The notes under the pieces were generated by a model, which worked only from the letters and a program-made list of their open reading frames with translations, was not told where the DNA came from and made no database searches. A stretch of 32,000 bases of DNA from an uncultured Alphaproteobacteria bacterium. Its GTDB lineage: Bacteria; Pseudomonadota; Alphaproteobacteria; Rs-D84. Positions within the stretch are counted from its first letter, which is position 1. The number at the start of each line of letters is the position of its first letter. Positions 1 to 32,000 of this stretch are shown here, piece after piece. Both the position numbers and the translations under genes were made by a program. The stretch spans positions 240,001 to 272,000 of the forward strand of contig OZ007020.1 in assembly GCA_963931495.1 (NCBI GenBank), written 5' to 3'.

Positions 1-2074
1 CATCAAATGACAAATCCATGTTGCCGGTCATATTGTATTCCATATCGTGCGCAATATTACCAAATGTGTTCATGTTTATTTCCGCCGTAATCATTGTGTC
101 GCGTACATTTAATGGCATGTTGCGCGATAATAATAACCCATTTGTAACAAATCTGTTTAATTGGGCGAATATTTCATATTTATTACCGTTTCGTGTAATT
201 GTGGCCAGCATGTTTCCGCGATTACTGTCCGTTATTGAAAATGTCTGGGCGTCGCGTTTCAGTGCATATACAAAGTTTTTAAATATATTACCGTTGTATA
301 TCAATGCGTCCGCAGATAATGATACATTTGTGTTAAAATTAAATGGTATTGTAATTGGTGACGCACTTAAAAATGTTAATTCTTCGTAATTATCCAAATA
401 TTCTTGGCTGATAAAAGAATCAAGATTTAATACATCTGTATGCAATGTTATGCGGTTACCGCTGAGTGTGCCATTAAATTCGTGGCCAGCAATGTTTATT
501 TTTAATCCAGATACTGTATCGTTGTGGTACGTCCCAGATATACTGTATCCGACATTTGCGAATGCACGCATATCAATGTTTGGAAACCAATCTTTGATAT
601 TTTGGCCGGATATGTTGAAATAGTTATCTGATAAACTTAATATCCATCGTTTGGAATGCGGAACAAATTGCATCATGTTATCGTGCCAACGAAAATTACC
701 AATAACGTTCTGCATGAATTTGGGAATTTTTAATGTGTCTGGGATTACCCATTCCAGTGTTTTATTATTTGCAAATTTATATGTGGGTGTGATTTTGCCG
801 TTGTTTATACTGTACGTGCCAGCGATATTTGAAAATTCAAAGTCAATTCTTCCGCGTGGCGCCAGTTTTGAAATTTTTGATATTATGTTGTCAATATTTG
901 GCATTGATGAATCAGATTTTACATTGATGTAAAAATTGTCTGGGGTAACAGAAATGGTGCCGTTTAATGTGCTGTATGAAAAACGACTGCATTTCCAATC
1001 AGATGGTGTCCCAGAAAATACACATGTTACAGGTATTTCATTGTATTTTGTTGTTATTATTACGTCGTGCGCACCGTTGGCGTCAATTGTTCCGCCATTT
1101 ATTAACAAGTTGTCAGCCGTAACATTCTGTATCTGTAATTTGTCGCGCGTACCGTTTGCACGAATCTGTAAATGATGAAATTCATGGTTGGCAAATTTCA
1201 AGTTGCCTGTGAAGTCCAAATCAAAAGACGTCATATAGTAAATACGAGACGGTTGGGTCAAGAATGATAAATCATACGTTATATCGTGACCACGCAATTG
1301 TACAATTTTTGCACCGTTCGGATGTATTTCTATGTTCCCAGTTATACGTGGCATTTTTATATCAGTAAATGTCCATCCACGGTTGCCATCCCACGCAAAA
1401 TTCATTTTTATATTTACAGTTTGTTCTATGCGTGGATATGAAAAACCAAACCATCTGTTAATGTCGTTTGTTTCCATGGCGATTTTGCCACGGGCCGAAC
1501 CATCAGAAAATAACTGGCCCGATACCTGTAATTTATCATTTTGGTTGTGTATAAAGAATTCATCACCATGAAAGTCAACGTCATATTTATGCTGGGGCGT
1601 GCGTATTGTGCCGATTAAATGATTCCCAGACAATGTTGCATCCAGTATATCAAATGTTTTGTCTTTGAATGAAATTGTTGAATTGTGAATATCTATGACA
1701 TGCGGTATGTTTTGTGGAATCAGATTACTGATTGTGATTTGTGCATCGTATATACTGATGTCGCCATTTAATTGTGCGCTATCCAGGTTAAATATACTGG
1801 TTAACGGGACAGAGAACATCAGTGCGCCAATTTGGCCATTTGGTATATATACATCGTGGGCAACAATTGTTGCGCGCCCTAATAAACTGAAATGTATATC
1901 ACCACGAATTTGTGCCGTAACACCCGTTTGTGTTGCGATTGCCTGTTCCAGGCGCGGGCGCATATTGTTTAATGTTATCATTGGGGGCACCAACACAACG
2001 GCAATTGCGATTACGCCGATTGCGATAATGCATGACCATAATATTCTGCGCTTGTATCGTGGTTTTAATGACAT
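1..2074 (-). CDS. AsmA-family envelope protein, N-terminal ~691 codons; the 3' end lies beyond the window start
   Basis: Not on the ORF track because it has no stop in the window. My translation of the minus strand from ATG (cat at 2072-2074) gives MSLKPRYKRRILWSCIIAIGVIAIAVVLVPPMITLNNMRPRLEQAIATQTGVTAQIRGDIHFSLLGRATIVAHDVYIPNGQ... The frame spot-checked open at 960-1020 and 1-61. The plus strand has only short ORFs here. A single N-terminal TM followed by the 'tG..a.i.G.i.f.l' pattern is typical of AsmA N-termini. Confidence 0.6.
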   Translation of the reverse strand, partial: MSLKPRYKRRILWSCIIAIGVIAIAVVLVPPMITLNNMRPRLEQAIATQTGVTAQIRGDIHFSLLGRATIVAHDVYIPNGQIGALMFSVPLTSIFNLDSAQLNGDISIYDAQITISNLIPQNIPHVIDIHNSTISFKDKTFDILDATLSGNHLIGTIRTPQHKYDVDFHGDEFFIHNQNDKLQVSGQLFSDGSARGKIAMETNDINRWFGFSYPRIEQTVNIKMNFAWDGNRGWTFTDIKMPRITGNIEIHPNGAKIVQLRGHDITYDLSFLTQPSRIYYMTSFDLDFTGNLKFANHEFHHLQIRANGTRDKLQIQNVTADNLLINGGTIDANGAHDVIITTKYNEIPVTCVFSGTPSDWKCSRFSYSTLNGTISVTPDNFYINVKSDSSMPNIDNIISKISKLAPRGRIDFEFSNIAGTYSINNGKITPTYKFANNKTLEWVIPDTLKIPKFMQNVIGNFRWHDNMMQFVPHSKRWILSLSDNYFNISGQNIKDWFPNIDMRAFANVGYSISGTYHNDTVSGLKINIAGHEFNGTLSGNRITLHTDVLNLDSFISQEYLDNYEELTFLSASPITIPFNFNTNVSLSADALIYNGNIFKNFVYALKRDAQTFSITDSNRGNMLATITRNGNKYEIFAQLNRFVTNGLLLSRNMPLNVRDTMITAEINMNTFGNIAHDMEYNMTGNMDLSFD

Positions 2075-2115
2075 TCCCTTATTCCCTTGTATTTTGATTA
2101 TAATGAATTATATTA

Positions 2116-4110
2116 ATGCTTGTGAATAAAAAAATATTCAATCTTCAAAGTGATTATGCCCCTATGGGGGACCAGCCCCAGGCAATTTCTGAATTGGTGG
2201 CGGGTGTTCGTGATGGACGCCGCAACCAAGTGTTGTTGGGGGTGACGGGTTCGGGCAAGACATTTACAATGGCCAATGTTATCGCAGAACTGGGGCGGCC
2301 AGCGTTGATTATGGCGCCGAATAAAATTCTGGCGGCGCAATTGTATACGGAAATGAAGTCGTTCTTTCCGACAAATCATGTTGAATATTTTGTGTCTTAT
2401 TATGATTATTACCAGCCAGAGGCATATTTACCAACAACAGATACGTATATTGATAAAGATGCATCAATAAATGAACAATTGGATCGCATGCGGCACAGCG
2501 CGACGCGCGCAATGCTGGAAGAACGTGATGTCGTTGTCGTATCATCTGTGTCATCAATTTATGGTATGGGTTCCCCAGAACAATATTCTGGGATGAAATT
2601 AGTCTTGCGCGTTGGGGATAAAATCAGTATGGCTGATGTAATGCATGCGTTGGTTGATATTCAATACAAGCGCAACGATGTGTCATTTGAACGTGGAAAT
2701 TTTCGTGTACGTGGTGATACGCTGGATGTGTTCCCATCGCATTCACAGGACAGGGCATGGAAATTGTCTTTCTGGGGGGATGATGTTGAAGAAATATGGG
2801 AATTTGATACGCTGACCGGGGCAAAGTTACAAAAAATGGACAGGGTTGCTGTGTATCCAAATACGCACTATGCAACGCCTATGCCGTCTATATTACAGGC
2901 AATTGGGCAAATTCGTAATGATTTAGATGAACGATTGAAGTATTTTCACGATAACATGAAATATCTGGAAGAACAGCGGTTACGCGAACGTGTGAATTTT
3001 GATATTGAAATGATGGAATCAACCGGTACGTGTCGTGGAATTGAAAATTATTCGCGGTATCTGTCTGGACGTGCGCCGGGGCAACCCCCACCAACACTGT
3101 TTGAATATTTACCAAAAGATGCGGTGTTGTTTATTGATGAAAGTCATGTTACCGTGCCCCAGATTTCGGCCATGTCGCGTGGCGATCGGGCACGTAAAGA
3201 AACACTGGCACAATATGGTTTTCGGTTGCCGGCCTGTATTGATAACCGGCCGTTAACGTTTGATGAATGGAACGAAATGCGCCCGCAAACAATATTTGTT
3301 TCGGCAACACCGGCCGAATGGGAATTAACACAATCAGGTGGGATTGTTTCTGAACAGGTTATTCGCCCAACAGGTCTGTTGGACCCAGAATGTACAGTTC
3401 GGCCCACAGCGCACCAGGTTGATGATTTGCTGGACGAAGTTAAAAAAGTAAATGGTCGCGTTTTGGTTACGACGTTAACAAAAAAAATGGCAGAACAACT
3501 GACCGATTATTTTGTTGAAAATGGGGTGCGGGCAAAATATCTGCACAGTGATATTGAAACGCTGGAACGTATTGAATTGTTACGTGATTTGCGATTGGGT
3601 AAGTTTGATGTCTTGGTTGGAATTAACCTGTTACGCGAAGGTTTGGATGTACCAGAATGCGAACTGGTCGCGATTATGGATGCCGATAAAGAAGGGTTCT
3701 TGCGTTCCACACGCAGTTTGATTCAGACAATTGGGCGGGCCGCACGTAATGCAAATGGACGGGTTATACTGTATGCCGACACAATTACGGATTCTATGCG
3801 GAATGCGTTGGATGAAACAGCACGGCGGCGGCAAAAGCAAATGGCATATAATACATCGCATGGCATTGTACCCAAAACTGTTACCAAGGCTGTGTTTGCC
3901 GAAGTTGGTGATAAACAAGAAAAAACAGATAAAAAACATCGTTTCGTTTATACGTCTGATGGCGTGATGGATGCAGATACATTGCGTAAAGAAATAAAAA
4001 AGTTAACCAAGCAGATGCGCGATGCCGCAGAAAACTTGGAATTTGAACGTGCCGCGGATTTGCGTGATGCCATTCATAAAATGGAAGATGATTTATTGTT
4101 GTTGGAGTAA
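2116..4110 (+). CDS. uvrB: excinuclease ABC subunit B (UvrB)
   Basis: 664-aa ORF with Walker [11 protein letters not shown]. Also has the [10 protein letters not shown] beta-hairpin region, the helicase motifs DESH and [13 protein letters not shown], and the C-terminal UVR motif [10 protein letters not shown]. Confidence 0.97.
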
Positions 4111-4518
4111 GTGGTCATGAAATCAAATTATGAATTAAAAAATATTGATGAAACACGTCAATTCGCGCGGGATTTTGCGCATACACTGCGTGCGCCGGTA
4201 TGTGTCGCATTACATGGCGATTTAGGTATGGGGAAATCTGAAATCGCACGTACAATAATACAAACGTTGCGTGGCCCAGATACTGTTGTCCCCAGTCCAA
4301 CGTTTACAATTGTGCAAAACTATGATGGAATATCGCATTTTGATTTGTATCGCATAAATGATAAATCTGAATTGACAGAAATTGGGTTACCATATGCGTT
4401 GCAAAATGATATTACGTTAATTGAATGGCCGGAAATTGCCACAGATATTTTGCCAGAAAACACAATCCATATTTATTTAACTGGCGATGGCGATACGCGT
4501 ACGTTGCGCATAGAATAA
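4111..4518 (+). CDS. tsaE: tRNA t6A37 biosynthesis ATPase TsaE (YjeE family)
   Basis: 135 aa with the P-loop LHGDLGMGKS, the SPTFTIVQNY motif and HFDLYR. Abuts the uvrB stop. Start is GTG 4111 or ATG 4117. Confidence 0.85.
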   Translation: MVMKSNYELKNIDETRQFARDFAHTLRAPVCVALHGDLGMGKSEIARTIIQTLRGPDTVVPSPTFTIVQNYDGISHFDLYRINDKSELTEIGLPYALQNDITLIEWPEIATDILPENTIHIYLTGDGDTRTLRIE

Positions 4519-4674
4519 ATTTTTAGGAAACTGTACCTGTTGCATGTGTGTACATTCTGGAATAATAATATACGTGTCGTGAAAGCGATGCAAGCATTGC
4601 TGTAATGGTGTTTCTAAGCCCACGAACTCACATCCCTATGGATTTATCCATAAAAGTAATGTTTGCAATAAACA

Positions 4675-4704
4675 GCCTGTGCCACGGCACAGGCGTTTAT
4701 TATT
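4675..4704. terminator. bidirectional rho-independent terminator between tsaE and the ftsA-rpe fusion
   Basis: Stem gcctgtgcc (4675-4683) pairs with ggcacaggc (4686-4694) across a short loop. It is T-rich on the plus side (gtttattatt) and A-rich upstream, which gives T's on the minus strand. Confidence 0.7.
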
Positions 4705-6475
4705 GATTTTTTCGCAACAGGCTTTGTACCGCCAATGGAAAATCTGGACTGTGCGATAAATAAGAACCACTGACCAATAAATCTGCACCAGCCGCCCAGC
4801 ATTGTTGTGCCGTTTTTGGATTTATGCCACCGTCAACAGATATTATATATTTCAAATTATGTTTTTTGCGTGTTGCGGCCAATATTTTTATTTTGTTTAA
4901 GCAAGTGGAATCAAATTCTTGACCGGCCGCACCAGGGGTTACCGCCATTATCATTACTTCATCTATATCCCGTAACACAGGTCGTAATATTGCCGGTGAC
5001 GATTCAGGGTTTAATGCAATGCCGACGCGTCGCGATGCGGCGTGCACTGTTTTTATCGCATCGCGCAGGCCGGATGTGTTTGTTGATAATATTACGGTGT
5101 CGGCACCAGCGGCAACCGCATCTGATGCCCATACGTTTGGGCTTTCTGTCATAAGGTGTACGTGCAAGTGCGCGTTTGTGCGACTGCGTATCTGTTTTAA
5201 TTCGGCGATGCTGCCCGCGATTCTGTCAACATAAAATCCGTCCATTATGTCAACGTGTATCATTGATATACCGCCGGCGTTAAATAATGAATATGTTTCG
5301 GGACGTGTCATATCAAAACACAGTGTACTGGGCATTATCGGAATAAAACGTGTACGCTTTTTACGACGTGGGCGAAACACCGATACGGTGCGCGCAATAA
5401 TGCCGTGTATACGATTGCGGCGCGCAATATATGCATCGCGATGCTTTTGCTCTTTATCCCATATGTATGTTGACAGTGCACGAATGTTCGCATCAGAACG
5501 AATGTTTTGTACCGGGATATTAAATATATTTTCAATGAATTCATCAATACTGGTTATTTCAGAACCACCCCCAGATATAAAAATTTGCTTTATGGCATAT
5601 TTCTGTAAAACGTCAGTTGCGATGTCTTTTATTCGCTGGCATATTTCCAGCATGTACGGCATAATCACATCGTTTACGTCGGCGCGCGAAAATTCGTATT
5701 CTGTGTCCGCCGGGGTGAAACGATCCATTTCTTTGGGTATCAAGTCAGCAACATTACGCTTTATCCGTTCTGCATCATCAAAACTGATATTCAATTTTTC
5801 TGAAATTTCATTTGTTATTGTTGTGCCACCAATGTTTATCTTGGTATACAGTACCGGACCACGGTCAATCCATATTGATACAGACGTATACTGGGCGCCA
5901 AAATCAATAAACATACACGCCATTTTTTGTTGGCGAAAAACAATGTTTTGCAAATACATTGAATCATAAAATCCAATCGGTTGAATGTGTGCATGACGCA
6001 GGTCTGATAAAATATGATTCATCGTTTCGTGCGGATAAAAAATGGCACCGAATACAGATATCAGTTGTCTGTCTGTATGACCAATCGGGGTGAACATGTC
6101 ACGCGCCGTTGGGGTGTCGTATCGCATTGGAATTACATGCATGGGATAGTAATCGTCTGGGGCCGAAATTTGCGAAATTTGATTGCGAATGTCAGTCGTA
6201 CTGATTTTGTGTTCGCCACGCCATACAGTGTTTTTTGCGGTTACAGATAATTTTATATTGCCAAAATTTCCGGTAATATATGCATCGTCAAAATGTGTGC
6301 CAATTTGACGTTCCAATTCATCCGTCACAGAATTTAATGCAAACACCGTATCGTAATTATCAACAGAATATACCGCCGATTTCGCAATGCGTCCATTGCG
6401 TACACGGTGGGCAATACCGCGTATACCGCTGGTACCAATATCCAAGCATAAAAAAGACGAATCCAATAAATTCAT
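4700..6475 (-). CDS. FtsA-like actin-fold domain fused to a ribulose-phosphate 3-epimerase (Rpe) domain
   Basis: Single 591-aa ORF. The N-terminal ~345 aa carry FtsA-like motifs: LDIGTSGIRG, HVIPMRY, FIDFGAQYTSVSIW, INIGGTTITNEI..FDDAERIKR and IFISGGGSEI. A basic linker RPRRKKRTR follows. The C-terminal ~220 aa carry Rpe motifs: IMPSTLCFDM, HVDIMDGFYV, HVHLM, MAVTPGAAGQEF, SVDGG and AGADLLVSGS. Confidence 0.8.
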   Translation of the reverse strand: MNLLDSSFLCLDIGTSGIRGIAHRVRNGRIAKSAVYSVDNYDTVFALNSVTDELERQIGTHFDDAYITGNFGNIKLSVTAKNTVWRGEHKISTTDIRNQISQISAPDDYYPMHVIPMRYDTPTARDMFTPIGHTDRQLISVFGAIFYPHETMNHILSDLRHAHIQPIGFYDSMYLQNIVFRQQKMACMFIDFGAQYTSVSIWIDRGPVLYTKINIGGTTITNEISEKLNISFDDAERIKRNVADLIPKEMDRFTPADTEYEFSRADVNDVIMPYMLEICQRIKDIATDVLQKYAIKQIFISGGGSEITSIDEFIENIFNIPVQNIRSDANIRALSTYIWDKEQKHRDAYIARRNRIHGIIARTVSVFRPRRKKRTRFIPIMPSTLCFDMTRPETYSLFNAGGISMIHVDIMDGFYVDRIAGSIAELKQIRSRTNAHLHVHLMTESPNVWASDAVAAGADTVILSTNTSGLRDAIKTVHAASRRVGIALNPESSPAILRPVLRDIDEVMIMAVTPGAAGQEFDSTCLNKIKILAATRKKHNLKYIISVDGGINPKTAQQCWAAGADLLVSGSYLSHSPDFPLAVQSLLRKNQ

Positions 6476-6484
6476 TATCGTTGT

Positions 6485-7165
6485 TTATTTTATTAAAATT
6501 CGTGCATCGTCACGCATATCAATAAAATTCAGTTTCTTGGATAAAATGCCGTGGTTTTTATTTATTACCCCCAAAGATGCAATTGCGGATGCGGCGTCGT
6601 GTTCCGGCAACATTATTGTTATTCCATCATTCGTAACCATATTCCAGCGACGATTTTCAATCCATTCCATATAGTTTATGTTATTTGCCATATTTTGTGC
6701 GGATTCTGTTATCCCAGATATATCATTTGGCAATGTGCCACGAAATGTAACCAGTTCGTTTGTGCGGGTTTCAGATGGCTTGTTTATAATTGTACCATCG
6801 GATGACAGGGGGTAATAGTATGTGCCGTCCGTCCATTGGGCAATTGCGCGATAAAAATCAACCTTTACCGACAAATTGCCATCAGGTCGGCGATGCACCG
6901 CGGATTGACGAACCCCAGGTACAGATGCCACGCGTGAATTTATATTTGCCAAATTTGCGCTGTATGCGCGTGTCCCAGGGGCAACCGCAACCGCCGCCGC
7001 AATCGCATCCAGGTTTTTGTTTGCCGAATCTGTTGTTATTGATATTGTTCGGATGTATGACAGTGCACTGCGCCCCGTACATATCCAGATTACGCGGGTT
7101 GCAAAATATATGGCTAAAACAATAGCGATAATAAAATACAGCCAAAACCATATATTTCTTTTCAT
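6485..7165 (-). CDS. ftsQ: cell division protein FtsQ-like (bitopic, POTRA-type)
   Basis: 226 aa with an N-terminal TM (WFWLYFIIAIVLAIYFATRVI). Size is as expected and it sits 9 nt upstream of the ftsA-like ORF, the canonical ftsQ-ftsA order. Sequence similarity itself is weak. Confidence 0.6.
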   Translation of the reverse strand: MKRNIWFWLYFIIAIVLAIYFATRVIWICTGRSALSYIRTISITTDSANKNLDAIAAAVAVAPGTRAYSANLANINSRVASVPGVRQSAVHRRPDGNLSVKVDFYRAIAQWTDGTYYYPLSSDGTIINKPSETRTNELVTFRGTLPNDISGITESAQNMANNINYMEWIENRRWNMVTNDGITIMLPEHDAASAIASLGVINKNHGILSKKLNFIDMRDDARILIK

Positions 7166-7219
7166 GCGTACAATTATATCATAAAAACATTTGTTTTGAA
7201 AGATTGTCAGAATGTTTTT

Positions 7220-7600
7220 TTAACTGGCACGTAATAAATATCCGCGACCAAACATGCAACGGCGGTACGCCCCAACAGACTTTGACGTTGTATTACGTGG
7301 CACAGACAATAATGCACGTTGGCCCACGTCGCGATATTCGTTTGATTGGAATGTTACCCATAACCCGTCCCAGTCGGGCATAATACTGCTCTGGTTCGGG
7401 GAAAGCAGTTTTGAAATTCGTGAACGTGGCATATATGATGGCCGGTCAATGCCCAGGCACGCCTTGTGATCACGGACAAACTGTTCCATGGTTACAGATT
7501 CATTTTCCCAATTCAGTATTGTTGCATCGTCCAAACTGCCCCGATTTACGGATGCGCATGCAGTCAGTGCCAGCAGTAATACGATGAATTTTATTCTCAT
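7220..7600 (-). CDS. small lipoprotein, unknown function
   Basis: 126 aa with a signal peptide and lipobox LLLALTAC. Confidence 0.6.
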   Translation of the reverse strand: MRIKFIVLLLALTACASVNRGSLDDATILNWENESVTMEQFVRDHKACLGIDRPSYMPRSRISKLLSPNQSSIMPDWDGLWVTFQSNEYRDVGQRALLSVPRNTTSKSVGAYRRCMFGRGYLLRAS

Positions 7601-7677
7601 GTTTTGTATTATAATTTAATTGCCTTGTGGGGGCAATAGTTTTTATAATATGATATAATGGAATATAGGATGGGGAT

Positions 7678-8004
7678 ATGGCAATAACCGTTCAGAATTT
7701 TATAAAACTGGCAAATCTGTATAACCAGATGACAATGGTTATGTCGGCAATCTGTGTGCAAAAGGGCGGAATTGCAATTGAAAACTATGTCGGGCGCTTT
7801 TTTATGGCTGATGTTTTAGAATATATTTCTGAATACGGTCGCAGATTGTTGGACGATAAAAAAATGACTGTGCCCGCAGATGTTGCAAATGTTATACAAA
7901 AATTTCAATCGCAATATGAAATGGTGAAAGATTTAACAACCCCAACCCAAAAACCGTTGTATGAAATGACACTGGAAGAATTTGAACGGGTTATGAATAT
8001 TTGA
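7678..8004 (+). CDS. hypothetical protein, no signal peptide; first gene of the Lol-linked cluster
   Basis: 108-aa ORF with SD aggatgggg upstream of the ATG. No motif recognised. Confidence 0.5.
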   Translation: MAITVQNFIKLANLYNQMTMVMSAICVQKGGIAIENYVGRFFMADVLEYISEYGRRLLDDKKMTVPADVANVIQKFQSQYEMVKDLTTPTQKPLYEMTLEEFERVMNI

Positions 8005-8024
8005 ATTAATGGCAAGGTGACAAT

Positions 8025-9365
8025 ATGAATGCAGTAAAACGTACGCTTTGTGGAATATTTGCAGCAGGGATGTTGGTGCTGGGGGGCGCCTGTACGCGAC
8101 AATCACAGAACCAGGTGCCGCAATATGATACCATCAATGTTGTTGAGAATTTTGTGATTGATGAAAATTCTGTGCCGATTTTTCCAAAAAAGGCCGCATT
8201 GACAACCGATACGGCCCAGCGATTTTCGTTGGATTTGCCCAAAAGATGTACTGTGAATTGGGATAACCAGACAATTGTTTCGGTCGTTCCCGAAGAACCC
8301 ATAGAAATGGTGCGTTTGGGGTTGGGGGATCCGTTGCCTGATTTGTTGGTGTCTGATTATGAATTTCGTGAATTAACGGTCAAAGAAGCCTTGGATAAAT
8401 TACTGGTCGGGACAGACATTTCTGTCATAGAAGATGAAGATTTAACAGAAACAATTTCGGGTTCTGTGTCGTCTGGGAATTTGACTGATACGGTTGAACT
8501 GATGGCCAAAATGGGGCGGGTGTATTATTCGTATGATGCGGTTAACGCAGAAATTCACTTAAATCATCGGGCGAAATGGATGATAAAAATGCCGCGTGAT
8601 GAAAATATAATTATGGCACTGTTGGATGCAATGCACGGGGCGGATATGCGGAATTTGTTGGTTGATTGGCAAGACAAGACAATGGTATTTGAAGGTAATT
8701 ATCAAACAGAACGCGAAGTGGCCAAGATCATTTCAGATATTGCGTCAAAGAAATATATGTTGGCGTGGGATATTGATGTATATCGTGTCTATCCACGTAC
8801 AGATAATCCGATTATATGGATGAATTTATTGCCGGCGTTCGGGGATAATAACATAAAAATGTCTATACCAGGCGTGGTTGGACGTGCACTGGTGGTCAGT
8901 CCGGAAATAAATACAAAAACACTGCAAGAATTTTTATCGCAACAGGCAAATGTTGTTCTGATATCCCAGGGACAGTTTGTTATTCCAAATGGGTGGCAAT
9001 CGCGATTTGATATTGGGCAATGCAGCAAAGAAGAACGTTTGGAAACAGATTTGATAATTGGGGCCACGGGTGTGTATGGCGATTTTGGGGGCAAGGACAA
9101 GATTGATGCAAAAATTGTTTTGCGTACCAGTAACGGTGAATTAACATCATTTAATATTCCGTCTGATGTTGGCGATAACTATGTGATTATTGGTATTCCA
9201 ACACATTCGTTTGTTACAACGCCGGAAACGTTAATCAGCCCATTCGCAGAACTGGTGGTGTTTATGTCGCCACGCATCATTTCTATTGTTGATGCAGATA
9301 CGGCGCCAGATGGTGGGGCGCAGCCATTGGTTGGTGATGCGTTACGGGATTTTTTAAGTAAATAA
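8025..9365 (+). CDS. lipoprotein of unknown function with faint secretin-like N-domain and C-terminal signatures
   Basis: 446 aa with SD aaggtg, and signal peptide plus Cys (AAGMLVLGGAC). ELTVKEALDKLLVGTDISVI and TDTVELMAKMGRVYYSYD resemble STN/secretin N-domains. ANVVLISQGQFVIPNG...DIGQ, DNYVIIGIP and the terminal ELVVFMSPRII resemble secretin C-domain motifs. The family call is unverified. Confidence 0.7.
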   Translation: MNAVKRTLCGIFAAGMLVLGGACTRQSQNQVPQYDTINVVENFVIDENSVPIFPKKAALTTDTAQRFSLDLPKRCTVNWDNQTIVSVVPEEPIEMVRLGLGDPLPDLLVSDYEFRELTVKEALDKLLVGTDISVIEDEDLTETISGSVSSGNLTDTVELMAKMGRVYYSYDAVNAEIHLNHRAKWMIKMPRDENIIMALLDAMHGADMRNLLVDWQDKTMVFEGNYQTEREVAKIISDIASKKYMLAWDIDVYRVYPRTDNPIIWMNLLPAFGDNNIKMSIPGVVGRALVVSPEINTKTLQEFLSQQANVVLISQGQFVIPNGWQSRFDIGQCSKEERLETDLIIGATGVYGDFGGKDKIDAKIVLRTSNGELTSFNIPSDVGDNYVIIGIPTHSFVTTPETLISPFAELVVFMSPRIISIVDADTAPDGGAQPLVGDALRDFLSK

Positions 9366-9380
9366 CAGGAATTTGGTAAT

Positions 9381-10634
9381 ATGTTTTCAAAACTGGAAAG
9401 AAAAGTTGCATTCCGATATCTGGGCGCAAAAAAGCGCGGTTTTGGTTCCGTGATTTCGTGGGTGTCGTTAATCGGTATTATGTTGGGGGTGGGGACCCTG
9501 ATTGTTGTTATGTCGGTTATGGGCGGGTTTCATGACACGTTGCTGTCGCGTATCGTCGGAATGAATGGGCATGTCGTCGTTTATCACCAAGATGGCGCAA
9601 TTGCTGATTATGATTTCTTGATTGATAAAATGAAACAAAACAAGGTTGTTGCCGCCAATGCCACTGGGGTTGTCCCAATCGTAGAGGGCCAGGTGATGGC
9701 CACGGCCGGTGGATATAATACAGGTGCAATAATTCGCGGAATTCGTATGTCTGATTTGGCGGCCAAGACAACCACGGGCACAAAAATTTATGGCAAACCA
9801 CTGGATAAAATTCGTGATGGCGAATTGGTTGGTGGTGCGTCTTTGACCCGGGCGTTGCGTGTTGGTATGGGGGATATGATTTCGCTGGTTTCTGCAAATG
9901 GGGCAACGCCAACACCGTTTGGTTCAATGCCACGGATTATGGCGTATCCGGTTATGTCATCGTTCTTTATGGGAATGTATGAATATGATTCTGGGTACAT
10001 ATTTATGCCATTGGAAACGGCGCAAAAGTATCTGAATATTCAAGATTCTGTGACGCATATTGATTTATTCTTGCGTGATCCCGAAGATACAACAGATGTA
10101 CGTGATGCGTTGGCAAATATGTTGCCAACCGGGTTTGTTGTGCGCGATTGGCGTGAATTGAATCGCGGATTTGTCGGTGCGTTACAGGTGGAATCAAATG
10201 TAATGTTTTTGATATTGTTGCTGATTGTGATTGTGGCGGCATTCAATATTGTTTCCAGTCTGGTTATGCTGGTCAAAGATAAATCCAAAGATATTGCGGT
10301 GTTGCGGACATTCGGTGTATCGCGTCGTTCTATGATGAAAATTTTTGTTTTGTCTGGGACCAGTATCGGGATTTTGGGCGCGTTGTTTGGAACTGTGCTG
10401 GGGGTTGTGATTGCGATTTATATTGAACCAATACGTCAATTCGTTCAATGGGCCACAGGACGTGATTTGTTCCCGGCAGAATTATATTATTTATCAGAAT
10501 TACCGTCAAAATTGGTGCCAGGGGAAGTAATTGGAATTGCGCTGATTGCGGTGCTGTTGGCATTTTTGGCAACGCTGTATCCGGCGTGGAAAGCGGCCAG
10601 CACAGATCCGGTTGACGTATTAAGAAATGAATAA
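9381..10634 (+). CDS. lolC: lipoprotein-releasing ABC transporter permease, LolC/LolE family
   Basis: 417 aa. The N-terminus VAFRYLGAKKRGFGSVISWVSLIGIMLGVGTLIVVMSVMGGF matches the LolC/E pattern. It has a large periplasmic loop and a C-terminal FtsX-type 3-TM bundle. Confidence 0.9.
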   Translation: MFSKLERKVAFRYLGAKKRGFGSVISWVSLIGIMLGVGTLIVVMSVMGGFHDTLLSRIVGMNGHVVVYHQDGAIADYDFLIDKMKQNKVVAANATGVVPIVEGQVMATAGGYNTGAIIRGIRMSDLAAKTTTGTKIYGKPLDKIRDGELVGGASLTRALRVGMGDMISLVSANGATPTPFGSMPRIMAYPVMSSFFMGMYEYDSGYIFMPLETAQKYLNIQDSVTHIDLFLRDPEDTTDVRDALANMLPTGFVVRDWRELNRGFVGALQVESNVMFLILLLIVIVAAFNIVSSLVMLVKDKSKDIAVLRTFGVSRRSMMKIFVLSGTSIGILGALFGTVLGVVIAIYIEPIRQFVQWATGRDLFPAELYYLSELPSKLVPGEVIGIALIAVLLAFLATLYPAWKAASTDPVDVLRNE

Positions 10635-10646
10635 AGGAATCGCGTA

Positions 10647-11357
10647 ATGGCAAATATACTGAATTCTTTGTCTAAAATTTCAAAGGGTGATATTGTGCTG
10701 TCGGTGCGCGATATCAAAAAGACATTTATGGAAGGGGGGCAACCATTACATATTTTACGTGGTGGTGGATTTGATTTGCATCGTGGCGAAATAATTGCGC
10801 TGGTTGGACCGTCGGGCAGTGGTAAGTCTACGTTATTACAATGTGTTGGATTGCTGGATCGGCCAACATCGGGCAGTATTTTGCTGGACGGTGTGCCTGT
10901 TCAAAAAATGGATGATGAAATGCGCACGATGATGCGCCGGCGTAAAATTGGTTTTGTGTATCAGCGTCATAATTTATTGTCTGATTTTACTGCGTTGGAA
11001 AATGTTGTGTTGCCAATGTTGGCAAATGGGGTGGATGAACACAGTGCAAATGCGCGCGCAATGAAATTATTACGCGCGGCCAGTGTTGCGCATCGGGCAT
11101 CACATCTGCCGGGCGAAATGTCGGGTGGCGAACAACAGCGTACGGCCGTGGCACGTGCATTGGCAAACAGCCCAGAAATATTGTTGGCAGATGAACCAAC
11201 CGGCAGTTTGGATCCCACACATGCACAATCTGTGTTTGATTTGTTGTTGGATTTAGTGCGTAAAAATAAAATGGCAATGTTGTTTGTTACACATGATATG
11301 AATCTGGCATCACGGGCGGACAGAAAAATTACTATTCACGACGGCGTCGTTGAATGA
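10647..11357 (+). CDS. lolD: lipoprotein-releasing ABC transporter ATP-binding protein LolD
   Basis: Walker A GPSGSGKST, LolD-like LSDFTALENV, signature MSGGEQQRTAVARAL and Walker B ILLADEPTG. Lies 12 nt after lolC/E. Confidence 0.92.
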   Translation: MANILNSLSKISKGDIVLSVRDIKKTFMEGGQPLHILRGGGFDLHRGEIIALVGPSGSGKSTLLQCVGLLDRPTSGSILLDGVPVQKMDDEMRTMMRRRKIGFVYQRHNLLSDFTALENVVLPMLANGVDEHSANARAMKLLRAASVAHRASHLPGEMSGGEQQRTAVARALANSPEILLADEPTGSLDPTHAQSVFDLLLDLVRKNKMAMLFVTHDMNLASRADRKITIHDGVVE

Positions 11358-11388
11358 TATAATATAAATAAAACAGGGGAAGCGAGAG

Positions 11389-12078
11389 ATGAAAAAAGCA
11401 GCACCGAAATCAAAACAAAAAACAGCACAGGTTTGTGACTGTTACAGCACTGGTCATAAAATTTGGGGCGCGGTCGCATTGGCCGGATTGTTTTCTTGTG
11501 GATTAATATTGGGGTTAACATATCGTCCAGAACCCGTCCAAGAGGTACGTCTGGATGCGCAACAGTGTGATGCAATTGCAAATGAAATTATCAAGATTAC
11601 AACTGATGGGGCAACCACAGAAAATGTTGATGTGTTAAATGAATTGAATGCGGCGTACTCTGATGGTTGCGCCGGGCGCTTGGTTATAATTGACCGCGTG
11701 GCAAGTCAAAATCTGATGCCGGAAATAATTTCAACTTGTTCACGTATTGAACAATTGTTGACATCACGTCTGCATCCTGAATCTGATACAGATTATTTGG
11801 CACATTTAAGTAATGCGGATACATACAGTACGTTGGCGGAACGTGGATGTGCGGAAAACGCGGATATGTATAAAACAATGGCACTGCGTGAATTGGAAAT
11901 CGCAACGGCGTTAAAGCCAGAAGAAAATATGAATGAATCTGATACAGAAATTGTGATTGATACGTTCAAAAAGTTGGATATGCAACGCGAAGCACAACAA
12001 TTTTTAGATAAAATTCAACAATTAACCAATCCAGCAATTGATTTTATCTTGCAGATGGAACAGGTAATAAATGGATAA
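11389..12078 (+). CDS. membrane-anchored Cys-module protein, paralogue 1 (unknown function)
   Basis: 229 aa with SD ggggaag and an N-terminal TM (IWGAVALAGLFSCGLILGLTY). Two Cys-bracketed modules, and a C-terminal tail shared with 12830-13630. Confidence 0.75.
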   Translation: MKKAAPKSKQKTAQVCDCYSTGHKIWGAVALAGLFSCGLILGLTYRPEPVQEVRLDAQQCDAIANEIIKITTDGATTENVDVLNELNAAYSDGCAGRLVIIDRVASQNLMPEIISTCSRIEQLLTSRLHPESDTDYLAHLSNADTYSTLAERGCAENADMYKTMALRELEIATALKPEENMNESDTEIVIDTFKKLDMQREAQQFLDKIQQLTNPAIDFILQMEQVING

Positions 12079-12081
12079 ATT

Positions 12082-12804
12082 ATGAAAAAATTTACCGCAA
12101 TATTTACAGCGTGTTTGATTGGAATGCCGGCGTTTGGGGCTGATTCTGGGGTCGCGGCGCGTATGGATTGTACAGATATCCAGGCGCGCATTAGTGAATT
12201 ATCGGCAATTGAAAATCCAGATGATGCAACAACAAATGAATTAACCCAGTTACAGGCATCGTATCGCAGTAATTGTGCGCCATCGGCGGCGGGGCGCCGT
12301 ACATCGGGGCGGGCGGCGGCGCTGTCTTATACCGGTCGGTCTGCATCTAATACAACGGGTGGAACGTCGGGGACGGACAGCACAACCCAGTCGGCGTTGA
12401 CAGTGGATTATGCGCTGAATCAGTTTTTAATGGAATTACAGGGTGTATGTCGGAATTTTTCTGCAAATATCGCAACGTTAACGCGTGGTGGGGCAACAAC
12501 CGAAGATTTGCAGCCTTTGATTGATCAATATCATATAAATTGTTTGGGCGAACAGGTTGCAAGTACAACTGATGATGCGGGCGATACGTCTGGGGACGCG
12601 GATGATACGAATGTGGTGGCGGTTGACCCGGCGGTGGCCGCAGAAAATGTTGCCGCCGGTCTGTGTCCTGATGGCAGCAAGCCAAATAAGTTTGGCTGTT
12701 GCGCCGGTGAAACCTTCAAGGATATTGGTAACCTGGAATTTGCATGCTGTCCCGAAGATGGGAATGAATGCTATCCGCCGATAACCATAGAATATGATAT
12801 TTAG
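12082..12804 (+). CDS. secreted Cys-module protein, paralogue 2, with a Cys-rich C-terminus (unknown function)
   Basis: 240 aa, 3 nt after paralogue 1. Has a signal peptide (FTACLIGMPAFGADSG), two Cys-bracketed ATTE/N modules, a low-complexity S/T/G/R linker, and the terminal motif CPDGSKPNKFGCCAGE...FACCPEDGNECYPP. Confidence 0.75.
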   Translation: MKKFTAIFTACLIGMPAFGADSGVAARMDCTDIQARISELSAIENPDDATTNELTQLQASYRSNCAPSAAGRRTSGRAAALSYTGRSASNTTGGTSGTDSTTQSALTVDYALNQFLMELQGVCRNFSANIATLTRGGATTEDLQPLIDQYHINCLGEQVASTTDDAGDTSGDADDTNVVAVDPAVAAENVAAGLCPDGSKPNKFGCCAGETFKDIGNLEFACCPEDGNECYPPITIEYDI

Positions 12805-12829
12805 TTTTTATAAAAAAAGGAGGGTGTGA

Positions 12830-13630
12830 ATGAGCACAAGAAAGTCTGGTAAAAATGATATCAGAAATACACGTCGGGGTACGTGGATATGGTGGGTCGT
12901 CGCCATTATAATATTTGGTGGTTTGGCCGTATGGGGTATTTATGCCGCAGATAAATCGGGTAAAACAGATATGACAGGTGGTTTCCAAGAACCCCAGCCC
13001 CAGGTTGTTGCCACAGAAAATAGTAATGAAATGCGTCCAGCCTGTGCAGTCATAGAAGATATGCTGGTGTTTGGTATCGTCGGTGATGATGATACGGATT
13101 GGCAGAAACAGGCCGACAGTGCACAAATATATTCCGTGTTGGCAGAACGCGGATGTCCAGAAAATGCCCAGTTCTTTAAGGATATGGCACAACGTAAACA
13201 GACAATTGCCGATGGATTGCGCGCAATTATGGACCCAAATAACAGTATTATGACATCTGTGGAATATCTGTATTCTGATGACAGAATTTGCCAAACAATT
13301 GAAAAACGCGTAATTCAAAATATTAATACCAAGGCGTATACATATGACGAATTCTTGGATAATGCGAATACTTATTCGGTTCTGTACCAATTTGGATGCC
13401 ATCCAAATAAACGTGCGTATTCGCGTGCGGCAATTCGCGAACTGGGGGTTGCAATGGCATTGGTGCCACCAGAACATATGACCAAAGAACAAATTGTTAC
13501 AATTATGGAAGTGTATAAACGCATGAAAAATGCAGATGGTGCGCATATGGTTCTGCAACGCTTAAAGGCGCGCGGATATGATATGGACTTCTTGTTAAGT
13601 ATGGAAGAAATCATACACGGCATGGCGTAA
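12830..13630 (+). CDS. membrane-anchored Cys-module protein, paralogue 3 (unknown function)
   Basis: 266 aa with a strong SD aaggaggg and an N-terminal TM (WIWWVVAIIIFGGLAVWGIYAA). Two YS.L...GC.(E/P)N modules, and a C-terminal tail alignable to paralogue 1. Confidence 0.8.
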   Translation: MSTRKSGKNDIRNTRRGTWIWWVVAIIIFGGLAVWGIYAADKSGKTDMTGGFQEPQPQVVATENSNEMRPACAVIEDMLVFGIVGDDDTDWQKQADSAQIYSVLAERGCPENAQFFKDMAQRKQTIADGLRAIMDPNNSIMTSVEYLYSDDRICQTIEKRVIQNINTKAYTYDEFLDNANTYSVLYQFGCHPNKRAYSRAAIRELGVAMALVPPEHMTKEQIVTIMEVYKRMKNADGAHMVLQRLKARGYDMDFLLSMEEIIHGMA

Positions 13631-13715
13631 CGTCGGTAGATATATAACAGCCCATTGAATTAAACGCTTGCGTTTATATAAATTTATTATATAATCAGTG
13701 GGCTTTGAATTTGCG

Positions 13716-13790
13716 GCGGGCATAGTACAAAGGCTAGTATGCAAGCCTTCCAAGCTTGAAATGCGGGTTCGATTCCCGCTGCCCGCACCA
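13716..13790 (+). tRNA. tRNA-Gly (anticodon UCC)
   Basis: Hand-folded cloverleaf of 75 nt. Acceptor GCGGGCA/TGCCCGC, anticodon arm CAAGC-CTTCCAA-GCTTG, T arm GCGGG-TTCGATT-CCCGC, encoded CCA. Confidence 0.9.
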
Positions 13791-13905
13791 AAAAATTGTG
13801 AAAAATGGAATCTGCTTGATTTTGATTCCGGTCATGTACGCTTTGTACATTCGCCTGCATCAAAATCATCGCATCTTCCAATTTTTGACAATTTTTAACG
13901 AGATT

Positions 13906-13992
13906 GGGCGTGCGCCGGAGTTGGAGAGCCGGGGCAGACTGTAAATCTGTTGGCTTAAGCCTGAGGTGGTTCGAATCCACCCACTCCCACCA
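13906..13992 (+). tRNA. tRNA-Tyr (anticodon GUA), class II with a long variable arm
   Basis: 87 nt. Acceptor GGGCGTG/CACTCCC (6 of 7 pairs, C4-U69 mismatch), D arm CCGG-AGTTGGAGAG-CCGG, anticodon arm GCAGA-CTGTAAA-TCTGT. Has a 14-nt variable arm, T arm GGTGG-TTCGAAT-CCACC and encoded CCA. Position 8 is C rather than the usual U. Confidence 0.8.
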
Positions 13993-14094
13993 AAATAAAA
14001 ACACCCGCCGAATGGCGGGTGTTTATATTTTGTGACGGAGTGGTGAGATGAGAACCACTGGTTCGACAATGAGTAGATTTGACCGGCAACGCGC
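13965..14094 (+). repeat. repeat copy A: tRNA-Tyr T-arm/3' end, terminator and downstream segment (x+y)
   Basis: 13965-14065 (x) recurs at 15435-15532. 14046-14094 (tail of x plus y) recurs at 17095-17143. Confidence 0.9.
14001..14031. terminator. rho-independent terminator after tRNA-Tyr, usable on both strands
   Basis: Stem acacccgcc / ggcgggtgt with loop gaat, followed by ttatatttt. The minus-strand reading is followed by ttttatttt. Confidence 0.75.
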
Positions 14095-14134
14095 GGTCAA
14101 AACGTCAGGAATGCCCCACAGGGCACTTTTTATA

Positions 14135-14794
14135 TTAACTTTTTTTATTTTTAGATAAAAAAGCAATTATTAACACCAAACTTATACAGAATAAAAAAGA
14201 AATGCCATTAATAACATCATTTGTTCTATCTTTTTCCATAACTGTATAAAATTTTTTATCATCGCTAAAAGGGCATTCTTTTGCTCTTTTTTCAACTGAT
14301 TTACGAACATTTGAATCCCATCTAATTTTAAATTTTTCAAATGTTGAAGCAGTATCATATACTTCTTTTCCACTAATCAATCCTTCACGACAATTTGTGT
14401 TTTTATATGAATCTGCAAAACCTTCTTGAATAATACTATTATTTAGTTCTTTTTTGCATTCTTGTATAACTTCATTTCTATTGTTCTTTTCTATATCTGT
14501 TGAATACATATCTCTTTCTTTATCGGACATATTATAATATTTATCCCAGTCCATTTTATCGGCAATTTTTCCAGTATAACAATCACATACTTTTTCTATC
14601 ATATCTGTTTTCTTTTTATCATCAATTTCAACAGGGATATTTTTTATCATTATGTTTTCACAATGCATAAGAGCAACTGTTCTAAACGCTAATTCTACAG
14701 AAGCAAGTTCAACATCTTTTTTTATAGGTTCTGATTGTGCTTGGGCAAAAAATACACAACTTATAATAATAAAAAATGATATTATTTTTTTCAT
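14135..14794 (-). CDS. islet-encoded exported protein with a C-terminal membrane anchor, Lys/Asp/Cys-rich (unknown function)
   Basis: 219 aa with SD aagga. Has a signal peptide (FFIIISCVFFAQAQS) and a C-terminal TM (ISFLFCISLVLIIAFL). Confidence 0.65.
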   Translation of the reverse strand: MKKIISFFIIISCVFFAQAQSEPIKKDVELASVELAFRTVALMHCENIMIKNIPVEIDDKKKTDMIEKVCDCYTGKIADKMDWDKYYNMSDKERDMYSTDIEKNNRNEVIQECKKELNNSIIQEGFADSYKNTNCREGLISGKEVYDTASTFEKFKIRWDSNVRKSVEKRAKECPFSDDKKFYTVMEKDRTNDVINGISFLFCISLVLIIAFLSKNKKS

Positions 14795-14811
14795 ATTATA
14801 ATCCTTATATA

Positions 14812-15237
14812 TTATTGAACATTTATTTCTGGTTTTTCTTTATCTGGATTATCTGTAAAATCTTTTACACAATATATAAAAGCAATATCTATTAACTTTT
14901 CTCTTGTTTCAGCAATATTAAATACGTTTACAATATGTTTTTTGATTGCATTATAAGTTTTGGGTTCTTTTAAAACATTACCATTGTATAGGTTTATTGT
15001 TGCACATTCACATAATTGATTAACATAAATAACCTTTCCTAATGTGGTTTCTTCTTTTGGTGTATATTTTTTTACACATAAATCTCTTATTTTATCTTCA
15101 TTATCAAAAACATTGTGCACATATTCATTAATATATTTATTTTTATAGTAATTATTAATACATAAATATCCAACAAAAGATATACCCAATCCAAGCAATA
15201 CAACAGATGATATATAAATAAATTTCTTATTTTTCAT
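14812..15237 (-). CDS. islet-encoded small membrane-anchored protein (unknown function)
   Basis: 141 aa with an N-terminal TM (FIYISSVVLLGLGISFVGYLCI). Lies 17 nt upstream of the 14135-14794 ORF on the same strand. Confidence 0.6.
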   Translation of the reverse strand: MKNKKFIYISSVVLLGLGISFVGYLCINNYYKNKYINEYVHNVFDNEDKIRDLCVKKYTPKEETTLGKVIYVNQLCECATINLYNGNVLKEPKTYNAIKKHIVNVFNIAETREKLIDIAFIYCVKDFTDNPDKEKPEINVQ

Positions 15238-15434
15238 TTTGTATTCTTTTTTAATTATTTGAATTCATACCCATTATAATTTAAATATACAAAATGTCAT
15301 TATTAATTTTTTATGTGCTTTTTATTAAAAACACGTTAAAATTATAAAAGTGCTAAGCAAACTGTCTGGCAATTCAATGTTTTTATAGTCAAAAGTGTCA
15401 AGCAAAGAGCAATTTTTGGCTAAAAACCGGCATT

Positions 15435-15532
15435 GGTGGTAATCCACCCACTCCCACCAAAATAAAAATACCCGCCGAATGGCGGGTGTTTATATTTTGT
15501 GACGGAGTGGTGAGATGAGAACCACTGGTTCG
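15435..15532 (+). repeat. repeat copy B: partial tRNA-Tyr 3' half plus terminator (x only)
   Basis: Aligned by eye to 13965-14065. It differs by a 3-nt deletion (tcg of the T-loop) and one substitution (c14002 / t15469). Homology stops after ggttcg. Confidence 0.9.
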
Positions 15533-15719
15533 TAATATGCCAAACTGGGGTATTGTAAAGCCAGCGTTTTTTTAGTAAAATCTGGATTGTCGGTAAAGCC
15601 AAATTCAAATGAAATAGGGGACAGGTAATTGTAAATCCAATAAAACAATTACCGCGGGTTATAAAAACATTACGTTTGGAATATATGAATAAATAGTTGT
15701 TTCTGTGTGTGGGGGCAAT

Positions 15720-16274
15720 ATGGTGTGGAATTTTTATTTCTTTCGGCATGGGCAAACAAACGAAAACGCCGAAGGCGCAAAAGAAGGTAATCGTACAGAT
15801 GCGTATCTGACGTCTGATGGTGTTAAACAGGCCGAACGATTGGCCGAATTTTTGCGCGATAAAAAAATAGATGCGTTTTATTCTTCGCCATTGCCACGGG
15901 CGGTGCGTACGGCTGAAATTGTGGGTGAATATCATCCGGCCGCACCAATTATTATCAACAGTGATTTTATAGAAACAGCATTCGGATTTTGGTACAACGA
16001 TGATTCTGATGCGCAACGTCGCATAGATAACAATTTCAAGCGCATCAGTGGTGCGTTGGGGCGCATCGTTGCACAAAGCAAATATTCAAACATTGCCATA
16101 TCATCGCATGGTGGTGTGACGCGCGCATTGTGTTGGGCGACGGGTATGCGTGTCGGGCATATTAAAAATTGTCAATGCTTTCATTTTATTTTGGATGACG
16201 ATGGTTGGCATTTTGTGGAAAGTTTTGAGTCTGGTATTGAAGTCGTAAATAAATCTGATGTCGGGCAAATGTGA
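15720..16274 (+). CDS. histidine phosphatase family protein (phosphoglycerate mutase-like)
   Basis: RHG motif FFRHGQTNEN, SSPLPRAVRTAE and SSHGGVTRA. ATG 15720 is preferred over the track's GTG 15705. Confidence 0.85.
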   Translation: MVWNFYFFRHGQTNENAEGAKEGNRTDAYLTSDGVKQAERLAEFLRDKKIDAFYSSPLPRAVRTAEIVGEYHPAAPIIINSDFIETAFGFWYNDDSDAQRRIDNNFKRISGALGRIVAQSKYSNIAISSHGGVTRALCWATGMRVGHIKNCQCFHFILDDDGWHFVESFESGIEVVNKSDVGQM

Positions 16275-16305
16275 TATTTTGATATTTACCCAGAATGGAT
16301 GCGGA

Positions 16306-16902
16306 ATGATAGAATTTGTTAGGTTTTTTATTTATGTTTTGCTGGTGGTGGTTGCGTGCGTGACTGTGTACTGTGGGCTTAGGTTTATTGAATACAGTTG
16401 GAATGTAATTGTATCAAAAACACCGCCATTTGTACCGGCGAACAGTACCGAACGCGCGGCGGTTGTGCAACAAATAAATATGTTTTATCCGCATGCGAAA
16501 ACGGTCTTGGAATTGGGGTCGGGATATGGCGAGTTGGCACGATATATCGCGCAAAATACATCTGCGCATGTGATTGGGGTGGAAAAAATGCCAGGTGCGG
16601 CATTAATCAGTTGGGTGCTGGATAAACTGTATCGCGTAAATTCGCGAACTGTTTGGGGGAATATATATCAATACCTGGAAAATATGAACGGGCGGGCGGA
16701 TATTGCGGTTATGTATATGGGGCCAAATGTTAACATCGCGTCTGAAACATATTTGAATAAATTTGATGTTCTGATTTCTGTGGATTTTGAAATACCGGAC
16801 ATATCACCGGTGCGTGTTATTGATGTGGGCAATGGATACACAAGATATGCAGGTAAAAAATATCCGCACCGATTATATGTGTATGAATTTAATCATGTAT
16901 AG
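16306..16902 (+). CDS. class I SAM-dependent methyltransferase-like protein with an N-terminal TM helix
   Basis: Motif I VLELGSGYGELA, preceded by TM FFIYVLLVVVACVTVYCGL. ATG 16306 avoids overlap with the phosphatase gene; the track start is 16258. Confidence 0.7.
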   Translation: MIEFVRFFIYVLLVVVACVTVYCGLRFIEYSWNVIVSKTPPFVPANSTERAAVVQQINMFYPHAKTVLELGSGYGELARYIAQNTSAHVIGVEKMPGAALISWVLDKLYRVNSRTVWGNIYQYLENMNGRADIAVMYMGPNVNIASETYLNKFDVLISVDFEIPDISPVRVIDVGNGYTRYAGKKYPHRLYVYEFNHV

Positions 16903-16908
16903 AATTTT

Positions 16909-17046
16909 TTATTCTTCTATTCCCACACTGTTGATATAGGTTCTGTTCACAGATTCCGGGCGCATCGGTTCAAAGTCCGGTGGTGATATGATTGTATCAC
17001 TGTCATCTTCGGGTAAAATCGTTATCGGGTTTTTGGGGAATCTGTG
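16909..17046 (-). pseudogene. fragment homologous to the last ~40 codons of the LpoA-like gene at 19055-20680
   Basis: My minus-strand translation gives HRFPKNPITILPEDDSDTIISPPDFEPMRPESVNRTYINSVGIEE*. The LpoA-like C-terminus is SEPILILPEDDRDLVITTPDFQPVNLETINRTYIDSIEITEY*. The frame is closed by a stop at 17047-17049 and has no plausible start. Confidence 0.75.
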
Positions 17047-17094
17047 TTACAATCGGCATTGTCAAAATGGCTGGTGTTCATTTTATGCAGGAAC

Positions 17095-17143
17095 AGATGA
17101 GAATCACACGTCCGACAATGACTAGATTTGACCGGCAACGCGC
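17095..17143 (+). repeat. repeat copy C: tail of x plus y
   Basis: agatgagaatcacacgtccgacaatgactagatttgaccggcaacgcgc against 14046-14094 agatgagaaccactggttcgacaatgagtagatttgaccggcaacgcgc, with 5 mismatches in 49. Confidence 0.85.
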
Positions 17144-17258
17144 ACAAGCCTTTAACCATCAAATTCTATATTTACATCAAAAATTACAAATTTAATTATA
17201 GTTTTCCTTGATTTTTTATAATTATTTTGGTATATAGGGAGTGTAACTATGAAAAAGT

Positions 17259-18398
17259 ATGATTAAAATGGGTGCTGGTATGAATAGTGGTGTACTTGTA
17301 AATACAGGTAAAGGTTATAGCGCATTTAAGCCAAGTAAGTTGGCCGATATTGAAAAAGAATTGAATATTTCTGAAATACAATTCTTGATTGAACGTGCTA
17401 ATTTATCGGTTGGTGAATTGCGTGCTATGCAGAAAATGTTGCCTAATCCCGCGCTGTTGATGGAAAGGTATGCGTTAAAGGAGTCTGTATTATCATCGCA
17501 AATAGAAGGGACCCAATCAACGTTGGTAGATGTTTTGGAAAAGGAAAATGACCCGTCGGATAATACAGATATCAGGGAAGTGAAAAATTATTTTAATGCG
17601 TTGAATTTTGGGGTTAATAATTTGCAGCGTGATGATGGGTTGCCACTATCTGGTCGTTTGTTGCGCGAATGTCATAGAATTTTAATGTCTGATGTGCGTG
17701 GTGGGGATAGACTAAAAACGCCTGGTGAATTCAGAACATCGCAAAATTGGATCGGGGGCAGTTGTCCAGCAAATGCCACATATGTTCCGCCTGTTGCAAG
17801 TGATATTGACGAATATATGTCAGATATAGAAAATTATATTCATCACGGCGTGCATCCGAATATGGTCAAAGCCGCTTTGGTGCATTATCAGTTTGAAACC
17901 TTGCATCCGTTTCAGGACGGTAATGGGCGCATCGGACGTTTGTTGATATTGTTGTTTATGATAGATAAGAAAATTTTGAATTCGCCGACTTTATATATCA
18001 GTTTGTATTTGAAAAAAATGCAAAACGAGTATTATGCATCTTTAACAAAAGTGCGTCACAGTGCAGACTTTATTCAATGGATAAAGTTTTTCTTGGATGG
18101 CGTTATCGCCGTTTCAGAGCAGACCATGGCAACAACAAAAAAGATAATAGAATTGGAAAATAAAGATAGAGCACGCCTGAAAACAGGCAGTTTAATAAGG
18201 GCTTTTGATGTTCTGATGAAAAAACCGGTTGTTTCTATCAAAGATATGCAAGAAGAACTGGGGGTTACAAATGCTACGGCGAATTCGTTGATAAAGAAAC
18301 TGGAAGCGGCGCAAATATTAGTTCAAAAAAACAATAAACAACGTTATCGTATCTATGCCTATAAAGACTATCTGGATATTATAGAATCGGGCTTATAA
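17259..18398 (+). CDS. Fic family protein (class II, N-terminal inhibitory motif) with a C-terminal winged-helix domain
   Basis: Fic active-site motif HPFQDGNGRIGR and inhibitory motif SSQIEGT ([S/T]xxxE[G/N]). C-terminal HTH-like region LGVTNATANSLIKKLEAAQILV. The start may be ATG 17268 (see findings). Confidence 0.92.
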   Translation: MIKMGAGMNSGVLVNTGKGYSAFKPSKLADIEKELNISEIQFLIERANLSVGELRAMQKMLPNPALLMERYALKESVLSSQIEGTQSTLVDVLEKENDPSDNTDIREVKNYFNALNFGVNNLQRDDGLPLSGRLLRECHRILMSDVRGGDRLKTPGEFRTSQNWIGGSCPANATYVPPVASDIDEYMSDIENYIHHGVHPNMVKAALVHYQFETLHPFQDGNGRIGRLLILLFMIDKKILNSPTLYISLYLKKMQNEYYASLTKVRHSADFIQWIKFFLDGVIAVSEQTMATTKKIIELENKDRARLKTGSLIRAFDVLMKKPVVSIKDMQEELGVTNATANSLIKKLEAAQILVQKNNKQRYRIYAYKDYLDIIESGL

Positions 18399-18430
18399 GA
18401 TTATAGTGCAAAAATTAAAATAGAGATACC

Positions 18431-18457
18431 CCCCGTCGGATGACGGGGTGTTTTATT
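18431..18457. terminator. bidirectional terminator between Fic and the 195-aa ORF
   Basis: Stem ccccgtc / gacgggg with loop ggat, followed by tgttttatt. Confidence 0.7.
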
Positions 18458-19040
18458 CATTTTGTTTCTTGTTGGCAATGTAATCAGCCAGCCGGTCAGA
18501 TGGAATTCCCATTGACTTTAATTTTGATATAGCACGGTCGTATTTATCTTTTGATTCTGATGTTATTGGGCCGTGGGTTGCAATATCACGCAGTTCTTTG
18601 TCGGATAAATATTTTGATAAAGTATCTGCAATCTGTGATTCTGTGTGGTCGCCGAACAATCGGTCTGCCTTGTTCAGCGCCGTGCCCCACACCGTTCCAA
18701 AATCATTATCGTTTTCGCCAAATGTTGCGTCCCCATGTGGGGTACGAACAACATAATGCCACCCAGTGCTGACATTATATTGTTTGCCATCACGGGTTGT
18801 TTGTTGTATCGGGTCATGACGTATGCGTTTTATTGTTATGTCTGGGCCAATGGACAGACTTTCTGCGTCCATGCGATTTTTTGACATACCGTTTCCCAAA
18901 CGGGCATCATTTCGTTCGGGTATACGTGGGGTTTTGGAATTTGGCTGTTCTGGCATCAGTGTGTCTATGCGTACTGTTTGACCTTTATCCAATAACGCCA
19001 TTACGACATCTTTCAAAATAGATTGTTCTTTGGGTGACAT
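18453..19040 (-). CDS. hypothetical protein, 195 aa, downstream of the LpoA-like gene
   Basis: Strong SD aaggag 8 nt before the ATG. Lies 14 nt after the LpoA-like stop. G+C is host-like (about 55% on one sampled line). No recognisable motif and no signal peptide. Confidence 0.65.
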   Translation of the reverse strand: MSPKEQSILKDVVMALLDKGQTVRIDTLMPEQPNSKTPRIPERNDARLGNGMSKNRMDAESLSIGPDITIKRIRHDPIQQTTRDGKQYNVSTGWHYVVRTPHGDATFGENDNDFGTVWGTALNKADRLFGDHTESQIADTLSKYLSDKELRDIATHGPITSESKDKYDRAISKLKSMGIPSDRLADYIANKKQNE

Positions 19041-19054
19041 ATTAATGCTCCTTT

Positions 19055-20680
19055 TTAGTATTCGGTGATTTCTATGCTGTCAATATATGTGCGATTTATT
19101 GTTTCCAGGTTGACCGGTTGGAAATCTGGTGTGGTGATGACCAGGTCCCGATCATCTTCGGGCAGTATTAATATTGGTTCAGATTGTTGCATGGGCGTTG
19201 GGGCGATTGTTATATGTGCGCCATATGTGTCCGATTTATATTTGTCATGCAAACGTGGTGGAATATTGATGTATTCGTTCGGATTTATCCCCGGTGTTTC
19301 CAGTTCCATTTCATCCGCAGGTGATATCTTGCGTTGTTCAATATTATACACAGGGGTTATAAAATCAGTTGGTGCATTGCGCAGTGTTTTTACACTGCCA
19401 TCGCCGGTCAATTGTACTATGCGTAATGCACGTTCATTTTCACCGGTTGGCTTTAACCGGAACAGGCCATCAACCCCGACATAACCACTGGGGTCCAACA
19501 GGTATGCCGCATCAGATTTCTGGGAGTATATCATGCCGATTGCCATGTTGGCGGCATCATACCCAAATCCAGCCAAGCGGTTCGGAAATTCGCCCGACAT
19601 GTTATTATATAAATTCGCAAATTCTGGGGATGTTTCGGGTAATGCGGCATATTTTGCGCCAATCATCGTAATATCACGGGTGATGTCGGAACCGTCCCAT
19701 AATGCCGTACCGTAAAATCGTGCATCGCGGGCACTGACACCATAGTAGCGTAAAAATGATGCCAGTGTTTCTGTATCATCGCCATCGCCAAGAAACAGTA
19801 CTGCATCATATGGCAATTTACCCAATGTGTCCGTCTTGGACAGTTTTTCCAGTTGTAATGTCAGTGATGATTTTTCAATCGCGGTTAAACGTTCTTGGGT
19901 TAATATATCTGATAAAATTTCGCGGGCACGCGTATTTGCCGCCACGCGGGCAGTATTCATAGATGCCGCCGCGGTGGCTGTCTTGATTGATTCAGAATCT
20001 TTTTCGGCATAGAAAAATATCCCAGTTACAGGTATATCATATATCTTGGCCGCGTATTGTGCCGTCCCGGCCATCAGGTGACCCGATGTTGTATCGGGTG
20101 CCAGCATAATCATGCCGGTTATTCCATCTGATGCCATTTGTTTTACAATTGCTTCGGTACTGTTGGTTGGCATTAATGCCATTGTCATCACGCCGTCGCC
20201 AAGCGCAGTTGCATCAGATGTAAATGATAACACAGGCATTGATTCTGGTTTGCTGTCGCGCATTGTTCGCGCATCGGCCGCAAATATTGGTCCAATTACG
20301 ATTTCGGGGTTGTCACTGATAACCGCATCAATTGAATCATTGATGTTATTCGCCGTATCGTAAAACGCAACAGATAAATTCTGGGGCGCGTTTTCCAGTA
20401 CCGCCATTTCAATTGATGTTTGAATCGCGCGACCGGTTTGTGCATTGTCACCAGTTAATGGTAACATAACCGCCATTCTGTGTGTTGGGGCGCCGATAAA
20501 GTTATCAGATGGGGCGCCAACCGTGCTATCCAGTGTGCCATACAGCATGTTTGTTGGGGTCCCTGTGTCCATTGTGCCATATTCTGCATACCAATCTGTT
20601 TTGGTGGACTGGGCGCATCCAGCAATAAATAATACAGCCAAAAATCCGAATATTTTTCTTATATGCATTGAAAAATCCAT
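19055..20680 (-). CDS. LpoA-like penicillin-binding-protein activator lipoprotein (type I periplasmic-binding fold) with a C-terminal extension
   Basis: Lipobox at MDFSMHIRKIFGFLAVLFIAGC. The body resembles the Leu/Ile/Val-binding fold of the LpoA C-domain. It is divergent from rsmI, as lpoA/rsmI are in E. coli. The start is trimmed to ATG 20680 (or 20668), because the track's 20854 start overlaps rsmI. Confidence 0.7.
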   Translation of the reverse strand: MDFSMHIRKIFGFLAVLFIAGCAQSTKTDWYAEYGTMDTGTPTNMLYGTLDSTVGAPSDNFIGAPTHRMAVMLPLTGDNAQTGRAIQTSIEMAVLENAPQNLSVAFYDTANNINDSIDAVISDNPEIVIGPIFAADARTMRDSKPESMPVLSFTSDATALGDGVMTMALMPTNSTEAIVKQMASDGITGMIMLAPDTTSGHLMAGTAQYAAKIYDIPVTGIFFYAEKDSESIKTATAAASMNTARVAANTRAREILSDILTQERLTAIEKSSLTLQLEKLSKTDTLGKLPYDAVLFLGDGDDTETLASFLRYYGVSARDARFYGTALWDGSDITRDITMIGAKYAALPETSPEFANLYNNMSGEFPNRLAGFGYDAANMAIGMIYSQKSDAAYLLDPSGYVGVDGLFRLKPTGENERALRIVQLTGDGSVKTLRNAPTDFITPVYNIEQRKISPADEMELETPGINPNEYINIPPRLHDKYKSDTYGAHITIAPTPMQQSEPILILPEDDRDLVITTPDFQPVNLETINRTYIDSIEITEY

Positions 20681-20716
20681 TTTATCTTGTATTATTCTAC
20701 TATAAAAGGAAAACGA

Positions 20717-21517
20717 ATGCAATCTGGGCTTTATATAGTTGGTACGCCAATTGGAAATCTGTCTGATATGTCGCCATGCGCAATTGATGTGTTGCGCAAT
20801 GTTGAACTGATTGCGGCCGAAGATACGCGCGTTTTTGCACGCTTGGCATCGCATTTTGATATAAAAGCACCGCGCGTTTCATGTCATGAACACAATGAAC
20901 GTGATGTTGTGCCCGAATTAATTGAAAAGTTGCATGCCGGCGCAAAAATCGCGGCTGTGTCAGATGCCGGTATGCCGGGTATCAGTGATCCGGGATTTCG
21001 CTTAGTACGTGCCGCACGGGCAGAACATATTCCAGTGTATGTTATTCCGGGCCCAGTGGCGGCGATTTCGGGATTGGTGCTGTCTGGATTTCCAACAGAC
21101 AGGTTTACGTTCTGTGGCTTTTTTGATGAAAAAAAGTTACATGATGATAATAAAATCCGTCATACAATTATTTATTACGAGAGTCCAAATCGCATCATGG
21201 CGACAATCGCGGCGTTGGCACGTGTTATGCCAGAACGACAAATTGCAATCGTTCGCGAAATTACTAAAATTCATGAAGAAACAATTATTGGATATCCCGC
21301 AGATTTAATGCATATACAGCCGCCACGTGGTGAAATTGTAATTGTTGTTGCACCAGCGCCAGAACGTAAAATATCAGATGCAGAAATATCAGAAATTGTA
21401 AATGATGTTGTGGCGTCTTCAACAAAATCAGCCGCGGAAACATTGGCGCGTCGTGCCGGAATTTCAAAAAAGGAAGCGTATCGGCGCATGCTGGACAAAG
21501 GGGGGACAAATGATTAA
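20717..21517 (+). CDS. rsmI: 16S rRNA (cytidine1402-2'-O)-methyltransferase RsmI
   Basis: MQSGLYIVGTPIGNLSDMS..AEDTR, and SDAGMPGISDPG. SD aagga precedes ATG 20717. Confidence 0.9.
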   Translation: MQSGLYIVGTPIGNLSDMSPCAIDVLRNVELIAAEDTRVFARLASHFDIKAPRVSCHEHNERDVVPELIEKLHAGAKIAAVSDAGMPGISDPGFRLVRAARAEHIPVYVIPGPVAAISGLVLSGFPTDRFTFCGFFDEKKLHDDNKIRHTIIYYESPNRIMATIAALARVMPERQIAIVREITKIHEETIIGYPADLMHIQPPRGEIVIVVAPAPERKISDAEISEIVNDVVASSTKSAAETLARRAGISKKEAYRRMLDKGGTND

Positions 21518-22064
21518 ATTTGTCGGTGGTTTTGACAGTGTTGCCGGTTTGCCGAATACGCAATTTCCTGAATATGCCTTTGTTGGACGCAGTAATGTCG
21601 GCAAATCGTCATTAATAAATGCGGTATTGGGACAGAATGTTGCCCGGACGTCAAATACGCCGGGGCGCACCCAGACATTAAATTTATTTAATGTTGATGA
21701 TCGGGTAATGATTGTTGATTTGCCGGGTTATGGATATGCGCGTGTTTCGCGGGAAACGGCAATACAGTGGCTGGGGCGTCTGGAAGAATATTTGTTAACC
21801 CGGCGGCAATTGCGCCGTTTGTTCGTGTTGATTGATGCCCGCATTGGTCCACGTGATTCAGATGTTGAATTAATGGAATTCTGTGATGCGCATGGAATAT
21901 CGTACCAGGTGGTGTATACTAAAAAAGACAAGCGGGTGCGCGAACAGGCGCAACGCGAAATTAATCATGCGGCACATCCAGCAATGGTGGAACAAATATT
22001 GGAAACGTCTGCGGAAAAAAAGACTGGATTGGAACCAATAAGGGCGATAATTGGCATCAAATAA
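21510..22064 (+). CDS. engB: ribosome biogenesis GTPase EngB/YihA
   Basis: G1 motif GRSNVGKSSLIN, then TPGRTQ and DLPGYGYA, and TKKDK (G4). ATG 21510 overlaps the rsmI stop (atgattaa). Confidence 0.9.
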   Translation: MIKFVGGFDSVAGLPNTQFPEYAFVGRSNVGKSSLINAVLGQNVARTSNTPGRTQTLNLFNVDDRVMIVDLPGYGYARVSRETAIQWLGRLEEYLLTRRQLRRLFVLIDARIGPRDSDVELMEFCDAHGISYQVVYTKKDKRVREQAQREINHAAHPAMVEQILETSAEKKTGLEPIRAIIGIK

Positions 22065-24564
22065 CAATATATTTTATGCGACAAATCCGGCACGTATATC
22101 AGATGCGTTGTGGCGTGTGATGTCTGATTCTGGGGTTGCGTTGGCGGATATGCTGATTTTTTTACCCAGTCGGCGCGCAGTGCGGGGATTTGAAAAATTT
22201 CTGGTGCAACAGCATGGTCACAGTATAATTTTGCCGCGGCTGGTTGCGCTGGGCGAAGGTACCGGCGATGAAGATGGGCAAGATGCAGAAAATCCAGATG
22301 CCGTGTCTGATACAATGCGTATTGTGACCGCGGCGCATTTGCTGGCGGCGGACGGGTCAATCGGAAATATTGTGACGGCGTTGCCAATTGCGCGGGATTT
22401 AATCCGTGTCCAGGATTATCTGGAAAATGAAGGCATTGATGCCACAAAAATAGATTGGGCCGGATTAGTTGATGAAAAATATGCGGCACATTTTCAGCGC
22501 AAGGCAAAATTATTCGCAATACTGTCAGATGTGCAAAATGCCATAAATGACAATCGTATGACCCAGGTCCAGGTGCGTAATCGTGATATACGTGCATGGA
22601 TTGATAAATTACACGAATATAAATTGGTGATTGTTTGTGCGTCCACTGCCAGTGTGCCGGCCACTGCGGATTTAATGGCACATGTTGCAGATATTCCACA
22701 TGGGCGAATTATACTGTCGGGGCATATTCGGGGCGTGCCAGATGATTTCTTGTTAAACACAAATCCGTACTGTTCAGAATATAAATTTTTAACCCGTATT
22801 GGTGTGCGTCCAGATGAAGTTTTGCCCATTGATGTTGGGCCCAGTGCCATTGAATTTATGAACTATGCGTTCAGTAATCAATTTGATGTATATGGCGATG
22901 GGGCCGATATACAGCATTGTCACAGGATTGATTGTGCCCGTGAAAGCGAAGAAGCCATCGTTGTTGCAGAAATCACAGCGCGCGCAGTGGCAAAAAATAA
23001 AACGGTGCTGGTTATAACGCCTGATGCGGCGGGAAACCAGCGTATTGGTGCGGCATTGGCGTCGCGTGGTGTGGTGGCGGATTTTTCTGGGGGCATATCT
23101 GGGGCCATGACGCGGCCGGGGCGGGCAATATTAAATGCATTTGATGATTGGATTGATTGTGGCAATACATCTGGGTTTGATAAACTCTATACAGAATCTG
23201 GGCATGATTTATCAGAAATGATTATTCGTATGGTTGATGATAAATTGGTTGATTTTTCGCCCAGTTTTGATGTTTCTGATGCAGAAAGTCTGGCGGTGTT
23301 TGGCGCAATCAAAAAAATGTCAGATTGTTTGAATTCGCGTAAAATATGTTTGAATTTATCTGATGCGCGTGCGTTTGTGGCCGATGCGATTTCAGGCGTG
23401 ACAATTCGTGGCGAAATGTCTGATGATGTAAGTGTTGCCGTATTGGGAACCATAGAGTCACGTATGCAGACCGCAGATGTTGTTATATTGACTGGATTAA
23501 ACGAAGGTATGTTCCCGGCGCGTGGATATGAAAATGCATGGTTGCCACGTGATTTGTCCGAACAAATTGGTTTGCCGTCACCAGACAGGAAAGTATCTTT
23601 ACAGGCGCTGGATTTTATGAATTTGTCGTGCGGCAGTGACGTTTATTGGACGCGCAGTCGTGTGTCAGGTGGCACCCAGACAACAGAATCCAGATTTTTA
23701 TCGCGTGTCACGGTTCGTGGGGGACAATATGACACAAATTATGAATCAGAAATTTTATCTGTGGTGCGTGATGCCGATGATGTTCCCATGCAGCCGTTGG
23801 ATTATTCGGCGCCTTGTCCGCCCCCAGATTGGTCCGATGTTTATGTGACAGAACTGGAAAAATTAATACATAATCCATATGTGTTCTATGTACAGCATAT
23901 ATTGCGTTTGCGCGTTTTGGATGATTATTGGATTGGGCCAGATGCGCGTGTGTTTGGAAATTTAGTTCATGATGCAATAAAAGATATGCGTGATTATAAT
24001 CCGGAAAATTTAGTTGCCCAGTTAGATGCACGTGCCACGCAAATTCTGGGGCCCGACAGCGTATTGTTTCATTTTTGGCACAAGCGTTTTGTTGAAATGG
24101 CACCGGTGGTTGTAAGCACGTTTTCAAAACTGGAAAACAGCGCATCAGAAATCGGTGGCATGGTCAATATTGATGGACGTACAATTCGGGCGCGTGCGGA
24201 TTGCGTGTGGGATGGTGGGGTTTTAGACATAAAAACAGGTACACCACCAACAAAAAAACAATTACATGACGGCACAATGCCACAGTTGCCATTGGAAGCA
24301 TATATGTTACAGTCTGGCGGGTTCCCAATACGTACAACAGAAAAATCCCGCGCCCCAGAAATGGTGTTTTTACAACTGAAAAATAACGATGTATGTACCG
24401 TGATATATGATGCGGCCCAGACACAAGAAATGATTAATGCGGCGGTTGAAAAGACAAAACATTTGATTGATATGTATTCTGTTGGTGGGGCCGCGTACGA
24501 ATACTTGGAAACAGGCGACAGAAAATATAAATTATGTGATGATTTGGCGCGCTGTGACGATTAA
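22051..24564 (+). CDS. addB: AddB-like double-strand break repair protein (alphaproteobacterial type, C-terminal PD-(D/E)XK nuclease)
   Basis: 837 aa. C-terminal nuclease motifs RADCVWDGGVLDIKTG and QLPLEAYM, and an inactivated-helicase-like body. The start is uncertain: TTG 22051 overlaps engB by 14 nt. Confidence 0.75.
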   Translation: MASNNNIFYATNPARISDALWRVMSDSGVALADMLIFLPSRRAVRGFEKFLVQQHGHSIILPRLVALGEGTGDEDGQDAENPDAVSDTMRIVTAAHLLAADGSIGNIVTALPIARDLIRVQDYLENEGIDATKIDWAGLVDEKYAAHFQRKAKLFAILSDVQNAINDNRMTQVQVRNRDIRAWIDKLHEYKLVIVCASTASVPATADLMAHVADIPHGRIILSGHIRGVPDDFLLNTNPYCSEYKFLTRIGVRPDEVLPIDVGPSAIEFMNYAFSNQFDVYGDGADIQHCHRIDCARESEEAIVVAEITARAVAKNKTVLVITPDAAGNQRIGAALASRGVVADFSGGISGAMTRPGRAILNAFDDWIDCGNTSGFDKLYTESGHDLSEMIIRMVDDKLVDFSPSFDVSDAESLAVFGAIKKMSDCLNSRKICLNLSDARAFVADAISGVTIRGEMSDDVSVAVLGTIESRMQTADVVILTGLNEGMFPARGYENAWLPRDLSEQIGLPSPDRKVSLQALDFMNLSCGSDVYWTRSRVSGGTQTTESRFLSRVTVRGGQYDTNYESEILSVVRDADDVPMQPLDYSAPCPPPDWSDVYVTELEKLIHNPYVFYVQHILRLRVLDDYWIGPDARVFGNLVHDAIKDMRDYNPENLVAQLDARATQILGPDSVLFHFWHKRFVEMAPVVVSTFSKLENSASEIGGMVNIDGRTIRARADCVWDGGVLDIKTGTPPTKKQLHDGTMPQLPLEAYMLQSGGFPIRTTEKSRAPEMVFLQLKNNDVCTVIYDAAQTQEMINAAVEKTKHLIDMYSVGGAAYEYLETGDRKYKLCDDLARCDD

Positions 24565-24571
24565 ATAAAAT

Positions 24572-25342
24572 TTAATCAATTTTTACCATCAATCCACAGT
24601 GATCGGTTGGTTTGGGGGCCAATCGTGGGGCGGTATCTATTTCGCATGTGCGGATGTGTTTCATTGCAGTGGTATTCGCAAGAAAATAATCTAAACGCAG
24701 GCCCTGGTTTTTGCCAACAGTGTCGCCACCACGGTATCCATACCATGTGTATCCAATGTCATCGGGGTGCATTTTGCGCCATACGTCGGTCCATCCGGAA
24801 TTCAACCAAGATTGCATTATTTCACGCGCCGCCGGCGCCGCAATTGCAATTCCAACATAATTTGCCGGTTTCCATACGTCAATATCGGCCAGTGCAACAT
24901 TAAAATCACCACCAATTATAACCTGTTCAGGGGAATTGGCATATTGTGCAATATATTCTGTGAATGCGCGCATCCATTCCAATTTATACGGGAACTTTGG
25001 TGATTCAATCGTATCACCGTTGGGCATGTATACGTTTATTACGCGTATACGGCCATCAATAACGCATTCAATGAATCGTGCATTTGCGTCGGGATAATTC
25101 GGCATGCCGGTTACGACATCTTCCAGTGAATATTTTGAAAATATTGCAACACCGTTCCAAGATTTTTGACCAAAAACCTTGATATTATATCCGTATTCGT
25201 CAAACAAGTTGTACGGAAATCCGGCGTTTTCAACCTTTAATTCTTGGACCAATATTGTGTCATATTCGCCACCGCGCAGCAAATCAATAAAACTTTCGGC
25301 GTGGGCACGTATAGAGTTTATGTTCAGTGTAAGTATTTTCAT
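24572..25342 (-). CDS. xthA: exodeoxyribonuclease III
   Basis: MKILTLNINSIRAH, VQELK, GDFN and the C-terminal SDHCGL-like TDHCGL. The start is trimmed to ATG 25342. Confidence 0.92.
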   Translation of the reverse strand: MKILTLNINSIRAHAESFIDLLRGGEYDTILVQELKVENAGFPYNLFDEYGYNIKVFGQKSWNGVAIFSKYSLEDVVTGMPNYPDANARFIECVIDGRIRVINVYMPNGDTIESPKFPYKLEWMRAFTEYIAQYANSPEQVIIGGDFNVALADIDVWKPANYVGIAIAAPAAREIMQSWLNSGWTDVWRKMHPDDIGYTWYGYRGGDTVGKNQGLRLDYFLANTTAMKHIRTCEIDTAPRLAPKPTDHCGLMVKID

Positions 25343-25411
25343 GTTTGCAATCTTTTCCTTGGTGGATATAATAAAGGTTGTCCAATATAAAAACAACAAG
25401 GATTTTTTATT

Positions 25412-26992
25412 ATGAATATGTATCAGTTACTGGAACGTACTGCGTCAAAATGGCCGGATAATTTATTTCTGGTTCGTGAACGCGTTACGTTTGCCGATTT
25501 TATTGATTTAGTGCGGGCGCGTGCAACATCGTTGCGTGATGCCGGCGTTAAAAAAGGTGATGTCGTTGGTGTTTTATCACATAATATCCCAGAATTTCCA
25601 ATTACGCTGTTTGCGATATGGTATCTGGGGGGGACGGCGTTATTGTTGGATACTAATTTGACACCGTTTGAATATGATAATATGACGGAAACAACAAAAT
25701 GTCATTTAGTATGCGCAGAAAAGTCTTTCTTTTATAAAACCAAGAATTTTGAATTCTATGATATAACCAAGAAAGATGGCAAGGCGGACGCATCATTAAA
25801 ACCGGCGACGTTGGAATCATCAGATGTGGCGACATTGTCATTTACGTCTGGGTCAACCGGTGTGCCAAAGGTTGTGCCATTAACGCACTTTAATTTGGTT
25901 GAATGTTCAAATTCATTGGAAGATATGAGTGAATGGATTAAGCCTGGGTTCATTATGTATGGATTCTTGCCAATGTATCATATCTTTGGCTTTGCCGTAG
26001 AAATCTTGGCAACATTACATTATGGGGCCGGCGTTTTGTTGCAGCCAACAGTCAATCCAAAAGAAATTCTGGACGATTTCAAAACGTATCGGCCACATGT
26101 TATCCCGGCGGTTCCAAGACTGTGGGAAGTTTTCCGTAATAAAATTATTGATAATATCAAGTCACAGCATAAATGGTGGTTGGCGTCGTTTGTTTTGAAA
26201 TATGGAAAACTGTTACAGAAAATTGGACTGGGGGCGTTGGTGCGCAAGGTTCAAGAACCTGTGTTGGCGGTGTTTGGTGGACGGGCAAAGTTATTAATTG
26301 CCGGTGGTGCTGCAACCAAGCCAGAAGTGGAAACATTCTATGAACGTTTGGGATTAACGTTTATCCAAGGATATGGGTTAACGGAAACTGTGGGGCCAAT
26401 ATGTATTTCAAAGCCGACCAAAAAACGCTTTCCGTTCGCGTTTGGTGGACCAACAACGAATAATGAATGCGAAATTCGTGATAAAAACGAAGATGGCGTC
26501 GGTGTTCTGTGGGTGCGTGGTCACCAGGTTTTCGGTGGATACATGAATAACCCGGCTGTAAACAGCGAAGTGTTTGATGAACGTGGGTTCTTTAACACTG
26601 GGGATATGGTAACAATGGATAAAAACGGCGAATTGCATTTTGCAGGCCGTAAAAAACAAGTAATCGTTCTGGATTCTGGGAAAAATGTGTATCCAGATGA
26701 ATTAGAGGCGTTGTTCATAGAAATACCCGGGGTTAAAAATGTCGCGGTTTTTGAACACAAAGTGAAAAATAAAACGGTGACGTATGGGGTGTTCAGTGTG
26801 GAACCAGATATGACAATAGAAAAATTAGCGGCGGCGGTTGCAGCCGCAAATAAAAAAGTTGCGTCGTATAAATGGGTAACGCACTTTGCCATGACAACGG
26901 ATGATTTGCCAACAACCAGTACACAAAAGGTAAAGCACCATGTTGTGCGCCAGAACTTGATTGATGGCAAATATCCGATTCGTAAAGAATAA
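25412..26992 (+). CDS. AMP-dependent synthetase/ligase (long-chain acyl-CoA synthetase-like)
   Basis: AMP-binding motif SFTSGSTGVPKVV, then YGLTET, TGD and a terminal K (QKVKH). Confidence 0.85.
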   Translation: MNMYQLLERTASKWPDNLFLVRERVTFADFIDLVRARATSLRDAGVKKGDVVGVLSHNIPEFPITLFAIWYLGGTALLLDTNLTPFEYDNMTETTKCHLVCAEKSFFYKTKNFEFYDITKKDGKADASLKPATLESSDVATLSFTSGSTGVPKVVPLTHFNLVECSNSLEDMSEWIKPGFIMYGFLPMYHIFGFAVEILATLHYGAGVLLQPTVNPKEILDDFKTYRPHVIPAVPRLWEVFRNKIIDNIKSQHKWWLASFVLKYGKLLQKIGLGALVRKVQEPVLAVFGGRAKLLIAGGAATKPEVETFYERLGLTFIQGYGLTETVGPICISKPTKKRFPFAFGGPTTNNECEIRDKNEDGVGVLWVRGHQVFGGYMNNPAVNSEVFDERGFFNTGDMVTMDKNGELHFAGRKKQVIVLDSGKNVYPDELEALFIEIPGVKNVAVFEHKVKNKTVTYGVFSVEPDMTIEKLAAAVAAANKKVASYKWVTHFAMTTDDLPTTSTQKVKHHVVRQNLIDGKYPIRKE

Positions 26993-27100
26993 CGCTAAAT
27001 ACATTGACCCGCGTGTGGCGTGTTAATGGATGTGTGATAAACATGTCTGTTAACCCGCGCGCGCATCTGGGTGTGTGTGTTTGATATGTTGTCAGTTACA

Positions 27101-27131
27101 GACCGCTGTTAATTACGGCGGTCCGTTTTTT
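27101..27131 (+). terminator. rho-independent terminator
   Basis: Stem gaccgc / gcggtc with an 11-nt loop, followed by cgtttttt. Confidence 0.65.
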
Positions 27132-27289
27132 GTATATTGTGGTGTGACGTATATGTCAAAAATTAAAGGACAGTAAAATAGGGGCGGGAACCGATTTTCT
27201 GTCGGGTATGGGTTAAAATTACAAGAATAATATATAGTTAAAGCAATTTTTCAACATTGATAAAATTTGTGTAAAAACAAAACGTTATT

Positions 27290-28600
27290 TTATTTTCCTA
27301 AACATAATTGTGAAAATGTTGCGTCCAATACTTCGGTCGCGGTGATTGTCCCCAGAATCTTGCCGATGGCATCTGCGGCGCGGCGTGTGTGTTCAGAAAA
27401 TATATCATAGTTTTCCCCGGGTGTGGCCAAGGCAGATTTTAATTCATTGGCCGCATCGGACAGCAATTCACGGGTGCGGGCATTTACCATGACACTGTTT
27501 TCAGTTTGGGCGGCAATGTGGGATATCTTTTTTCCGATTGTTGATATCAGATGCTTTAACCCGTCACCTGTTTTTGCCGATACATATATTGCGCCACGTT
27601 CGTGCGTGTCATGTCCCAGGTCAGATTTATTTATGACGTAAATTTCATTTTTTGCATGATGTGGTGGAATTTTGATTTTGTTTTTCGCACTTTGTACATG
27701 AATTATGATATCGGCGTTTTCAATTTCAGATTTCGTGCGCGCAATACCGATTTTCTCTATTGCGTCTGTGGCGCGACGAATGCCCGCTGTATCCGATAAA
27801 TTTACCATATATCCGCCAATGTCAATCGTTGCAGATACAACGTCGCGCGTTGTACCAGGAATGTCAGATACAATTGCGCGGTTTGCCCCGACAATTGCAT
27901 TAAACAATGATGATTTACCGACGTTTGTGCGCCCAACCAATGTTATATTAAAACCGCTGTGGATGGCGCGTACCGCCGCATAGCGTGAAACAGCATTATG
28001 AATTTCGTCGTATAATTTTTGTGTCTTGTTTCGTATTGTTTTGCCAATATTTGCCGGCAATTCGTCGTCTGCGTAATCCAATATTGCCGCCGCATATGCG
28101 GAAATTTCAATCATTTGGTTTCGCCAATTATTATAAATTTCACTGTCGCCGCCCATCATGGATTTCAGTGCGTGTCGTCGCTGGACATCAGTTTGGGCAT
28201 CCAGCAATGCGGCCAGGCCGTCAATGTCGGTTAAATCCATTTTATTATTGTAAAACGCGCGGCGTGAAAATTCGCCGGGCGTGGCCATGCGGGCGCCCGT
28301 ATCGCGCAGGTATTCAAATACTTTATCCACCACTGCCGGGGCACCATGGCTGTGTATTTCAATAATATCGGTACCGGTAAAAGATTGGGGGGCGGCAAAA
28401 TATATTGCAATAACTTGGTCAATCAAATCGCCAGATTGGTCGCGAAAATTTGCAAAATATGCGTGGCGCGCATCCGCAGATTTGCGATTTGTGATTTGTA
28501 AAAACAAATTATATAAATCGTCGCCCGATACACGTATGACCGCCACACCTGATTTTCCATGTCCTGACGACAGCGCAAAAATAGTTTCGTTATTGTTCAT
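27290..28600 (-). CDS. mnmE: tRNA modification GTPase MnmE
   Basis: The N-terminus ETIFALSSGHGKSGVAVIRVSG, G-domain GRTNVGKSSLFN and DTAG, and the C-terminal CLGK. Confidence 0.95.
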   Translation of the reverse strand: MNNNETIFALSSGHGKSGVAVIRVSGDDLYNLFLQITNRKSADARHAYFANFRDQSGDLIDQVIAIYFAAPQSFTGTDIIEIHSHGAPAVVDKVFEYLRDTGARMATPGEFSRRAFYNNKMDLTDIDGLAALLDAQTDVQRRHALKSMMGGDSEIYNNWRNQMIEISAYAAAILDYADDELPANIGKTIRNKTQKLYDEIHNAVSRYAAVRAIHSGFNITLVGRTNVGKSSLFNAIVGANRAIVSDIPGTTRDVVSATIDIGGYMVNLSDTAGIRRATDAIEKIGIARTKSEIENADIIIHVQSAKNKIKIPPHHAKNEIYVINKSDLGHDTHERGAIYVSAKTGDGLKHLISTIGKKISHIAAQTENSVMVNARTRELLSDAANELKSALATPGENYDIFSEHTRRAADAIGKILGTITATEVLDATFSQLCLGK

Positions 28601-29181
28601 TTTTGTTTATTCCCACTGATTTCTTTTAATGCCATTGGAACCAGTTTTGATACATCGGCATCTGGATTGGCGGCAACCAATTTTTGTGCCATATCTATAA
28701 TGTCTAAACGTCTGTATCCCAGTGATTCCAGCGCAGCCAGCAAGTCAGGCAGGGCGGCGGACGTGGTGGATGTGCCACCAAAATCAAATGTGGTGCCGCC
28801 AATTTTGGATTTTAGTTCAACAATGATTTTTTCGGCAACTTTTTTCCCAACGCCCGGGGCGGTCGCAATTGTTTTTGCGTCGCCCGTTGCAATTGCCGAC
28901 ATCAATGTGTCTGTTTTTATCGCGCCCATAACCGCCAGTGCCAATTTGGGCCCCACGCCCGATACAGCAGTTAATTGGTTAAACAAATTCTGTGATTGCA
29001 GATTAGAAAAACCAAACAGGCGAATTGAATCTTCGCGCACAACCGTTTCAATCCACATGGCAACCGTTGATTTTGGGGTCAGGTATTCGGGGGTAAAAAC
29101 TTTATACCCGACGCCAGAAACCATCAAGATGATGTAACCGTCGCCGACGTAATCAACATTTCCTTGCAATTTCCCAATCAT
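28597..29181 (-). CDS. ruvA: Holliday junction DNA helicase subunit RuvA
   Basis: MIGKLQGNVDYVGDGYIILMVSGVGYKV and the HhH motifs VSGVGPKLA and APGVGKKVAEKI. The stop overlaps the mnmE ATG (atga). Confidence 0.93.
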   Translation of the reverse strand: MIGKLQGNVDYVGDGYIILMVSGVGYKVFTPEYLTPKSTVAMWIETVVREDSIRLFGFSNLQSQNLFNQLTAVSGVGPKLALAVMGAIKTDTLMSAIATGDAKTIATAPGVGKKVAEKIIVELKSKIGGTTFDFGGTSTTSAALPDLLAALESLGYRRLDIIDMAQKLVAANPDADVSKLVPMALKEISGNKQK

Positions 29182-29233
29182 TTGGTATCCTTTTGCCAGT
29201 AATTTTAATCTAATATATATAAAAGGTCAAATT

Positions 29234-29950
29234 ATGAGTGGACACAGCAAATGGCACAACATTCAGCATAAAAAGGGCGCCGTGGATGCCGCACGCAGTG
29301 GGTTGTTTACAAAACTGGCGCGCGAAATAACAATGGCGGCAAAATTGGGTGATAAAAACCCGGATAATAATCCGCGTCTGCGTTTGGCAATTCTGAATGC
29401 ACGCAAGAATTCTATGCCAAATGATAATATCAAACGTGCAATTGACAAGGCGTCGGGCGCAAATACTGAAAATTATGTTGCTGTCCGGTATGAGGGATAT
29501 GGACCCGGGGCTGTGCCAGTTATTGTAGAAGCATTGACCGATAACCCGCGTCGTACGGTTCCAGAAATTCGTAATATATTTGCTAAAAATGGCGGCAATA
29601 TGGGTGAAGAAGGCAGTGTTGTGTTTATGTTCACACGTGCCGGTCAGATTTTTTATCCTGGGTCCATTGGTAAAAGCGAAGATGAAATGATGGAAATTAT
29701 TATGGATGCCAATGCGGATAATCTGGAATCAGATGAAGAGGGATTTATCATCACAACCAAACCAGATGATTTTATGACTGTACAGAAAGTTTTGGCCGAT
29801 AAACTGGGTGAACCAGAAAAGGCCGAATTAACATGGATTCCAAATATGCCAATGGATTTAGATGATGAAGCATATGGCAAACTGGAAAAATTGGTTGATG
29901 CACTGGATGATAATGATGATGTGCAAAAGGTATTTACCGCCGCCGCATAA
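29234..29950 (+). CDS. yebC: YebC/PmpR family DNA-binding transcriptional regulator
   Basis: MSGHSKWHNIQHKKGAVDAARSGLFTKLAREI, and YEGYGPGAV. Confidence 0.95.
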   Translation: MSGHSKWHNIQHKKGAVDAARSGLFTKLAREITMAAKLGDKNPDNNPRLRLAILNARKNSMPNDNIKRAIDKASGANTENYVAVRYEGYGPGAVPVIVEALTDNPRRTVPEIRNIFAKNGGNMGEEGSVVFMFTRAGQIFYPGSIGKSEDEMMEIIMDANADNLESDEEGFIITTKPDDFMTVQKVLADKLGEPEKAELTWIPNMPMDLDDEAYGKLEKLVDALDDNDDVQKVFTAAA

Positions 29951-29975
29951 TTATTATTCGTGGTTCTTGGTTTGG

Positions 29976-30001
29976 GCGCGCCGAATGGCGCGCTGTTTTT
30001 T
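29976..30001 (+). terminator. rho-independent terminator after yebC
   Basis: Stem gcgcgcc / ggcgcgc with loop gaat, followed by tgtttttt. Confidence 0.75.
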
Positions 30002-30054
30002 GAAATTAATATCATATTGTGTTATCATGTATATATATTATATAAAGGTACAAA

Positions 30055-30531
30055 ATGCGAATTTTAGGAATTGACCCGGGATTATTGCATACAGGGTGGG
30101 CGATAATTGATTCTGTGGGTTCTGAACGCAGATATGTGGCCAGCGGGGTTATTTTACCAAAAACATCGGGGACGTTACCAGAACGGCTGAATGCGATATT
30201 TCGTGGGGTTGATGATTTATGTGAAAAATTTTCACCGGATGTATGCAGCATAGAAATTACATTCGTAAATCAAAATCCAAAAACAACATTAATTCTGGGG
30301 CATGCACGGGCGGCGGCAATTGTGGCGGTGGCAAATCGTGATATTCCAATTTATGAATATGAACCAAATAAAATAAAAAAAGCACTGACATCGGCCGGAC
30401 ATGCAGACAAGGACCAGGTTTATAAAATGGTGCGGATTTTATTGCCGGCTGCAAATCCAAAAACATCAGACGAAAGTGACGCAATTGCAATCGCGTTGGC
30501 GCATGCAAATATGAGCAAATTCAAGTTTTAG
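30055..30531 (+). CDS. ruvC: crossover junction endodeoxyribonuclease RuvC
   Basis: MRILGIDPGLLHTGWAII, an E in IEITFVN, and DESDAIAIALAH. Confidence 0.93.
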   Translation: MRILGIDPGLLHTGWAIIDSVGSERRYVASGVILPKTSGTLPERLNAIFRGVDDLCEKFSPDVCSIEITFVNQNPKTTLILGHARAAAIVAVANRDIPIYEYEPNKIKKALTSAGHADKDQVYKMVRILLPAANPKTSDESDAIAIALAHANMSKFKF

Positions 30532-30577
30532 AATTTTGATTTTTCTGGTATAATATACGTGTATTAAGGGGGATAAA

Positions 30578-30850
30578 ATGCCAAAAGAAAAGTCATCTGG
30601 GGATAATTTATTGTCGGCACAACGAATTTTGTTTCGTGCGTTTTTTGTAAATACTGTACTGGTGTTTTTGGTGTGGTTGATGACGTTTATCCAAGGGTTT
30701 ATATTCCTGGGGGTCGTTATAACCGGGGTATCGGCGCCGATGTTTTATATTTCTGCGATTGGGGCGTTGGCTGTGTGGGGAATTGCCGGGGTTGCGCTGT
30801 TCTTGGTGCCTGGAATCGCAATTTGGTGGGAAAGAAAAGTTATGAAATAA
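30578..30850 (+). CDS. small integral membrane protein, 3 predicted TM helices (unknown function)
   Basis: 90 aa with SD aaggggg and a -10-like tataat at 30549-30554. The sequence is hydrophobic throughout. Confidence 0.55.
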   Translation: MPKEKSSGDNLLSAQRILFRAFFVNTVLVFLVWLMTFIQGFIFLGVVITGVSAPMFYISAIGALAVWGIAGVALFLVPGIAIWWERKVMK

Positions 30851-30878
30851 AAAAAACGCCCAGATGGGCGTTTTTTTA
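30849..30878. terminator. bidirectional terminator between the membrane-protein gene and secB
   Basis: An A-run, then stem acgccc / gggcgt with loop agat, then a T-run. Confidence 0.85.
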
Positions 30879-31340
30879 TTTGTTGTTTGCCGGTGCACTG
30901 GCGGCGTTGTTTTGTGCTTGATTTTGTCTGTCTGTATACATTTTTTCAAAATCAACAGGTTGCATAACAAACGCCGGCAATCCTGATTCAGATGTTAATC
31001 TGGTAACCAGTGCGCGAACAGATGGGAATAATAAATTTGGCACATCAATCAATAATGTACGTTTTTTGGCTTCTTCATCTTTTTCTTCGTCCATTTGAAC
31101 CAATCCAGAATATGTTGATTCAATCAAGAATATTGTTTTGTCGCCGTCATTTAATTTAGAATGAACCTTGGTGTTCAGGTCAACCATAAACAAATTGTTT
31201 TCAGCGCCCTTGATTTGAATATCAATATTAATTTCAACCTTGGCCTGGGTATTTTCGCGCTTAAAGAACAGTTCTGGGACGTTCGGGCTTTCAAACGAGA
31301 AATCTTTTATGAATTGCGATATGATGTTAAATTTTGCCAT
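30876..31340 (-). CDS. secB: protein-export chaperone SecB
   Basis: 154 aa. The N-terminus FNIISQFIKDFSFESPNVPELF and LLFPSVRALVTRLTSESGLP match the SecB pattern. SD aaggag. Confidence 0.9.
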   Translation of the reverse strand: MAKFNIISQFIKDFSFESPNVPELFFKRENTQAKVEINIDIQIKGAENNLFMVDLNTKVHSKLNDGDKTIFLIESTYSGLVQMDEEKDEEAKKRTLLIDVPNLLFPSVRALVTRLTSESGLPAFVMQPVDFEKMYTDRQNQAQNNAASAPANNK

Positions 31341-31422
31341 TGCGTTTACTCCTTTTTTTACGCATTATTTTATGGTAATATAACACTTATGATATTGTTT
31401 TACAAGTGGGCGGGATAATAAA

Positions 31423-32000
31423 ATGGCAAAATTGACAATAAAAGTTATGATGCGCGCAATGATGGCAATGCTGGGGATGGTGATGTTGGCGTCGTGCGAT
31501 ATGTCAACCCCACGGCACCAGGGCGATAATTCTGTGATTCCATCAAATTTGCGCATGGTGTCGTATAATCAATTGCCAGGGTGGCGGGATGATGATGTGC
31601 GATATGCGTTACAGGCATTTCGGAATTCTTGTCGGGCGCGAATTCAATATACTGGGCGTGTTATCCCAGACAGGGCCTTGTTTGAAGAAAAATGCCGCAC
31701 TTTGCCGTCGGCATCCGCAGATGTGGCAACCGTACGTGCGTGGTTTGAATCTAATTTCCAGCCGTACCAGGTTATTGATGAAAATGGCGGGGTGCGTGGG
31801 TTATATACGGGTTATTATTCCCCAATAATTCCTGCATGTCGCACAAAAACAGCCCAGTGTAATGAACCGTTGATGGCGGTGCCAACAGATGGGCGTAATT
31901 ACAAGGGTGTGCCAAAGAAAACAATTATTGAACAGCAAATCGGACGGCCGCTGTATTGGGCAAATATTGTTGATGTGCAAAATATTCAAATCCAGGGCAG
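31423..32000 (+). CDS. mltA: membrane-bound lytic murein transglycosylase A, N-terminal part (continues past the window end)
   Basis: Not on the track because it has no stop. My translation is MAKLTIKVMMRAMMAMLGMVMLASCDMS...YNQLPGWRDDDVRYALQAFRNSC...GLYTGYYSPII. It shows a lipobox and MltA N-terminal motifs. Confidence 0.8.
   Translation, partial: MAKLTIKVMMRAMMAMLGMVMLASCDMSTPRHQGDNSVIPSNLRMVSYNQLPGWRDDDVRYALQAFRNSCRARIQYTGRVIPDRALFEEKCRTLPSASADVATVRAWFESNFQPYQVIDENGGVRGLYTGYYSPIIPACRTKTAQCNEPLMAVPTDGRNYKGVPKKTIIEQQIGRPLYWANIVDVQNIQIQG

Follow-up and report, generated by a model that had tools for sequence, protein, structure and literature searches.

The locus considered here raises the question of whether a cell division gene and a gene for a pentose phosphate enzyme have truly become one gene and, if so, what such a protein could do for the cell. 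It lies in a window of 32,000 nucleotides, i.e. the whole stretch of DNA that was analysed. An earlier note had described, in the ftsA slot after ftsQ, an FtsA-like domain that continues in frame into a full-length ribulose-phosphate 3-epimerase (Rpe), and Pfam, NCBIfam and AlphaFold agreed on this reading. According to domain scans and the AlphaFold (AF2) model, the fused protein displayed the order FtsA core, amphipathic helix, polybasic tract and Rpe barrel (Table 1). The model reached a pLDDT of 91.4; its N-terminal half matched FtsA structures and its C-terminal half matched Rpe structures. Two complete proteins were simply joined end to end, the Rpe profile beginning at its position 3 to 7 directly past the helix. 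Over its full length the gene was conserved in 83 loci and its product in more than 120 clusters of proteins. No description of an FtsA-Rpe fusion, or of Rpe in cell division, was found in the searchable literature, in agreement with the earlier note, whose reader knew of no described fusion between a divisome protein and a pentose phosphate enzyme; the fusion is apparently undescribed to date.

Table 1. The fused gene, its parts and its neighbours (positions in the window; aa, residues of the fused protein).
Feature	Position	Strand	Evidence and remarks
Whole fused gene ftsA-rpe	4700..6475	minus	ORF list, domain scans; 591 aa + stop, ATG start
FtsA-type actin-fold domain, aa 1-342	5450..6475	minus	PF14450, TIGR01174, Foldseek
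Long helix, aa 343-367	5375..5449	minus	AF2; C-terminal part (aa ~350-367) amphipathic, ...IARRNRIHGIIARTVSVF
Polybasic tract, aa 368-376, RPRRKKRTR	5348..5374	minus	Joins helix to barrel; low-confidence, flexible
Complete ribulose-phosphate 3-epimerase (beta/alpha)8 barrel, aa 379-591	4703..5341	minus	PF00834, NF004076, Foldseek
ftsQ	6485..7165	minus	POTRA_1 + FtsQ_DivIB_C (Pfam); 9-nt gap to fusion
Conserved 126-aa lipoprotein	7220..7600	minus	Lipobox (LTAC) read in sequence; no Pfam match
Bidirectional intrinsic terminator hairpin	4675..4694	both	Terminator scan; 8-bp stem, 6 GC pairs
tsaE, convergent	4111..4518	plus	PF02367 + TIGR00150

When genomes were scanned with full-length fused proteins as queries, the full-length fusion was recovered from uncultured gut Alphaproteobacteria, namely Ca. 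Enterousia, order Rs-D84 and allied MAGs, in at least 80 genomes at species level. The reading frame was uninterrupted in each of the 83 related loci, so that orthologues in relatives proved to be fused rather than separate. At 61-72 % identity the clusters numbered more than 120, and each of them consisted of ~590-aa proteins with both domains. Fused representatives of 552 to 623 aa were followed down to ~25-30 % identity, ordinary FtsAs of 400-440 aa being encountered only from E~1e-17; down to ~25 % identity, none of the full-length relatives had the two parts in separate genes. The Rpe domain was detected in 22 out of 25 scanned sequences. Pairwise identities of the FtsA and Rpe halves were correlated (Spearman 0.93), which points to one fusion event followed by co-divergence. 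Mean identities were 60 % and 75 % for the two halves, which are both under strong purifying selection, and 39 % for the linker.

With one metagenomic contig to go by, an assembly or sequencing artefact would have been plausible beforehand, and so would a pseudogene that had recently arisen in this one genome through a frameshift or the loss of a stop codon. However, hundreds of assemblies obtained independently from the guts of humans, chickens, ruminants, horses and termites displayed the identical architecture, and this, together with the selection on both halves, leaves such an origin next to no probability. Both the assembly error and the recent loss of a stop codon that had been envisaged in the earlier note are contradicted by the uninterrupted loci and by the depth to which relatives are fused. 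As judged from these sequences, the fusion is real and ancient, dating from an early ancestor of the lineage.

The neighbourhood of the gene was equally consistent. ftsQ lay directly upstream of the fusion in 83 out of 83 loci and also in the deep loci L084 to L088. Among the 53 relatives in which the stop of the upstream gene was located, this stop either overlapped the fusion start by 4 nt or lay at most 41 nt from it, the distance being at most 20 nt in 51 of them, and ftsQ and the fusion gene are probably co-transcribed. The place of ddl in the classic dcw cluster, upstream of ftsQ, was taken by the small lipoprotein already recognised as such in the earlier note; it was present in 72 of the 83 loci and its matches in deep relatives had E-values of 1e-51 to 1e-63. 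At the other end, the terminator and then the convergent tsaE that had been noticed downstream were both recovered, the hairpin lying just past the fusion stop codon, between the two genes; the convergent tsaE arrangement was common to 57 of the 83 loci. The earlier remark that no ftsZ follows also held: domain scans detected none in the 32-kb window, and neither ftsZ nor a second ftsA or rpe was found within +/-10 kb of the fusion in any locus (the window was searched with a 10-kb extension, and the related sequence amounted to 1.69 Mb). The genes lpxC and lpxK were encountered near the fusion in deep relatives.

For the N-terminal half, FtsA was the best match in family as well as in fold. 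PF14450 (FtsA) matched aa 189-327 with 58.5 bits (gathering score 31.8) and the ftsA equivalog model TIGR01174 matched aa 30-336 with 83.9 bits, below its cutoff of 175.85. Foldseek returned as best 19 structures only FtsAs, with TM(target) of 0.67-0.75 (including 3wt0, 1e4g, 7q6f and 7q6i); PilM structures scored lower, at 0.55-0.64. The nucleotide-binding motifs were present as phosphate-1 LDIGTSG (aa 11), phosphate-2 IDFGAQYT (aa 190) and adenosine ISGGGS (aa 300), with D12, G14, D191, G193 and G302 invariant in 120 close homologues; a few deep relatives lacked these motifs or their aspartates. SHS2_FTSA was matched in 11 of the 25 scanned sequences as well as in P0134 and P0146, while the window protein itself displayed no SHS2 Pfam match at E<0.01. 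The predicted structure was consistent with the FtsA-specific subdomain layout, 1A-1C-2A-2B, in which the SHS2 insert replaces 1B.

The actin-like fold, the FtsA-type arrangement of subdomains, the three nucleotide-binding motifs, the position after ftsQ and an amphipathic helix after the core are shared with canonical FtsAs (E. coli; T. maritima, 1E4G/4A2A; Vibrio, 7Q6F). Unlike these, the core of the fusion was shorter in several loops and very divergent, with only 21-31 % identity to canonical FtsAs, and its gene was not followed by ftsZ. This divergence, the missed equivalog cutoff and the loss of the nucleotide-binding aspartates in some deep members would also be expected if the domain were a diverged actin/ASKHA-fold partner of Rpe that served metabolism or some other function, the genuine FtsA being encoded elsewhere if there is one at all. 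Such a partner would nevertheless not be expected to match FtsA ahead of both PilM and MreB, to include the FtsA-specific SHS2 (1C) insert, to lie invariably directly after ftsQ with coupled junctions and to carry an FtsA-type membrane-targeting-like helix at the expected place, and we regard this reading as very improbable. A reading of the domain as an ASKHA sugar kinase was rejected in view of fold, SHS2 insert and synteny. Because the FtsA half is very divergent and the aspartates were lost in some deep relatives, classical FtsA behaviour should not be taken for granted.

The earlier note had the membrane-targeting helix replaced by a basic linker. This view is not supported, as the basic tract is preceded by a conserved amphipathic helix (aa ~350-367), to which the C-terminal helix of canonical FtsAs could be aligned. 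Hydrophobic columns were conserved at 356, 360, 363, 366 and 367, with a periodicity peak at 100-110 degrees, and the hydrophobic moment (muH) was 0.63; the tails of 101 canonical FtsAs gave 0.59 and controls 0.41 (p=5e-33). The segment is a putative FtsA membrane-targeting-like helix that has become internal instead of C-terminal, although its hydrophobic face could pack against a domain instead of the membrane. Whereas canonical FtsAs display a long disordered linker before this helix, that of the fusion was continuous from the core and was followed by the polybasic tract and a 210-aa enzyme domain. In columns 368-376 lysine or arginine accounted for 26-86 % of residues, with a mean of 5.2 basic residues, and AF2 gave pLDDT <50 at aa 371-373. 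The spacing from F367 to P379 was 12-14 aa in 84 of 102 fused proteins and linker length was 41-43 aa in 77 out of 83. In the most divergent fused group (P0144, P0147, P0151 and P0156) the linkers were short and basic, and no clear amphipathic helix was recognised.

One transcript could still give rise to two proteins, by internal initiation near Met381 or by proteolysis in the basic linker, which is flexible, as its low pLDDT indicates, and would be accessible to proteases. An ATG or TTG was indeed present at the Met381 position in 54 of 82 orthologues, but the remaining 28 displayed a non-start codon (TTA, CTG, GCG, TAC or GCC), so that initiation at the methionine of IPIMPS, suggested earlier, does not qualify as a general mechanism. 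Moreover, an Rpe starting at Met381 would begin within strand beta-1, and the frame was kept across the junction in 83 out of 83 loci. A Shine-Dalgarno-like motif preceded an in-frame ATG of aa 356-392 in none of 83 genes, which is a weak test of internal initiation because the true start in this lineage also lacks such a motif. The production of two separate proteins is improbable on these grounds, and expression as a single polypeptide of ~66 kDa would be expected.

The C-terminal half was a full-length Rpe. PF00834 (Ribul_P_3_epim) matched aa 382-573 with 138 bits (gathering score 21.1), covering profile positions 4-197 of 198, and NCBIfam rpe models matched aa 380-586. The cutoff of subfamily NF004076 was just reached (167.5 vs 165 bits), while that of equivalog TIGR01163 was missed (142 vs 212.6). 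Foldseek superimposed the barrel on 2fli with a TM of 0.92 and an rmsd of 1.5 A over 211 columns. The two aligned end to end, H34, D36, H67 and D176 of 2FLI corresponding to H407, D409, H440 and D548, which bears out the metal and catalytic residues read from the sequence beforehand (motifs HVDIMDG at 407, HLHVHLM at 436 and SVDGGI at 546). The methionine cushion (M411, M442 and M510) and the phosphate-binding DGG and GS were also kept, all of these elements, like the (beta/alpha)8 barrel itself, being shared with the free Rpe enzymes of S. pyogenes (2FLI) and human (3OVP). In contrast to free Rpe, members of the fusion family invariably displayed LHVHLM for (L/F)D(V/C)HLM, PGAAGQ for PGFGGQ and DGFYV for DGHFVPN; the PGAAGQ of loop 6 resembled PGFGGQ less than it did PGFAGQ, the sequence found in allulose-6-P epimerase. 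The His-Asp-His-Asp tetrad was intact in 100 of 102 fused proteins, and the fused barrel is probably catalytically competent.

The two exceptions, P0134 and P0129, displayed mutated tetrads (YTHC and NDNY, respectively) and originated from genomes of 24-26 % GC; P0129 also lacked the PGxxGQ loop. Such catalytically dead versions distinguish the fused family from free Rpe. Both lineages nevertheless kept a full-length Rpe-family domain and the same synteny, on many independent contigs. The barrel of P0134 was still predicted to be complete (pLDDT ~90), in a prediction that depends on an alignment in which active homologues prevail. Since the barrel was kept with a dead active site in two very AT-rich lineages, a role beyond catalysis is hinted at. 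The dead-site variants, confined to just these two lineages, could also be decaying rather than co-opted.

These observations bear on whether the linkage has any meaning at all. In a shrinking genome, an rpe located beside ftsA could have been joined to it by loss of the stop codon and the spacer and the product fixed by drift, the halves remaining independent. Genomes of order Rs-D84 are strongly reduced (0.67-1.6 Mb) and retain most non-oxidative pentose phosphate steps (PMC12306168). A neutral passenger is also what one would expect from a simple end-to-end join, from halves in which the respective functional motifs are almost always retained and from the absence of a confident prediction of inter-domain packing by AF2 (pTM 0.61 despite a pLDDT of 91); even long retention of the fusion can be accounted for by neutrality. 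However, no split form was encountered down to ~25 % identity, although fission would take just a stop and a start codon. Linker length and the spacing between helix and barrel were tightly conserved, and a full-length barrel persisted in two lineages with catalysis destroyed, which is unexpected for a pure enzyme passenger. Neutral linkage thus appears possible but rather unlikely.

The reading that we consider probable is that of an ftsA orthologue with rpe fused on, encoding a membrane-tethered, bifunctional single protein. In a reduced-genome gut alphaproteobacterium of the Ca. Enterousia/order Rs-D84 type, a complete rpe would have been joined end to end to the 3' end of ftsA in an early ancestor, and the polypeptide would be produced from an ftsQ-ftsA operon. 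The actin-fold core, whose nucleotide motifs are intact in the window, would perform the usual job of FtsA at the division site, while the internal amphipathic helix, reinforced by the polybasic tract, would fasten the protein to the membrane on its inner face. From this tethered position at the membrane or divisome, ~12 residues past the helix, the barrel would probably supply the Ru5P/Xu5P epimerase activity of the cell. Free Rpe enzymes are dimers or hexamers, as also fits the 6- and 12-chain PDB entries 1tqj, 7u5y, 2fli and 7b1w; it is therefore probable that FtsA protomers are also cross-linked by the fused barrel or owe to it a higher avidity for the membrane. A structural role of this kind would explain the retention of the barrel where its active site was destroyed.

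A more far-reaching reading would make the barrel an obligatory structural or regulatory module of the divisome, i.e. an oligomerising platform, maybe responsive to pentose phosphates, that sets FtsA assembly or avidity and has become a pseudoenzyme scaffold in the most reduced members. A rearranged division apparatus may accompany it, ftsZ being no longer linked to ftsA, and the barrel could perhaps supply Ru5P locally for Kdo/LPS synthesis at the septum. At present this reading seems doubtful.

Metabolic enzymes that moonlight as division regulators, such as UgtP, KidO and GdhZ, offer the closest comparison. OpgH in E. coli (PMC3723540) and QueE (PMC11142719) belong to the same category, and a link between pyruvate or glycolysis and division was described in B. 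subtilis (PMC4030479). Physical association of a central-metabolism enzyme with the divisome, as a route by which division and metabolic state can be coupled, is common to these regulators and, as far as can be read from its architecture, to the fusion. The regulators are nonetheless separate proteins that bind FtsZ reversibly, whereas the fusion places the enzyme permanently on the membrane anchor FtsA. No earlier case was found in which an enzyme of central metabolism forms a covalent part of a core divisome protein instead of acting as a separate moonlighting partner.

Normally, FtsA ends in its membrane-targeting helix, by which polymerisation and membrane binding are switched. As the region of this helix controls self-assembly as well as membrane binding, anything attached there, like the barrel of the fusion, is in a place to influence FtsA oligomerisation. 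In contrast to a free C-terminal helix, that of the fusion cannot swing freely and carries what is presumably an oligomerising barrel; free Rpe, conversely, lacks the covalent tether by which the fused barrel is held through its N-terminus to FtsA and, presumably, to the membrane. A natural FtsA with an internal helix and a 24-kDa enzyme ~12 residues further on, present throughout a lineage, offers a ready test of the freedom that this switch requires, and also of the means by which FtsA may be brought into a given oligomeric state.

The public annotation of the fused genes was limited to "hypothetical protein" or "ribulose-phosphate 3-epimerase". When Rs-D84/Enterousia genomes are reconstructed automatically, FtsA is therefore likely to be overlooked and, in the dead-site lineages, an Rpe activity may be counted by mistake. 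The dead barrels of these two lineages suggest a transition from enzyme to scaffold. Within this lineage of gut bacteria, the fusion may link the division machinery to metabolism, or the enzyme may serve as a scaffold.

In this gene, rpe is joined to the ftsA orthologue in an ancient, lineage-conserved fusion; between the two lie an internal amphipathic helix resembling a membrane-targeting one and a polybasic tract, and the functional motifs of both halves are intact in the window protein. The in-frame joining of FtsA-like and ribulose-phosphate 3-epimerase (Rpe) domains proposed in the earlier note was confirmed here: a single, uninterrupted ORF with an ATG start encoded 591 aa and matched Pfam and NCBIfam models for both halves. 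In Pfam, FtsA (PF14450) covered aa 189-327 with 58.5 bits, and Ribul_P_3_epim (PF00834) covered aa 382-573 with 138 bits and was nearly full-length (profile positions 4-197 of 198). Among actin-family models of NCBIfam, ftsA TIGR01174 was the best match (aa 30-336, 83.9 bits), below its equivalog cutoff of 175.9. Models for rpe matched aa 380-586; NF004076 reached 167.5 bits (cutoff 165) and TIGR01163 142 bits against a cutoff of 212.6. An AlphaFold2 model, built from an alignment of 120 homologues, displayed a mean pLDDT of 91.4. Its N-terminal half was structurally closest to FtsA (3wt0, 1e4g, 7q6f and 7q6i; target-normalised TM 0.67-0.75), with PilM scoring lower (0.55-0.64), while the C-terminal half superimposed on Streptococcus pyogenes Rpe (2FLI) with a TM of 0.92 at 1.5 A.

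Previously, a basic linker was thought to take the place of the membrane-targeting helix; a helix of this type is in fact still present. In the model, aa 343-367 form one unbroken helix, aa 368-379 are basic and predicted with low confidence, and the barrel follows, starting with strand beta-1. The segment RIHGIIARTVSVF aligned with the C-terminal amphipathic helices of canonical FtsAs (GIIKKIRNFISDFF, GIFSKITRWWRGL and SLFGKIRKFINDNF). Among 102 fused proteins, columns 356, 360, 363, 366 and 367 were 67-98% hydrophobic, columns 352, 355 and 362 were mostly basic, and the periodicity of hydrophobicity was strongest at 100-110 degrees per residue. The hydrophobic moment of the best 14-residue stretch (0.63 +/- 0.12) was similar to that of canonical FtsA tails (0.59 +/- 0.12, n = 101), control windows displaying 0.41 +/- 0.13 (p = 5e-33). 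The tract at aa 368-376 contained 5.2 Lys/Arg on average, and the 46-aa linker region carried a net charge of about +9. Linkers were 41-43 aa long in 77/83 cases and helix-to-barrel spacing was 12-14 residues in 84/102; in the four most divergent fused proteins the basic linkers were shorter and lacked a distinct helix. With the helix retained and the Rpe profile match starting at profile position 3-7, the fusion event simply linked two whole genes end to end, an ftsA with its helix and an rpe.

Among 5.8 billion proteins searched, more than 120 cluster representatives shared 61-72% identity with the fusion, all of 584-597 aa and carrying both domains. Named representatives were called "ribulose-phosphate 3-epimerase" and came from Alphaproteobacteria or Candidatus Enterousia MAGs; public annotation designates the fusion genes rpe or hypothetical. 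Exhaustive HMMER searching with the FtsA-like part alone gave proteins of fused length (552-623 aa) with identities as low as 25-30%; FtsAs of ordinary size (400-440 aa) appeared only from E~1e-17, and each shorter strong match was a fragment from a contig end or a frameshift. The Rpe domain was found in 22 of 25 scanned sequences and the FtsA-specific SHS2 insert in 11. P0140, a repetitive 762-aa protein from the homology searches with a Pfam PPARgamma_N match and 12 separate stretches aligning to aa 100-143 of the FtsA-like domain, is probably an unrelated low-complexity or contaminant sequence.

Scanning one genome per GTDB species matched 579 stretches, including at least 80 loci with a full-length fusion gene (45-73% identity). 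All hosts among the loci listed were uncultured gut Alphaproteobacteria, many named Ca. Enterousia, from humans, chickens, ruminants, horses and termites. At four loci (L037, L077, L078 and L082), contigs with the alphaproteobacterial fusion carried the bin label 'uncultured Muribaculaceae bacterium', probably through mis-binning or mislabelling of the MAGs. The host lineage, GTDB order Rs-D84, has genomes of 0.67-1.6 Mb, and its reconstructions include MreB, RodA, MrdA and most non-oxidative pentose-phosphate steps, FtsA and FtsZ going unmentioned (PMC12306168). The window RuvC (30055..30531) was identical on contig s287.ctg000449c (locus L089; ENA ERZ21564551, 958,617 bp), where the 'c' at the end of the name hints at a closed, circular genome of ~0.96 Mb.

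As to whether orthologues are fused or separate, both domains shared one frame without a stop codon in 83/83 loci; together with fused relatives down to such low identity, this dismisses the assembly error or recent stop-codon loss considered in the earlier note. Pairwise identities of the FtsA and Rpe domains correlated closely (Spearman 0.93, 102 proteins), which fits one ancient fusion followed by co-divergence of the halves. In no genome is the frame broken at the junction, which favours one polypeptide over two. At the position of Met381, the internal start raised as a possibility in the earlier note, 42 of 82 orthologues have ATG, 12 have TTG and 28 have a non-start codon. No SD-like motif preceded in-frame ATGs near the junction in any gene; since the true start also lacked one, this test carries no weight and only the codon argument counts.

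Mean identity within the close family was 60% for the FtsA half, 39% for the linker and 75% for the Rpe half, and purifying selection acts on both domains. Actin-fold nucleotide motifs were present in the window protein and invariant across the close family. The phosphate-1 and phosphate-2 aspartates were missing in a few deep relatives, and in some members of the fusion family the FtsA half may not bind ATP. In the deep fused proteins P0142, P0146 and P0149 (for example at locus L084), DIGT was changed to IYFG or IYPG and DFG to HLG or NLG; fusion and Rpe tetrad were retained. The metal and catalytic residues of Rpe were retained as anticipated: H407, D409, H440 and D548 aligned with H34, D36, H67 and D176 of 2FLI, and this tetrad was intact in 100 of 102 fused proteins, M442 being invariant. 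LHVHLM, PGAAGQ and DGFYV were invariant, family-specific departures from ordinary Rpe.

The two exceptions, P0134 (tetrad YTHC, genome GC 25.6%) and P0129 (tetrad NDNY, PGxxGQ loop lost, genome GC 23.6%), displayed the same synteny as other fusions and still reached Rpe-family scores of 88.9 and 28.8 bits, respectively. P0134, which also lacked both FtsA phosphate aspartates, was found on many independent long contigs and was predicted to form a full barrel, a prediction aided by active homologues in the alignment. In these two, the barrel diverged at least as much as the FtsA half, the opposite of all other members.

Features of the window and the two genes with destroyed active sites
Feature	Location	Coordinates	Strand	Remark
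tsaE	window	4111..4518	plus	convergent with fusion, as is uvrB
Terminator hairpin	window	4675-4694	scores on both	8-bp, GC-rich, directly after fusion stop codon
FtsA-Rpe fusion	window	4700..6475	minus	
FtsQ	window	6485..7165	minus	ORF directly upstream of fusion
126-aa lipoprotein	window	7220..7600	minus	next ORF beyond FtsQ; no Pfam match
orf108	window	7678..8004	plus	no Pfam match
orf446	window	8025..9365	plus	no Pfam match
MacB_PCD/FtsX permease	window	9381..10634	plus	
ABC ATPase	window	10647..11357	plus	
P0134 gene	L086/L087	10001-11770		full-length barrel, active site destroyed
P0129 gene	L088	4568-6295		full-length barrel, active site destroyed

The terminator and convergent tsaE noted earlier were both recovered, and no ftsZ followed anywhere in the 32-kb window, as had been stated. 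Neither ftsZ nor a second ftsA or rpe was found within +/-10 kb of the fusion at 89 loci or in the window and its extension. ftsQ lay directly upstream in 83/83 loci, and the loci of the most divergent members still kept this order. The commonest arrangement (57/83) was MacB/FtsX, orf446, orf108, lipoprotein, ftsQ and fusion, then convergent tsaE and uvrB. The block from lipoprotein to ABC ATPase (7220-11357) adjoined ftsQ in 68-72 of 83 loci, and did so in deep relatives as well. In the latter, FtsQ and the FtsA domain were less well conserved than orf446 (E about 0) and the lipoprotein (E 1e-51 to 1e-63). The block may form a module associated with the envelope or with division. In deep relatives, lpxC and lpxK lay a few kb from the fusion (L084 15905-17757, L085 5821-7769) with no ftsZ between ftsA and lpxC, as if the classic ftsA-ftsZ-lpxC order had persisted in part and lost its ftsZ. 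The uvrB stop codon directly abutted the GTG start of tsaE (4110/4111), suggesting translational coupling, and the pair recurred in most related loci. A low-GC stretch (14001-16000; 0.28-0.33 against ~0.42 overall) with ORFs lacking Pfam matches and neighbours up to 18398 lay beside a Fic/DOC-family protein (17259..18398); it is possibly an acquired island.

On the likeliest reading, the internal helix would anchor the protein to the inner membrane, the FtsA core would act in the divisome, and the barrel would be an active epimerase within about 12 residues of the membrane. Unfused Rpe enzymes form dimers or hexamers (compare the 6- and 12-chain PDB entries), so the barrel likely cross-links FtsA protomers or multiplies membrane contacts; such a structural role is the simplest reason why dead barrels are kept. 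The main rival, a neutral passenger fusion fixed in the course of genome reduction, seems rather unlikely, as no split version was found among the full-length relatives over very deep divergence, linker geometry was constrained and dead barrels were retained, points that weigh against it without being decisive.

Both halves stem from well-known families, each divergent and under strict equivalog thresholds. The earlier note was aware of no described fusion of this type, and no description of an FtsA-Rpe fusion was found in the literature searched. Where metabolism and division are known to be linked, the partners are separate FtsZ-binding proteins such as OpgH (PMC3723540) and QueE (PMC11142719), and pyruvate metabolism is likewise linked through separate proteins (PMC4030479), whereas here the enzyme forms the C-terminus of FtsA itself. 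The novelty lies in the architecture, conserved across a whole lineage of gut bacteria, in which the membrane helix of FtsA is internal and the C-terminus is an enzyme of central metabolism.

Follow-up and report, generated by a model that had tools for sequence, protein, structure and literature searches.

The lolF and lolD genes of Candidatus Enterousia, a gut alphaproteobacterium of the order Rs-D84, lie in a string of seven genes within the 32,000-nucleotide stretch of DNA analyzed here (the window). A preliminary description of the window had proposed that the five other genes of the string form an accessory module for lipoprotein sorting or envelope assembly. Do they belong to the Lol machinery, or does the string have another origin? 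It consists of three gene layers, lolF-lolD, ORF1-ORF2, and ORF5-ORF7. We favor, at a probability of about 0.55, reading these as a mosaic rather than a dedicated lipoprotein-sorting machine, with ORF2 a Lol cargo encoded beside its transporter. The arrangement first described was confirmed, and its interpretation is partly supported.

Layout of the seven-gene string

The seven ORFs occupy positions 7678 to 13630 of the plus strand, with gaps of 20, 15, 12, 31, 3, and 25 nt, exactly as originally listed. The string and its flanks are as follows.

7220-7600, minus strand: lipoprotein gene (126 aa), divergent neighbor of ORF1
7601-7677: divergent intergenic region between the minus-strand lipoprotein gene and ORF1
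7678-8004, plus strand: ORF1 (108 aa), without signal peptide or transmembrane (TM) segment
8025-9365, plus strand: ORF2 (446 aa), secretin-superfamily lipoprotein
9381-10634, plus strand: lolF (417 aa), LolC/E-type permease of a lipoprotein-release ABC transporter
10647-11357, plus strand: lolD (236 aa), ATPase subunit
11389-12078, plus strand: ORF5 (229 aa), TM-anchored and all-helical, paralogue of ORF7
12082-12804, plus strand: ORF6 (240 aa), signal peptide and Cys-rich C-terminal module
12830-13630, plus strand: ORF7 (266 aa), one TM helix and two ORF5-type helical modules
13716-13790, plus strand: tRNA-Gly(TCC), 3′ of ORF7
13906-13992, plus strand: tRNA-Tyr(GTA), 3′ of tRNA-Gly(TCC)
13999-14024, plus strand: terminator-like hairpin (11 pairs, 7 GC), the sole strong one, after both tRNA genes

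None of the six gaps contains a terminator-like site, in agreement with the preliminary description, and the hairpin at 13999-14024 is likely the 3′ end of a putative transcription unit. A purine-rich Shine-Dalgarno-like stretch precedes most of the ORFs and is weak before ORF6. One sigma-70-like match, by consensus only, lies on the plus strand at 7620-7649 in the divergent region before ORF1. Another (TTCACG-17-TATAAT with an upstream TG, 11335-11363) lies just 5′ of ORF5 and may represent an internal promoter; promoter-like matches were no more common than in shuffled sequence (20 found versus 20.0 expected). Rs-D84 genomes are smaller than 1 Mb, and the reported coding fractions range from 81 to 94% in a set made up of Rs-D84 plus two other lineages with reduced genomes (PMC12306168); close spacing of same-strand genes is by itself unremarkable in such a genome. 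The small genome size also makes a second lolFD copy unlikely.

ORF1, ORF2, ORF5, ORF6, and ORF7 had no match in Pfam, NCBIfam, PHROGs, or PADLOC. The claim that only the LolC/E-type permease and LolD are recognizable thus holds for family databases; it fails for ORF2, which profile and structure comparisons identified as a truncated secretin-family lipoprotein. N-terminal hydrophobic export or anchor segments, called with an in-house hydropathy and lipobox script rather than a trained predictor, are present in ORF2, ORF5, ORF6, and ORF7 and absent from ORF1, which bears out the view that at least four of the five proteins are envelope directed.

The transporter and the truncated secretin ORF2

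The lolF product passes the TIGR02212 model (410.7 bits; cutoff, 362.45) and carries Pfam MacB_PCD and FtsX domains. Its best PDB sequence match is LolF (9w37_A; 9.8e-64, full length), with E. coli LolC and LolE ranking behind. The lolD product matches Pfam ABC_tran (9.3e-33), and its best NCBIfam match is the LolD model TIGR02211, at 250 bits and under the equivalog cutoff of 307.75. By these sequence criteria, lolF-lolD encodes a canonical single-permease lipoprotein extractor, probably the housekeeping lipoprotein-release ABC transporter of the organism.

ORF2 is a secretin-derived, presumably lipidated member of the secretin superfamily. An exhaustive phmmer search with ORF2 recovered no more than 136 clusters (50% identity). 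Among the distant matches, Pfam Secretin and STN domains are present, with TcpQ in addition in one of them, and the NCBIfam models matched are of the MshL/PilN type. When the ORF2 family was compared with those secretins by hhalign, the alignment ran end to end, through the C-terminal "ELV..PR.IR.V" motif (99.9% probability; E value, 1.6e-36; 337 columns). The AF2 model of ORF2 (pLDDT, 79.6; pTM, 0.70) gave secretins as all of its top 17 Foldseek matches in the PDB, with BfpB the best (1.2e-9). From its secondary structure, we read the model as a low-confidence tether (about residues 24 to 65), an N-terminal STN/N0-like domain, and N-domains of the ring-building type, followed at the C terminus by a secretin-like beta domain of reduced length. 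ORF2 retains its N-terminal domains and the two ends of the secretin domain, from which ~50 to 60 residues (roughly 30%) are missing; the hhalign gaps are at three sites, one of which precedes the final strand. No Pfam model matches ORF2, and its truncated secretin domain fails PF00263 entirely, so that any ring or pore formed by ORF2 is putative.

Cys23 of ORF2 is invariant in 38 homologues, and at least 32 of 47 family members have a lipobox-like motif, irrespective of gene neighborhood; the ORF2 lipobox, GGAC, is noncanonical at position −3. ORF2 presumably resides in the outer membrane. No pilin, prepilin peptidase, assembly ATPase, or platform gene was found within 10 kb at any locus examined, and there are no type II secretion system (T2SS), T3SS, or phage assembly genes near ORF2. 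The <1-Mb genomes that conserve ORF2 are reported to lack flagella, and no type IV pili are reported for them (PMC12306168).

Conservation of the three gene layers

ORF1 is a stand-alone copy of the C-terminal domain of a protein, family F3, that is encoded directly upstream of every ORF2 homologue examined. It matched the upstream neighbors in four other lineages (L087 to L090) at BLASTP values of 1e-4 to 1e-7, and an F3 HMM, which includes ORF1 itself, detected it in the window (9.4e-20) and in all 80 Enterousia loci. ORF1 had no significant family or PDB match; it is an F3-type cytoplasmic domain that always precedes the ORF2 member. ORF1 and ORF2 (the latter being the F1 member) are two members of an uncharacterized cluster present in many gut and rumen metagenome contigs, in the order polytopic membrane proteins (some with an M23 peptidase), double-HTH protein, F4, F3, F1, and F2. 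That cluster is usually not beside lolFD; distant loci among L091 to L145 have F0-F5-F4-F3-F1-F2 without it.

ORF2 adjoins lolFD in 80 of 80 Enterousia species, in 5 of 8 closer lineages, and at none of ~40 distant loci with a called homologue. All 80 Enterousia loci show the order ORF0-ORF1-ORF2-lolF-lolD (lolD is off one short contig), with median identities of 82%, 72%, 80%, 87%, and 86%, respectively. The order HTHx2-F4-F3-F1-lolF-lolD recurs in L087 (without F4), L088, L089, L147 (where the short contig cannot reveal an HTH gene), and L149. ORF2 and lolF either overlap (L087, 8 nt; L089, 4 nt) or are separated by up to 38 nt in these five lineages, where LolF identity is only 44 to 47%. 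Because ORF1-ORF2-lolF-lolD is kept in these more distant lineages, the link between ORF2 and lolFD extends beyond one genome. It could, given the overlaps and the retention of adjacency at such low LolF identity, reflect a partnership closer than that of cargo and transporter.

The remaining three closer lineages (L090, L146, and L148) have the same upstream genes and no lolFD, and these together with the distant loci count against the suggestion that ORF2 is dedicated to LolFD. Wherever lolFD adjoins ORF2, the bitopic F2 partner is absent nearby, which would also fit replacement of F2 by LolF. However, the lolFD-less closer lineages lack F2 as well, and LolF is therefore not a simple replacement.

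ORF5 to ORF7 have a different history. They were detected only in Enterousia-type sequences, do not follow lolD in the other lineages, and are fast evolving (median identities of 40%, 57%, and 32%, respectively) and variable in copy number, with one to three ORF5/7-type and one or two ORF6-type genes per Enterousia locus. Each of the 52 Enterousia loci with complete flanks has at least one gene of each type after lolD. The five genes thus do not travel as the single module originally envisaged: the neighborhood comparison upheld the association of ORF1-ORF2 with lolFD in Enterousia and five of the closer lineages and detected ORF5-ORF7 in Enterousia-type sequences only.

ORF5 and ORF7 are paralogous inner-membrane-anchored, Cys-containing helical-repeat proteins (BLASTP, 4e-17 and 1e-13 in two segments). 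In ORF5, a short cytoplasmic tail and a single TM helix (about residues 24 to 46) precede an all-helical, presumably periplasmic domain with Cys pairs 60/94 and 117/154; ORF7 likewise starts with a cytoplasmic tail and a single TM helix (about residues 16 to 41) and carries the ORF5-type module twice. Only 103 ORF5 homologues were found, the few named ones being labeled "Alphaproteobacteria bacterium." The AF2 model of ORF5 (pLDDT, 82.5) had only weak TPR/14-3-3-like Foldseek matches (E values of 0.027 or worse), the TPR-like ones including Sgt1, Sec72, and IpgC. In ORF6, a signal peptide is followed by two Cys-bracketed segments and, at the C terminus, a Cys-rich module that also occurs as separate proteins, mostly of 75 to 111 aa, in other Enterousia species. 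The three proteins after lolD, described as exported or anchored paralogues, are indeed exported or anchored; demonstrable paralogy extends to ORF5 and ORF7 only, as hhalign of ORF6 against the ORF5 family gave just 8% probability, and ORF6 forms a family of its own.

Readings of the locus and known systems

In the most likely reading, ORF2 is cargo for the Lol transporter with which it is co-transcribed and does not replace LolB. It would be synthesized as a lipoprotein that LolF-LolD extracts from the inner membrane and that is then delivered to the outer membrane in the manner proposed for self-piloting liposecretins; there it may form or nucleate a ring. Co-transcription in the Enterousia clade would couple a demanding cargo to its transporter, and this would not make ORF2 part of the Lol machine.

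It is unlikely that the genes are functionally unrelated neighbors, brought together by dense packing and rare rearrangement in a <1-Mb genome, with ORF1-ORF2, lolFD, and ORF5-ORF7 either transcribed separately or read through as an operon of no significance. High coding fractions (PMC12306168), the promoter-like site before ORF5, the retention of ORF2 in L090, L146, and L148 after adjacency was lost, and the tolerance of an unrelated gene between lolF and lolD in 14 species argue for such an origin; the absence of terminator-like sites, the gaps of 3 to 31 nt with stop/start overlaps in relatives, and the presence of ORF5/7-type and ORF6-type genes after lolD at every full-flank Enterousia locus despite extreme divergence argue against it. 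That ORF2, perhaps with ORF1 and ORF5-ORF7, is a true LolFD accessory, either a LolB-replacing outer-membrane acceptor or insertase or a secretin-like exit channel, seems decidedly improbable. Tight packing with ORF2-lolF overlaps, adjacency at low LolF identity, and the missing F2 partner are consistent with it, and a Lol-like ABC transporter joined to an outer-membrane channel for lipoprotein cargo has a precedent, as outlined in PMC7943197. As an exit channel, ORF2 would pass LolFD-extracted lipoproteins to the cell surface in a composite system analogous to Aat. However, ORF2 homologues lie away from lolFD at the distant loci and in three closer lineages, L090 and L148 keep the neighborhood with lolFD gone, F2 is also missing without lolFD, and no TolC-like, HlyD-like, or Lnt-like gene is present in the cluster.

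We regard as very improbable a third account, in which ORF2, ORF5, and ORF7 are the remnant of a type IVb-pilus-like outer-membrane assembly and lolFD is a mere delivery route, the TPR-like ORF5 and ORF7 acting as PilF/PilW/TadD-type pilotins or scaffolds in ORF2 assembly. The order bfpG-bfpB-bfpC is likewise that of a small protein, a liposecretin, and a bitopic protein. This resemblance, the structural match of ORF2 to BfpB in the BfpBG complex, its MshL/PilN-type secretin relatives, and the helical-repeat ORF5 model favor such an ancestry. Against it, ORF5 and ORF7 are TM anchored rather than lipoproteins and were detected only in Enterousia-type sequences while ORF2 homologues are far more widespread; no ORF5 fold match reaches an E value of 0.001, ORF1 has neither a signal peptide nor a significant PDB sequence match, and the loci examined lack pilus genes within 10 kb.

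Compared with known systems, the transporter most resembles LolDF, a homodimeric LolF permease with a LolD ATPase, which is used in place of LolCDE in other bacteria such as Acinetobacter and Caulobacter. Shared features are a single LolC/E-type permease gene immediately 5′ of lolD and an ATPTPFGSMPR stretch of the permease's periplasmic domain, which lines up with its counterpart in LolF and which we take to be the LolA-recruiting hook region. The locus differs in its subcutoff LolD, its flanking non-Lol envelope genes, and the uncharacterized gene inserted between lolF and lolD in 14 species.

Outer-membrane lipoprotein insertion, in a lineage without recognizable LolB, was the role proposed for the unassigned proteins. 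Caulobacter LolA has been shown to carry LolB activity itself (PMC9963962), so the lack of LolB in an alphaproteobacterium is already explained and the premise that a substitute is needed is weakened. None of the five proteins has a LolA/LolB-type match; where structure models were searched, ORF2 matched secretins and ORF5 helical repeats, weakly.

The Aat system of enteroaggregative E. coli includes an Lnt-like acyltransferase and a periplasmic adaptor besides its TolC-like channel; this cluster lacks all three, and the transporter here is probably housekeeping LolFD rather than a dedicated paralogue. In Aat, an acylated protein is exported by a Lol-like ABC transporter that works with a channel in the outer membrane (outlined in PMC7943197), and this offers a working analogy if ORF2 is the exit for LolFD.

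The liposecretins of type IVb pili and related systems (BfpB, TcpC, R64 PilN, and MshL-like proteins) differ from ORF2 in their longer secretin domain; ORF2 is not matched by Pfam Secretin and stands apart from pilus, T2SS, T3SS, and phage assembly genes. It shares with them the lipobox Cys, the STN/N0-like and N-domains, and the secretin-domain ends, and they provide both its closest sequence relatives and its best structural match.

Organization of the seven-gene string

Seven plus-strand ORFs were found exactly at the positions assigned to them in the preliminary description, with intergenic gaps of 20, 15, 12, 31, 3, and 25 nt.

7678-8004 (+): ORF1, 108-aa protein without an export signal, as had been described
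8025-9365 (+): ORF2, predicted secretin-derived lipoprotein
9381-10634 (+): lolF, LolC/E-type permease
10647-11357 (+): lolD, LolD-like ATPase
11389-12078 (+): ORF5, membrane-anchored helical protein
12082-12804 (+): ORF6, signal peptide and Cys-rich C-terminal module
12830-13630 (+): ORF7, paralogue of ORF5

The gaps had been said to lack a hairpin followed by a T-run, and no terminator-like match was located in any of the six; the first strong hairpin with a T-run lies at 13999-14024, downstream of tRNA-Gly and tRNA-Tyr. A purine-rich ribosome-binding stretch is present 5′ of most ORFs, with a weak one 5′ of ORF6. Tight, terminator-free spacing agrees with the single operon proposed earlier, while of two sigma-70-like matches, at 7620-7649 (upstream of ORF1) and 11335-11363 (just before ORF5), the second could mark an internal promoter; promoter-like matches in the window are not commoner than in shuffled sequence. 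Judged from the sequence, transcription of the seven genes as one operon is plausible. Rs-D84, the alphaproteobacterial order that includes Candidatus Enterousia, has genomes of <1 Mb in which most biosynthetic pathways are missing (PMC12306168), so dense same-strand packing is unremarkable in itself.

The best reading of the string is a three-part mosaic: housekeeping lolFD; ORF1-ORF2, two members of a widespread uncharacterized envelope cluster whose outer-membrane component would be a truncated liposecretin; and ORF5-ORF7, rapidly diversifying envelope proteins found in Enterousia-type sequences only. The five uncharacterized proteins had been proposed to form one lolCD-linked set, a proposal that did not hold, since ORF1-ORF2 occur mostly without lolFD and ORF5-ORF7 are restricted to Enterousia-type sequences. 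None of the five gave a significant match in Pfam, NCBIfam, PHROGs, or PADLOC, and ORF1 and ORF7 gave none among PDB sequences. A defense island was considered and rejected, there being no PADLOC matches.

Several features flank the string. Divergent from ORF1 is a minus-strand gene (7220-7600) for a 126-aa predicted lipoprotein (lipobox LTAC) with no family match; it is kept in 80 of 80 Enterousia loci (median identity, 82%) and was not found beside the cluster in four loci of closer non-Enterousia lineages (L087-L090). Further upstream, a 591-aa ORF (4700-6475, minus strand) fuses FtsA to a ribulose-phosphate 3-epimerase domain and adjoins ftsQ (6485-7165); the fusion product was called in six of six strain contigs. 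Downstream, a 99-nt direct repeat (13967-14065 and 15434-15532, 96% identical) contains the tRNA-Tyr 3′ end and its terminator hairpin. Between the copies lies a 1.47-kb islet (14066-15433; about 28% GC); it encodes no integrase, and its two minus-strand ORFs (219 and 141 aa) are uncharacterized. Conspecific strains have other cargo downstream of tRNA-Tyr: Fic, an NgoFVII-type restriction-modification pair, and a His_Phos gene.

ORF2 and the secretins

ORF2 matched no Pfam family at E values up to 1, the gathering threshold of the secretin domain PF00263 not being reached; NCBIfam yielded nothing significant, and neither ORF2 nor its family profile matched a PDB sequence. When 1.84 billion representatives were searched exhaustively with phmmer, only 136 clusters were recovered. 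The weakest matches were 570- to 900-aa proteins with Pfam Secretin and STN domains (one also with TcpQ); their top-scoring models are MshL and PilN, secretins of type IV pili, and they align to ORF2 residues about 80-335. Alignment of the ORF2 family with these secretins by hhalign gave a probability of 99.9% (E of 1.6e-36, 337 columns) and, starting in the N-terminal domains, reached the last strand, ELV..PR.IR.V, with three deletions. The secretin region of ORF2 is about 50-60 residues (roughly 30%) shorter than that of the aligned secretins.

In the AlphaFold2 monomer model of ORF2 (pLDDT 79.6, pTM 0.70), Cys23 is followed by a low-confidence tether, then by N-domains of mixed alpha/beta structure and a C-terminal domain rich in beta structure. 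The ORF2 and ORF5 models were compared by Foldseek with one fold library. The best 17 PDB matches of the ORF2 model were all secretins (probability, 0.94-1.00), with the lipoprotein secretin BfpB on top (1.2e-9), followed by PilQ, InvG, GspD, and phage pIV; the XcpQ and GspD N-domain crystal structures were matched as well. Global TM-scores were ≤0.26, low as expected for a monomer model compared with extended protomers. By phmmer, hhalign, and Foldseek, the N-terminal STN/N0-like and ring-building N-domains of ORF2 are homologous to those of secretins.

All 38 homologues compared retain Cys23, and lipobox-like motifs are present in at least 32 of 47 more distant family members; ORF2's own lipobox, GGAC, is atypical at position -3. 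Because profile homology, fold matches, and the invariant Cys23 concur, ORF2 is predicted to be a lipidated derivative of the secretins whose pore domain is truncated. The idea that lipidation tracks lolFD adjacency was rejected, as lipoboxes are common throughout the family. Secretins are the outer-membrane portals of type II and type III secretion, type IV pili, competence, and filamentous phage. No T2SS, T3SS, T4P, competence, or filamentous-phage assembly Pfam families were detected within about 10 kb in the Enterousia and related loci examined. A prophage or inovirus origin of the gene is unsupported: it has no significant PHROGs match, its GC content is typical of the window, and its divergence parallels that of LolF across lineages.

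Gene neighborhoods and the F-cluster

ORF1 resembles the C-terminal domain of the protein encoded directly upstream of the ORF2 homologue (BLASTP, 1e-4 to 1e-7). This ORF1-like domain, also matched by the family HMM, is encoded ahead of the ORF2 homologue in each of the other lineages examined, so that ORF1 and ORF2 constitute a conserved pair. Across the 80 Enterousia species loci, the order 126-aa lipoprotein gene, ORF1, ORF2, lolF, lolD is unchanged (lolD lies beyond the contig end in one short contig), with median identities of 82, 72, 80, 87, and 86%, respectively. One scan of genome contigs returned Enterousia-type loci only (76-87% identity); more distant contexts were taken from contigs encoding homologues and from a metagenome scan.

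Five loci of closer lineages (L087, L088, L089, L147, and L149; ORF2 homologues of 37-42% identity) carry a double-HTH gene, neighbor families F4 and F3 (the latter containing ORF1), an ORF2-like gene, lolF, and lolD; F4 is missing from L087, and the L147 contig does not extend to where the HTH gene would lie. The ORF2-like gene and lolF overlap in L087 and L089 and are 4-38 nt apart in L088, L147, and L149. The same upstream genes occur in L090, L146, and L148, from which lolFD is absent. Since L090 and L148 keep the radA-cvpA-isoamylase genes that in L088 lie at a distance after lolFD, these loci suggest that lolFD left, or arrived at, a stable neighborhood.

The more distant scan covered 55 gut and rumen metagenome loci (L091-L145), in about 40 of which an ORF2-like gene was called. 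A conserved, uncharacterized cluster recurs in these contigs (e.g., L111:2361-11732 and L115:829-11816); we refer to it as the F-cluster.

Gene families of the F-cluster, in gene order
F0 (cluster start): polytopic membrane proteins of 450-1360 aa, one to three in tandem; an M23 peptidase forms the N-terminus of some
F5 (after F0): double-HTH_3 protein, about 330 aa
F4, F3 (after F5): two families without TM segments
F1 (after F3): ORF2-like predicted truncated liposecretin
F2 (cluster end): bitopic, with a Pro-rich cytoplasmic N-terminal part; the C-terminal domain, conserved and with two Cys, spans about 90 aa and is presumably periplasmic

Neither lolFD nor a secretion or pilus ATPase was found near the F-cluster in L091-L145. 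The F0, F2, F4, and F5 HMMs had no match in the window or the 80 Enterousia loci. Relocation of F2 to a nearby site was rejected on this basis, and its replacement by ORF5 was rejected because BLAST linked ORF5-ORF7 to none of the neighbor families. Given these neighborhoods, and with the lolFD link read as lost at least once, the primary associates of ORF2 are the F-cluster genes, and the link to lolFD is confined to one sub-clade. The F-cluster as a whole is uncharacterized.

The three genes after lolD had been described as paralogues. This was borne out for ORF5 and ORF7 (4e-17), the ORF5-type module being present twice in ORF7, and was not shown for ORF6, which was rejected as a third member (BLASTP not significant; hhalign probability, 8%). 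ORF5 and ORF7 share one layout: a short cytoplasmic tail, a single TM helix, and a helical domain that contains Cys residues and is presumably periplasmic. The AF2 model of ORF5 (pLDDT 82.5) shows stacked helical hairpins; its closest Foldseek matches, to TPR or 14-3-3 proteins, were weak (E of 0.027 or worse, none at 0.001 or better), and neither ORF5 nor ORF7 had a significant Pfam or NCBIfam TPR/Sel1 match. ORF6 combines a signal peptide with a Cys-rich C-terminal module (12640-12804). All 52 Enterousia loci with full flanks (52/52) have at least one ORF5/7-type gene (one to three copies per locus) and at least one ORF6-type gene (one or two) after lolD. Median identities within Enterousia are 40% for ORF5, 57% for ORF6, and 32% for ORF7. 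Nothing similar to ORF5-ORF7 follows lolD in the other lineages, and the ORF5 family has only 103 detectable members, those labeled being from Alphaproteobacteria bacterium.

In the family alignment, the tail before the TM helix of ORF5-type proteins (window positions 11389-11470) carries in many members, not universally, a Cys motif (C.C or CCST) followed by H/Q-K-I/V-W. The ORF6 module, roughly C.DG..PD..GCC.GE.Y.D.G...F.CCP, is also seen as 40 stand-alone ORFs in other Enterousia species (e.g., L009:15482-15730), the majority 75-111 aa long and with a TM segment at the N-terminus, and is predicted to be a mobile small disulfide-rich module.

LolFD and the role of its neighbors

The permease (417 aa) had been recognized as LolC/E type, an assignment upheld by TIGR02212 (410.7 bits versus a cutoff of 362.45); its Pfam domains are MacB_PCD and FtsX. 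It is encoded by a single gene 12 nt upstream of lolD, and its closest PDB sequence match is homodimeric LolF (9w37_A, 9.8e-64, full length); E. coli LolC (6e-48) and LolE (1e-46) rank below it. TIGR02211 (LolD) was the top match of the ATPase at 250 bits, under the equivalog cutoff of 307.75, and the protein is accordingly termed LolD-like. The lolF-lolD pair has the same arrangement as the LolDF described for bacteria without separate LolC and LolE (PMC9963962). Coverage was 32 kb of the source genome and about 10 kb on each side of ORF2 in relatives; because the genome is <1 Mb, this lolFD is probably its only copy. The Lol transporter here looks ordinary and housekeeping.

An extra gene (204-276 aa) lies between lolF and lolD in 14 of the 80 Enterousia species (L008, L009, L019, L027, L036, L037, L058, L061, L064, L072, L078, L081, L083, and L085). 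A signal peptide is not obvious in the product, which matched nothing in Pfam or PADLOC and is unrelated to families F2-F5, of which it was considered a possible member. In L009 (12591-13349), where coordinates were checked, its ends overlap or abut both neighbors; it therefore seems to be part of the Lol transcription unit.

Liposecretins are believed to travel to the outer membrane via Lol, with no separate pilotin. The simplest mechanistic link between ORF2 and LolFD would be that ORF2, as a lipoprotein, is Lol cargo, and cotranscription would couple this cargo to its transporter. The preliminary description had instead put the five uncharacterized proteins forward as a candidate lipoprotein-sorting or envelope-assembly module, read here as a Lol accessory or LolB substitute. 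That idea is weakened: most lineages have ORF2 homologues without lolFD, adjacency to lolFD is read as lost in three closer lineages, and LolB activity is carried in Caulobacter by LolA itself (PMC9963962). Nor do the folds fit a LolB substitute. LolA and LolB are unclosed beta-barrels with a helical lid; of the two models compared, that of ORF2 matches secretins and that of ORF5 is all helical, and Foldseek found no LolA/LolB-type match for either. The neighbors of lolFD are better read as cargo plus lineage-specific envelope proteins than as a LolB replacement.

A bolder alternative starts from the F-cluster. The ORF2 family could be the outer-membrane part of an undescribed minimal secretin-derived apparatus, rewired to LolFD in the Enterousia clade, a long shot to which we give roughly one chance in ten. 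Its parts would be the polytopic proteins (some with M23), the double-HTH protein, cytoplasmic F4 and F3, bitopic F2, and the truncated liposecretin; it would lack a T2SS, T4P, or T3SS ATPase and would belong to Rs-D84 bacteria that obligately depend on partners. If so, LolFD, a type VII ABC transporter, would feed lipoproteins or lipid-anchored cargo through a mini-secretin to the cell surface or a partner cell.

The ordinary-looking Lol transporter narrows the earlier lipoprotein-trafficking idea. The ORF2 family comprises 390- to 510-residue putative lipidated secretin derivatives that have lost about a third of the pore-forming domain and every recognizable partner machine, yet they are kept in many lineages whose genomes, where assigned, are <1 Mb and reportedly without most biosynthesis. 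That such reduced genomes retain them suggests that the secretin scaffold has been put to a new use; the organisms are believed to live at the expense of other cells. Keeping the F-cluster is unexpected in <1-Mb genomes, as is a secretin without a third of its pore domain. Were the ORF2-LolFD link physical, type VII ABC transporters would gain their first partner of the secretin type.

The Aat system of enteroaggregative E. coli requires, besides its Lol-like transporter, a channel of the TolC type, a periplasmic adaptor, and an Lnt-like acyltransferase. In this it differs from the seven-gene string, in whose proteins Pfam and NCBIfam found no TolC-like, periplasmic adaptor, or Lnt-like domains. 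Aat is a precedent for combining a Lol-like ABC transporter with an outer-membrane channel (PMC7943197). LolDF is already familiar, and the ORF2 family would represent a new, shortened, partner-less variant of the secretins.

Follow-up and report, generated by a model that had tools for sequence, protein, structure and literature searches.

A lineage-restricted mosaic family of Cys-bracketed and Cys-knot proteins encoded beside lolCE-lolD in Rs-D84 gut Alphaproteobacteria

Three consecutive genes, P1, P2 and P3, were analyzed in a 32,000-nucleotide stretch of DNA (the window) from an uncultured alphaproteobacterium of the Rs-D84 lineage. By profile comparison the encoded proteins are a mosaic: one Cys-bracketed module (v1) is common to P1 and P2, and a second (v2), together with a C-terminal tail, is common to P1 and P3. 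We infer, with a probability of about 0.45, that they function as a periplasmic interaction scaffold or adaptor set, possibly linked to the Lol lipoprotein pathway.

Genomic setting

P1 (11389-12078, 229 aa), P2 (12082-12804, 240 aa) and P3 (12830-13630, 266 aa) are ORFs of the plus strand, as are all the features of these genes described below. A strong AGGAGG lies upstream of P3; an antisense ORF overlapping it (12716-13558, minus strand, 280 aa) was taken as spurious. The triplet is preceded by lolCE (9381-10634, plus strand), which matched TIGR02212 with 410.7 bits against a cutoff of 362.45, and by lolD (10647-11357, plus strand), for which TIGR02211 was the best match although its 250 bits fell below the cutoff. 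The lolCE-lolD genes probably belong to the same operon as P1-P3, to judge from their arrangement: the genes are co-directional, their adjacency is conserved, and the gaps following lolD, P1 and P2 measure only 31, 3 and 25 nt, with no strong intervening terminator. In a search for terminator-like sites no strong one was found from lolD through P3, the strongest site being located after tRNA-Tyr. A promoter-like site occurs just ahead of P1 (11335-11363), the regional frequency of such sites being not above that of shuffled sequence.

The linkage with lolCE-lolD, which the initial annotation had missed, is invariable. In 79 loci lolD immediately precedes the first family gene, and in all but one of these the two are no more than 52 nt apart (mostly 4-52 nt). 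Farther upstream is a conserved block of three unnamed genes, c126 (7220-7600, minus strand; a lipoprotein), c108 (7678-8004, plus strand) and c446 (8025-9365, plus strand; a lipoprotein), and the order c126, c108, c446, lolCE, lolD precedes the family in every surveyed locus with enough upstream DNA. The products of the block share 80-88% identity with those of the window and had no Pfam, NCBIfam or PDB match. The secretin-like appearance of the c446 C-terminus led to its consideration as a divergent secretin, which found no support in Pfam/NCBIfam or in single-sequence and profile searches of the PDB; the homology search with c446 returned unnamed close relatives only. Gene order is generally stable in the lineage: 66 loci have FtsQ on their upstream side and 44 of 67 have tRNA-Gly/Tyr on their downstream side. 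The adjacency to lolD may therefore reflect inertia and not functional coupling. Gene order is also the one line of evidence from which we infer any Lol link.

Membrane anchors and topology

P1 consists of a TM anchor followed by v1, v2 and the tail, an architecture that is the same in 28 related loci; 103 homologues were collected, and its AF2 model has a mean pLDDT of 84.9. P3 (107 representative clusters at E<=1e-3) has a TM anchor, two v2 modules and the tail, and is found at the same position in the clade of the window. P2 (83 homologues; mean pLDDT 74.4) is composed of a signal peptide, a v1 module, a disordered linker, a second v1 module, another linker and a six-Cys knot. Both linkers (residues 72-103 and 164-175) are rich in Ser, Thr and Gly and were modeled with pLDDT below 50.

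The predicted signal-anchor helix of P1 comprises residues 25-43 (11461-11517), the segment of highest hydropathy, and is included in a continuous AF2 helix (22-44). It carries a conserved LF-x-CG-x3-G motif, and in an alignment of 82 sequences L31, F35, C37 and G38 were at least 90% conserved and G42 was invariant. The corresponding helix of P3 (residues 19-37; 12884-12940) was assigned by hydropathy and is preceded by an Arg-rich N-terminus in homologues. P1- and P3-type proteins in general show a Lys/Arg-rich N-terminus and then a single hydrophobic helix, and P2 homologues start with a cleavable-type Sec signal peptide that has an Ala-rich, AxA-like site at its end. This agrees with the initial annotation, which had assigned TM anchors to P1 and P3 and a signal peptide to P2, and from these elements the modules are expected in the periplasm, as it had also proposed.

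A lipoprotein nature was considered, and rejected, for two of the proteins by means of the pattern [LVI][ASTVI][GAS]C closing a signal peptide, with a conserved Cys. For P2 the candidate, Cys11 of an 'FTAC' sequence, is absent from many homologues, whose signal peptides end in the AxA manner. For P1, roughly one sequence in two has a bulky residue (V, I, L, F or M) at position -1 of the candidate C37, which is conserved but lies inside the continuous helix. P1 orthologues possess an additional Cys cluster next to the membrane, on its cytoplasmic face; a ZAS-like anti-sigma role for the cytoplasmic Cys/His residues of P1 was discarded, as just some 24 aa of the protein lie in the cytoplasm and the cluster is missing from distant orthologues. 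Some first-gene homologues contain a beta-rich insert of roughly 110 aa.

Cys-bracketed modules

The initial annotation had described the proteins as a triplet of mutual paralogues, each with two copies of a single Cys-bracketed module. The six brackets are indeed present: C60-C94 and C117-C154 in P1, C30-C65 and C123-C154 in P2 (which has further Cys at 195, 206, 207, 222, 223 and 230), and C72-C109 and C154-C190 in P3. Their spacings are, in this order, C-x33, x36, x34, x30, x36 and x35-C, and each spans a whole hairpin. The notion of one module did not hold. When ortholog sets were compared as profiles with hhalign, v1 against v2 gave E values of 0.016-0.3, which are not significant; at profile level the two thus appear as unrelated modules and are not demonstrably one.

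Within each variant the similarity is clear. The v2 module of P1 (11737-11850) matched both those of P3 by BLASTP and by hhalign: module a (13043-13156) with E 1e-13 and 2e-24, respectively, and module b (13289-13399) with 4e-17 and 4e-20; the two P3 modules matched each other in hhalign with E 1e-21. The tails of P1 (residues 155-229; 11851-12075) and P3 (13400-13627), already thought to be alignable, aligned by BLASTP and by hhalign (E 1e-31) and are homologous. For v1, the module of P1 (11566-11670) matched module b of P2 (12448-12543) with E 2e-7 (probability 93.5%) and module a of P2 (12169-12276) with E 5e-4, and the two P2 modules matched each other with E 8e-9. Single-sequence BLASTP of P1 against P2 gave E values of just 0.09 and 0.22. 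With the same method P2 and P3 had no match to each other, and mutual paralogy of the three was given up.

Both bracket Cys are retained in all 793 modules found across homologues (335/335 v1 and 458/458 v2 instances). In module a of P2, R27, C30 and L40 are invariant and R62 and C65 at least 90% conserved. The P1 tail ends with the conserved motif P-A-I-D-F-I-L-Q-M-E; in the 82-sequence alignment F219 was invariant, and P215, D218, I220 and I227 reached at least 90%.

In the AF2 models v1 is predicted to be a helical hairpin with its two Cys at the open end, formed by helices 57-73 and 77-93 in P1, 30-41 and 48-65 in module a of P2, and 108-135 and 140-154 in module b. The hairpin that had been suggested for the modules was thus recovered for v1. 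The v2 module, in contrast, is predicted to supply the first two helices (116-125 and 136-152 in P1, pLDDT 91-98) of a confident six-helix antiparallel domain, weakly TPR-like, which the tail completes with helices 155-175, 183-195, 199-212 and 217-228. The bracket cysteines would form structural disulfides. The usual DsbB-quinone route to such periplasmic bonds may be absent from this lineage, as it is reported to be anaerobic and to lack respiratory chains (PMC12306168). When the unassigned ORFs of the window were inspected for CxxC, as candidate Dsb genes, none had it.

The six-Cys knot

The dense C-terminal Cys knot that had been noticed in P2 is a genuine conserved element of roughly 45 aa. 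It extends over 12664-12771 with the spacing C195-x10-CC-x14-CC-x6-C, and this pattern (x6 or x7 before the last Cys) is kept in nearly all sampled P2 homologues. It contains two CC doublets and a CCP motif; G193, L194, C195, G198, P201, N202, G205, C206, C207 and F212 are invariant. The knot was modeled with pLDDT above 90 and includes a predicted beta-hairpin (210-216 and 219-224). Relatives also encode it as a standalone unit after a TM helix, in proteins of 72-102 aa. Neither the knot alone nor the P2 family had a Pfam match, and fold searches with P2 and the knot found nothing in the PDB or among viral structures (BFVD).

The arrangement recalls granulins, beta-hairpin stacks with CC doublets. 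The six Cys of the knot, its two doublets and its predicted beta-hairpin core are in line with this resemblance, but the knot has half of the 12-Cys pattern of a granulin module, and the Granulin family was not matched in Pfam even at E<=1.

Distribution and evolution

The family was found in at least 126 species genomes, all of them MAGs of Rs-D84 / Ca. Enterousia from the gut or contigs that bear another label, and is restricted to this order of gut Alphaproteobacteria with small genomes (Rs-D84, Candidatus Enterousia). Retention of the proteins in genomes reported to measure about 0.75-1.0 Mb (PMC12306168) suggests that they matter to the cell. Architectures across 84 surveyed loci include v2-T, v2-v2-T, v1-v2-T, v1-K, v1-v1-K, v1-K-K and TM-K, where T is the tail and K the knot, and each full locus encodes at least one T-type and at least one K-type protein. 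At the least, the ancestral set comprised an anchored v2-tail protein and a secreted v1-knot protein, one of each, and the P1-P2-P3 triplet is a clade-specific expansion of this two-gene core, an aspect not recognized at first reading.

The family changes its sequence and its module content at several times the pace of its neighbours: across one set of 28 genomes, family proteins are 47-67% identical to those of the window and neighbours 80-90%. Such a rate, accompanied by rampant gain, loss and shuffling of modules, would suit partner- or host-interaction factors, secreted or surface-exposed and diversified in an arms race, whose lolCDE neighbourhood is a historical accident. The signal peptide, disordered Ser/Thr/Gly-rich linkers and putative disulfide knot of P2 are typical of extracellular proteins, the beta-rich insert of some first-gene homologues fits as well, and high general synteny weakens guilt by association; moreover, the lineage has been proposed to be partner-dependent and to encode many unknown membrane proteins (PMC12306168). 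However, the uncleaved inner-membrane anchor of P1- and P3-type proteins should keep their domains in the periplasm, the cluster encodes no secretion system, and conservation of the TM helix, of the C-terminal motif and of the knot speaks for unchanging internal partners. This explanation may be given roughly one chance in four.

Comparison with known families

In line with the initial annotation, the family is not a recognized one: P1-P3 had no match in Pfam or NCBIfam and none to any sequence or fold of the PDB, and the family profile matched no PDB chain on sequence. Faint Pfam matches to Neocarzinostatin (E 0.009), DUF4936 and Lepto_4Cys were below cut-offs and not recurrent across members.

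Among the closest analogues are HcpA, HcpB and HcpC of Helicobacter (Sel1-like repeat), lineage-restricted and fast-evolving exported proteins in which alpha/alpha hairpin repeats of about 36 aa, each stapled by a disulfide within a short C-x7-C bridge, build a TPR-like solenoid. The present proteins likewise are bacterial, putatively exported and made up of predicted alpha/alpha hairpins of about 36 aa, each with a putative disulfide staple, and they too have a restricted distribution and rapid evolution. In contrast to Hcp repeats, their C-x30-36-C brackets enclose the whole hairpin, and the modules are joined to a TM anchor, a non-repeat tail and a six-Cys knot. Sel1 (PF08238) was not matched by P1-P3 (hmmscan, E<=1) or by 82 family members. 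Mitochondrial-type CHCH hairpins, in which two CX9C motifs make two disulfides between the helices, also differ, as the modules have one Cys at each hairpin end and lack the CX9C spacing.

The best Foldseek matches of the P1 model were TPR and 14-3-3 alpha-alpha solenoids over about 115 residues, among them the TPR domain of Sgt1 (5an3) and plant Tom20 (1zu2), all of them weak, with E values of 0.08-0.5, TM-scores that did not exceed 0.55 for the target and were near 0.35 for the query, and identities of 9-15%. The TPR profile search gave a below-threshold TPR_14 match in just 2 of 82 members (E about 0.05); the family has no TPR sequence signature, and the putative disulfide bracket of v1 and v2 is not a TPR feature. 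The N-in single TM helix and helical periplasmic domain of P1 and P3 recall YfgM, an inner-membrane-anchored periplasmic TPR protein of E. coli, and the genomic setting beside a type VII ABC lipoprotein extractor recalls the Lol partners LolA and LolB. Searches of Pfam and NCBIfam, also with the 82 members, gave no match to the YfgM-type, LolA or LolB families, and the predicted folds, all-alpha except for the small knot, are unlike the open beta-barrel with a helical lid of LolA/LolB.

An alternative is that these are generic structural or chaperone proteins of the envelope, such as holdases or spacers of the TPR type in the periplasm, which have no relation to Lol and happen to share a transcript with it in a compact genome. 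An all-alpha, TPR-like v2-tail domain, as modeled, would suit this role, as would the YfgM-like architecture, and tiny intergenic gaps are common in reduced genomes. It is rendered unlikely, somewhat more so than the arms-race explanation, by the absence of sequence matches to TPR, SLR or YfgM families and by the constant co-occurrence of T-type and K-type proteins, which suggests a dedicated pair.

Proposed function

In the preferred scaffold or adaptor reading, the proteins are combinations of four unrelated building blocks: the v1 hairpin, the v2-plus-tail TPR-like domain with one Cys bracket, the K knot, and an N-terminal anchor or signal peptide. Of the ancestral pair, the v2-tail protein was anchored in the inner membrane and the v1-linker-K protein was secreted; duplication and module shuffling of this pair yielded P1 (v1-v2-tail), P2 (v1-v1-K) and P3 (v2-v2-tail) in the clade of the window. 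The anchored TPR-like and the soluble knot proteins would cooperate as a periplasmic protein-protein scaffold or adaptor, with conserved contact elements (the TM helix of the first gene product, the C-terminal helix, and the knot) spaced by variable hairpins and linkers. That the conserved residues of the TM helix and the C-terminal motif persist in 82 diverse sequences suggests specific contacts. As the least certain step, the scaffold might work beside LolCDE in the biogenesis of the envelope or of lipoproteins. Parts of a core machine seldom evolve fast or shuffle their modules, and none of the building blocks can be assigned a function by homology.

A more specific version makes the anchored v2-tail and secreted v1-knot proteins periplasmic lipoprotein-sorting components particular to Rs-D84, which would dock onto LolCE through the conserved LF-x-CG-x3-G TM helix and pass lipoproteins on, replacing or supplementing LolA/LolB in a genome of roughly 0.9 Mb, with the outer-membrane lipoproteins c126 and c446 as candidate clients or receptors; this is improbable in its full form. 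Least probable is that the cysteines bind metal or perform thiol redox chemistry, making the proteins periplasmic metal or redox buffers and not disulfide-stabilised scaffolds, for although the bracket Cys are invariant, the knot has CC doublets, P1 orthologues bear the cytoplasmic-side Cys cluster and periplasmic Cys may stay reduced in an anaerobic, non-respiring lineage (PMC12306168), the models put the two Cys of each helical module at the open hairpin end, separated by about 35 residues, a staple geometry and not a chelating CxxC; a thioredoxin fold is absent, and among the surrounding residues no His, Met or Asp is conserved as a ligand.

Conclusions

At present P1-P3 represent a well-delimited orphan family and not a new mechanism. 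Domain databases could gain three entries that Pfam, NCBIfam and the PDB lack: the v1 hairpin, the TPR-like domain of v2 and tail, and the knot with six Cys. Rs-D84 / Ca. Enterousia are widespread uncultured gut bacteria with genomes below 1 Mb, possibly dependent on partners (PMC12306168), and a protein set that is kept in all surveyed species of the lineage, physically tied to an essential lipoprotein extractor and yet evolving much faster than its neighbours, offers a good entry point to how these bacteria build or use their envelope. If the Lol link is true, the family would also bear on how bacteria without LolB complete lipoprotein sorting.

Modules and cysteines of P1, P2 and P3

The three plus-strand genes directly following lolCE-lolD, namely P1 (11389-12078; 229 aa), P2 (12082-12804; 240 aa) and P3 (12830-13630; 266 aa), are separated by gaps of 3 nt (P1-P2) and 25 nt (P2-P3), and P1 begins 31 nt after the stop codon of the preceding gene. 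Bracketing cysteine pairs are found at C60-C94 and C117-C154 in P1, at C30-C65 and C123-C154 in P2, and at C72-C109 and C154-C190 in P3. Further cysteines occur in the cytoplasmic N-terminus (C16 and C18) and the hydrophobic helix (C37) of P1, and in a C-terminal cluster of P2 (C195, C206, C207, C222, C223 and C230). These reading frames and residues agree with the initial annotation. A 280-aa antisense ORF overlapping P3 (12716-13558, minus strand) is taken to be a spurious reading frame.

The initial annotation proposed a paralogous triplet built from one duplicated module in two variants. In single-sequence comparisons, P1 and P3 were clearly related (E 4e-17 and 1e-13), a single P1 segment aligning with both P3 segments and the tails also aligning; P1 and P2 remained below significance (E 0.09 and 0.22), and P2 and P3 gave no match. 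Profiles of nine segments, built from orthologs only, were compared all against all with hhalign. The second module type (v2) was recovered between P1 and both P3 copies (E 2e-24 for P3a and 4e-20 for P3b) and between the P3 copies themselves (E 1e-21), and the P1 and P3 tails aligned as had been noted (E 1e-31). The first type (v1) linked the two P2 copies (E 8e-9) and P1 with P2b (E 2e-7, probability 93.5%) and P2a (E 5e-4). All v1-v2 pairs gave E values of 0.016-0.3 with few columns aligned, so these are two module families and not variants of one. The similarity is thus significant within v1 and within v2 but not between them, and the paralogous triplet gives way to a mosaic of two unrelated modules, a tail and a knot, where v1 is common to P1 and P2, and v2 plus the tail to P1 and P3.

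The Cys-bracketed modules themselves are real and statistically solid. Among all homologues collected, both bracket cysteines were kept in 335 of 335 v1 and 458 of 458 v2 instances. The dense knot closing P2 was likewise confirmed, its six cysteines being spaced C-x10-CC-x14-CC-x6/7-C in nearly all sampled homologues. Conservation within the family falls on four spots: the bracket cysteines, the knot, a C-terminal P-A-I-D-F-I motif and the transmembrane (TM) helix of the first gene, where L31, F35, C37 and G38 are at least 90% conserved and G42 is invariant. The cytoplasmic juxtamembrane stretch of P1 (residues 15-24, window 11431-11460) reads VCDCYSTGHK; one to three cysteines occur there in orthologues from the window's clade (e.g., CPINCC) and none in distant ones.

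Predicted structures

The AlphaFold model of P1, from an 82-sequence alignment, had a mean pLDDT of 84.9. It places a TM helix at residues 22-44. Helices 57-73 and 77-93 make v1 a helical hairpin whose open end carries C60 and C94. A single domain, of pLDDT 91-98 across residues 112-210, is formed by the v2 helices (116-125 and 136-152) packed together with four helices of the tail (155-175, 183-195, 199-212 and 217-228). The expected helical hairpin therefore holds for v1, whereas v2 is not an independent unit; both the v1 hairpin and the v2-tail are confidently predicted, and the v2-tail is weakly TPR-like. Foldseek searches of the PDB with P1 returned no more than weak matches, of TPR and 14-3-3 type (E 0.08-0.5; best target TM-score 0.55, Sgt1 TPR domain), and a generic TPR-type chaperone or spacer is one rival reading of the family. 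The P2 model was less confident (mean pLDDT 74.4), with one hairpin of helices 30-41 and 48-65, another of helices 108-135 and 140-154, two disordered linkers (72-103 and 164-175) and a C-terminal knot of pLDDT >90 enclosing a short beta-hairpin; its fold found no match in the PDB or BFVD.

Topology signals point to a periplasmic location of the modules, as first predicted. Because of the hairpin geometry, the cysteine invariance and this predicted location, we infer that the bracket cysteines may staple the hairpins by disulfides. These disulfides are questioned by the reported lack of respiratory chains in the lineage (PMC12306168), without which the usual DsbB-quinone oxidation route may be missing. 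A role as metal or redox proteins is a further rival.

Distribution and architecture

None of P1-P3 reached a curated cutoff in Pfam or NCBIfam. The isolated knot and v2-tail gave no significant match there, scans of every member of both family alignments no consistent one, and family profiles found nothing among PDB sequences, in agreement with the initial failure to recognise the family. Homologues in large protein collections (103 for P1, 83 for P2, and 107 representative clusters at 50% identity for P3) are all unnamed or "hypothetical protein". When a single genome was scanned for each GTDB species, at least 126 of these genomes encoded a P2 relative. The titles of the 80 loci kept name nearly always uncultured Alphaproteobacteria, proteobacteria or Candidatus Enterousia, with animal or human gut and rumen as sources; one contig is labelled Rickettsiales and one Muribaculaceae, the latter with the same lolCE-lolD synteny. 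The family is confined to one lineage. Ca. Enterousia belongs to order Rs-D84, has genomes of ~0.75-1.0 Mb without TCA cycle or respiratory chain, and has been proposed to lead a partner-dependent lifestyle (PMC12306168).

In the surveyed loci, the first gene encodes TM-v2-tail, TM-v2-v2-tail or TM-v1-v2-tail, and the second a signal peptide followed by v1-knot, v1-v1-knot or v1-knot-knot; many loci add a TM-knot mini-protein of 72-102 aa. The window's clade has an additional TM-v2-v2-tail gene, P3. Since the smallest set comprises one v2-tail and one v1-knot protein (e.g., locus L083), the triplet is a two-gene core that has been expanded specifically in this clade. Most loci of the same three-protein architecture carry a TM-knot mini-gene (81-99 aa) between P2 and P3; the window has only the 25-nt spacer (12805-12829). 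Some first-gene homologues of 294-344 aa (L039 6956-7990, L044 6955-7989 and L054 7107-7991) contain a beta-rich insert of ~110 aa, with two cysteines, that separates the TM helix from the first v2 module.

Genomic neighbourhood

ORFs were called in 84 fetched loci and classified by module HMMs. Every locus with enough upstream DNA showed the order c126, c108, c446, lolCE, lolD and family genes, so linkage behind lolCE-lolD is universal there. The lolCE product passes the TIGR02212 cutoff, and lolD has LolD as best match. In 79 loci the gene immediately preceding the first family gene is lolD, and in 78 of these the gap is at most 52 nt. In the window, the stretch after lolD, up to and including P3, has no strong terminator-like site; the strongest follows tRNA-Tyr. 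The unnamed upstream genes encode a small lipoprotein (c126; 7220-7600, minus strand), a protein without signal peptide (c108; 7678-8004, plus) and a protein with a lipoprotein-type N-terminus, 83% identical across species (c446; 8025-9365, plus); none matched Pfam, NCBIfam or the PDB. The c446 C-terminus looked secretin-like, but these searches gave no support. Two more distant relatives (L003 4564-5268 and L004 4483-5265) have between lolCE and lolD an extra ORF of 234-260 aa, absent from the window and devoid of signal peptide, Pfam match or family modules. In a 591-aa protein (4700-6475, minus), an actin-like domain of the FtsA type is joined to a ribulose-phosphate 3-epimerase domain that is complete; relatives carry the same fusion (592 aa), adjoining ftsQ.

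A 99-nt direct repeat (13967-14065 and 15434-15532; 96% identical), containing the tRNA-Tyr 3' end and a strong hairpin terminator, brackets a low-GC (28%) insert (14066-15433; given as 1.47 kb) that resembles the remnant of a tRNA-targeted island lacking an integrase. Its two minus-strand ORFs (14135-14794, 219 aa; 14812-15237, 141 aa) had no family match and no homologue among the 84 loci; the first, unrelated to P1, contains VCDCYTGK, a likeness to the P1 stretch that may be coincidence. A Fic/DOC-family protein with C-terminal HTH (17259-18398, plus) also lacks a counterpart in the 84 loci, and the region downstream of tRNA-Tyr thus appears variable.

Proposed role

Regarding function, we infer that the anchored tail-type and soluble knot-type proteins would pair up to build an interaction scaffold in the periplasm, in which variable hairpins and linkers would set the distances between conserved contact elements. 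The most likely single setting is, weakly, a role beside LolCDE in envelope or lipoprotein biogenesis. This link is weakened because gene order is generally stable in the lineage: FtsQ precedes the set in 66 loci, and tRNA-Gly/Tyr follows it in 44 of 67. The family also evolves rapidly and shuffles its modules: over 28 loci of the same architecture, the median identity to the window was 67% for P1, 47% for P2 and 54% for P3, against 88% for c126, 80% for c108, 83% for c446, 89% for lolCE and 90% for lolD. Such evolution is more in keeping with partner-facing or relaxed proteins than with core machinery and counts against the Lol link; partner-interaction factors are the corresponding rival. 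The family is undescribed, yet of a familiar general kind, that of lineage-specific, cysteine-stabilised helical envelope proteins.
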